Source: Trichoplax adhaerens (taxonomy: Eukaryota; Animalia; Placozoa). Taken from it: 64,000 nt of DNA. The DNA lies in NCBI RefSeq assembly GCF_000150275.1, contig NW_002060943.1, positions 3,616,008 through 3,680,007 on the forward strand. The letters run 5' to 3'. Both the position numbers and the translations under genes were made by a program. A model generated the notes under the pieces. That model saw only the letters and a program-made list of their open reading frames with translations, ran no database searches and was not told the DNA's origin. Position 1 is the stretch's first letter. Every line of letters begins with the position of its first letter. Of this stretch, positions 1 to 64,000 are shown piece by piece.

Positions 1-85
1 TCTTTTATTTGTCGTAAATTGTAAGCATCCTGGATTAGTTTAGTTTTATTTATTTTTAGTTGGTTATCCAGTTATTGTATGTTAC

Positions 86-583
86 CTCGATATAAGATAC
101 AGCTACTTCAAAAGCTTTATCTTTCTTTAATTCTTCAATCCTTTGATATAATTCCATCATACATAGGAATATAATGCCCGGTGAATTAGCATCACCGAGC
201 ATGGTGAACGTTTTTCCGGCACCGGTAGCACCATAAGCAAATATAGAACAATTATAACCATCGAGGACAGCATCTAGGATTAACTTTGTAGAACTTTCAT
301 GAACTTCCATTTGCGTTGCATTTTCATCAAAAACACGATCAAACATCATTCTTAAATCTTTGGATTTTCGTTTTAGTATTCTTTTTCTACAGCCAGGTGT
401 TTTACGTAAGACTTGATCGTCTTCATCTTTAGGATCAAAGACTAACATTTTACTATCTAATGGTTGTACACAAGTTGTATAGGCCCCGTTGGACTCTTGT
501 TGATTATGAGGTCTTACACGGACAACAACCTTCATTGCGCTACCGCTAGTATTCTTGTTATTGCCCATATCACGCTTTGCCAT
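86..583 (-). CDS. KIF18: Kinesin-8 family motor (KIF18A/B-like), first coding exon; gene continues beyond the left edge
   Basis: ATG at 583. MKVVVRVRP, long basic loop-2 insert (RKRILKRKSKDLRMMFDRVF), P-loop AYGATGAGKT and VSYIE, then GTAAC donor at 85. Exon is 166 codons; the last ORF-track residues are intronic. Confidence 0.9.
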
Positions 584-1609
584 GACTTGAAAATTGAACT
601 CACTAATTCTAATTGGATGAAATTGTAATCATATCACGTAGAAAGGGAGGAAAGAAAAAAAACTTGGCAAAGGATATGAATCAAGAATAACAACTTGAAC
701 TTCAAGCTCCTGCCTAGTAATACCAGTCCGTTATAAATTCTAATCGCCAATCGCACACCGTTCAAAATCAATGATGATCACGATAACATTAAATGACAAT
801 CAGTCAGTAGGCAAAATGAATCCAGGCTAATGATTGAAGCGATTATCAATGTCTTGAACTAGGCAAAAAATGATTATTCCTATACAAGTTGGAAAGATAA
901 TTTTAATTTCTGAACGACTCTCGCCAACAGTACTAGTAGAAGTAGAGTCGATCAAGCTTCCCAAAGGATCAAATTGCTTGTCTGTGGTAGTCTCACTTCA
1001 ACCTTGACTCTTGATGAATCGTAATAACGTCGTGCAATGGTGCTCCAATAAAGTAATTGCTCCAAGATAGCAAGAGCGAGAGAGAGAGAGAGAGAACTAG
1101 ATGTTGTGATCATCGATGAAATCTTGTAATGTTGTTCTTTCGGCCCTTATTACTGGTTGAAAATTTGAAATTGAACTTCAACGGTTGTACTGGCATTGAT
1201 TGGATGATTTTAATCACGTGATAAAACCCAATAGGCGATGGTTGTAATTTGCCTAACGGACAGGTTGGACAAGCGTTGGAAGTTGGAATCCTTATCGAGC
1301 ATGCGTAATAGCTCCCCCCCCCCAAAAAGCTGCTCTATTTGAAATGCAAATTAAATGTGCTCTAGTGATATGGAAATCAACCAATGCCATGGATAATTGG
1401 ATATGCCGGCGTCTAGTCGAAACCCACCACTACAATGGATAATGTCGTGTCCGTATAGAACAAACTATCGATGACAGAACCAACTTTTCAAATCTACTTC
1501 ATTGCTGCGCTTTTGAAAATATTCAATATTGCATTGCTAGGTGCAACATACTGTCCTTTAAAAGACCATTATTTTTGCTAGTCATTTGACCTATACGGTA
1601 CATCTGTAT

Positions 1610-1750
1610 CGAACATTGTACTGTCTATTCGTTCGTCTAACTCTACAGTACATTCCTTACAGAGTTACAGTACAGTACTGTCCATTCGTCCCCTAGCCAT
1701 GTACTGTACAGTACTGTACTGTACTGTACACTACTGTACTGTAGCCCTGT
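1610..1750. repeat. ACTGT/TACAGTACTGTA low-complexity pentamer repeat
   Basis: Runs such as gtactgtacagtactgtactgtactgtacactactgtactgta at about 1700-1745; the same motif recurs at 2068-2095 and 50670-51250. Confidence 0.8.
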
Positions 1751-3220
1751 ATTGTTCTCGTAGAGTACTTCCTATTACGTCATTTTTGCGGATCTTCTCG
1801 AATAGCTACCGAAAGGGACTAAAAGATCTTGTATATATACATTCATCATAAGCCTGTTCAGGGTAGATGTAGAGAAAAATCTGTGCATAAGTTGATTGCT
1901 ATAGGTATGGCATCAATGATTGCGAATGCTTGTACTAGACTGCGAATGAGGATTATTGTGCTGATCATTTTAATTGTAGCCCGGCCTTGTTCGAGTAACT
2001 TGCTTCTGTTTGTAAAATCATATCCAATGGCCGCCCATACGTTCTCTAGCACTGTCTTTTGCAATCTTTACAGTACTGTGTTGTACTTACTGTAGTAGGT
2101 GACATCAATTTGGCTAATACGACACATACAATAGTCAATAGTGACTCAATCCCGCCAATTCTTACTGCAGTTTTCACGGTTGATCAAAATGCAGAATGGC
2201 GAAAAGAAAAAATTTAAAACTGGCTAGGCCTACTTACGGATTACTCGATGTTTTGAAAGCATCGATGCAGTATACTATATACTATATGTATAGTATACGA
2301 TATTGTAGTAACTACTATGACCAGTAGCAAGCTTTGAAATTATGCACTACAACGCTAAGTGTTTCTCTCAATACAGTATATTGTAGTGCAAATAGGTAAT
2401 ATCGCAAGCATAAATAGTGTCACAAGTATATATATATATTGCACATATCTAAAAAAATCTCACACCAGAGCAAGGCAACGACATGGAAAAAGATGGTAAT
2501 CACAGAATCTCACTGGAATATGACTCATCAATACCGTAGTATTTATCATTTACAATCTCTTGTCACCAGGAGTCTTATTGAATCCTAGCAAATCACAAAC
2601 AATACGGCATAGCGCAATGCCGTGCAATGGTTGCAATTGGCTTTATTACTTCATTATACTTGTTTTCCCTAGATGAACAGTGTTTCAAGTTATCAATTAC
2701 TAGTCACGCACAGTAGATCTGAGCTATCGATTCCTATCAAGCGTAAAAGATACGCCATATTACTCTATCATGCGTTTTAGTGCAGCTATACTGTACTGTA
2801 GTCTAGCAACAAGCAGCTAGCGAGTACCGCCTGGTTGTCATGGCAATGGATGAACTACTGTATGTCACAATGTCCATCAGGCCCTGCCAGTATAAACGGA
2901 TCAATAAGGTAACGATGAATATAATGATTCTTAATTAATTATAATAATAATAAAAGCATTTGATCAAGTAATGTCTTCCGTATGACTTTATGTTATTTCT
3001 ATAGACATGATAGATAGCCTTCGGGGAATTTCGCGATGAAATACACTCTTCCACTACTGTAACGGTTCTATAGTTTCCTATTTTCATATGCGCTTACCTA
3101 CAAAGATGTCATAAACATCAATAATTACCTTTCCCGTTCGGAACGATTTAAAACCTCAATACAATTATTCTCTCTATCTTGTATAAATGCTTCTTTGCAA
3201 TCAGTGCATAAAATGATGAT

Positions 3221-6200
3221 ATGAAAACGATATATTTGTTATTGTACTTCATTTTCATCTTGTTTACAACTGATCCAACCAAATGTGCTGGTCGTATTTG
3301 GCGTTGGCATCAGGATCGCCTTAACCTTTATAAAATAGGTCATCATGGACCTACCTATTCACATCTCGTCGTTCAATCTCGACAGAATCAATCCTCCGGC
3401 TACGCTACATCTGAATCCTATTCTGCAACAACCAATCTTGCTACTTCGCAGGTTAAAGTTCATAATTTTGTCGACGATTTTCATTCTTCCTTTTTTGCTC
3501 AGAATTTAAGTATTTATGGCCGATTGATAGTTGTTAACAATCCGTTAAGAACTATTTCTGTACTTGAACCCCACAGCCCCGGCGGTTGTAATATGTCTAT
3601 TATGTCGACAGTAGCAGACACTGCTCAAAGAGCTCATTGCCATGTAGCCATGAATGCTGGATTTTATAATGCGGAAAGTGGAACATGCTACGGTAATATT
3701 ATTTCCAATGGCAGACGGGTTAAAATAGCCAATGTTCAAAACGTGAATTTTGGTATCCGCAAGAATGGATCGATTATTGTTGGTTATTTAACGGAAGAAG
3801 AAATTCTTGATGATGAAAATCCATTTGTTCAGTTAGTCTCAGGTAAGCGTAAAACATGAAAACCAGGCTTTTACCTTAGATAAATAGATATGATGCCGTC
3901 ATGGACTTGTTTACGTAATAAACCAGTGATTTTAATAAATATTTAGAAATCATAGTAAACATTATATAGCGTTAGCTCATATTGATTATAATGATCACTG
4001 CTGCTTGGCAGTCTACAAATAAAATATTGTCGTCGACAGTAAGCAATTAACTTAGTAACTAAGCTTCTACTTTCTAATATAATTGCCATGCCATGAACTT
4101 GTTTACAGAATAAATAAGTGATTTGATGAATATTTACAAATGATCGTCAGCATTCTATAGTAAATTTTCGTGTTGAGTATACTGTAGATTAGCTAGCACG
4201 CTCCCTAACAGTCTATGGAGTAAAATAGCATAGTCCAATGCGTAGTTTACTTGGCTCAGATGGAATCGGTTGTATACTGTACCTTACGAGGTATAAAATG
4301 TGAAGTCGAGGGCGTTACATATTACTATCGTGCATCAACTACGAGCATCGTGTCGTATGGTCGTACTTTACGAAGCCGGTAATCGATTTCATAGTGACCT
4401 ACTATTGTTAGTCTTAATTAATATTAAGTTAATAGTTTAGTATTATAAATATATATGTCCCATTTGAAACTCTTATTCCACATTAAGAGTAAAATTGTTG
4501 CTTATTCATGCACGACTCAGCATGTACCAGTGGTATACTTAGATATAAATGATGTAATATTTACGGTAATAAACATACGAGTATATGTTTTTAGGTGTAA
4601 TATGGCTAGTCAGAAATGGAAAATTGTACATTAAAGAGAGCATAGAAATGGAAAGTAGTCAGCGGGACGATCTTGGAATACTCAAACAGTTTGTTGAAGC
4701 CAGATCAGCTAGGAATGCCATTGGCCATGACAGAGATGGAAATGTTATGTTGATGCAAATAGAAGGCCAAACAAATCTTAATGGGTAAACTTAATGTTCA
4801 AATATTATCATAGTGCATGACAGTATAGCATAATTTTTAATACAATAGTCAAAATACATTGCAATACATTTTAAATTATTGTTATAAAATATTGAAAAGT
4901 AAAAATCACGCTTATATACTATTTCAGTTACTCCTTAAACTAATTATTTCTTTCATTCTATCTCCTCTGCATCCGTCATTAAGAGTTGATATTTATATAG
5001 ACATGTAACGACCTTTTGTTAGATTTACAATTTTAAAATAACACTACTCAATTATTTCTCGAACGGAAATGAGATCTAGACTGTGTGCATTTATAGCAAT
5101 GAATGTATATACGAGAAACTGTAAATTTAGTTTTTAATAAGACATCTAATTATATGATGTATTCTACGTACCCCAGATTAAATCTATACGACTTTGCAAT
5201 GAAATTAATTGAATCAGGATTTGTCAATGCTATTAATTTGGATGGCGGAGGATCATCAACAACTGTCATTGATGGTGTTACGGTTGGCTATCCATCAAAT
5301 CACTGGTAAGTATTATAACCTTCGTAGTAATACTACATCAGTAATATCTTGTAATTTCTTAAATAATAACTTCCATAGCATCTAATTTAACTTATTCCTA
5401 TTCTCAAGCTTACTTTTTATGAATCTGAGATTATGCTGTTTACTGAAAGACTGCAATAATGCGATATCATGTTACTGAAAAAACAATTGAAATTTGCTTC
5501 TAGCTGATATACCTATCTTTTATTTCAGTAGCAAATCTAATACGGCCTTTGGATGTTCTCAAGCAGTGTCTACAGTTATATGCATTCAGGACTTACATTG
5601 TTTGCCTCAAGATTGCAATAACCATGGCAAATGTATAAATGGAAAATGTCTGTGTAACGATCACTGGACCGGCGAAACTTGTGATACTACTATCTGTGAA
5701 TACTTACGTAATTGTTCAGGAAATGGCCAATGCACACAAGGTTTCTTCTAAGGAAAGATTTCTAAACAATGAACGACTATATTTAGTCTTGCGATATTAC
5801 GTTAGTCGTTAAATTTTTTCGGACATATTTCCTTGCATTCTCAAAAATTCAAAAATTAATAAGACTACGAGAAATTAAATAGCAGAATTCATACCGTACA
5901 ACAGGATTTGTTACCGATTCTATTAGCTGTATATTATCATTTGATGGAAATTAGTTAACAATATCTACGGTTAGAAATGAAATAACAGAAGTTATACAAT
6001 AGTTATTGATACTCTCTATTGGAACTTTGGAAGTAACAATAAGTGGTTACCATTGATCGAAAAAAGTGTATAGAATTACTATGAGAAAAATAATTAAATT
6101 TACATAATACTATTTGACCACTACAACTATCACACTAATTGATTGAGCCTAAACTGGAGATCAGTCTACTAATTTACTGTTAATGCGAAAAAATCTATAA

Positions 6201-9200
6201 TGAAGACTTGCTGTAGTTATGCTTCTAAAAATTTTTTATGATTTTGATTCGTCATATTTAGATGGTTGTAACTGTAATCCGGGATGGGTTGGGTTGTTTT
6301 GTGAGCTAGGTATGTATCGTACACTGAATTATCACATCTTCTTTGAAATGTATATAGTATTTTGTATTATGATTGAAAAATCTCTTGGAAGAGACAATGC
6401 TTCTAATAGTATTTTATGTTAGTATATTAGAATGAAGATAGGTCACAAAATGACAATTTATATAGAAGAACTCTTGTTAGATAAGCTAACCCTGAATTTA
6501 CTGATCATAAATTTTACCTATCATCTGCTTACGTCTTTACATAGATAACAGCATGTATTTTATATAATAGTATGAAGTAAAAAGGGACTGATATTCACCA
6601 AGTTTGATATAAATAGATCGTAGCTTGATCTAATAAAAATTAGAATTTCACAATTTAGCTTAGAGAGGAAGTTGAGCTACGGTAACTTTCTGACAATATA
6701 CAATCAGTCCATTGAATATTATATGACATACTGTAGATAACAGCATATTTTTATACCATGTTATCTTATAAAGATGAATTAATCTTTACCTTGCTATACA
6801 TTAAAATTGTGGCTAAATTTAAAGTTAGATTTCCACGGTTTTGCCTAGAGAGAGACTTGGAATTAATTTAACCTCCTGATAATAGGAGATAGTCCATCTT
6901 TTGAGAACGACAGTATTACATACAAATACCGGATAGAACAAAATTTTACAGTTGACTCTATATTCTGCCATTACTCTAGCTTTTTGATCTATAAATGAGT
7001 GATAGAATAGACAGTAGCAAATTGAGAATGATTCTAATATGTTGTTTAGCTCATCCTCGCACGGATTTTGGTCAGAGATGCAATCGGGTATGTAATTGTG
7101 AAAATGGAGCAAAATTGGATCTGGTAACCGGAGATTGCCCCTGCTTACAAGATTGGACGGAAAGTTTTTGTGATAGAGGTAAACTTTTAGCTAGTATTTA
7201 GCACAAGCTCTACAATATCTAGAATTGCATTTCGTATCATTAGAAATAGTGCTTATGCGCTTCTGTTCTGTGATACACTCCATTTTGCATTTAGAATGTC
7301 CGCTGGGCTTCTATGGTAAACTTTGCATCGACAAGTGCAATTGTGATTCCCCTTGCATGTGTAATCTTGTAACTGGGAAATGTGAAAAAGAAAGTGAACG
7401 GTGTAATCGCCTAAATAAATCCCGTGGCTATGTTGAGTTTGAATCTACACCGACTGCAACGAATCTCGCCAGCCCACAAATTAAAGTCCATGAGTTTATG
7501 GACGATTTTTATTCTTCCTTTTTTTCTGAAAGTTTAGTGGTTTACGGTCGACTCATCGTAATCGAGGATCCGTTAAGAACTGTTTCCGTCCTTGAGCCAA
7601 ATGGGCCTGGCGGCTGCAATATATCTACTATGGCGACGGTAGTAGATACCTCTCGAAGAGCTGGGTGCTATTTAGCAATGAATGCTGGTTATTTTAATGC
7701 AGAAACCAGAGGATGCCTCGGTAATATTATCTCCAACGGTAGACTGGTTCGAATAACGAGTGTTAAGAACGTCAATTTTGGTATTCGTAAAAATGGATCA
7801 ATTATTGTTGGTTATTTAACCGAGGATGATATTCTCGATAGCAGAAATCCATTTATTCAGTTAATTTCAGGTAAGGATTACCCTAAGTGTTGAAATCAGA
7901 TATTCTGCTAGATGTAATAGGAATTTAAGCCCCTGAATTCATCGATATATTAAAGCAGTGATTTTTATACATATTTACAACTGTCTTGAAAGTTACGTGA
8001 GGATTCGTTGTTTTGAGTATAGTATTAACTACTACGATGTCTGACAATCTAGAATATCAGGGTATAATAGTCTAAGTAAAAGTAAAAATTCTCTCAATTT
8101 TATTAATTATTGAGGAATTTATCTAGATAATAAATTTTAGTAATTTTATAATTTTCCGGAAACGGCCAAAAATATTTTTGAGCATCATTTGCGCTGAGAA
8201 TCGCCTTAAGTGCTGTCGAAGAATCTGTGGAATCAAAGTAGTACGGTGGAGGCATTAAGCTTAGCTTAATTATTATGGCAAGAAATTGGTATAGAAAATA
8301 TATTTGGGTAGCATATATATTAAATCAGTGATATTTTAAAAACCTGCTACATTATTTACCCGAAATATAGCGTTACCAGCTGCTTGACAAATTTATAACA
8401 GCAAAATATTACAGTAAAAGTAATAAGCTCAGCTCCTGTTGCCTTTAAATTCGCTCAAGAACGTTACAAAGCAATGTTAACCATAATATTTACTACTATC
8501 TAACAATCTATAGCTCCAAAATATTGTAACCAAACAACTAAACTTGGCTCAGATCCTTAGCTGTACACTATATTATATTACACAAAGTTATTGATAATAA
8601 AACTAGTGAAATAGCTAATTTACCATCCTATCGTTACTATCCTTTGCAATTACCTTACACTTTAGGTCCTGCATGATCTACTAACATTAAGCTGATAAAG
8701 TAATGCTTCCAGTATACTTTTTAAAACCTGGAAAATAGTTAATACCTCGTATCATCTAAAGATGCGCCTGTTTAATGCAATTGATACGGTTCATATCGAC
8801 TGCTAATGCAGTAATATCTGCTATTATTCATGAAGCAGTACCGTACAGTCTACGGAATATTAATTTAAGATAGATAATTATAATTTATTCATGCAGGTGT
8901 TATATGGTTAGTAAGAAATGGAAAATCATATGTCAAAGAAAGCATGGAAATGGAAAGCATAAAACGAAAGGATATTAGATTATTAAAGTGGTTCGTTGAA
9001 ACTAAATCAGCCAGAAATGCCATTGGCCATGACAGAGATGGAAATGTTATGCTGGTACAAACAGAAGGCCAGACAAACTTTGAGGGGTAAGTTAAAGGTT
9101 CCAAATACCCCGGTATTAGGAAGTACACAACTGATAGTATGTATTAGTCCGATTTTGGAATATACTGCAATGCCAGTATATCTTGAAATATTCTAGAGTA

Positions 9201-11208
9201 TTTAAAAGTAAATAATGCTGTAAACAATCCTAATTTGATCAGTGCTTTAACACCTGCATCTTACAATTCTATCAATATTCTACAACTTAGGATAGCAGCT
9301 TTGCATATAATGAAAATGTTGTAATTCTGTCGTAGTTTTATTTAATACGGTACGAACTTAAATTTACGCCACCCAATAATTTTTCTTGAACTCCAACAAG
9401 ATCTGGACTGTTTGCAGAGATATCAATAAACATATATGCAATACTAATAAGAATATTCAATTTCATAAGAATAATAATATTCGATTTAATAAGAGAATCT
9501 ATTAATTGATTATTGACTCTATAAATCTCAGATTAAACTTATATGACTTTGCCGAGAAACTAATCGAATCTGGATTTGTCAATGCTATCAATTTGGACGG
9601 GGGAGGATCATTAACAACAGTTGTCAAAGGTGTTACCATTGGCTTCCCATCTGATCCATGGTAAGATTTATATAACATTTGCTGTAATGTTAGAACCCTA
9701 ACAATTTGAGATTTCCGAAAGTCGCATGAGTCTTGGACATGTTATAATTATCTTCTATCGTCCATATTTGACGATGATAAATATTATATCAATATACTGT
9801 CATTCTTAGTATTTAAAGTCTTGCTATAAGGTTATCCTATATTATTATAGAATGCTGATAAATGTTAAGATATTCTTGGAGCTAATGTAGTAATATTTCT
9901 AATTGTAAACGATATCAACAGTGAATCAAATATAGCCTATCGATGTGCTCGACCAGTATCTACAGTTATATGTGCTCATCGCTTGCATTGCATACCTCAA
10001 GATTGCAATAACCACGGTAGATGTTTACATGGAAAATGTCTTTGCAACCATAACTGGACTGGTGAAGCTTGTGAAATTACTATTTGTGGATACTTACACA
10101 ACTGTTCAGGAAATGGTCTATGTACCCCAGGTTCATTTTTGAAGAAATACTTACCTACATAATTTTGTCATGAGTAGAAATGGTCAAATTTAATTCTTCA
10201 ATAAAGTTTCTCGGGTGCAATAAAGACATATTGCTACGAAAATTTGCAAATTTTAAATTTTCTCCTTAACATTTAGATGGTTGTAGTTGTAACCCGGGAT
10301 GGATTGGATTATATTGTCAGAAAGGTATTTATCGTGTAACTAATTCTTGTATTTTGCTCTATAAAAGGGATATAGTATACCCTAATGACAATTAAATCTC
10401 CAATGAAACATGTACTTTCAACTATTAATATATATTTTGTATCGGTATTCCATTTAGAATGCGTTTGCTGATAGAATTTAATAAATTAAGAATCATGTTA
10501 ATATTGTCTAGCTTGTCCTGCAACAACTTTTGGCCAGAGATGCAATCAGACGTGTATATGTCAAAATGGAGCTCAATGTGATCCTATAACTGGCAACTGT
10601 TCCTGCTTACAGGGTTGGACAGGCAGATATTGTGATAGAGGTAAAGTTCTTATTGATTCATTAGTACAAATGATACAAAATCATGATTGCATTCCTTGTA
10701 ATTAAAAGCACCGTCATTGCCACACAAAAAAGCTAATGATGCTGAAATCCGTCTTATTCTGTTACCCCATTTCTCTTCTGCATTTAGAGTGTCCATTTGG
10801 CTTATATGGTAAGCTTTGTGTCCACAAGTGTACCTGTGATTTACTTTGTATGTGTAATCCAATAACTGGAGAATGTGAAAGCCAAAGTCGCCGTTGTCAC
10901 TATCATAAAATTCAATGTCAGATGAAATCAAAGATTCTAAAATACAGGTATTAAGAATAAAGAAGTATTAGCATTATTATCATATTGGGATAGAGCTTGG
11001 CCATTATGTCTAATTTAGTTGGAAATTTCCATTTAATCGATAATTTTATACTGCATCAATCATTTCTACATTTACCTGACTTTGAAATACTTATTATAAA
11101 TATATTCGTATTCTGAATAGATTAAGAAAACTAGATTTCTTTGGATATCTTGCTGCTTTTATTGTGAGTATCTTTTCATCGCTGTATATATTCCTACTCG
11201 TTCAATGA
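3221..11208 (+). CDS. NAGPA: NAGPA-like N-acetylglucosamine-1-phosphodiester alpha-N-acetylglucosaminidase (uncovering enzyme) with two tandem catalytic+EGF modules, signal peptide and C-terminal hydrophobic anchor
   Basis: Exons 3221-3842, 4595-4784, 5177-5305, 5529-5740, 6262-6309, 7050-7178, 7295-7870, 8897-9086, 9532-9660, 9922-10130, 10277-10324, 10512-10640, 10788-10947, 11121-11208; all GT-AG and phase-compatible. Motifs occur twice: P-LRT(I/V)SVLEP, NAG(FY/YF), GNIISNG, NVNFGIRKNGSIIVGYL, SGVIWLVRNG, SARNAIGHD, NAINLDGGGS, VSTVIC, each followed by EGF/laminin-EGF repeats. The 3' end is less certain (see findings). Confidence 0.88.
3890..4230 (+). repeat. Degenerate ~190-bp tandem duplication in NAGPA intron 1
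   Basis: atgccgtcatggacttgtttacgtaataaaccagtgatttt (about 3892) versus atgccatgaacttgtttacagaataaataagtgatttg (about 4088). A related segment lies in the paralogous intron 7871-8896. Confidence 0.6.
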
Positions 11209-11269
11209 CAATTGGGAGGAAAGAGTTTACTACGCGTTAGGAATAAGCAAACCAAAAAACGATGATGAT

Positions 11270-11562
11270 GATAAATCAATTATAACTGCTTAAGGATCAC
11301 ATTCCGATGGCGTAGATGATGACGGAAAGGCTTTTAGAAAGCAGTCGTAAAACTAAACAAGCTAGCAACGAAGGTGTGAATACTCGTAAATCAATTATAG
11401 CTGCTTCAGGATCGCATTCTGATGGAGTGATGATGGAAAGGCTTTTAGAAAGCAGTCGTAGGATTGAACAAACTAGCAACGAAGATTAGGATAAATCAAT
11501 TATAATTGCTTAAGAACTGCATTCAGATAACATAGATGGTGACGGAATGACTTTTAGAAAGT
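11270..11562 (+). repeat. ~105-115-bp tandem repeat, about 2.7 copies, just downstream of the NAGPA stop
   Basis: Unit (ga)taaatcaattata..tgctt.aggatc.cattc.gat.....gatga.ggaaaggcttttagaaagcagtcgta starts at about 11270, 11387 and 11490. Confidence 0.85.
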
Positions 11563-12669
11563 TTTCCGTTTCATATGAAATCAAACATAGTTTACGTTGG
11601 TAGCCTTGCTGGTCATTTAGTGAATTAATGACTTCTATATTTGTTTATGAAATGTTCTACATAATTTTTATATTGAAATTTTGATAATATTACAGTATCG
11701 GGCAATCGAATCTAATGCTATTAATTGATAGAATGATATGCTATTTTGATTGATTAGTTATGACAGAGCTGCACTTTTTATGTAACAAAAGTAAATAATC
11801 TTAGCCTTGAAGTTCATATAAATTTTCATTCTATTCTATAGAAAGGAAACTTTTTATTAATCGTCAGTAGGACATACTATCATATTGCAATCTACTAATT
11901 ATAACAGAAATAGAATAATTTTATGAAGAAGTTGTCAATTTTTATTCCAACATTTATCAATTCCTACTTGCATTCAGTTTGCAATGAATGTTGCTTGCTG
12001 GTAGTATATACACTGCTGCGATTTACTAATGAAGGAAGCAGATCGTTTCATGGAAAAACAATCAGAATCTTTGCTCTAATATTTATGTAAATTTCCAATT
12101 GGATTTGATTTAATTGATCAAGAAAAGCGAAGAATCTTTGTTCTAAATTTTATAATATTTAAAATTGTATCTATTGAAATTCATATAATTTATTGTCGAC
12201 ATAAGTGCTGAAGAATGCTATTTATGATGGAACTTATTTACGATGTCAATATAAAATAATTACTCGAATACTCTCGAAGATTTTAACAGTTTGGTCTCTC
12301 TATTCGATTACAATTACTACTGCCTATCGTCAGCGCGATCCCCTCAATGCAATTAGTAATTATGATAGAAAGAGATTATTTTATTGGGCGATTGAATAAA
12401 CAAAGTCATATTTCTAATATCAGTAAAAAAATCTAGACCAATTTGGCCTTTCACGGAATAATTGCAAAACGAATAGGCGGAAAATCTGTCATTATTTAGC
12501 CGTAATATTTCGAAATTAATATTGTACAGTGAGAGCTTTTAAGTAGTAAAGAGGATAACTAAATGTAGTAATTGCAATTAGATACCTGGGGATGCTATTA
12601 AATACGCATAATTAGTACAAATTTTATGTGGGATACAATCTCAAGGTCAGTTTGGAATATCACAAACAT

Positions 12670-13128
12670 TATAAGCTTAATTAGAGTTTCAGTTGGCATT
12701 AATAAATATTGAACTTATAGATGTAAAACTATCAATTTCCTATTTGGATAACTTAAAATTAATATTATAGACCTGCTACCAGATCAGTTCTGGTATAAAG
12801 GAAATTAGGATAGTTATCTTATAACCTTAATTAGAATTTTCTATCGGCATTAATGAATATTGATTGAACTGATATAAAACTGACAATTTTTTGTCTGAAT
12901 AACTCAAATTAACATTATGGACTTGTTGTTAGCATTTTTCAGTATAAGAGAAATTAGGATAGCCATATCATACGCTTAATTAGAGTTTGCCGTTGATATT
13001 AACGAATTCTGGACTTCAGGATATCAAACTATCAATTTTCTATTTGGATAGCCCCAAATAAATGTTATGGACTTGCTGTTAGCTTTTTCAAGTATAAAGG
13101 AAACTAGAATAGCTATCTCATAAGCTTT
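12670..13128 (+). repeat. ~150-bp tandem repeat, 3 copies
   Basis: Units begin ttataagcttaattagagttt (12670), ttataaccttaattagaattt (12819) and catacgcttaattagagttt (12969), and end gtataa.g.aa.tag.atag..atc. Confidence 0.85.
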
Positions 13129-16100
13129 GAGCCAGAAAATGAGTGAATACTAAGTTAGTTAAGATAGAACTCAATAATATAAATTGGTCCAATAGGTTTA
13201 ATTGATTACGCTAAAATAGACATTTAGAAGTTTAAAAGACGATATAGCAGTTGAAATCGTGTATTAACTTTTCTATAACTATAGGAGACAGCGCTTTTAT
13301 AGACATAGTAAGATATGTTAGTCTACATTTAAAGTAGATCTACATTTTTGAGTTGTAGGCATCCTTCTAGAATAATTTATTGTCATCCTATTCAGCTAGC
13401 GCTGAGCCTATGCTTTGTTGTTGTGCAATCGATTTCTAATTGAGCTTACAATTTATGTTTCGAGCCTACATAAATTTTTTAACTATAAGCTAAGCTTAGA
13501 TCTTTAAAAGTGTCTAAGGCTAAATAACAATCTATATTAATCGTTGAGCACATGCTTTGAGTTCAAACTACCAAGAATTTTTCTATTTAGCTGGCAATTC
13601 AGCTTCGATTTTTTGTTTTGAATCTAAACAATATTCCATGTATTATTCTTCGTAAAGATTATGTAAGGGCTTAAGCCTACATGAACATTTCCAAATTGCT
13701 ATCATTAAAATCTTAATTTTACGTCTTGAGTCAACATAATATTTTATGTCTTGCTGGAAAAACGCCTCTTATTACTGACTTAAAGAGGCGAGATTCGCTA
13801 TATCACCAAATAATTCAGTTCCAACGACCGAATACTAAAGTATAATTAAAACGTCTCTGATAGTGTTAACGAGGTAGTCAGAGATTTATTACTATTTATT
13901 ACTGAAGAAATCTTGACAACAAAGATATATAGCCTTGACAATTCAATAGCAATTGACAAACTAGTTGACTAACTAGCCGACTAACTAACTAAGACGTGGT
14001 CTTCATCTTGTTGACTAAAATTCCACCTTGTATCTTTAGTTTTATCGTTACTTGAGCTTACACTTGTCTTTTAAGCCTGCATACAGTCATGTATTTTAAT
14101 TGAGCGTACATTTGAATTCCTTTGCCCTATAGCATTTTATATTTAATTACTGAAGAAGCCAGTAGTTTTCGTCGTCTTAAATCTCTATTCAAATTTATGT
14201 TTTAGCTAGCAGAGGCTGAGAGAACACTTGATGTCTGAAGCCGGTATAATATGATATATTTTTATACCGCTAGCGTTTCGCCTTGTAATAATCAATTTTT
14301 TTATTCAGATCGTCGTCGGATTTACACTTTGTCTATTTTGGCTAGCCGATCTCGCATACCTAGCTGTATTTCGTGTTTCTTTGATAACCTCATGGTCATA
14401 TTCTTGTTATAGATCAAACTTCTTCAGTCAGAGGTTAGCTGATCTTTGGCTATCGTGAGTGAATAAGCCAGATGACTAATACCGGTAATAAATTATATTT
14501 ACGTCATACGACCTTTAACACGCTATTTACAGAATATGAATAAATAAATAAACTATTTTCCTGGCGTTTTATTTTATATTTAAAGTTATGACGTGATTCA
14601 CATCAAACTGTCAAAACTATTTTGTTTTTAGAATAGGTAGCACCTACTTTTGCTAATAGTTAGATTAGCTTTTGACTAGTCGAAGTTTCAAATAATGAAC
14701 CAGTTATCCTTCTAAATGCTTAGTAACTCTCTCCTAGTTGCGATCTAAAAATAATATTTATCGTTTGTTGCTATCTTTCGTTTAATTTTTACCCTTAAGT
14801 CAATTGCCTTGTCACTGTTTAGAGCATTTTTGAATTTAATTTACATTTTATTACGCGTAAATCTGAATAAATGTGAATCATTGCTACACTAAGTATTAAT
14901 ATTGAATTTTCTGGATATAAGAGTTTTTACATCAAAGCTACTGTACGCGTATCGATAAAATCCTCTTCAATCGAAGCTAATATTATTTATGCAATAAAAA
15001 AATTGATGCTCTTTTGCAGAAGTAACGGCATTTTACAGTTACAAGTTTGATGAAAATGAGTAGCTTCAATAGCAAAATTAGTTTAATTCTGCCCTAAATT
15101 ACTAATTTTTAGTTAGGATAATACAATTCTGTAGCAGAACTGTTCTTTATGGGCAAGATCAATTTTAATTTATGATAATAATTAAAACTGTTGGTATACA
15201 ATTTTCTAATTTAAAATCGACGTAGCTGTTGGGATTGTTTAAAGCTTAATTAAATTCATAAGCTGTTAATTACGTAGAAAACCTGGCCAATAGTAGTTAT
15301 AGAATATTCATTAATTCCTTGCCAATGAAAATTACTGCTAACCAATATAGTAGAGCAAAGGCGTTGTCGCCGTGCGTAAGCATAATATTATTATGTATAG
15401 CTATAATCTAAGTCTGTATAATTTACGCTAATGAGTCAATCGAACTATTCTAAAATTCCAGTATTCTATTTTAAAAAGCTGTTATGTGTTCAAGAAAGTT
15501 GTAACGATAATCCTAGACTGTGGTATTTGAAAGGCACTAGATCTTCAACAATGGCAGAATTAATAAGCTTACTAGGCGGGTATATCTGTGTTTATCTACC
15601 TTTAATTAATGATCAAGAGGAGGACACAATGCTACCACTGTTATAATTTTATCCTATTTGATATAAGTAGTACTGGTAACTATGCTTAATTAGGCTTAAT
15701 CGCAATAATCGTGGAAATTCCTAACGTTGGATAAACTCAGCTGGATTCCACATAATATTTCACATTTTTAAGTTCCTGAAGTAGCATGCTGATGGGATTT
15801 CGTGTTATTGCGGTAGAAAATCAAGACGGAATTCCTCGCGATGTACTGAGCAAAGTGCACTAATTTATTTTTGTTTTTCTCATAATCTATTATGTACAAC
15901 CTAATTGGATAAGTTACTATTGCACAGCAATCTAGTAACAGTAGGGAATAATTTAATGTTAATCATCGTCATTGATTTAAGGCAGAACCATATTGATTAT
16001 CGTGAACATTAAAAGTTACATCACTAGGCAAAAAACAGACAAAGATATTTCGAATTTTCCTACTTAGCTAGACATCGGTTGTATAGTCAACGAAAATTTA

Positions 16101-16258
16101 GGTAAGATAGATGGTATCATATTGGAGAGCTAATGAATAATTTTAACTAATAATAAAATTATTCGTTATACCTTGAAAACTTCAGCTTAGTAATCAATTT
16201 TTCTAATTTTCTAACTTGATCTTTTGCTAAGTTGCCAACTAAAAAGAGAACTCACAAA

Positions 16259-19200
16259 ATGAAGACATTTTTAATTTTGAATCTAATATTGACATTAGCG
16301 TTTGTCGCCAACGGCATCCGGTTCAATGGTAATAATTTTAATTCAATTTTTTATCTTAGGCCAATTGTTACACCAAAGTACTGCTATTACTGGTCAAATA
16401 ATTGCATCAATAAGATATTTGCTTCATTTTATAGTTTTTAATTCAAAATTTTGATATGAACTACTGTACTATTAGGCAGATAGAATCAAAATTTAATTAT
16501 AAACAATAAGGATGAAACAGTCCATTAACAGCTTATGAGATCGTAGAACATTCTATATTCAAAATTGGTCCAGGCAGTATTTCGTAAATTGACAGCAAAA
16601 TTTTATTACTGGATGAATTAGGATAGCTTTGTTAAGGAATGGTCAAATACACTCCACGTTGCAAATTGCAATACGCTAATATGTTGCCTAAAACTAGGAA
16701 AAGTAATCCAACTATCTATCTATTTTTATAATTTCGATATTAATCCTGCTTTTTAATGGATTTGTAACAGTAGCTATGAGAAATTTACAAAACAGGTCAG
16801 CTTACAGATTCGGAACGTGGAAATAATCTTTCGCTAAACTGCTAAGATCACACTTAGAGAAATAATAAAACAAATGCATAGTCATTTTAGTAATTTACGA
16901 GGCCTTACAGGACTATACTATCGAATTAACAGATTATTCAAGGCTTTAATTTACTAAATTGCTAGTAAATTTAATGTTAGTTCAAGAACTGAATAAATAC
17001 ATTCGATGCCATAAATATTAATGTGTTAACATAACAAAGTTTATTAACTATTGTAATTTTAGATATTAATCGAGCTTAAATATCTAGATCAGTAGGTATA
17101 ACTATGAGAAATGGGATAAATATTATAACTAACAGATTTAGAATATGGATCTTATATTAACTTGGTCGAATCGTATTTAGTAGTAGCACTATAACAATTA
17201 AACAGAATCCTTAACATGATGGGAGGTATTACACAACTATATAGATTTAATTCGAGCAAAAATTCAGGAAAGGAAAAATTAATTAAATTAAATTTTTCTC
17301 TCTTCAATTACTGGCAAAACTTCATTGCTGGATGAAAAAAGCAGAATAGCTTTGGTAGTCCCCGAATATCAACATACATCACTGCTTAATATTACTGTAG
17401 AAAAAAAAATTGAATTATTTATCAATTTTTTCTGAATAAATCCAGCTTAATACGTCAATAGACGAAATATGTAATTCAAATTTACTCAATATAAAGGTTT
17501 ACTAACATGAAATGTGGGATGATCTTGTTCTAAACTAAAAGAATTGATATTGTAATCTAGAGCGATAAAAAAATCTTTATTACTCTTAGGAGATGTTCTA
17601 AGTCTTTTAAAGAAATTAGTTGTGACAGTCATTTACTAACAACTTCCATATTACATTAAGCAAATGCGTAGTAGCTTTATTACGTAATTACATAAACAAA
17701 TAATTATAATCTTATACGCAATTATTGCTGAGAAATCTTATATCTTGGATATTAGTTTAGCTTAATCATTAAGACTAAAATCTTTTAAACTTTCAAGTAA
17801 CTAGTAGCAATATATTAAATAGGTGATACGCCTTGGTTAATGTTTGTTTGTATATTGACTACAGCGAGAAATTCATATTGCTAATTTCAGATTTGTTAAC
17901 TATTTGATGCAACAGTATATACTGTTTAATCTCTCATTAATGCAATATGTAGAAGATGCTCTTTAAAGTATATCGGAAAATGCCGCATGCATGTTTTCGT
18001 TAAACTAAATCATATAAATTATTGCTATTTATTATTTAATACCAAGAAATACTCTAAAAAACTCTTCAACACCTCTTATTATTATAGTTTCGAAGCAAGT
18101 CTATAAATGGGGCTATGGAGATTACATCGGTTAGTATTATATCTTTGTTATTAGATTTAATTACCTCCGAATATTTTGTTAAGGGTTAATCATTGCAATA
18201 TTCTTCCAAGCCTAGTAAATTATTCCTAATATATATAAATAATGCAGAGCTCATAAATGTAATGATCATAAAACTTCTATTTCTATAATAAATACCATGG
18301 ACGGACCCTTACTACTAAATCATTATCTTACATTCTTATTTCATACTTAATCACAATTGATCATTTTTCGTCATAATGTGATATAATATTGCCCTTCCAA
18401 GATAAAAATACTTTAAGAAGTCATAATATACTTATAAATAAGAAATCAGTTTATATAAATGTATGTAAAGGACATAGGATAAATTAATCTGGAAAAAATT
18501 ATATGAAGGATGGCTTCCTCATACGTTTGATGTTTTCCAATATATGCATATACTGCAGCTTTACGAAATATTGATAGCGAAGCAGTAATAAGAAAGGGCT
18601 ATAGATCTATTTTAAGTATAATTGTAGACGGTTGTTTAATTCCTTAACTTAGGAGATATTTGAGCTATGTGTTTTGCTAAATAATATAGTTTAGTTACGA
18701 TAGACCTATAAAATAAATAAACTAGTTCATTAAGACTACATAAGTAGTATTAAAGTATACCAGCTGCAATAAGATAAATTAATTCATCAAGGCTCTTTAG
18801 CATTTAGAGCAGTCAATGAATAAAATATCTTAGTTTTATTTTTTGGAGATACAATAGCAGATTAGTAATAAATAAGGTATAACTTATAAATGGATTAATA
18901 AACAATCTCAATCAAAGGTGGATCTATAATTGTAAAATCGAGCGATATTGCTATCAATATACATTTTGCTACTTAAAACTTTATTTTCTATCCATTTTCA
19001 AGTATAAAATGGCTAGCATAGAATTATCACAATAATAGATTCGATATCATATTATAGGTCCAAATAAATGGGGTTTGTACTATCCATATTGCAATGGCCT
19101 TCGTCAGTCACCTATCAACATCATTTACAAGACAGTTCAACATAATCAGAGATTACAGCCCTTGAAACTATCCAATTTTGATAGAATAATTCATGGAAAT

Positions 19201-21410
19201 TGTACCATACGCAATAATGGCAAAAGTATTGATATTTTTATCCCTCAAACAGGCAATGTTCCGACATTGCAAGATTATCGAGGTGAAATTTATCAGAGCG
19301 CTGGTTTTCATTTTCATTGGGGTTCTACTAATAGCCAAGGATCGGAAACGTGGCTAAATAATAGGCAATATCCTCTCGAGGTTAAACTATTGCTTGCATG
19401 AACTAAATTACTATTACATTTATAATCAGCAAGGATTAAATTTTTCGATCTTATTGAATTAGTAGGTTGTTCATCTTCATTGAATTGATTGCTAATATAA
19501 ATACATTTCAATATTACTAATACAGGCCCACGTAGTGTTTTGGAATACCAGATTTGGAGATTTGCAGACTGCATTGTATGAAAGTGATGGTTTAGCAGTC
19601 ATTGGAACTTTGATTAATGCAAGTGTAACTATTAAATAACATTAAGAATTAAGATAATTCATGGAAGAAATATTGTTGTTGATTAAAATATTGTAATATA
19701 GCATTAAAATCGACAATAACTGAGAGGCATTAAGAATTAGCTAAAGGAAAGTGTATAAAAATGCTTTGAATTTAATTAAATGATGATTTATCAAAAGCAT
19801 AGGGTACCTCACAGTATGACCTCTAAATTCAGCTAATCATTTTATATTGCAGAAAGCTTATTAGTATAAAAAGGGGTAGAAATCCAATCATATACTCCAA
19901 TTCCTAAGATCTAAGCTCATTTACTGCAGATCTGCTACTTTATGTAAGAGCATTATAAGTCCAAAGAAATCTGGTCGATTTATAGCAATGGCCAAATATG
20001 ATTATAATCTCTTGTTGAGTTCCTCATTAATAGTATTAGATATCAGTTAGCGGATGTTACAATTCTCACGTTAGTAAATGATCAATTTAGTGAAATCTTT
20101 TGAAACCCTAGGGATGTAAAAACAATAGAAATCCAATATAAACGACATCTTTTATTTTTTAAAGATTTAAATTCATCGACTAAAAGTTCTCTTATCTATA
20201 TCATTGATGTAAATAGTAAGAAAATTTTATTAAAATCATAAGAAATGAAAGTAAAATTTTATAATCCTGTATCGTATGCCTTAGTAAATGAATGGTTTTC
20301 AGTTCATAGAACTAAAATAGCTCACAAATCATCTACATAACCGGCTCGTATTTAAGTTCTACCATAATAAAAATGAAATGTATAATTCAATACTATAATT
20401 TTCAAAAGTTTGAAAACCCTTGCGCTAAAAGTATATTACTAATTTTGTTGCCTTAATATCTTAAAACAGCCAAACGAAACGCAAATAACAATTAGTTTAT
20501 ATCCATTAGATTGGAAAACATAATCCCAGCTTTGATCTAGTGATAGAAAGTATCCAAAAAGTCAAATACAACGGTAAGGAATATGGATACTACTAAGTGA
20601 ATTTTTGAATAATTGTCTTGATAAATACTGTCTGATATTAGAGATTTCAACAGATAGTTTAAAAAATAACGGGGTCTGGCCTATTCAATGGCGTTAATAC
20701 TCGTCTATAATACGATATATATGATTTACTATCATTTTATATTTCCTCGATATTCTAAACAAAATTTGTATATCTTAAAGGACAAAAACAAAATATTAAA
20801 AATTTCAGTTTACGATCCTTTGTTGCGGAATCTCTATCTGAATATTTCTTATTTAATGGTTCATTAACCACACCTCCATGCACTGAGAATGTCTTGTGGC
20901 ATGTTATGGCTGGAAAAATTAGCATATCGCAAGATCAGGTAACTAATCAAAGGCGTTTAAAGTTTAATTTATTAAGGAAATAGCGTCTCCTTATAGCCAA
21001 TGGCTGTTAGATTAGAAATCGAAAGTTAAAGTGAGGATGTGATTTTCAATCGTTACGGCAGTGTATGATTAAAATTGCCTTTAAATATAACCTAGTTTTA
21101 TAATATAAAAATATACTAAGTTCAAACAATCTATAGTTAACTTATATTCATCAATATTCTTAATTATTTTCCTCCCTAATTCTAGCTAAATGCATTCCGA
21201 AACGTTTATACAACGAATAGCTCTGTTGGTGTCAACTCTGTGAAACTTTTAGAAAATTTTAGACCACTTCAAAAACTTAATAATCGTGCTGTCTATTCAA
21301 GCTTTGATATTAGTAAACTTACTGGTGCATCAGCAGGTCTTTATAGATCTTGGCTATTTATCTTCATATCGACAATATTGATGTTTCTAACCATTGACGT
21401 GATGTTATAG
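16259..21410 (+). CDS. Alpha-carbonic anhydrase CA-A, secreted, probable GPI-anchor signal
   Basis: Exons 16259-16328 (signal peptide MKTFLILNLILTLAFVANG), 18088-18129 (WGYG), 19058-19380 (GPNKW, C..RQSPINI, GFHFHWG, GSET, YPLE), 19526-19618 (AHVV, DGLAVIG; GC donor), 20510-20573, 20781-20938 ([14 protein letters not shown]), 21186-21410 (ENFRPLQKLNNR, then TGASAG and a hydrophobic end). All three Zn-ligand histidines are present. Confidence 0.9.
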
Positions 21411-22344
21411 TGAATTAATGGGGAGGTTTCAAGTACAAATAATGGATCGATTTCTAGTATTACAATAAATATATTAAATTTTCTATAATTGACTTTCTTT
21501 TAAATCAGTAATACCTATTAGTTTAGAATAGATGATCATTGTTGTAATAGTCTATGGTACAAATGTAAACGATACTATTACATTCAGTTGGGTATTTTAT
21601 TTGTCATCAGAATCATATACAAATATTGGTTTAAAAGGTCTTGCGTGTTTTCTTGTAACATTCTTGTTTTCTTATATGATTTGAGAATACAATAATACTA
21701 ATAAACTAATATACTGATATTAAAATATGCTAATGTAAGATTATAATCATACAAATCTGATAAGAAATACTACATGCTAGAATAAGAGTTTGCACTACTC
21801 GATTTATTGCTCACAAGTTCATTTAGGATTATAAAATAATTTTAATTTAAAGGAAAGCCTAATTAAGCTGAAGTAGAAATTGAACTCGAATTTATTGAAG
21901 TTATTATTCATACTTACTCTAGTACTCTAGTAGTAGTCTCTTAATAAATAATCACCCAATAATAGCGGATAAGAACAGTTTATTGCTTAGTAACTATTAT
22001 TGAATATTACTATAACAAACTTAGATAACGAAATCTATGCGGTACACAGCTATATCTCAGACCAAATCCCTTCGTAAAGCTATATCTACCGTCTCTAAAT
22101 TATCCACTATTAGCACTTGACTATTTCAATAACTAGAAATGGTATCTTTGATACCACTAGTCTGCGATAGTCTAGTACTGCCATTTTAATATTTATCATC
22201 GGAGGTCTTACATTAAAACCTATTTTCCTAAAAGTATGTATGCAAAGAAATATAGGTAAAAAAACTTTCGATTATCTTACTATATATCATATTTGTCGCG
22301 TAAAGTGCTGTGATAATCATAAGTTTCATAACTAAATGAGCAGG

Positions 22345-24258
22345 CTAAACATTGTTAGTAAACATAGTCGATGCAAATACGGCCAATAATATAGTCCAAA
22401 TGGTCCAGCGTGAATATAAGCCTAATGCAGCACCCACAGTTCCGGTAGTCAGTTGATTAAGTTTAAAACTTGTTAGAATAGTTCTGCCATTTAACTGCTG
22501 AGTTGGAAAATTTTTTCCAATAAGAACAGAATTTTGCCGAGATAACCGTACTATTGGTCGAATATAATTTTCGAAATTCCTCCTGCTAGATACATACATG
22601 AAAGAAAACTCAGATCAGCTGTTCGTGTTACACTATAACAATATTACATTTATTTAATCGATAAAGAAGCGATACAAATAATAAAGGGTATATTTAGAAT
22701 GATCAAGAAAGTTGTTCTATATCAGGATAGCTAGTAAGGCAATCCATAACATATAGAAATTCTCGCCTGAGCCTGTGATAATTCCAACGTGTGGGCCATA
22801 ACATGCCAGGCAACATTTTCAGTACATAGTGGTGTAGTTAGAGATCCATTAAATGCAAAGCTTGCAGCATTTTGATTAATGATGGAACGAATCTTTAGAC
22901 CGCTAAACGGATATGATTGTGCTAATAGTTAGCAAGCAAGGATAAAGTAAACTTTAGATAGGTGAGGATAAGTTTAAATTTAGATGCAAGCAATGATAAA
23001 ATAAAAATTACGGTCAGAAATTGGAAGTATCGATAATATTCTTCGGTAATGATACATTTAGCCGCACAGAAAACCTGCATACAATTGCATAAGAAGTAAT
23101 AGAAATACCTCGATGTTTGATATACTTTAGATTATCAATAATTGGGTTCAGTGCGTAGCCATATTTTCCAACCTGAATGACGAAGCCAGTAAAGGGAATT
23201 AAAAGTAAATCAGCACAGTACTCATAGTTTGATATAATTCTACTTGATTAAATGCATCCTTATTATTGAATATGCATTTAATTTTTAGCATTACTGGAGT
23301 TAATTACGGCTATGGCTATGATGAGCTACCTTTTTTAGCTGAGAATATTAAAATGGCTGCATTAATTACCGTAACTTACTTGGTATAAATTAGAAAGTCC
23401 ATCAGAGCTATTGGCAGCTTCAAGAAATTCATTGTAGCGGGTGTTTGCGAAGACTATATGCTCCTAAATTTTGAATATAAAAAAATGTATTCAGAAAATG
23501 TTTAAGTTATAACTTTCTTGACAAGATCAATTTTTCAAGTTGGTTATGGTATAGCTAGCATCAAATATTATTAATAACCGTTAAGCATGTCAATCTGAGA
23601 AATTCTAACCTCTAGAGGATATTGCAAGTTATTTAAAAATGTTTCTGATCCAACATTATTATCTGGCCCCTAATGGTAATGAAATTGTACCAATCGGTAT
23701 CTACGTTTAGTTAACGGGGAATAGATGGTAGGAGTTGTATTGCTTCTGATATTTACATGTGCGGTGTGTCCGTTATTCAATAACAGCAAAGTTTGATTAG
23801 TCGTTTCTTCGAAACCAAGCAAATCCAGAGCAAGTCCTTGGATGTATTGAATGTCAGAGTAGGCAATGTTGATAGGCAATTGAAGATGTCCCTTGCATGT
23901 TTGAAAACACTGACCCCAAGTTTTAGGGCCTAGATTTTACAATGATAAAGAAGTTAAGAGAGTAGACCATAGCCTCATATATTTTTAATGCATGATACTA
24001 ATCAGTAGTTATCGACTATTTGCCGGCCATATTTATCATTATCGGATGACTTAAAAAATATGATGTTTATGTCAATGAGTTAATGCAAACTTCATTTAGC
24101 AAGACATATATGGGCTCTTAATTGAATATATTGCGGACATATTTGAGATATCTTTATTTTAGTCATCAAAGACATCATTTCAATAGTTAAGAATAAGATA
24201 ATATGTTTTATCATTTTACCTATGACTGCATAGTCCTAGGGACATATATTGTGGACAC
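22345..24258 (-). pseudogene. Alpha-carbonic anhydrase pseudogene CA-B, disabled duplicate of CA-C
   Basis: Exon remnants 24258-24220, 23929-23610, 23463-23380, 23172-23109, 22921-22767, 22585-22345. Lesions versus CA-C: TGG>TAG in QFHYH*G (23670-23672), QSP>QLP, 9-nt deletion in DGLAVL, exon-6 donor GT>GC, frameshift near 22540, loss of Arg in NFRP, and no signal-peptide exon. Confidence 0.88.
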
Positions 24259-27244
24259 CTAGCGGAGAGTAGAACACGAAACAGAGCTATAGGTAAAAAT
24301 GTTGATGTTAAGTATTCGAAGGCATTTCATGTTTCAATAATCAGCTTAACTAGTCTTGAAAGTAGTTGGTTACGTACGTACTGTATACGTATAAAATACT
24401 ATTAAAGTTCGAAATGCGGTTATCACGTGTATAACATATGTACAGAATTGGTCAATTGCAAATTGGTCGTCTAAAACTTATGCTTGTATATCTATTTTGG
24501 TGACTACCTTATATGATGAGGATAGCAAAATATGTCATTTTAATACTGATGAATATTTTACATTTTACTCGGAGAGAGTTAACTTTAAGCTTTAAGTTTG
24601 TAAGCTTATAAAATTGAAAAATTACATTATAGACATTAGAAGTCTTGGAAGTTATTTTACGCACTTAAATTTCGGTGCTCTAGTCGCCGCTTAATACATT
24701 TACGATTCTTTGTCTCTAATTTATTTTTGACAGTGAAAAGTTCTGTTTTATAGCCCAGTTTCATACTTTTACTCAGACTAATGATGTAAGCTTATTACAA
24801 AATTGATAGAGATAGTATAATTTCATTTCATTAATTGTGATAGTGTATTATTTCATCTACAGTATCTGCGATAAAAAACAGCTAATTATTACAGCAGTTT
24901 ATGCAGTTGATACAAAAATATCTACGATTTCGTTACAGTTAATTTATGGCTGTAATGTCTCATACTTTCATGCACTGTGATGTAATATAATTGATAGCAT
25001 GTGCAAGGGTATACTTCAAATTTTAATAATTACTGAGCAAATTTTTGGGAGGTGAGTAAATTTTTAACCTTTGTACTATTAAAAATAAATATAGCTGTAA
25101 GTACATTTTTTTATTTCTTTAAATTACCTTTACCTTTATAATTATTTGGTCACAAACGAGGGAAGTCATGACTGTTGTATCTGTTTTACATTGATTGCCA
25201 GATACGTGGAAGTTCTGTAGGTACTATGAATTCAACTGTTGAAAATTTATAGAGAGTTCTATTTAATTTATTACTTAGCTAAGTACTTATCTTTGCCGTT
25301 GTGATATATACCAATCACGAGATTCCAAATTTTAGAAAAATAAGGGCTTTATTGAATCTTATACAAAGATTAATTACACACAACTCTACTCTAGCTGAAT
25401 ACTACTACTAAAGACTTCTAGAACGAACAGAATAATCTAAAGTTGCATGCTTTTATACTTTTCGTAGCATTCGCAGCTACAATCTGCATGGCAATTGACA
25501 TAGTTAAATTATTCTTAGTAACACTATTCTACTGCGGACCATCATTAATCCAATATGGATACGACTACAGTACTTACGTAGACATTATTTACACCAGCTA
25601 AAGTACAATGAATTAGCCATATCCTAATATATGATTTACAGTTCTATTTTTACCTATAGCCTTATTAGTAACTCAACACCTTACTGTATATAGTCATCTG
25701 TATTCTAGCATAGAGTCTATACCACTACAGTCTATAGTTATAGCTACCAAATATCTCTTAGAATAAATATCTACCGTATATCATACTAAACATGGCTAAC
25801 AGTCTACAATCACATCATTAGTTACATTACAGCCGTAAACCAGTATCATAATTGTAACTAGGACAATACAGGTCATGACTTCAACGTCTTTTACTAATTG
25901 TTACTTATTGAAGGATCAATATTGCGGGTAAGGATTATGCTTCTAATGGGAATAGTCTGGCCATAATCGTATTGATCTCGATCATATTCGTTGGAACAGG
26001 ACCGTAGAATTTCTAGGTTATAATATTTTAAAGCCATAAAGTAAGAATTTAATGGATGGCAATCCAAATATAGTACGAATATTAGAAAATTTTCACTACT
26101 CAGGGAATGAAATGGATTGTGTGAGGATAAGTCTTACGTTAAAATATCTCCAGATGAAGGCAAACAAGATAATTTACCTGAAATAAAACTGCTGCTATGC
26201 GATGATGTAATTATTAATCGAGGTGAAGAAATTGTTTAGTTACAATTCAGCGAGTTTACTAAAATATTGGTGATACGTTGCTGAAGTGGCATTAACTAGA
26301 AATAGTCACTAGATATGTATTTCTATAAACATTGTGGATTAATTTGGTTATGGAGTAAAAATCGTTTGAATGTTAAGATGAGTCATCAACACTATCTTTT
26401 GTAGCTGCTACTAAAGAGTGCAGTGTATACTAGCTCGACAGATTGCCGAATAAAATTAGTTCTCTAGCTTCATAAAGTAAAGGTAAAAGATCCAAGTTAT
26501 CATAAAGAGCTAATAGATATTAATTCCTGGAAACTTCTAAAACTCAGAAGTTGCATCGTTATTGCGAAACCGGCTTGTAATTAAGGGTAAAAAGTTTGGT
26601 AGATATCAGTAATAGTATCATTACATTTTAACTTTATCTAAAAGAGATACACATTAAATATCAAGACCCACTTTCATCATGCAATTATTTCTTTATTACG
26701 AGTTTACGACAGATGAAATACGTACATTCGAACGGATCAGAGAATTAAAAATCATAAATTACATTGAACAATAATAAAATAGTAATGAGCAACGAGCTCA
26801 AGATATATACTGTATTCCAGTACAGTCTGCTATCTTGCAGACTGTCTATTTGGAACCGTACTCAATATATAAAAGTAGCAAATTGCATTTGATTACGGTA
26901 TCCTTGAAGCAGATCAATATTCAATCTGCGAATTTGCTACTTTAAATATGGAAACTGAAATACGGAAGATCATATCCAATTTCTAAATATTATAACCTTA
27001 ATTACTCTTGCTTTTATTATTTCTATAATTCAGAGCAGCTAATGAACAGAAATTACTAGTAATTAAGATTACATGAAAATAAAGCGAAAAGCTGAGCCAG
27101 TAAAAGTATGCATACACGGATTGGGTACTGAATGCATATACTTCATCGTTAAACTGTCGTATACGACGTAGGTAAACTTACGATTATGCTACTATATATC
27201 AATATTTGCCGCATAAATTGCTGCGACAATTATAAACTGTATCA

Positions 27245-30200
27245 CTAAATGAACAAGGTAAACATGGTAGGTATAAATACCGCTGATAATAAGGCCAAAA
27301 CTGCCCAGCGTGAATGTAAGCCTAATGCAGCACCTACAGTTCCAGCAGTCGGTTGGTTAAATTCGAAACTTGCTAGAATAGACCTACCATTTAACATCTG
27401 AATAGGTCTAAAATTTTTTTCGATGAGTACCAAATTTTGTGTGCCAACGGTGTTATTGGTTGAATATAACTTTCGAAATTCTTCTAGCTATATATGAGTA
27501 AAAGTACGATTTATTATTCCAATTCATATGGCAACAGGTAATACATAAAAATATCCTATCTAAGTTAATAGCATACTTATATTATACTTGTATAGATCAG
27601 AACAATACCGGATGTGGTATAGTTAGATAGTCAAGAAAATCATTCAGCATCATCACAGTGAGTAAGGTAATCAATAAAATGATAAAATTCTCACCTGAGC
27701 CTGTGATAACTCTAATGGCTCGGCCATAACATGCCAGGCAACATTTTCACTACACGGTGGCGTAGTTAGAGACCCATTGAAGGCAAAAAACCTTGCATCA
27801 TCTTCATCAACGATCGAACGAATTTTTAGACCGCTAAAGGAATGCGATTGCCCTTTTGGTAAACAAAAATAGATAAACTTTAGATACGTGCGGACTGCTG
27901 CAAGTTTAAATACAAGTAATGATGAAATGAAAAACTAAGGTTTGAAAATTAATAGTATTAAAAATATTTTGCACTAATGATATTTACAGCGGTATGGATG
28001 TCTGCACACAATTGCATAAAAAGTAAATATAAATACCTTGATATCGGACATACTTTAGATTACTAATGACTGGATTCAGTCCACTATTATACTTTCCAAC
28101 CTGAAGAGCAAAGTCAGAATAAGGGAATTTAAATTAAATCGGTACAGTATATATATATACATATATATAGCTTGATGTAATTCTGGCTAATAAGATATGA
28201 ATATATTCTAGATAGATATAATTTATGATAGTATTAGAGCTAATTATAGCTATAATGAACCACCTATTTTTGCTAAGAATACCGAAATGATTACATTAAT
28301 TAATTTACTTTGTATAAATTAGAGAGTACTGCAAGCCCATCAGAACTATTGGCAGCTTCAAAAAAGTCCTTGTAGCGCATGTTAGCGAAGACGATATGCT
28401 CCTAAGTTTGAATATGAATAAATGTATATAATAAATTATTTAATTTATAACTTCCTTGACAAGATCAGTGTTTCCAAATGATTAAGCATATTTAGCACCA
28501 GCTATTATTGATAAGGCTTAAGCACCTCAATTTCAAAAGTTGCTAACCTCCAATGGATATTGCAAGTTATTTAAAAATGTTTCAGATCCAACACTATTAT
28601 CTGGTCCCCAATGATAGTGAAACTGTACCAATCGGTATCTACCTTTAGTTAATGGAGAATAGATGCTTGGAGTTGTATGACCTCCTATATTTACTTGTGC
28701 AGTGTGCCCGTTATTCAATAAAAGCAAAGTCTGAGTAATCGTTTCTTCGAAACCAAACAAGTCTATAGTAAGTCCTTTGATGTATTGAATCTCAGAGTAA
28801 GCAATATTGATAGGCGATTGGAGATATCCATTACATGCTTGGAAACACTGTGGCCAAGTTTTAGGGCCTAAATTACGCAAGTATCGGGAATAAATTCAGA
28901 AAGTAGGCTATAAAGTTATATTTATGTGTATATTATAGTCATCGGTCACATTATTTTCATTAGATAACTTAAGAAAATCGATATCTATGTTTATAAGTTA
29001 GTACAAGCATAAAAGCAAGTATTAGTTAATAATAAATTGAATGCAATACTAATGACATATTTGAAATAAATTTTTAATTTTACTCTGAGATACTCTTTGA
29101 GAATCTAATAATAACATGATATATTTTATCGCTTTTACCTTTAGCAGCATAGTCCCAGGCACATATATTGTGGACATCTAGTGGAAAGTAGATAATAAAT
29201 TAGTGGTTTAGGAGATAACATCGCTGTTCAGCATTTGAATACATTTCGCAGTTAAGCAATCAGATTAGCGAATCTTCAGATAATAGTTACATATAAGATG
29301 CGACTAAAGTCCGAAATGCAGTCATTACCGCCCCCCCCCCTAGTACGTATATAGCGATTTAATACACAAAGAGTCGTCTAGTACTTGTATTATGCATAAT
29401 AGCCAATTTGGCACTTATCGCAGATTACTAAATGTTTAGATTTATCAAGCTAATTGTATTAATAGCGATTTTATAGATCAGACTCAAGAGATGCTTGTCT
29501 CATCATGAAGTATATTATCAAAAGGAAAGATTAAGGATGTCTTATATACTCTATGTCAGTTGTCGGCATTTGTAAATACACCCCTATTCATATAATTTAC
29601 ATAATATATCAGCATGAAAGATACTGAAATAGGAAAATAATAGGATACGCCTAGAAATATTAATGAGCTCGCATTGTGTGTAGACAAAATTTCAAATTTT
29701 ATGACATCATGAATTATTTACATTAAAGAACCATCATTGCTCGAATAATTGATGATGTAGATATTAGTGCGGAATATGAATTTGTAAGTACACTAGTATA
29801 GTAATTATCAGCTTAGTAGCTCACTAGAAATATTTTATTTTCCGTAGTATTGACTTGGATTATCTAGAGTAGGTGTCCAGTTCAATTAACATCTTAATGC
29901 TATTTAATAGGATGCTTAAACTGCTCTAGCTGCTAAAAATATTAACACAAGTGCCATAATGCACATATCAATCTAAGTATGTACGTATGGGAATTACAAT
30001 CTTGACCTAAATTTATTATAAGACAGGTGATAGATATGTCATCACGACAACTACAAAAACTTTTCATTAATCATGTAGTAATTGTTAATTATTTAAAGTA
30101 AAAAAACTTAGCAAAAGAGCAGTGGTACCATCATAACGAAGCTGATACTCAAGCGATGTTTTTACAATCAAAGTTATGTCCAGAAGCTATATGACTAGAA

Positions 30201-30760
30201 AAATATATAATAGACAATTCAAACAAAATAGGGACAATAACCTCGCAATTGCAATTGACGCTAAAAATATTTTCTATTATAAGCAATTAATGTTGAATAT
30301 TTATATAATAACTTAGATGCATGATATACAATCCTGCTACGTAGAGATAGCCTCAAGCTTTCAGTTTTCAAAGTTATGTCATACAAGCAATTACCAAAAT
30401 GATCTAGATTGTTTTAAGTTAAAACGCTAAGAACTAATTTCTATATTATGAGACACTCTTGTAAATGAAGATTATAGACGCTATTAGTTTTCGGTTCTAC
30501 AATGTAGATTTAACTATGTAAGACTTCCTAGGAAAGCATTGCTGCTCTTGTCTCATTTATGGTATCACAAATCAGATTACTTTGTGACTGCCTAGAATCT
30601 TTGAATGAGAATCAGTTTTTTAAAGAGATTTGTTAAAGCAAGGTCAGAAAGTATTAGATTTAGAATATCTTCACTTACGATCACCATGCACAGCTAGCGC
30701 CAAAGTATAACTTAAGGATACAAGAAATAGATTAATCAGCATTTGACGAATGAAATTCAT
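27245..30760 (-). CDS. Alpha-carbonic anhydrase CA-C, secreted, probable GPI-anchor signal
   Basis: Exons 30760-30679 ([27 protein letters not shown]), 29177-29139 ([12 protein letters not shown]), 28867-28548 (QSPINI, NNGHT, QFHYHWG, GSET), 28401-28309 (EHIV, DGLAVL), 28100-28037, 27852-27695 ([14 protein letters not shown]), 27487-27245 ([14 protein letters not shown] and a hydrophobic end). Confidence 0.9.
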
Positions 30761-33700
30761 GCTTTTAATTCGGTAACGTGCTACTGATCTTTCCAAAAAA
30801 TTTACGAACTAAAATCACGATGCATAAATTTATAAATGCCCAAACAGCACGTGGCATCTAAGTACACATAGGATGAGCTACATGTAGATACATAAGAAAA
30901 GTTACATAAAGTTACATGCTATTGTATTTCATTTGAGCTACATTTGGGGATTGTAAAATAAGGCTGCATGCAACTTTCTCGTAATTTTTGACACCTAATA
31001 ATTGTTTTAGTAAGTATCAGGTGACCGCTTGTATTGATTATGACTATATTATTATTCCTTCAAATTATGCAGCCGCAGGTAAGTAGGCTCATCATGCTTT
31101 GCTATATTCACATCGTTAATCGATGTTAATTATTATTCAATTAATAATAATATTATCAATGCACACGTAAAAGATTAACCAAAGCTATCGAACTCTTTTT
31201 GACTGGAAATGGACTTCAAATGACACTTTAATGAATGTGGTTTTGGGTCGTCAATGAGTTATAAAATGCATCTCTTTAATGCTCGTCTAATTTTGACTTT
31301 TCTTTTCAACAATAGTGTATTTTACAGACAAATATCGTGCTATCATATTTTTACACAGTATATTAAGTAGAATTGTATAAGACAGATTATAAATATACAT
31401 ATGTTCGCAGTTAAATAACTATAGTAACGATCATCCCACCTACTTTTTATGATTACAGTAATAGAATGTGTAACTTTAACGCTGATTATATAAAGGATGC
31501 AAAATTTTAATCCTAACTCCTGTTTAAATTACTTCAAGATTTTTTAATACGATACCAAATAATAAATTATGTGTAACGTAGGTTGACCATTTGATCACTT
31601 AAATTGATAGTAATTTTTTCGCTCCGTAAATTTCAGAATTTACGTCGTCACTTGATTATACAATCGGATGATTTCAGTAACTACCTAATATGATGAGAAT
31701 GCCAAAGCAGTTTATTTAAACACTGATGAGCATTTTACTTTTCTGATCGGAAATGGGTTCTCTTAAGTTTCAAGTTTCTAAAGGTTGCAAATTTAATAAG
31801 TTGCTAAATTTAATTTTACCCTTAAATCAGGGCATTCTAATAACAATTTAATGTATTTACGATTAGAATAGCAAGTATACACTTAACATGAATCAGCTTA
31901 TAACTTTTCTAATTTGGTAATCATTACCCATTAGTACTTTAAATCTTGTACATTTATGAATTACTTGATAGTCGAAGATCTTTTATCTCTGATTATTATG
32001 GCTTTTATTATAAAATTTACAATAATTGCATAATTCCATTTTATTCACTGTGATACTATTCCATCTTCAGTATCTGCGATAGAAGAAAATTATTATGACC
32101 GTTAACACAGTTGATACGAACAAGCCCTAGATTTCGCTACAACTCAATTATAATCGCAAGGACTCATGTGCTTATATACCGTAATTTATCATAATTTGTA
32201 GCAACGTGAAGTGAGTATACTTCAAATCCTAATAATTACTGATAATTTTTTTACTGTTATGCGTGAGTTTTAACCTTTGTACTGTCGAGAAATAAAGAAT
32301 TATCTGCTGATCAAATAATAGCACTAATTGCTAAACACATAGAATCATGTAGGCGCAACGAATTTTTATCGTTGAAAATTGATAGAGAATGGCCCATAGA
32401 ATTTATTACCTTGCTAATATTAACCTTTACCGTGAGGCATTAACATAATTCTAGCTTGTGCAAGACAGGTCATGACATCAATCTCTTTTACTAGATATTT
32501 GCCGACCATTAAGAGGTCAATATTGTCGGTAACGAGTATACTGTTAATGGAAGTAGTCTGTAAATAATTATATTGATTTCGATCGTAGTCGCTGTTACTT
32601 TGGAATTATTAGGCTATTACATTTTAAAGGCATGTCGTAAGAATTTAAGAAAGATAGTGTATGCATATTTTATTGTTCAGATCCAATTAAATAGAACGTA
32701 TAAAGACAATTTTCTCGTTAAAATATATTCAAATGAAGGGAAATATTACAATTTACCTGAAATAAATCTTCTGCTAAGAGAGAGAGTTATTATTAACAAC
32801 GCTTGAGAAATTGTTTAGTTAATCTTGGTCATGTGGCTGACTGTTCAACTTAATAGATGGTTTGATGAAGTTTAGGAATAAATATTGACTTATAAGCCGA
32901 TTTTAGAAATTTCAGAACAATGGTTAAGATAAACTTTATTGTACTTTGATCACTGAAATCGCAAGGATTGTGAAATTATTTAAATAGGTCGGTCTTAAGT
33001 ATAGCTGCTAATGACTTAACTAGGTTTACTCTATAACCGTGTTATATTAAAATTAATTTTAAAGGGTAGATCGATAAAACATTGTAAGATAATATCCAAG
33101 GTGAAGGCTTGAATATCAACAAATACTGCATTTCAAACAGATTTCAGTTAGGTTCATGTAAGGATAGAATTGATTGAAATATTCTATTTAGATAGAGGCA
33201 GAGTATTTATGGAGTATTGCATTGAAACTAATTTTAATTAACTCGAAAATAAGATGTTACATTACCGAAATACTATATTAAAAACATTAATATCAAATCA
33301 TAAACTCCGAATTTTAGTCAATATTACATTAAAATTATATTAGCTCTGTGCTCTATTTATTAAAGCGATTTCTAATTACTCTAATGTATGCTGATAAAGT
33401 TTCTTACAAAAATTGTTGTACATAATCAAGATGAATGGAAACTTGCTAGAAAGATTAACTATAATTCGCTGAATGTTAAAACTGTCTCAAAATCATGTTG
33501 ATAGATTACATATCTGGATTCAAATGACTGCTATTTACTAAGTGTATAGTGGAAAGTCAATTCAAATTAATTATTTACTGGAATATGAATAGCAAAGAAT
33601 TAGCATATCCATTGTAGCAAATTGTATTAAATGACTTTATCTTCTTTTATGATAACTGAGAATATTCGTCATCTAAATCGCATGTTCGTATCGTAGTTTT

Positions 33701-35162
33701 ATCCAATGTATAGAAGATATAAATATTCGAAATTGTATAACCATACACAGTTTTGAATATCTGTGTACCATAAATGGCTCTATCGTAAGCATAAATCTTT
33801 CCTCAGATTTTTAGCCAGCCTCTTATAAGGGGTTAGACAAAGCGAATCCGCTCCAGTCGAGGCCTAAATTCTGATAGCAAACAGAAATATATGAATTAGG
33901 TAAACAATATCAACGAAGTTTGGAATCAAGCTGTAAATGATCATTATACATTCAGAAGCTGGGTATAGAGTAAATTAGACAGAGAATTCATATTCTAAAC
34001 CACATGGAGTAGTATAAATACTGCTACGGCAATGTAGAGAAACATGGACGCAAGGAAGCAATAAGGACTATTTTTCTTATGATTCAACGATTTCCTGACG
34101 ATTTTTTATATTTAATAATCAATAACATGGGTGCTTTAACTAGAATTTAAGTTAAAAGTCCGTTCTTCCAGTCTGAAAGATATCTTGGCGGTTAGTCTGC
34201 GAAAAATTATTTTAATCGACGTATAACCTAGGGTACAACCGTAATCGTTGCATGATCAATCTTAACATATATCCATGAACTAATAACATCGACGATAACC
34301 TATAATTTATCGTAGGCAGTTCATCTATGAACTCAACTAATTGACTTGAAAAGCACTCTATAATGGTTCTCTCGTGCTCGGTTTACTATTATGACAGTTA
34401 TATTTGCAATAACAGAATAGAATTAGATATTTACATGTTTCAGTTGCTACGTCTTAACAGAGCTTCTTTAGTACGGTATGTCGTACATACTTGTTTGCAG
34501 TAGACTACATCATCAACAACTGATCTTTACTAAGCCAATTTTACAAACTTTAACCCCGTATTACTAATAAAATCGAATCAAAACTAATCTATAATCAAAA
34601 TAATTTATCTGTCTTTCGGCATTATTTGGCACAGAATACTATGCAACGATTGATTAGCTATTAATCAAATGTAATAAATCTGTTCTTCTTATTTTCCAAC
34701 AATTCTAATCCCAAACGATTCGGAGTAAAACAGTTTATTACGAGGTTTTCGTTAACAAAAATTGTCAACTGCAGACTATAAAAAACACAAACTCTATTGC
34801 CTTAACTTAACGACTTACTCTATACCCCTTAGCCTGTTTACAACCCGAAGATCATAAACAGGAATTACTGAACAACATCTATTAACCTCTAGACTCAACT
34901 GAAACATCCCTTGCGCTAACAATATGATCATACTTGTGCTTGTTCTTACTAGCTCCAAAATGTTGACAACAGTATTACAACCTACACAATAACACAACAT
35001 CATTACATCAAGATATTGATAAAAAGTGTTCATAATAATAAAGGAAATAGAATGAAAATAGGAAATAAGTAATTTGCAAATTTGATACTAAATAATAAAA
35101 ATAATTAGTTGGTAAAATTTTTCATTAGGATAGCTATTAGTAGGAACTACTAAACTATAGTT

Positions 35163-35317
35163 CTGAAAGAAAAAGAGAGAGGAACTGTCGACGACTTTTA
35201 TCGCTTCAAAATGTGGAGGCTGATTATTTCTTTGGCCATTTCAAATGTTCTGTACATCTAAAACCGTACACTTTACTGTTTATGGAATCGTTGACAGTCG
35301 CTCTCTCTTTCTTTCAG
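35163..35317. mobile_element. MITE-like element with ~32-bp imperfect terminal inverted repeats
   Basis: Left arm ctgaaagaaaaagagagaggaactgtcgacgact; reverse complement of right arm ctgaaagaaagagagagcgactgtcaacgatt. No clean target duplication (TT / TA). Confidence 0.55.
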
Positions 35318-38300
35318 TAGGCCTTACTGTTACTAGGGCTGCTAGTGTCATAACTACTCTCATAGTATAAGAAGAGTGTAATAGAGATACACATTTTGCT
35401 TATTACTGATACTCGTTGAAAGTATTTATTTTGCTAGTATTATCGAGATAACATGATCGAACGAATAGCTATTTAATATTTTTTTCGTAGTTTTGATTAT
35501 TTTTATAACTCCTTCCAACATACGGTATATTGAAAATTTGATTGCTGTGGCACTGTATCTTCTTCAATAATGTTTTATTACTGTACATTGCCTTGTTTCT
35601 AAACTGCTTGAGAGTCTCTATATAGATAGATACTACATACGAGCTATATACTAATAACTATAGCATGCCTGGAAAATAGTTAGATACGTTTAGCAGTTTT
35701 CCTAGCTACTGAAACCTCCCATTTAACAACCAAATTTTGGCTTCTCATAAATTTTTCAAAATCAGATATCTATATGACTTACTAAACTAGAGCTCAAATT
35801 ATCAAAAGTATCAATATCAAACTTTTTTCAGTTGTTTCACTAGCCAGATTTAATGCTATAATTTAGTTGAAATTTAACGAATTATGACACATCTCTGTCA
35901 AGGGCATTTTTAATACCCGTAAAAAAAGTCCAATGAATGGTGTAGATAATACTAAAATGTAAATTAGTAAACTAAAATTGTAAACTTATTAAAAATAATA
36001 AAATTTTATCAGCAATTTACGATTGAAAGCGAACCTTGCTAGTGTGGTTGATTCCAGTATGACTAAGTATGTCAACTTCGTGGATCAAATTACCACGATT
36101 GAGATTCCAACTCTTTAATCAATACTTAAATATATTTTATGACTTACATTTACAGCTATATTACAAAGTAAGTTTTTACGCAGTTGTCTAATGTTATCTA
36201 TAAACTAATGATGTTTATGCCGACTTACCATAAATTCGTTAACTTTTCAACAAAGTTTAGCTTCACTTTAGCCTAAGAGACTAGTGGCCTTACTCTTCCT
36301 CCTGACGATAGGATATTGTCAGTATTCAAAATCGTACTATAGGAGATATCAAAGAGGACATACTAGACAGTAGACTCATAGCTTTAGTTTTATATTGTAA
36401 TTCTATAATTCCTCATTACAAATTTGGATTTGTAACAAGCTAGCATGCATAGAATGTGCTGTACATAACGTAAAAGCTTTTCGAAATTAGCCGTAGAAAT
36501 TTAATTATTTCAATAATGTTCCACGAGTAAAAGAAAAGTTAAAATTTAAAAAGGAGAAACTACGTAACAAAATGTATGCGTAAACCAGGTGCTACTTTTC
36601 ATTTATTGAAAGTATTTGCGTGCATCAAAATTATATTATGTTTTGATGATTTTATTACAGTGTAAAAAAAGAAATGGTCGAAAACTTTGTTACTTCTTTC
36701 TGCATATAGATGGAGAGATCCTGCTATATTAGTGTAACAACAGCAGTTGAAATGGATGCTACAATACTTTTATGCTAGCTCATTACATGTTTTAGTCCAA
36801 GATAAATCTGCTAGTTATTTATTCGCCAAAAGTAACGGGTAGATTCAGGTTATGTTTGAGATTGTTATTAATATAAATCATAATAACGTCATGAAATTAC
36901 GTAAATAGTCCGTTAACTAATTGCTTGATATTTTCAGAAATACACATGAAATACATAATCGCTACTTGACTTTATCGCTGTTATACAGAAAAATGCGGAA
37001 GAGTAGGCCTATTTTCTCCAATTTTTATTTACAATAGATTTCTATTTAATGCTTCTACTAAATCGTTTCTGAAATGACAATCAGATTGCAGTCTATTTAC
37101 ATACAGTAGCATATAATACGTATATAATACATATAATAAGAGTATGGATGGATATATTCAATGGCACTTAGAATAACGCCAAGGACACCATTATCCTTAC
37201 AATATCAACTTTAATCGTATGCCTGTTTGGCAGTGCGTGCTATTTTGTTGTATTAGTTGAATTAACTGGCAACATGTAGCTAAGCTTATCATTAGAGATG
37301 ACTTCAACAGCTTGTCATTGGCTCTATTTAGATATAGTAGTAATACGGAATGATAAAACTACAATATTACTGTTATGTAATTCTATAATCACTTTCTAAA
37401 TATTCGAAATCGGTTATGATTTTAATTCTTACCATATTCTATTTACAGATTTTATTATCAGCTTTATTCTAAGTGATTAATAAGTTTATAACAGAAAAGT
37501 AGAATCCAATTTCATGAATTAAGTCTACAATTAAACTATGTCCCTTTCTATAAACAGACATTAAGTGTTTTCTGAAAGTAGTTTATAAAATAATATGGAT
37601 AGAAAAGAATTTGAGATAGTTTCATAGCTAGTTTATATTTAATTATTTATTTTTGCATCATAAGTTTACAGTACTAAGATTGTTGAAAGCTTTAATTTAG
37701 TTATCAATAAAGGAAGTAAAAGTATGCTAACGCTTTGATTTATTGGATTAGAAAAACTTCGTCTTAAACAAAAGTATGATCGCAATCTGTACATGATGGT
37801 ATTTTTATTTTCTAGACATGAATAGCCTACTATAGAAGTTTATATATAGAATCTTTTAAGAGAAATAATCTACCAATTAATGGAACCTTAGATTGTATCC
37901 GAAAGTACGATTCTATAGATTTAATGGGCCTTGATAAGATGAATACGGAAATGAGTCATAACCGACGAACTAGGACAATGAAAAGCATTTAGATTCAACT
38001 TTACCAGCTAAAATTATCACTAATTTGCTGGTATAATTTCTGAAATAAGATCAGACATATTAAAAGTAAGATGATATGGATCAATTATGAAATAGTTAAT
38101 GGCCTAGTTAGGCATAATTTACTATTTAGGAACAGTTATAATGAACTCTTCACCTACTTTAAAGTTTGCATTACTTGATCAGTCAATAATTTCTCAAATT
38201 TCCTTTCGATAGAGTCCAAATAAACATGATATCCAAACATTATAAAATACTCTTCTTCATATTAATATTAAATATACTTTACTATTACGTAACACTTTCT

Positions 38301-39987
38301 CTAGAATAGATATAATGATTACCGCAACAAATATGCAACGGGTGATTGATATGAGCTATACTAGAATTTATATACTGAAATGGTCATACAAAAACACTGT
38401 TGCTGTAAGATCTTAGCTAGCAACATCATGTAGAAAAGGACTAAAAAGTAGAGTCCTTTGTAGTTTTTAGTATGTAATTAGTATTATTTTACTATAGAAA
38501 TTACCTAGAAAGTGATAGTGTCTTTAAGTTTTACCCTGCCAAATCATCATGTTGCCATCTTTTCTTCTTCATTATTTTACAAGGTATTATATAGATTACT
38601 ATACAAGTAGCCCTATAGAACAAATGCCTAATCTAAAGAAAGGGCGTTTGATCGTCTATTCAAATTGTAAAGAAATTCGACTTAGTAGCAAAACCCTATC
38701 CTTAGAGAAAGGGGATTTATAACATGACGATAAAGTACTGTAATGTAGTCTATGATCGTACAGTTACAGTACAATCTGATGCTAAAACATCAACTGTCAA
38801 TACTCGCGAATACTAAGCGATACTAATGTCAGAAAAGTAGTCGTAATAGTCATATAAGTTCTTTTTGATAAGCGATTACTGTGATCTTTATAAAAACCGA
38901 ATTTTTCCGGATTTGTGTCCGATATAGTTTTCGGATTCTGGGACCGGTCGGGTTTATTTTTAATTTATGTCTGAATTATAATTTTTCTGTTTTAATTTTT
39001 GGATTTTTGTTCATGAAAAATATCGTGAGAGTTGATTTTTGAGATTTGGACTTTTTATTATGAATTTGAAACTTTGGAATTTTATGACGTGACTTGAAGT
39101 CACATTAGGAGATTTAGTGAGGAAAATAGAAAATAAGATGGAAATTGGCAGAGGTTGTGTTGATTGTTAGGTAGTTAGAATGTTGTTTTTATGACTAAAT
39201 CTTGATGTTTAAAGGTTGGTTTTTAGACTTTTATAGTGTACTAATGATAGAAATTATGTTAGAAATGAAGTTTGATGTATTTTTATAGTTAGCTTGTTAG
39301 TTTTATTGTGTTTTGTAAGGAAATCGTAGGGTAAATTGTGTCTGAACTTCGAATAATTTTTGTTTTCTTAAATGGTGCAAAGTAGTTTTGTAAAACGGAT
39401 CTTAAGAGCGATTGGTAGCAAATGTTTAGTTTTAAATACCTCTAACGGCTCTACGAAGCCTATAAATGATAGTGCAATTAGAAAACTTAGGGGGAGAGTA
39501 GAAGAAGATTTTATTTGAAGAACTTGTTGAATTTAAAAGGCCTTCGGGGTCGAATTGTCGTAAGATAAAACGTTCTTCTTTTTTGAAAGGTTGTTTGGTC
39601 GTTGACAGTTTTTAAGTCTGTCATTTATTTTAATAATACTTAAAGCTAAGCATTTGTAAGGTTGTTCGGGTTATACTTATCTCCATTTTTGTTTTGTAAT
39701 AAATTTTTGTTCGGTTATTTCCCCAAATTTTATTTGGTGTCAAAGTATTAGCATTAAATCGACCGGAGTGCAACGAAAGTAGAATCAAAGTTCGTTAAAG
39801 TTTCGTAGCTTGATCTCTACACTTGTCATTTCATTACAATCGGATTGAGGAAATATCTTCACTGCTTTTTACAGAGGAGGATAGTCTAATTTATCTTATA
39901 ACTTAAAACAACTTCATTAGATGAAATTAAATCAAACTTAAATATTATAAAGACATTTTCGAAGTATTATAAAAACAAACTGCCCAG

Positions 39988-40112
39988 GAGGGTCCTTTGT
40001 CGTGCATCCGAGTTAAACAGTATAGGGTAAAATTGGGTTCGGTTTAGATATTTTTTGAAATTATCCGCTACCTCGGGTGACGGTGATCGAAAATGCCAAA
40101 TTAAGGACCCTG
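39988..40112. mobile_element. 125-bp hAT-superfamily MITE
   Basis: Perfect 8-bp direct repeat CTGCCCAG at 39980-39987 and 40113-40120. Termini GAGGGTCCTT and AAGGACCCTG form a 9/10 inverted match with a CAGGG-type end. Confidence 0.8.
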
Positions 40113-41555
40113 CTGCCCAGTATTACACCGCTAGATTACTCAGAATATTTTTAACTTTGGTTAGAGATAAATTTAAATCTTTTCGAAATCAATATTGTCT
40201 CTTCCTTTGAAATAATTATTACGTTTTTGTTTCATTAAAAATAATTAAGATCACGTATTTAGTAAATTTATGTTTGAATTTAGCTGCATTAATGCGAATT
40301 TACATTTGCGTAATTATACTTAATTAGGTCTAAATATTAAGTTTACTTAACCTTTGTATCTCATAGCGGTGTTTGGTAAAGATATGAAATACGTTTACTC
40401 TTATGATACTTAATTCAAAATCAATATAGCGGCATTATGATATTTCCCAGTCGAATTATTTCTTCGCCGATCAAGTTTTACAATTTTTACATTAATTTAA
40501 CGCGTATTAGCTTAAGTCCCGTTACTTAAAGAGCGTTCTAATATCTGAACTTCTAAACTATCTTATTGACCGCTCTGTACTGAGTAAATCGTTAATGGTG
40601 CCTGAATACATTACAATACAGCTAGAAAAGATTTCCAATTATATTAGTGATAATTTCCTAAAATCAACACTAATCAAGTACCTATAGACTGCCAAAGAAG
40701 TCAATTTTAGGGTTTAAGTAATTTTTCTGCAGGTTACTCTTCCCAAAACGACACTATAAGTAGGAAATGCGCTATCAAAAATATTGTGCATGCCATTAAT
40801 AGACGCCTGAAGTCGATTTCTTTTCTAACGAGCCGCAAATTAAGCGCAGAATATTAGTAATAAAGCTCTTGATTGTTTCGCATATACCTTAATATATTTT
40901 AAGGATTAATTTAATTTAATTATCTAATATTAATGTTCTCTAATAACAGGGTAGGAAACCAAACTCAGTTTTCATATAAATTACAAAACTGAAGATAATA
41001 ACCTTGTATGAGAATTCTATATTGGTTCCTGTAACATCTTGCGGAGCTTTGATAGTCATAGCACGTATACGGGATCAGAGCTTTTATTGGAATTGACGTA
41101 GGATTAGACATGTAAGATTAGGTTAAATGAAGACTAGACAAGAAAACGGTCATTAAAATCATACTTATAAACTACTTACATTCTAAATGTGAGTTTATCA
41201 TAACAGGACATAGTCGATATACATTATCCAGAAATACATCTTAATAGTAGCACTACATAGATCGTATTATTCATAACGTTACTATTGAAGAATATATCTT
41301 GATATATTACAATAGTAATATTGTGAGCACAGCATATGACAGTTCCAGATTTGAATGTATATTCATACGTAAATAAAACCGCTAAACCATTCATGATTAA
41401 GTAAACCCATGTAAAAGTCAATAGATCAGTTTTCCTTTGCACAGACTACAAGATAAATATCTCGTTTAGGCTAGGAAAATTTCATTAATTTTGGTAGAAA
41501 ATAACCTGACGAATATTGTATGTAAAACCTGCCAGTTTTACCACGAAATTCGATA

Positions 41556-44022
41556 TTATGATTTCATCATGTTACCATAAACTGCAACAATAGCGCCTAT
41601 TGCTACTATGACGACAGCGAATATACTACCAAAAACTATTATAATAGTGTTAGTATATGCATTAGTATCGAAACTGCTATAGACGATCCTGTTATTCAAT
41701 GGTTGTACAGGTCGATAATTTTTTTCGATATACTTAGAACTTGATTTATTTCGAGCTGTGGCATAAAGCTTTCGGAATTGATTCATCTAGGGCACAAAAA
41801 AGGCTATAGACTTAGATAATAACAATCGATTTCGCAACTAGCCAAAATTCTTGCTACTGTTGAATGAGTTTATATTTCTTCTTCTAGTTAAGGACTAAAA
41901 TTACCTGCTGGCTTGATATAGTAATCGGTTCTTCCATCACAATCCATCGTACTGATTCTTCACATAGCGGTGTTGTTAACGACCCAGGAAATGTAAAGTA
42001 TTTGCTCATATCTTTAGGTAAGAAAGACGAGTAACTAAAACCATTGGCAGTTACTGTTTCGTCTGTAAGGTTGATGTTGACCAGATGATCCAATCAGGAC
42101 AGTGAACATTTTCAATATCGACCATAATTTAATTAAAAATTATTTGTTAGTAAATAAGAATCGCCAGTACTACAATCTTAAGTTATGGAAGAGAGTAATA
42201 TTAAAATTTTAGTCGCTAGACTTGCTGATAGCTAAAATACAAAGTGCAGAAACTTCTTGAAATATGTATTCAATTTGTAAGTTGGTAAAAGAAACAGAAT
42301 GGAATACCTTTCCTATCAACAAATATTCGTACATGAGTTTTTAAAATCTCACCTTTATACTGAAGTTTTTGCATATATTGTAATAGCCAACTAAACCCTG
42401 CACTGCCTTCTCCGATCTGTAAGAAAAGATGTTCAATTTTTGTTTTATTGATGTTATTTTGCTGTACCTATGTACGTTAATATTCAATAGAAATTCTTGC
42501 CATCTGCTACGTATACTACATGTATTGCTTTGGATTAAGTTACCTTAGCAAAAATGCCAATCACAGCTAACCCATCGGGCTTAGGGATTGCTTGAAGAAC
42601 GTTTTGATATTTAATGTTGTAGTGTACAATGTGAATCTAGCACAGTATAAAAGTAATGGAAAATACATTGGTTAGCCTTTCAGATTGTAACGGTCATAGC
42701 TATCCAGAAACTTGAAATAACCACCTAACTATAGGTTCTTATTACAGATATAGATCTATGTTCTTGCTATTAAGCATTACTGATTTTTTGTAAACTTATT
42801 TCTTATGCATAAAGTAACAGCAATAATAATTCTCTCATAGATGAAAATGCCACTGGTTAAATTAAAAAGGATTTTAATTGTATACATCATTAGAGTCTCC
42901 TAACTGACATAGATTTATGTTATTGTTTTTTGAATAACTGGTTTGTTTGCAAGAAGGTTTGCTAAGTATAAATTAAATGACAACGACTTTAATAATAGTT
43001 TGAATGCTATTCGTAACAATAAATTTTTTTTCACCCTATAGTACTAATAGATTCTTATTATCGATGTAGACTTATATTCTGGCGTTTAGCAGTAGAATTT
43101 AATTTGTTGATGATTTAGTTAGATACAAAGTAATTGTAATAATATGGCATGTATACTCTAGCAGGATATTAATAGACTCGATCAGAAAGCTATAGAGCCA
43201 ATAAGACATTAGCTACATAGAGTTGATATAACGAAAATGTTACCTCGATAGGATAATATTTGTTATCAATAGCATTTTCAGACCCGTAATTATCCGAAGC
43301 ACCCCAATGAAAATGCAAATGATGAGCTCTGTAAAAAACTCCACTATTTAATGGATCAACTAAAACTGGACTATAGTCGATTGCAGGTTGTATAAATATT
43401 GATTTGCCAATATTTGTTAAAGTAGTTTTAATATTAGGCTGAGGAGAAATGTAGTGCGAAGCTTGTATATGCTCTAACTTTGGATTAAAAGTGGTTCGTA
43501 GCGAATCAATATTAATTGGAGACTGTCTTTTTCCAAGACAAATCGGATAATACTGGCCCCACTTGGAAGGACCTATTCAAGAAATTATATTATAGTAAGT
43601 ACAATATTAAGAAAATATTATAGCTTTGTTCTGTTAGATAACAGTACCTATCATCATACTAGTAAGAAATAGCTTATTTTCACTAATAATGATACACTCT
43701 CACCATTATCAGAGCCATATCCCCAAACGAATGTGCTGCCTAGGTTAGCAAAAATTAATTTTATATCGATAGTTAATAACATCAATCACATAAAAATTAC
43801 AGCGATGATATGCTGCTTATTTAGATAGGGATGTTACGCAGATATGAATTATGGTAGTTTGTCAATTTTCAAATTAAAATTTTTAACCTAGTAAATTGAC
43901 GATTTTAACACTAAAGTAATAGATATTCGAAATTAGCATCAATTGAATAACTTACTCGTTGCAGGAACGACTGGATTTATGAGTTGCAGGATTATCGCAA
44001 TGAAAATGACATACGCGCGCAT
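41556..44022 (-). CDS. Alpha-carbonic anhydrase CA-D, signal peptide plus C-terminal transmembrane helix
   Basis: Exons 44022-43956 (MRAYVIFIAIILQLINPVVPAT), 43739-43704 (FVWGYGSDN), 43572-43244 (GPSKW, CLGKRQSPINI, HHLHFHWG, GSEN, YPIE), 42636-42544 (IHIVH, DGLAVIG), 42416-42353, 42062-41905 (GSLTTPLCEESVRW), 41786-41556 (NYRPVQPLNNR, IIIVFGSIFAVVIVAIGAIVAVY). Confidence 0.9.
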
Positions 44023-44279
44023 AGTTTAATCTAGATATTTATCGAAAATAGCTGAACCTCGTGTCGGTAGCCTAATAAAGACGTTAAAGCATTGCAAAGC
44101 AAGAAACGAATAAAGAATGGATATTCTGGAATGTAAAACTTATTATTAAAGAAATAAAGCTCACTACAGATAGGATCACATGCTGGGTTTGTTTAGTGTA
44201 TAAGCACATCAAAGTCATAGGTAATTGTACGATGGATGGTTCCTATTGGGTGCATAACGGTTAATTAGCTATAGTCTGT

Positions 44280-44720
44280 AGATGATCTCTAGCGAACTCA
44301 TAATGATTGTTGATGTGATAGAACATCACCAACGAATTCATCAATTTGAGATTGTTTTATAAAGTACAATAAGAATCTGATATTTCCGAATATGAGGTTC
44401 ATTCATTATTTATTGATGATAAAACTCGTTACAGGTAGTATTGTTTACCAGGCTGAGCTATAAACGTTTTAAATGTAAGAATGGATGATGTAATAGGTGA
44501 TCTCCAACGGACTATATTGTTTTATAATATACAATAAGAATCTGATATTTCCGAATATACAGTAGACAGTATTGTTTGCCAGGCTGAACTATAAATGCTT
44601 TAAATACAAGAATGGATGATGTAATAGATGATCTCCAACGGACAAATGATTAATTGATGGTTGATGAAGTAATAGATGACCACCTACGAATCTACAAATT
44701 AGATAATGCTTTACAAATAT
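44280..44720 (+). repeat. Direct duplication (about 130-160 bp) upstream of CA-D
   Basis: acaataagaatctgatatttccgaatat...agtattgttt.ccaggctga.ctataaa...aagaatggatgatgtaatag.tgatctccaacggac at about 44351-44512 and 44516-44643, with degenerate flanking sub-repeats. Confidence 0.8.
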
Positions 44721-45043
44721 GACGTGCGATAACTTTTTTTAAATTATAATACAACCATCATAGTTACATGGGTTGTTTATGGCGACCATAGTACACAGCC
44801 AAGTAGTTCTCTTGCTTACAATTACAACAGATCTACATATAATTTATACTTAATTTGTACGCAGTCTGGATAATATTATGCTACTAGTTATGATTATTGT
44901 ACTGATAACGACTCCTATGTACCTTTAAGCAGAATACTACAGTATTTTCTAGCTCTTAATATGTATTTAGGATCAATCTTCACACCGGCTAGAATATGTA
45001 CTCTTGTAACTACTAGTACTTAGCGGTGAGAATTTATACTATA

Positions 45044-45074
45044 CTAGTGCAAACTCCCGTCGCTTTGCAGACGG
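45044..45074 (-). mobile_element. Helitron-type 3' terminus (GC-rich hairpin plus CTAG); 5' end not identified
   Basis: Minus strand reads CCGTC-TGC-AAA-GC-GACGG-gagtttgca-CTAG|T, the canonical subterminal hairpin, CTRR end and T acceptor base. Confidence 0.6.
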
Positions 45075-45392
45075 TTTACGATAATGTGCTCATTTAACAG
45101 ATAGTATTACCATTTGATAGACCTACCGTGACGTGTTACGTCAGACATGCAGATTGTTAGTATTTAGTTAGATACCTAATTTATAAGAGAGCTCAAAGGT
45201 CAATTCATGTTATGATCATGGTTACTTTCATATTATATGCATGCTCCAGCGTATTTTAAAGCAGAACTCAAAGTTTTACTAATGTAGATCTAAGAATATA
45301 TGACGGCTGATATTGTTTATCCGTATTAACTTCTTTGTGTACAGTATATATATATAGGTTACGGCCAAAACCCAACAATTTAAGGGAAATTA

Positions 45393-45690
45393 CCGTATTT
45401 CGGACTTTGCCCGCAGTTTTGGTCTTAGTGAAAGCTGTTAATCTGTGTTTAACTGCCCTTGGAAGCAGTTTCTGTGTTACAAAAGTGGCTGTAACATAAG
45501 TACAGTATAAATATAATGAAGCGTCTGCTACATTTTATTCAGTTCACTTAGTTTAATTTTATGTTACCAACAGAATCGTAATAAATAATTGATGCCCAAT
45601 AATTTACAAAGACATAACGTTCAATAAAATTACATCCATAAAACAGGCGTGAATTTTACACTACAAGATAGATTATTTAATAAAATACGG
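45393..45690. mobile_element. Putative Tc1/mariner (Tc2/pogo-like) MITE, 298 bp
   Basis: TA|CCGTATTT(cggact) ... AAATACGG|TA: 8-bp inverted ends flanked by TA on both sides. Confidence 0.45.
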
Positions 45691-46271
45691 TAAAATAAAA
45701 CCGACATAAAGACCGTACAGCCAAGAATTATATCACAGATGAATTGCTAAATTAGTAAACAACTATTATTTAAGTTGCGGGATACAATTCACAAGGGAAT
45801 TTTAACAATTCACGAGTGAATTAAGTAAGAGTCAAGCTGTGATAAAATAGTGCAAGGCCCAATTATATATTCGTAACGAGGATAAAATATGCAAGCAATT
45901 CAGTTGCAATATGGCTTAAGTATTTTACAATACTATACAATGTTAGATATTTATATCTTTTGGCTATCTCTTTTAAGGTTATTCATCAAAGTCTACGTTT
46001 ATCATTGTGCGTAATGGATAACGGTTTTAACTAAATCTACAACGAATTAGTTTACGAAATCGTGTACAGTACCGTAATATATCGAAGATAACTTTGAGAT
46101 TTTATTAGTTTAACATCTTCATTGTAAAAATACTAATCTGTTTAGTAAATTTTAGCTTCAAAAGCCAATAGTACAATAAAAACTTTTTTTATAGCAAAGC
46201 CTACTTCTGAAATTGTTAATTGGCGAAATTCACAGCTGATATTCGAAAACAATAAATCGTGTAGTTTTGTA

Positions 46272-49200
46272 CTAAAATTCGTTGTCGCCAATGCAAAGAT
46301 ACATGCCATATTCCGTACGGGTACAAACTCCGTCCAATGAAAATTTGTATTTGTGGAATGTGCCATTGATGCATATAACTAAAAAAATTTGATTCTATTT
46401 CAGTGGATAGTTTACTGAGTCCATACAAAAAATTGAAATCGAGCATTTTATTACCTACTACAGTATGGTCACTGGTAAAGGCACATATACAAGCACATTC
46501 TAAAGGAATGGTAAAATTAGTAAAATCCCAAACCGAATCTACGTATTGCCCATATAGTCCAATTTTAGATAATCTACCAAAATCAAGTAATAAATTGCGT
46601 TACGGTTATATAATCTTATGTTATATATAATACGCATTTAGGCTATATATTTATATAAATTAGGGTACAATTGGGTATTCTTACGCAGATCTCCGATTTA
46701 AAGAAGTGAGATTAAGAGCAAAGATGTGGACTGTTCCTTTATCGCTAGATGCACACAGGTATTCCGAATTTAAACTAAAATTCATACTAAAGAATAAAAC
46801 GAAATTTCTTAGTGATAACTTTAATTCTACACAAGATCAATTCGTATAGCGTCTAAACTTTTTCATTCTCAACGATAGCACATAGAATGCCCGACAAGCT
46901 GTGGCACATAAATTTACCAATATAGTGTAGCAGGATCTAATCCACGCCTGAATTCAAATAACTTTTGCTGAGAGGAAGTATCAAATATTCGTATTAGGGT
47001 CCCCTGTTAGATTGAATTCATTTTGATTGTTAGGTTAAATTTGATTTGAGTTAATAATATTTCTATTAGTTGCTATATGTATGATGCATGATAGCTTAGC
47101 ATGAATGGAATTCAACAAAAGTTAAAATATCAATAGATACCTTCACTGACGCAGTCGCTACACGTGAACCCTGATGATTTAAAGCTATACAGGCCAAAGC
47201 ATTTTCGTGAGCGTTAATGACCGGCTGATGACTCTTGTCATCATCTCGATGTTGCATCAAATCCTATAATGGAATACAGGAAGATGGTAACTAATGCAAT
47301 TTTTAAGAGACAATATACCATAGGCTACGTTATTTTACTGTGAAGTTGGTGTACTATCGATTTTAGTCAGAACTTACAATTAGTTGCAATCTACCGGTTA
47401 TCTTGCCAGGAAAAACCAATACTGCATGATTAGTACTAGAAGAGATTTCACAAAGACCTAAAATAATGATATTAAATTAAGAATTTATACATCGTATTCA
47501 ATTACATATGCTCTAATATAGTGGCATTACAATGACATCAAGATTAGTGTGAGAACATTATACCGTTTGGGTTTTCTGCTGTAGCAAACGAATAAAGTAA
47601 TTTGCTGGTATTAGGAAATGAGAATACGTATAGCATCTTACTTAATACAACAATAATCCTAAAACAAAAAAAATTGGATAAGATGGCAAATTAGCGGCGT
47701 TATACGCATTCTATGCTTAACGGTTAATGAGGTACCAATGAAAGGATCATCAATATCAATGGTTCATACCTATTTCGTCTCATTCGTACTGCTAAGACTG
47801 ACGATTTAAAAGAGTACCGTAATACGAATTGCCTTTTAAGATCATCCCAAATTAAAACTATACCATAAAGAAGTATTAATAGCAATTAGCTCACATTATA
47901 TATATATGTGTACTCGCATACATACAGTATATTGCATTTATCAGACGTAATTAAAGTAAAGTATATTGTATATGCATTGTACGATGCCATTTATTTTATC
48001 GAAATTAGCCTAAATTCGAGTAGTAGATACCATCATTAGGTGAGTATTGAGGAAATAAGCCACCACCAACAACGGCCAATAGATTGCACCTGTAAAGCAA
48101 TTGAGTTTGGCTGACACTGCCAACTTGGTCAAATTCTAGAAGTTTAAGGATAAAGAATCAAAGTCACTCTATATCTGCCTAGAATAGATAGCAGTTAGAT
48201 GATTTGTACTGAAGTAAATCGCTAAGTAACATAACGAGGTTGATGTGCATCATAATATTACAGGATGTCTATAATCTTTATAAAATGACAAAAAACTTTA
48301 CCATAATGAAGTCATTACGTTCGCATAATCTTAACGATTGAGTACTATTAATTTAAATCGCTACGCAAGTGCATATTCTTTATAATTATAATTATTACCT
48401 ATAGCGAAATACATGCATAGAATATGAGTATTTATGATGTATCGTGGTTAAGTGTGTAAACAACAAATGAAGGATAGAAATTTCCCACATTCAGTACACA
48501 AACTTGCAAGGAATGTAAAGATGTATTTTACAGCTATTAAGAAGTATAAGGGTATAAAAATGAGTTCTATTCTAATTATAATATGCTTATCTAGCATATA
48601 CTATCTAAATTATAATATACCACCACGAAGCTATTGAATAGATTTATTACTCCTGAGAAATGAAAATAAGTTTAAATTTTCATTATTAACTCTAGTAGCA
48701 TAATGAATACTGCATCATTGAACAAATTTATTACCTAGTCTTGTCTTTTCAGTCAATGGTGAGATGTTATATACACGAAAACCAGTATCCAAAGAGCATG
48801 CAAAGCAGTCTAACAGAAGATCCAAAATACAATTTATGTCATTAGTACCCTTCATTATCAAAGACAATATTTGTTATGATGATTACAGGGATCATGTATA
48901 GAAGACACACACATATGTAAAAGCTATACTATATTCATATTCAGAAATGATACTTCTATAAAAGTGGAATGCATTGATAGCCGGGATTAATATTGATGGA
49001 TTAACTTTGGAACGTACGCGTATTACAATTTTCAGAGTCGTTGTAACATAATATTAAATATATCAATCATAATATTGTCAGCACTTTGGATTTTCCGCAT
49101 GTGATAGACACAGTTATTCGATTCTGATGAAGATCAAGGATTAAGAATGATCTGTAATTGTGTCCAGATACGCTATAAAAGACTACCATGTCATCCATCA

Positions 49201-50540
49201 TTACATGAATCAGTCATAATACGTAGTAGTTGAGGTAGTTTTCTTTCTATGAATGACTTAGTATGTATCAATATTGAAAGAAATGATACGCTAGTAGATA
49301 GTCTACAAGTTAGTGATAGCGGTTGTACATGTAGGTGTATAATAATTGATAACAACAGAACAGCTAATAAGTAACAAGAAGGTGCTGTGTAGTCGTTTTG
49401 GCTAGCCTTAAGATATATATTAAAAGAAACTGTTACTTAGTTGGATTGTGTAACCATTGATAAACTACTACGGTACTGTCGGCTAGTACTGTATATTAGA
49501 ATACGTTTCGATAAGCATTATTGAATTGGATCGATATTTTCTAGCGTCCAGTTGAAATTCATGTTCAATACTGTAGGAGTCTATCGACCATTGGTCATTC
49601 CAATTCGATCCATAACTGTATACTAAGACTGAGAGTGCTACGAACTACAGGCAACAATCGATGGATCGATATTTTCTTGCAGTTGATGATTTATGTTTAA
49701 TTTAATCCACACAGTCTGTCGACCATTAGTCATTCCAATTCGATTCGGTACATTGAAGGTACTAGGGAATACCGATCATTGGATGTATATTTTCTAGCAG
49801 TTGACGATGATTAATGTTCAATATTGTAGGCGTATATCGACCATCGGTTATTCCAATTCGATCCAAAACTCTACTAACGTTGACCTTGCTAGAGACTACA
49901 GGAAATTGAATCGCTATTGGCTTGCAGTTGATGACTGATTGATGTTCAATAATGTAGGCGTTGATCGACCATTGATCATTGCAATTGGATGTACAACTGT
50001 ACTAATATTGGCTGTGCTAGGATGAGGAAATTATTACTGTATCCTATTTAGCGTCTAATCGATTGGATAGAAGCGCAATATAATGCAATGGATCAAGTTG
50101 AGTAGTATAGTCGTATCTGGATTTGATGTATTGGAAGAAGAGTTATGTTGCACCCCTCCATTTCAATTGTCATGAATAGAGGCATGCAATGATCCCTATC
50201 AAAGACGATGATATCACTATCCAATTGCCATAGCGACTAACATCGTTACAACTCCATAGGATGGTATTGGTGATGGACTAAAATTCTTCTATCCATAGTA
50301 GAATACAAATGTCTTTACTGCCAACTACCCAAGTCCCTCTCCCTTTCAATCCATGCCATGAGAAACGAACAAGTACTTTTGATCGTCTTTTACGGGGATT
50401 GCATTACATCGATCTTCTACTGTAATCGCATCAATGATCCTTATAATTGATTTCTGTCGTGATGAACAGTTGCATTCATTACCATGTTGTTGGTTAAAAG
50501 AGAGATGAGCAACTTTATCGCGAATTCCTTCGGACGCCAT
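46272..50540 (-). CDS. WDR45: WD repeat phosphoinositide-interacting protein 4 (WDR45/WIPI4, PROPPIN autophagy factor)
   Basis: Exons 50540-50483, 48809-48735, 48135-48031, 47857-47770, 47658-47564, 47457-47378, 47263-47141, 47003-46918, 46786-46685, 46573-46455, 46378-46272. Translation includes [122 protein letters not shown] and GTFHKY..DGVC, ending GDNEF*. Confidence 0.93.
49528..50030 (+). repeat. ~120-135-bp degenerate tandem repeat, 4 copies, in WDR45 intron 1
   Basis: Recurrent ggatcgatattttct.gcagttga...atgttcaata.tgtagg.gt.tatcgaccatt.gtcattccaattcgat at about 49528, 49663, 49781 and 49919. Confidence 0.8.
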
Positions 50541-51339
50541 GATCGTGATCACGTCGGACTTGTTGGCTTGACGTGCAAGATGAGTTCGTACTTGAAAATG
50601 GCGTCAATGGCAGTAGTGTGTACAGTCAACAATAACATCACGTCACTCTTGTAGGGGCCGGACGTGTGCGCAGTACAGTACACTGTACTGGACCACCGAT
50701 GGACAGATGGACTCTACTGCCTTGCACGCACTCTGCCGTAGGGTACTATACGCTATTCTACAAATCATACTGTACTGGACTGGGCCGGGTTACCGACGGA
50801 CAGATGGAAACGACTGCCTTGCACGCACTCTACAGTACTGTATCATGTCATATCCAGTACACTGTACTGTACTGTACATATTGGACTACTGTACACTGAA
50901 CTATCTGCTAGTCTACGAATCATACTATACTGTACACTATACACTGTACTAGACTGGGCTGGACCACCGACGGACAGATGGACCCGACTGTCTTGCACAC
51001 ACTCTACTGTATCATGTCATACAGTATCCAGTATTCCAGTACACTGTACTGTACATACTGGACTAAACTGAACTGTCTACAGTACTAGTCTACGAATCAT
51101 ACAGTACTGTACTGTACTGTACTGTACACTGTAATGGACCAGGTTGGACCACCGACGGACAGATGGATCCTACTGCCTTGCACGCACTCTACTGTATCAT
51201 GTCATATCCTGTACACTGTACTGTACATACTGGACTATACTGAACTGTCTGCCACTGTAACCGCGGCTGTATCGTCCACCACGCTTCACGTCAAAAGCAA
51301 ACCGTGTGCTCAGTTTTCCATTATTCTTAGTCAAGGAAG
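50541..51339. promoter_or_regulatory. Bidirectional promoter region between WDR45 and CPSF6
   Basis: Start codons are head-to-head 800 bp apart. TCACGTCA occurs at 50638-50645 and 51286-51293, and TGACGTGC at 50569. Confidence 0.55.
50675..51253 (+). repeat. Tandem repeat: one partial plus three ~170-185-bp units with ACTGT-rich linkers
   Basis: Core ggaccaccga(c/t)ggacagatgga....actg(c/t)cttgcac(g/a)cactct at about 50690, 50790, 50961 and 51145. Confidence 0.9.
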
Positions 51340-54300
51340 ATGGCGGACGGTGTCGATATTGACCTCTATCCAGAGGAGTTAGATCATGATTTAGAAGGGG
51401 TAAGTTAGCTTACTTCTAGTTCAATTCGCTTATTATAACAGCTAGTATGTGTTAGAATAGTTATTGTACCGCTATCAATCAGTGTATACCATCAAATGTA
51501 GGATTTTATTCTCAGAGAACAAGAGGAAAAAAATAAAGTACAAGCTGGTTTTTCCTTACAGTTCGCTTTAAACCTTTTCCCGCTCGAACTCATGCATTGA
51601 CTTTCATTGAATATTCTCCAGCTTTCTTCATTGCTTTGACCGTCTTTGCTTGTACAGATAAAGTAAAGTTAGAATTAGAACAGTATTGGATGTAGATAGT
51701 GTGGCGATAAAAAAACAGTAACCGTTCAACAGCTCTTTTTGGTGCATTGATTTTCCAGCGGATGACTTCAGCAACTCGTACAGTAGAATACTCATACAGG
51801 AACAGTAGGTAGAATACGGTGTAGGCTACTTTACCCAAAGCAATAGCTGTCTCTACTATTTATTTAGCGTTTAACTAGGCTTTGAAAAATAGCAAGAGAA
51901 AGAAAAAGCAGATTATGTGTAGTGATAATTTGCTCTTGTAATGTAGCAAGTCTTTAATTGTCTAATTAAAAAGAAATTCAACGATACGGTAGAGGACGTT
52001 CCGCCTTTCCTTTATTTCTCGCTCTGTCTACCCTTTCTTACCTTAATATCATACACCCCAGCATGACAACCATGCCAAATGATTCTACCTATGCAATCCT
52101 TCCAATTGCAAAATTGATTAGCATTCCTTGGATACCTTAATAGTGCACAAGATGCTACCAACGATAAACAATACGTAGATGCAATGCTAATAAGAGTCTT
52201 TCATGTCGGTAGGAATATGATGCTGAAGAAGATGAAGATATACAAGATGAGAACAACAATGGTGAAGATCTATATGACGACGTAATCGATGTATCCAAAT
52301 TAACCGAGGATGGTAAAAATACTACCGATGTTAGCCAACTCAATGATGATGCCCAAGCAGATAGAAATGAAGAAGAGGTTTGCTATCATCCTGTGTAAAA
52401 CCGTTGGGCTTACAGCGATTGATTTACCTTGCTGCTAATTGTTACTGTATAATATTGTATATATATATATTATTCGAAATCGTCATCATGCTGCTATCAT
52501 AAACGATTTCAACTCTCATGTTACGCATTTACTTTGCTATCTTCATAAAGAGAAAAGTATTTTTCACTACCGTACTTGCTATATACTGGATAACTTGAGA
52601 GTTTTCTTGTGCATACCTTCTTTTTGCCATTAGTCGTGTAAATTCGATTGCTTCTTCATAGATATTGATAATGAATGAATTATAAATTATTGAAGTAAAT
52701 CTGCACCAAAAAGTACTACGATGTTAACGATAATGCCTACCATTGGATCTTGAACATACGACCAGTAAAAATACGTCTTTTGCTAAAAATAAGCAAAATG
52801 TGATGTTATATATACTGTACAGTTGAATAACCTTTCCTTTATTTTTGATCTGATTTTTCGAAAATCTATCAACTGCAGTCTTTTATCGACTCTACTTGAA
52901 CAACGACTCATATAAAGTGATTTCGTGCCTATTTAGTTGTACTCAAACTCTTGCCTACTGTCATACTTTCTATGTTTCACATATATACTAGCATAATAAT
53001 GATACCCTTTCATCTTAACTGCCGTAACCGTTTATAAAATCAATTTATTTGTACTCTACACTGTGAGTCATGCGATAACATGATAGAGCAAATACGTGTT
53101 GAGATAGGCAGATATCTTGAATATCTAATTGCTCCTATTTGATCCTACATAACTTTGTTAAAACGAAGGAACATAATTAACAACAAAAACAAGGCTGATT
53201 AATATATTGATATTTCGAATTATAACTCATCATCAAAATAGTATTATTATTATTTTATTATAGCATTTTTTTAATGGTTGGATTTTTTGTTATGTAACGG
53301 GTTAAATGTTCGTTTCAAAATCTTGTTTTTTAATTTTTTAAATAATATTTTTATTACTATGGATGTTTTATATAATGATTTAAAACAAAATGCATCCCCT
53401 CAATTGATAAAACTGCTACATCTTGTGAACGACCGAAAAAGTAGACCAGTAAATTAATATCTTATCATGGCATGGTATCAATCTTGATGTCGTGCAAGAG
53501 GAGCGATTCACCAATTGGTAACATTACAGATCGAATTATCAGAAAATTGGGACATCATCGCCATAGCAATGAAAAATTTTGGCTATGGATTCTTCAATGA
53601 AAGTCACGTTGTATATAATTGTGCAGATTAATTATAATGACTATCATAATTATCTGTGATATCTTTCTATCCTTTGGTTGTAGTAGTTGCAGTACCATAC
53701 CTCATTGTAATCTTGCAAATATTTGTCTCGTACTTTTCATCTGCTTTTCAGTTTTTATTCGTTAAAGTAATTCGTACTGTGCCGTATCTATGCATATACT
53801 GTATACTGTACGATGGTTGATATGCTGCTTTTGAAATCGGTATTTACGACTTTACGTTTAGAATCAAGCATATTGCAATCCGAATGTCAGTTACTACAGT
53901 ATAGCCTTGCGCTAATTTAGTGAGACAGTGAATTGATCGTATACTGTACTGTACAGTGAACATATAATTCTGATAATTACACTACTGTCCGTAGGGGTAG
54001 GTAGATGACGTAGATGATGGCTAGCAACAGGATAGAGCGCACAAAGTACTCAGTTACGTAGTAGGGTTATACGTTACCAATGTTGCTTTAACTCAGTATA
54101 CTACTGAAATCCAATTTTGAAGGCGAGCAGAAAAATTTTGCATGGACATACAAAAGAAAGAGTAATTTACTAAATAACTACCGTAGTGGATCAATTTTTA
54201 ATTGAAATATGACGATGATTATTACTAGCATATTCATATTGCCCAATGGTATAAAGCGAATGATCGAAGCTAACATGCTGTATAGTATATTGCATTTACC

Positions 54301-57300
54301 GAGAAGACGTGCGATTTATTAAAAGTAAATTAGACAAGACTATATTACTATTTTCTTGTGGATGATTCAATGGAGGTTGCTTCGATTTCAGTGGACTTTT
54401 GGCCGAACCTTAAAAAGTTTAAGTTTGAGTGGATGGTTGTAAGTGATATGTAGCCGGTTTTTGACCAATAGGTATTTTTGCACGGATATCTTGTAATTTT
54501 TTCTATTTATTTATGCTCTGCTGAACACAAAGTTCAGTACTGCTGTGAGATTTGATAAAAAACGTATCCTATTTTGCTATAAACGATATTAATTATTAAA
54601 TGATATACAGTCTGATCGATATACCCTGATCATTTCATCGCGATGAATGTACGTGTATAGATGCGAGATCAGTACTAGGTGCTACAACCAAATACGCTTT
54701 AAAGATTACCTAATTAGTAGCTAGTGATAAAAGATTCATACGACAGGATCTACGTCGAGATGGGCACTATACATACAGTACTACTATCATGTTGCAGAGC
54801 CAACGCATGCCTAGCTCAACTGCAGAAGTCAGTATGAGAACACCTTCTAACATCAAATAGTGATTAGTAATGATTTTAAGCCAAGATAGTAATAATTCTA
54901 AAACATTCAAACATTGTTAGTTGCTATACTGTCACAAATAAAATAATATCAGTAAATCTGCTACTCAATTTATGTATAACATCAATAAACGGCATGCTCG
55001 TTGTTTCAAGTCTTTGATCTATATTGCAATAAAATATACTGTATGCAGTGTTATTAAATGTGATAATAATCGGATATGACTTGTATTTATGCTATTAGAA
55101 ATTAAAAATTAGCTAGAATATTCTAGGACTAAGATTGTAAGAGCATTACGATTTGCTGATTTTTATAAAATACAGTTACAAGGTGCTACACTATTTGGCA
55201 AGTATTGGTATTACTTTATATCATTATTCAGCCTTGTAAATAGTAAAATCTCTAATAGTAAATCACTTGCAAATTAACTTTTAATAGCCCTTTCGCTAAT
55301 CCTACTTATGTCTTGGTTGTTGTAACCGGTAGTTAATTTGATTTTCACGTATGTAAATCATTTATCGTACAGCATGTACAGTATTTAATATTCTTTTGTC
55401 AGCTTAAAAATAATACGTGACTTGCATTCATTGTATATCTATTGATGGAACTGACAGTAAACTATTTTTAGGTTCTTGGCTGTTTACAGATGTTGAATCA
55501 TTTCAAGGCTGGTTAACTACAAGTACATTGCGCTACACTTTAAATTTATTTATTACCCTTTTATGAATGATTAGAAGCGAGGTATTTTTGTATATTCATA
55601 TGAAATATTATGGTATAAAGTATCAAAGCTGTATCGGCCCTGATCGTATCAGCTTGATTATGCCAGATGCTCCGTTGAAGCCTATCGGAAAATAAAAGCT
55701 TGACGCAGACAGTTAAAATTTTCGTACCTATATCTTCAGATGAACGAAGATGAAAAAGTACTCGTATTAGTAAAATATCTATCTATAAATGGCCATTAGA
55801 ACGTACTTGCTAATTAAATGAGGATTGCCCTTTAAAATCCACCGTTATCTATTTCAGACCGATACAAATACACGTACTAGTGTACAAGAATGTGCACGTT
55901 TATGTTACTGACGACTTTGCCTTATGTAATCGGTGATTGATTAACTACAGAGAGACAGCAATGCATTTTGTTGCTGAAGTATTGCCACTTGACCGAGTCC
56001 GTAAAATATAATAGTACATGATTAGTTACAACGCACATTATCAGCCTATTCTCGAGTTTAGATAAGTATAAAACTGCCCTGTGTTCAGTATCATTCATGC
56101 ATACAACAGTAGTATTTAAATGAACGAATTATTTTGTTATAGCAATTTTGAATGTGCTATATCGTGCAGACACTGAATGATTGATAAAATGTGAATGAGT
56201 CAAGCAGGATGCTGTAGCAAATGATATATCAATTGAGGGGTTGCATATATAATTTTAAAATTGAACACCTGTAATACACAAATTTGATTTACATGTTTTT
56301 GAGATTGTGAACTTTATTCTCTTTTATGGCTTTGTAACTGTTCTACTGTATGTTAATAATTTGAGTTATATGCAATAAAATTTAATCTTATTTATTCTAA
56401 TTACTAGGAGAATCCAGAAAGTCCTGTAAAAATTACGCAAGGTATCGTTCACTTTCAGTCATAGCTATCATCAGCTTCTATTTACACCATCGAAATTAAA
56501 GTTCGAATTGCCCAGTAGTAACTTGATTAAATTAATTAACTAGAAGTAGATATTCACATTGAAACCCCATCCTCCGTTGTCACCCCATCTGGTAAAAAAG
56601 TTGCTTTATATTGTGGTAACTTAACTTGGGTAAGATTCATGTTAGTAAGATGTACGCGTATTTTTGAATGTAACGTAAACTTTAATATTACCACAAGATT
56701 ATCTAAAGATATACACAGCCTAAACATAACTCGATAGCAGTCTAAATTTTCTTTTCATTATGTAGTGGACGTCTGATGCGGACCTAGAGGAAGCTATTCA
56801 CGGTTTTGGTGTTGCAGATATGATGAGTATAAAATTTAGTGAAAATCGTGCAAATGGCCAATCGAAAGGGTAATTTTAAGGCATGAGGGCTATATTAACT
56901 TTATATTGTAACTATCAATGATATATTCTATTCTATTTATGCAGTTACTGCATTGTAGAAGTAGGATCAGGTGCATCTGCGCAAAAGATAATGGAAAATT
57001 TAACGAAGATGTAAGTTGTTATTTTAGAGGAAATTTTGATATAGAAGTTCTGATTTTGAATTTTTAATATTTTTAAAGGGAAATTCATGGCAATCGGCCG
57101 GTAGTGAATTATCATAAGGGTGGTGGCACGCAGCAATATGAAACTACTAATAGAAAAAGTAACAGTAAGCAAGAATATTTACATATTCTTTATCGAAATA
57201 TATCAGCACAATTTCGCAATCTTTTGACGATTAAATTACTATGAAACAAACCACGCTTTAGACCAGTCAAGTCATGGTAGCGGTTCAAGTGGGGTAAATA

Positions 57301-59197
57301 ATTCCAGACATAAACAGAGTTCTCAAAATGCTCCACAGCAGTCAAATATGAATCGTAATATGTCAAGAGGTAAGCATTAAACTAGCTAAAATCAATAATT
57401 CTATTCCACTTAATTTATTGTCCTCTGATAATGTTTGGGGTGCTATTACAGGCAATAACAGAAATAATCCAGTAAACAATCAACGTAGATATTCTCTGCA
57501 GCAGAATAATATGGGTCCTCCTGCAATTGCTCCGAGACATGCTCAGCCAAGTCTTATAAATATGCCACCGCCGGCACCGGCACCGGCACCTATTCGTAAC
57601 GTCATGGTACTATAAATAGAATGTATTATATGTAATATGTCAAGCACATATCGTAGCAGGAATAGTAATCTTTCGATGCGTATATTTCTGATGAATGTGC
57701 TTATTTTTTAATTCCATATACGTATATAGCCACCCATGTCTATTAATAATAATCCAATGGGCGGAAATATGCAACGTATGCCAAATGTAAGAGGTCCGCC
57801 ACCGGATTGGCAACAGCCACAACAGCCACAGCAGCAGCCACAACCACGCATGATGCAAAATGTTCATCATCCTCATTCAATGCAAGTGCCCAATCAGCAA
57901 CATCAACCAAGTAATTATATGATCCCAAAATTTTTACATAATGATTCTTTATTGTCACTAAAATGTATCACTCTTTTAGATAATTTCATGCCTGTAACAT
58001 CGAATGTCATGACACCAGGAATGCATGTCAATCCTGCATTCTTGCCCGCACAAGACGTTAGTTTCAGCGCTCTTTAATCTACTTCTGCTATATATTGTAG
58101 AAGGCTAAAGGCTTTTATTGTTATTTACAATTTTTGTTTTGATTAATATTTACGACCTTGCGCGTATTTTAGAATTTCATGCCGAAGCAAGCACCAATGC
58201 CTCAACCCAGGTAAATTTTTAAAGCAACATCATTAATTAATGATTTTCCAAAACGCTGTAAATAAACTAAAATCTGATATTCATTTAATCCTATATCTTC
58301 CTAGTCAAAGAATGGAAAATCCGCATGTTGTTCCCACATTTAATCGACAAGGTAATTTAAAATTTTTCTTGAAATTTTTATTGTATATTAAAATCGGTGA
58401 ACCAATTATCACTTAGGAAATGTTTGTTTTACTAATAAATCTGTTCTACACCTAGATAATGACGCTGTATACAATGAGATCTTGCAACGTAACCAAGAAA
58501 CTGCTCAAAAGGCTATTACAAGCGCTCTAGCGGATTCTAATGCAGGTAGAACAATAAGCAATACCTTCAAATATTCGGTTTAATGTAAGCTGTTAGCTTC
58601 GATGTAGTATAATGAAGATGTCTGGTTATTCAATTAGGTGATCGGAATGATGCCATTGAAACTTTGGTAACGGCCAGATCACTTATTAAAAGTTCTGTAG
58701 CTGCTAATGATGAAAGATCTAAAGTGAGTAAAGAGGATTCTAACATTGTCAAATCTCTGTAATCACGTATAAAACTTTACATAATTATTTGATATTAAAG
58801 GCGTTACTGGAAATGATACAAAGTTGTCTGAAAAACATTGAAGCAAAACAATCGGATTCCTCTAGGTATTATATTTGATATAACCTTTTAATATACGTAG
58901 AGACTCTATGGTAGAGTTATGCAGCGGACAATTGTACATGTATTATATTGCTATATTCTAAATAATGATGGGAATATCTTAAATCACGACAGTCGTAAGC
59001 ATCGTCGAGATCGTGATAGCGATCGTGACCGGGACCGGGACCACAGAGAACGAAGCCCAGACAGAGATTTTGGTGATAGTATGGATCGCTATGATGAAAG
59101 ACGTAGTCGACATCGACATCATCGTGATGGGAAACACGAACGAGACCACAGGAGTGATAAAGAACGTATTCGTAGTAGAGGGGACAAACGTCGATAA
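51340..59197 (+). CDS. CPSF6: Cleavage factor Im large subunit (CPSF6/CFIm68-like; single ancestor of CPSF6/7)
   Basis: Exons 51340-51399 (MADGVDIDLY), 52213-52377 (DLYDDVI), 56408-56441, 56544-56629 (ALYCGNLTW), 56766-56869 (WTSDADL..IKFSENRANGQSKG), 56945-57010, 57079-~57164, 57262-57369, 57452-57606, 57730-57910, 57980-58056 (MHVNPAF), 58173-58210, 58305-58351, 58456-58545 (EILQRN), 58638-58723 (AIETLVTARSLIKSS..DER), 58801-58865, 58993-59197 (RD/RE/RS tail). Exon edges in the low-complexity middle are less certain. Confidence 0.9.
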
Positions 59198-59425
59198 TGT
59201 ATAAAAGTAATATACAAGTAATATTTTTGATCGAACGAAAATCTAATAACATAACTGAGAACAGTTTTTGTGATAGCTTTTAAATATTATCAATGTCATA
59301 CCGATACCTTTGTTTTAGTTGTACAAAGAATTTGCTTTCATAACAAAATAGAATTTTGCTAGTTGTGTAGTTGGCTATGCAGTAGTGTAAAATTATATTT
59401 TCATTTTTGTTTAATATAATATTCA

Positions 59426-59431
59426 AATAAA
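59426..59431 (+). terminator. Candidate polyadenylation signal of CPSF6
   Basis: AATAAA about 230 nt after the stop, preceded by TGTA elements near 59199, 59320, 59366 and 59387. Confidence 0.4.
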
Positions 59432-60567
59432 AAGGAATCGAACTAATCTCATGAGTAATCGTTATGAAAATTACGCCAGTTCGTTCTAAGATTTATTTTA
59501 AGCGGGTTTAGAAGGTACAACTTACTGGTTATTAGATCCTCCTAGTCATCACACTTTAATTGGCTACAGTAGTAAATAATAAGGGTAGTAGTTAGTCCTG
59601 TAAGATGATATCATGATTCGTTAGTTTGTGATATAAGATAACATTTGCTCAAGACGTGCCATGGCGACATTAACATTTACCCATTACATATGCAATTAAA
59701 AAACACCCCTGAGTTTGTACCACTACTGCCACCATAAGATGATCATAATAACTTTGAAATAATAAGATAAAATCCACTCTCAAAGAAACATCTAGAGCAG
59801 CATTAAGCACCCTTTCATTTTATTAATATCAATAATTTAACAAGATCATCAATTTAAAGATCTGCAATAAACGATAAGTAAGCAAAATATCGCACAGATG
59901 ATACCTGTATTTGTAGAAATCATATTCTCATCTTATTTAATGGTTTACGAGAATATCAAATTTTCGAAATCTGGTCATGTAGAGATTCAAAATTTTCATA
60001 TATTTTAATTTATTCCATAGAAACTATAGATAACAATCACAATGTTCTAAGATTAACCTCAGTCGTGGTTATATAATATCAATTAAAATCTGCAAAGCGA
60101 TAGTGTAGCTTTCATTATAATTAGTAGAATTTTTAGGTATAAAATTTTTGTTTTTCGAAGCCGGCAGGACTCGTGAAATAAACCTTGCGGCTTACTGATA
60201 CGCATTGAGAAATTTTATTACATCATGCATCAAAAGATAAAATAGATTAAAGATTGAATGAATGTTACTATTTGCTAATCATAAATATTTTGTTATATCA
60301 GCGCAACGGTGGTGTTTTGAAAAGTAAAGTGAAGTAAATGTTCACATTAAAAAAATTTGATAAAAATGTAGACTAATTAGATGCAGGAAAATCGCTTTTG
60401 GAATTAAATAATGTTAGATATGGCTAAATCCATAAACATGTAGCACCATTCTTTGCCGTTAAAATTTTATTTCATAGATTCTTCAGGTACTCGCGGTTCC
60501 AGTAGAGCAAAATTTTTATTCTACTCGGCTAACTCGAGATTGAAAGTGAATAGAGCGCAATAGCGAA

Positions 60568-63303
60568 TTAGGAAGCCAGGCTGAGAAACAGGGCTTTCTT
60601 AGAATAATATTCATTGAAACGTGTAATACCATACCTATTGTTGATAAAATATTCATTTGGTAATGAAAGCATCAAATTATGTGCATAATAATTAAATTTA
60701 TATTGAGTATTAGAGCACTTACTGCAGAAAATCAAAATCAATAAGTGAATTTTTAGCTTGAATTAAGCTCCAAATTCCCCATAAATAGTGTGAGGCCTAA
60801 ATTGTACATGATTGTAAATTCATATTATTAGATTATAAACTAATCACTTGAATACAATTCAATAGCTTAAAAATAATGAGTACCAAAGCAAATTGGTTCA
60901 CTTGAACATAAAGCTGGTGAATTTGTGATTGTGTAATTGTCTCATCTTTACCTAATGAGAAAGTAAAACAATCTTGAATTTTAAGATCATTAAGTTTAAC
61001 TAGCTATTCAAGTTTGACTCAGAATGAAATTAAATTTCTTTGTAATTTGAAGTGCGATTACAGTCGAAATTGCTTATTGGAAGATGTAGTAGAAGTATTC
61101 TATCGCCAATAAGCGAATTGCTCTATCATGAAGTAATATTTTAAATTTCATTATTATTTTATGACTAGTGCAATACAAGGGTCACAATTTACCAGCAAGC
61201 TTAGCTCGTTCTTGCAAATAAATCGATAGCCATTGCAATTGAAATTCTTTTTGAGGATACCGATTGTAATCTACTTCATCGACACCTTTAACGTTAAAAT
61301 ACATATGGAATTACAACATCGCATACATCATGTTATTGTGTAGAGTCCAATACCTGAGCACTATTGTAAGTAGCGACTATTAATTTTCAATTATTTAATA
61401 TTATTTTACCTGCAAATTCACAGAAATGATCTGCAATGTCATAGGGTGCGTAGTTAAAGCCACCGTATTCGTAATCAATAAAAGTTACAGATTCTGAATA
61501 TTCAAAATAACGAAGTTAATTACATTCAGTATGTATTGCTATCTACATCAGCAAGCTTGATCAGTGAATTGAAAGGGTTTTACCATTTTGTTTATTGTAT
61601 ACGATATTTTGGCATAAGAGATCGTTATGGCAGTAAACGATGGGCGCATCATGCTTGAGTAAGACATCCTGAAGCATTTTTACCTCTTCGATTAGTGCAC
61701 TCTTGTTGGGACACTGCGTTTTAAACCTAGGATGTCAATATTTTAAGTTAGGTTAAGCAAATCAAATAAATAGAAGGAATCGAATATTACTATTTCGTAC
61801 AGTATACTGTAATTGTACGAGATAATTGTCGTATTTATCTACCGTCTACAAAGTCATCACAACGTTATCAAAAGCAATCTACGGTCTATCTAGCAGTTGT
61901 TTTTCAAACTTATATAGTACAGTGCCATGCTATGATATAACTGCTGTCTACTACTATAAATGACTACTCACTAGAGGCGGTATAACTGCAGTATACACTG
62001 TATACAGTCACAGAAGTAGATTTTCAGCAATAAATAGCACTGAAAACTGCCAAAATGGAGCATGAATTGCCAAGAAAGTTCTTGTATCATGCCCAAATTG
62101 TCAAGACGTTGTCGAACGTTATAGTTCATGACTGATTGTGCTTTCAGTCTAACTAATAGGCCGACATTGAATTAATAGTACTTGCACTAAACCCATACTA
62201 CGTATTGCGTATTTATAGTCAGATTAATTAGACTAAAACGGACTATGATATCATTTTTTTAATTTATATTTACGTTGGAATAAAGTATCGTCAGGATGTT
62301 TCGAATGTGCTAACAATCTTAGATTTTACTCTATTCTGTTGCAGTGCAGCCCGCAAAATAGCTTAATAGATTGATTGTAGAAAGTTACTAAGTGATATCG
62401 AAAATGTACGATGGACACTGTATGCGCGAGATTGTAGGTTAACTGGAATCTCAAGATTGTGTTAAGCGCATATCTGTGCTAAATTGTTACAGTAAATATT
62501 GTAGCTTTGATTAGGAATGTCTTATTAAGATGACCTAGTCAGTAATTATAGATCTAACCAGTTTATATAATAAAGTAAAGATTATAAGTTATCGAATTTC
62601 GATCATTTCTAATTTTAAGACATTTTATCACAACGGTAAACTGAATACTGTAGTATACAAATGTTGTGTGGTTAACTCAATCATGCCCTACCATTTTATC
62701 CTACATCTGTTACTTTTAACGCTGGATCACATCAGTCATATACGTATAATTGGCAGTACTGTAGAGTACTTACTTTTGATTCTTGATTGGATCATCAAAC
62801 GATTGAGGGACCAATGATAAGAATTTCTCCAAAGTATCAAATAATACAGGTTGGATGTCTTGATCTATGGTCGATATGTTGTGAATTTTGGCTACCTCTT
62901 TAGCGGTGAGCTGATAAACAGCAGCATCGGACATTTGCTGCCACTGTAATGGTTGGCCAACGACGAATCCATAACACAGACCGTTATTGAAAATAGCGTA
63001 CAATGGAGGAGCACAACCAGCATTATGTAATAGGAGCATATTATCAATTTCCTTTTGGCGATCAATGAATAATTCGGTCGATTGTCCATACACGCGAATT
63101 AATAGCATTTGATAAGATGTATTACTTTGCAAATTATATCCAATAATTTTATTGGTAATACCAGCAGTAAAAGGTTTAATTAGGATGTTTTCATCTTTCC
63201 ACTGGGGCCGAACTTGATGGATGATTTTCAACCCGCTTTCTTCAACATTATTAATATCGACGGTTAGATCGATTCGTACAGGAATTATTGCGTTTTCTCC
63301 CAT
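60568..63303 (-). CDS. ETNK1: Ethanolamine kinase (ETNK1/2-like)
   Basis: Exons 63303-62774 (FTAGITNK, LIRVYGQSTELFIDRQKE, PPLYAIFNNGLCYGF), 61726-61584 (Brenner motif VYCHNDLLCQNI), 61493-61410 (FIDYEYGGFNY..YDIADHFCEFAG), 61285-61193, 60951-60884 (VNQFAL), 60796-60723 (ASHYLWGIWSLIQA..IDFDFL), 60634-60568. The ORF-track start at 63363 is TTG; the first ATG is at 63303. Confidence 0.92.
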
Positions 63304-63547
63304 TGGATAGAGGCCAAGTTGGAGGGCACTAGTAAGATGAAAAAGTTTCAACGGCCAACGCAATAACCAGCTGTACTTATACCTATCGATGGTGTGGTTT
63401 ATATAAAACTGTATACATATACGACTAATCTGCAGCTAGGATTAGGGGCGTAGCTTACTATTATAAAACCGATATTGTACAATATACGCTATAGTAGTGT
63501 TTAGATTACATTAGTTTACATACTGTCTACGAGCAAATCAGTACTTT

Positions 63548-63875
63548 CCGAAGGTAGAAATCAGTGCTCAAGATCTCTCTACTGATGTCTACCATTAAGA
63601 CTGAACTGGAACAGAGGTTAGACCAGTTTTGTCCAATGGTAGAAATTAGTGCTCAAGATCTCTCTACTGATGTCTGCCTTTAAGACTGAACTGGAACAGA
63701 GGTTAAACCAGTTTTGTCCAAAGGTAGAAATTAGTGCTCAAGATCTCTCTACTGATGTCTGCCATTAAGATTGAACTGGAGCAGAGATTAGACCAGTATT
63801 GTCCAAAGGTAGAAATCAGTGCTCAAGATCTCTCTACTTAAGTCTGTTATTAAAACTGAACTGGAACAGAGCTTA
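63548..63875 (+). repeat. 85-bp minisatellite, about 3.9 near-identical copies, upstream of ETNK
   Basis: Units start at 63548, 63633, 63718 and 63803: cc.a.ggtagaaat.agtgctcaagatctctctactgatgtct...ttaaga.tgaactgga.caga..tta.accagt.ttgt. Confidence 0.95.
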
Positions 63876-64000
63876 ATCATTACCAATATCATTGTTGACA
63901 GGCCTGGCTACTATAAAATAGTCATGAAATTTTTATAATTGTCAACGATAAACTAACTCCATAATAACTCGAGCCAATACTGTAATCGCGTTCAGGTTAA

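Follow-up and report, generated by a model that had tools for sequence, protein, structure and literature searches.

A single gene of the placozoan Trichoplax adhaerens contains two NAGPA catalytic cores, each followed by its own EGF-like stalk, an arrangement that arose by internal doubling and that confirms the observation made in a preliminary description of this DNA. NAGPA, the lysosomal uncovering enzyme, performs the final step in making the mannose-6-phosphate tag. The gene occupies positions 3221-11208 on the plus strand of the window (i.e., the whole 64,000-nucleotide stretch of DNA that was analysed) and comprises 14 exons, all introns being of the GT-AG type, whose joined frame of 2859 nt, or 952 codons, has a terminal stop only. 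It was shown that this single 952-codon frame represents one gene and one spliced mRNA, the transcript being pieced together from contigs rather than read from a single molecule spanning exons 1 to 14. Taken as a whole, the explanation presented here, namely one gene of duplication origin that encodes a diverged membrane-anchored enzyme with two working heads, is considered quite probable.

Exon structure and the chimeric exon

The first and second modules are designated M1 and M2, respectively, while S denotes a canonical single-module paralogue located on the minus strand of the same scaffold at 10.072-10.076 Mb, 6.4 Mb away. Residues are given in human numbering where stated. The features of the locus are as follows:

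Exon 1, 3221..3842, plus strand: start codon, hydrophobic signal peptide (~first 23 codons), propeptide-like segment (codons ~24-51), beginning of the M1 core
Exon 2, 4595..4784, plus strand: middle of the M1 core; human-numbered residues 226-228 are D-L-G
Exon 3, 5177..5305, plus strand: end of the M1 core; DGGGS at 5241-5255
Exon 4, 5529..5740, plus strand: last part of the M1 catalytic domain, EGF1/2; Arg316-equivalent codon at 5560-5562
Exon 5, 6262..6309, plus strand: end of M1 EGF2; RNA joints 5740>6262 and 6309>7050
Exon 6, 7050..7178, plus strand: M1 EGF3; two of eight cysteines gone, all kept in M2 and S
Exon 7 (chimeric), 7295..7870, plus strand: M1 EGF4 (7295-7413) in frame with the start of the M2 core (7414-7870)
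Exon 8, 8897..9086, plus strand: middle of the M2 core; residues 226-228 are D-I-R
Exon 9, 9532..9660, plus strand: end of the M2 core; DGGGS at 9596-9610
Exon 10, 9922..10130, plus strand: last part of the M2 catalytic domain (Arg316-equivalent codon CGA, 9950-9952), EGF1/2
Exon 11, 10277..10324, plus strand: end of M2 EGF2
Exon 12, 10512..10640, plus strand: M2 EGF3; Cys/Tyr polymorphism at 10542
Exon 13, 10788..10947, plus strand: M2 EGF4 and juxtamembrane segment
Exon 14, 11121..11208, plus strand: TM helix (11137-11202), one further residue, stop (11206-11208)
3' UTR tandem repeat, 11272..11561, plus strand: 111 nt x 2.6; coding in the H2 gene model

The predicted chain consists, in order, of a signal peptide, a propeptide-like segment, the M1 core, four EGF-like repeats, the M2 core, four further EGF-like repeats and a TM helix. 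Pfam family PF09992 was matched in both modules, with 103.9 bits in M1 and 102.7 bits in M2 (cut-off 25), the matches extending in each from position 2 or 3 to position 167 or 168 of the 169-position profile, and EGF_Teneurin/EGF_2 matches are likewise present in both. In the searches the window exons were taken singly, while the protein RDD40425.1 (P0164) of Trichoplax sp. H2, together with parts thereof, served as the full-length reference. The hydrophobic 22-residue segment at 11137-11202, a homologue of the S membrane helix, argues against simple secretion; a secreted digestive role had been put forward in the preliminary description, next to bivalent glycan handling, as a conceivable function. 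The stop codon one residue past this helix leaves the two-headed protein devoid of a cytosolic tail.

Exon 7 is read in a single frame, with its first 37-39 residues resembling the last M2 EGF exon (10790-10906; 62% amino acid identity) and its residues from ~40 onward resembling exon 1 from residue ~55 (155 aa; 65% amino acid and 73% nucleotide identity), in agreement with the preliminary description, according to which the exon opens as a copy of the last EGF exon and continues as a copy of exon 1. When placed against paralogue S, the junction falls between CTA (7411-7413) and AAT (7414-7416), near the position of about 7405 proposed for the switch, and, as had also been stated, there is no stop, intron or second signal peptide at the junction within exon 7295-7870. 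Beyond this point the exon sizes (190, 129, 212/209, 48 and 129 nt) and the intron phases (1, 2, 2, 1, 1 and 1) repeat between the modules, so that the reported recurrence of six intron positions and phases is upheld, one exon differing slightly in length (212 versus 209 nt). The further claim that the introns are still faintly homologous holds for three of the six paralogous pairs (i1/i7, z 5.1; i2/i8, z 6.2; i6/i12, z 4.1), whose colinear residual similarity exceeds that of 100 shuffles and of all 30 non-matching intron pairs, but not for the other three, which do not rise above these controls.

As to the origin of this structure, a placozoan NAGPA gene may first have been duplicated into the conservative copy S and a faster-evolving copy, in which illegitimate or unequal recombination would then have brought the last EGF exon and exon 1 together, with the result that ~4 kb of the genome, including the introns, was doubled. 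The putative breakpoint in exon 1 is situated ~five residues beyond the vertebrate propeptide-shedding site, and the frame would have stayed open because the intron phases match.

The junction also bears on the possibility that the product is a polyprotein, cut between the modules at R-C-N-R to yield a soluble distal enzyme and a membrane-bound proximal one. This minimal R-x-x-R motif (residues 479-482) is located precisely at the junction, and the NAGPA propeptide is a known furin substrate; however, R-x-x-R also occurs in S beside the membrane anchor, and within EGF3, while the P3 residue of the motif is the last EGF cysteine, which is probably disulfide-bonded, rendering such processing very unlikely.

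Transcription through the junction and comparison of gene models

The RNA evidence consists of assembled contigs from three runs of two studies (X19, X20 and X18) over the stretch 5450-11300, with exons 1-3 located outside it. All ten splice junctions within this stretch are present in contigs of each of the three runs, including 7178>7295 (side 130) and 7870>8897, which link exon 7 to its neighbours, exons 6 and 8, and transcription thus proceeds through the junction. Single contigs contain exons 4-6 together with the whole of exon 7, and in record 15 of X19 (1161 nt), M1 exons 2-6 are followed by the entire exon 7. Structure and transcription are therefore in agreement with the proposal of one gene formed by an in-frame, exon-to-exon intragenic tandem duplication. 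Contigs of exon 7 stop at 7872, the branch point of the spliced and intron-retaining paths, and the first ~690 nt of intron 7 are covered at one quarter to one half of exon depth, so that some of the transcripts may remain unspliced or terminate prematurely. Two odd joints, 9618>5528, which goes back, and 9077>9531, with 8 letters between, were rejected as signs of trans- or back-splicing and considered artefacts, since they arise from M1 exons 2-3 being aligned onto their M2 paralogues, the 8 letters being the M1-specific end of exon 2.

It could be argued that the single gene is a misreading of two distinct genes in tandem, or of an assembly artefact, given that merged tandem NAGPA arrays occur in a fish assembly, that a Lingula model contains a 100% identical internal repeat, and that an in-frame ATG located in intron 6, at 7255, might conceivably initiate a product consisting of M2 alone. 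This is exceedingly improbable in view of the uninterrupted junction, the splicing of exons 6, 7 and 8 in three runs with no contig listed across intron 6 in any of them, and the presence of at least half of the sampled words of the gene, and up to 0.99 of them, in runs from five studies. Furthermore, the independent H2 assembly shows an equal structure, and the modules, at 73-79% DNA identity, are too unlike for a repeat collapse.

The public annotation of the sister strain, Trichoplax sp. H2, already includes the two-module protein (RDD40425.1, 995 aa), and the architecture is consequently not new to the databases. The H2 protein is colinear with the 14-exon model up to and including exon 13, the exon 1 product being 99% identical to its residues 1-208. 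The RDD40425.1 model differs, however, in an extra splice at 11166 into the 111-nt repeat, through which the TM helix is lost; this splice is absent from the RNA contigs of the three runs, in which 11119-11300 is unspliced, and the repeat most likely lies outside the protein. In the T. adhaerens reference model of the same locus (XP_002107782.1, TRIADDRAFT_13425; 337 aa, partial; JGI), M1 exon 3 jumps to M2 exon 10, which hides the duplication and leaves one module, and this model is corrected here. Literature searches with the accessions and with Trichoplax plus mannose-6-phosphate returned nothing on the two-module gene.

Selection and the active sites of the two heads

Paralogue S, whose orthologue in H2 is P0166 (582 aa), shares its exon boundaries with the two-headed gene at 66-86% identity per exon, and the tree has the form (S,(M1,M2)) with support 100/97. 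Branch lengths are 0.058 for S, 0.18 for the stem, 0.28 for M1 and 0.32 for M2, and the modules evolve at 8-10 times the rate of S. Between M1 and M2, dS is 0.86 and dN 0.20, with branch omega values of 0.19 for M1, 0.25 for M2 and 0.11 for S plus stem, and values of 0.17 versus 0.23 for the catalytic domains of M1 and M2. Both modules are under purifying selection (omega about 0.2), which bears out the earlier suggestion that their divergence with frames kept open reflects selection. As dS is about 0.9-1.3 across all pairs, and near or at saturation, the duplication is not datable against the split from other placozoans, and an exon-1 tree with the placozoan-like fragments P0286, P0287 and P0002 leaves the order unsettled (support 62/23, AU p 0.21).

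A fusion tolerated without gain, with one head or the stalks drifting and the gene degenerating, would be compatible with the elevated rates, with the loss of two cysteines from M1 EGF3, and with the absence of any orthologue of the junction from the results of a word search that used the chimeric exon. In addition, the coding differences listed among strains comprise 12 non-synonymous and 6 synonymous changes, and Cys>Tyr changes occur in EGF repeats at 7343 and 10542, which suggests that the stalks have lately been only weakly constrained. Such an evolutionary leftover is nevertheless quite unlikely, as an open frame of ~850 codons has persisted across a dS of ~0.4-0.47 per branch, the omega of each head and each stalk being about 0.2, and as correctly spliced transcripts of the gene are present in three runs.

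It has previously been reported that canonical NAGPA forms a parallel non-covalent dimer on EGF stalks, that the vertebrate propeptide occludes the catalytic groove until furin cuts it off, and that, within the active site, Asp286 is catalytic, Arg316 binds phosphate and Thr227 contacts GlcNAc (PMC13474241). These positions were surveyed, in human numbering, in 120 listed homologues. The DGGGS loop with the catalytic Asp286 is present in all 120 and Thr260 in 117 of them, and both are retained by M1, M2 and S. Position 227, which is Thr in 115 of the 120 listed homologues and in S, is Leu in M1 and Ile in M2; residues 226-228 read D-L-G in M1, D-I-R in M2 and E-T-G in S, so that neither head retains the Glu226-Thr227 pair that contacts the N-acetyl group of GlcNAc, and M2 lacks Gly228 as well as Thr227. 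Arg316 (119 of the 120 listed) is kept in M2 and S, as is Arg313, which is replaced by Gly in M1. The furin-site arginines, found at P4 in 118 and at P1 in 116 of the 120 listed homologues, are Leu and Gln in M1, where the propeptide-like segment H-G-P-x-x-S-H is kept while the R-x-x-R motif is gone; M2 has no propeptide. The description of two complete catalytic modules consequently stands at the domain level, where the Pfam family is matched twice, but not at the level of individual residues, since neither head has Thr227, the M1 furin motif is gone and the reference M1 is without Arg316.

The M1 Arg316-equivalent codon is CAA (Gln) in the reference, with Gln likewise in the H2 protein, and CGA (Arg) in the RNA contigs of X19 and X18, the difference being at 5561. 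RNA editing is an unlikely cause, as the same contigs hold many differences other than A>G. One A_deamin gene (ADAT1 or ADAR) is present in the genome.

These residues raise the possibility of an asymmetric single-chain pair, in which only M2 would be catalytic and M1 would act as a locked, zymogen-like or glycan-binding partner in place of the homodimer. M1 indeed holds a potentially groove-blocking segment from which both furin arginines are gone, and has Gln at Arg316 and Gly at Arg313 in the reference and in H2, with M2 having both arginines and no propeptide; ordinary NAGPA is a dimer, and the missing cysteines of M1 EGF3 could loosen the stalk. However, the Arg read at the M1 position in X19 and X18 RNA means that M1 does not carry a fixed defect there, the M1 core is at least as constrained as that of M2 (omega 0.17 versus 0.23), and Thr227 and Gly228 are gone from M2 too. 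Moreover, there is no linker past EGF4, so that the heads could meet only if the semi-rigid stalk bent back on itself, and the ESM Atlas model of the H2 protein (pTM 0.38) is not confident as to global arrangement. Such a pair is regarded as unlikely. It is unlikely, too, that the chain is a tail-less replacement of the NAGPA dimer working outside the trans-Golgi, e.g., at the placozoan's digestive surface or within its secretory granules, with M1, unable to shed its propeptide and with Arg or Gln varying between strains or transcripts, as a regulatory or glycan-holding partner to a propeptide-less, constitutively open catalytic M2.

The preferred reading is that both heads are probably working NAGPA-fold units, as suggested by purifying selection and by the DGGGS loop and Thr260 in each. 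The absence of a tail, the Leu and Ile in place of Thr227 and the distal propeptide-like segment without a furin site suggest altered sorting and possibly a changed preference for substrates; judging from sequence, the two-headed protein is most likely a diverged membrane-anchored GlcNAc-phosphodiester glycosidase of the lumen or cell surface. Since canonical NAGPA is a parallel dimer, the simplest geometry would be a two-storey molecule, in which M1 might pair with M1' and M2 with M2' of a second chain. S, with a TM helix followed by a ~40-residue cytosolic tail bearing an acidic cluster and with all canonical residues kept, is likely the trans-Golgi uncovering enzyme, and GNPTAB-like and CI-MPR-like genes exist in this genome.

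By itself, the two-headed gene does not open a long-standing question. It represents a clean, datable exon-to-exon intragenic duplication in an early-branching animal, expressed and under selection, with one head possessing and one lacking a propeptide, and its co-occurrence with a canonical paralogue in one genome offers a ready comparison for the roles of propeptide, stalk and dimerisation.

Comparison with known single- and two-headed enzymes

Each of the 120 homologues listed in the size range of 547-800 aa has one module, and no diverged, expressed NAGPA of any other animal was found to have the two-module layout, consistent with the view that a two-NAGPA-domain architecture is unusual. 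The word search with the chimeric exon (candidates of 105-334 aa) found no fragment from another organism spanning the EGF-to-core junction and no orthologue with the junction in another placozoan genus; it returned S-like exon-1 fragments only, which is weak evidence given the uncertain coverage of other placozoans in the database.

Two cores per predicted protein, as in Trichoplax, are also found in models of the fish Symphorus nematophorus (KAM9367048.1 and others), but there the repeats are at least 96% identical, begin mid-domain, lack a signal peptide and occur in many copies on several chromosomes. Similarly, Lingula XP_013412616.1 is predicted to have two cores, but its 168-aa repeat is 100% identical and doubles just the first third of the core. 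These models were rejected as proof of a common layout, as they look like young arrays or model or assembly artefacts.

Vertebrate NAGPA (human, 515 aa; 6PKU and 6U11) and the Trichoplax chain have in common the PF09992 core, DGGGS, Thr260, a cysteine-rich EGF-like stalk and a type I anchor, M1 being 45% identical to 6U11 over ~360 residues (E 1e-103). In contrast to the vertebrate enzyme, the Trichoplax chain has two core-plus-stalk modules, is without a cytosolic tail and hence without YHPL/NPFKD-type sorting signals, and lacks the furin motif, Thr227 in either head and the Cys51-Cys221 disulfide. S differs from the two-headed gene in having one module, E-T-G, Arg313, Arg316 and a tail, and in evolving 8-10 times more slowly.

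Somatic angiotensin-converting enzyme (ACE), sucrase-isomaltase and lactase-phlorizin hydrolase likewise have tandem, diverged catalytic domains in one membrane-anchored chain that arose by intragenic duplication. An internal promoter of ACE yields a one-domain isoform; an internal start giving a one-module isoform was not seen in the RNA contigs of the Trichoplax gene. In fold and chemistry, the Trichoplax protein is unrelated to these three enzymes.

Structure and fusion junction of the two-headed gene

The window corresponds to positions 3,616,008-3,680,007 of a 13,260,704-bp scaffold (C1414; assembly 105.6 Mb, 1414 contigs) and has a GC content of 30-37%. The exon borders of the two-headed NAGPA gene were set by reading frame and GT-AG, and the resulting 14-exon model has canonical splice sites throughout and a joined frame of 2859 nt whose sole stop is the terminal one. 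This bears out the proposal of the preliminary description that two NAGPA-plus-EGF modules, here designated M1 (distal) and M2 (membrane-proximal), are fused in one chimeric exon.

Exons of the two-headed gene (window coordinates; borders by frame and GT-AG)
3221-3842, plus strand, exon 1
4595-4784, plus strand, exon 2
5177-5305, plus strand, exon 3
5529-5740, plus strand, exon 4
6262-6309, plus strand, exon 5
7050-7178, plus strand, exon 6
7295-7870, plus strand, exon 7, chimeric
8897-9086, plus strand, exon 8
9532-9660, plus strand, exon 9
9922-10130, plus strand, exon 10
10277-10324, plus strand, exon 11
10512-10640, plus strand, exon 12
10788-10947, plus strand, exon 13
11121-11208, plus strand, exon 14

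Pfam detects pieces of the NAGPA catalytic domain (PF09992) both in exons 1-3 and in exons 7-9, and teneurin-type EGF in exon 4 as well as exon 10. Gapless pairwise alignments of M1 and M2 exons give 60-81% protein and 71-79% DNA identity. The sizes and phases of exons 2-6 recur in exons 8-12, as had been claimed, save for one exon of 212 versus 209 nt. Residues 1-37 of exon 7 align with the final EGF exon of M2 and those from ~40 onward with exon 1 from residue ~55; comparison with a third copy, the single-module paralogue S, locates the junction after codon 7411-7413 and before codon 7414-7416, where a switch at about 7405 had been estimated. The faint intron homology also noted earlier was recovered in three of the six paralogous pairs, in which colinear similarity (z 4-6) exceeds that of all non-matching intron pairs. 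Since paralogous introns are still colinear, the duplication copied genomic DNA, not cDNA. These data show that the two-headed gene was made by intragenic genomic duplication with an exon-to-exon join, and the earlier structural interpretation is supported.

Transcription and existing annotations

A single search returned 20 runs from seven studies that contain a stretch of the two-headed gene, and window positions 5450-11300, i.e., the gene downstream of exons 1-3, were compared with the contigs of four of these. Run X17 presented no splice joints and behaves as DNA. In X19 and X20, a metatranscriptome of 'organism B', and in X18, from 'organism A', every model junction within the compared stretch is present at the predicted base. 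The joints on either side of the chimeric exon, 7178>7295 (shorter side 130 letters) and 7870>8897, occur in all three runs, and record 15 of X19 (1161 nt) comprises the last part of M1 exon 2, exons 3, 4, 5 and 6 and the entire exon 7, so that the RNA check suggested across 7178/7295-7870 came out in favour of the fusion. Record 14 of X18 (1839 nt) begins in exon 8, with listed pieces over exons 9 and 10; further joints of equal contig depth (36.1) carry on through exon 14. These joints rest on contigs, which do not prove single full-length molecules. Exon-7 contigs end at 7872 in all three runs, where spliced and intron-retaining paths diverge, and both continuation contigs begin 30 letters upstream; the ends would represent unitig behaviour at word length 31. 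Among the RNA contigs of these runs across 5450-11300, none was listed for intron 6, and none of the joints seen skips a module.

The first ~600-690 nt of intron 7 (7871-8555) are covered by RNA contigs of X19, X20 and X18 at one quarter to one half of exon depth; these contigs end by 8466-8555, and depth is zero at 8586-8781 in X19 and X20. This coverage could reflect intron retention or an alternative 3' end, in which case the frame would stop at 7891-7893.

RDD40425.1 (P0164; Trichoplax sp. H2, 995 aa) aligns colinearly with the model as far as exon 13, most exons being 99-100% identical; the annotation of the sister strain thus already contains the two-module product, simply named NAGPA. 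At the 3' end, the H2 model differs by a splice at 11166 that leads into a 111-nt tandem repeat and costs it the membrane helix; RNA contigs of three runs are unspliced from 11119 to 11300, and thus the stop at 11206-11208 is kept. The repeat itself (2.6 copies, 78% matches; 11272-11561) lies in the 3' UTR and is translated as the C-terminus in the H2 model. The T. adhaerens reference model XP_002107782.1 (TRIADDRAFT_13425; 337 aa, partial) spans window 3509-10612 and joins M1 exons 1-3 in frame to M2 exons 10-12, thereby hiding the duplication; no joint for this exon skip was seen among the RNA contigs of 5450-11300. No paper naming either accession was found in the literature collection searched. 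The two-headed form is a new variant in a known family; one public annotation already includes it without comment, and the reference model misrepresents it.

Rarity, family history and selection

An exhaustive HMMER scan with the chimeric exon as query returned 426 relatives; of the 150 best representatives, just two have the first core segment twice. The presumed rarity of two-domain NAGPA was upheld, models from Lingula and Symphorus being the only other two-copy cases among these 150. The Lingula anatina protein XP_013412616.1 (P0003) was rejected as comparable, as its 168-aa internal repeat is 100% identical, which suggests an artefact of assembly or gene modelling. The Symphorus nematophorus models (P0160, P0161, P0162, P0001) were likewise set aside, with repeats at least 96% identical and truncated NAGPA-plus-EGF units without signal peptide; this two-unit model family is spread over several chromosomes, and the one model examined, P0161, opens with a stretch rich in lysine and arginine that is unrelated. 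The full H2 protein, used as query in a word search, gave 172 homologues within a length range of 547-1741 aa; the best 120 listed measure 547-800 aa at 37-55% query coverage, i.e., one module. None of the nearest ESM Atlas clusters has more than one module.

Related loci in the genome
G000:C1414:10072236-10076480 (10.072-10.076 Mb; L009, L007), minus strand, S, the third NAGPA unit of the genome
G000:C1414:3115739-3116251, Stealth/GNPTAB-like gene (Stealth_CR2), 0.5 Mb upstream on the same scaffold
G000:C1396:106082-111855 and 130350-136778, two neighbouring clusters of CI-MPR repeats, which suggest two tandem receptor genes

S has the same exon boundaries as M1 and M2, a single module and intact active-site residues; its H2 orthologue (P0166) measures 582 aa. 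With the GNPTAB-like gene and the CI-MPR repeat clusters, the pathway to which the uncovering enzyme belongs is represented in this genome. A maximum-likelihood tree with 13 outgroups recovers (S,(M1,M2)) with support 100/97 and branch lengths of 0.058 (S), 0.18 (stem), 0.28 (M1) and 0.32 (M2). Between M1 and M2, dS is 0.86, dN 0.20 and omega 0.23 (Nei-Gojobori, summed exon by exon); with S as third taxon, branch omega is 0.19 for M1, 0.25 for M2 and 0.11 for S plus stem, and for the catalytic parts alone 0.17 (M1) and 0.23 (M2). The branch values indicate that both halves are under purifying selection of similar strength, weaker than that on S, in agreement with the selection suggested in the preliminary description. 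The two-headed gene is shown to be real, expressed and under selection; its product is a type I membrane protein in which the NAGPA-plus-stalk module occurs twice.

Other samples yielded three placozoan-like exon-1 fragments, which resemble S or have diverged further and do not settle the timing of the NAGPA duplications. Sample SRR30660616 (L012, L013) contains, besides an orthologue of the S type (84% aa identity in the core), a second NAGPA gene (P0002) on short contigs, which has diverged much further and has an altered 226-228 loop; another placozoan-like organism thus also has two NAGPA genes.

Active site, propeptide and membrane end compared with human NAGPA

Cryo-EM published in 2026 shows human NAGPA as a non-covalent dimer carried by semi-rigid EGF stalks, which contacts its ligand through Glu226, Thr227, Thr260, the DGGGS loop and Arg316 (PMC13474241). 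DGGGS is invariant in a set of 120 full-length homologues and kept in M1, M2 and S, as is Thr260 in these three units. Position 227 is Thr in 115 of the 120 and in S, but M1 has Leu there and M2 has Ile, and Gly 228 is replaced by Arg in M2. Arg 316 is present in 119 of the 120, M2 and S, and is Gln in M1 of the reference. The M1 codon (5560-5562) is CAA in the reference, the H2 protein has Gln, and the only X20 contig there, an intron-retaining one, reads A at 5561; in X19 and X18, the spliced RNA contigs have CGA (Arg). A-to-I recoding at 5561 was judged unlikely, because the same contigs bear many differences of other kinds, which makes a strain allele the likely cause; the 'missing Arg' is no fixed trait of M1. 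All three Trichoplax units are without the Cys51-Cys221 pair, and two cysteines are lost from EGF3 of M1. Two Cys>Tyr changes segregate among runs, at 7343 (module 1 EGF4; X19) and 10542 (module 2 EGF3; X18, also the H2 protein), and the listed coding differences between runs comprise 12 non-synonymous and 6 synonymous.

The inhibitory propeptide of human NAGPA (residues 25-49) is cut off by furin (PMC13474241). The furin P4 and P1 Arg, found in 118 and 116 of the 120 homologues, respectively, are Leu and Gln in M1, which keeps a propeptide-like motif ahead of them, and His and Arg in S. M2 has no propeptide whatsoever, and the two heads would differ in propeptide status. The duplication breakpoint lies ~5 residues past the cleavage position. 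S probably represents the canonical uncovering enzyme and its two-headed paralogue a diverged enzyme, with a putatively changed sugar contact at position 227.

The C-terminus of S consists of a membrane helix followed by a ~40-residue tail with an acidic cluster, and the two-headed protein stops one residue past the homologous helix. Without a tail, the protein is probably sorted differently: the cytosolic tail of human NAGPA, which bears sorting motifs (PMC13474241), is absent from the two-headed Trichoplax protein.
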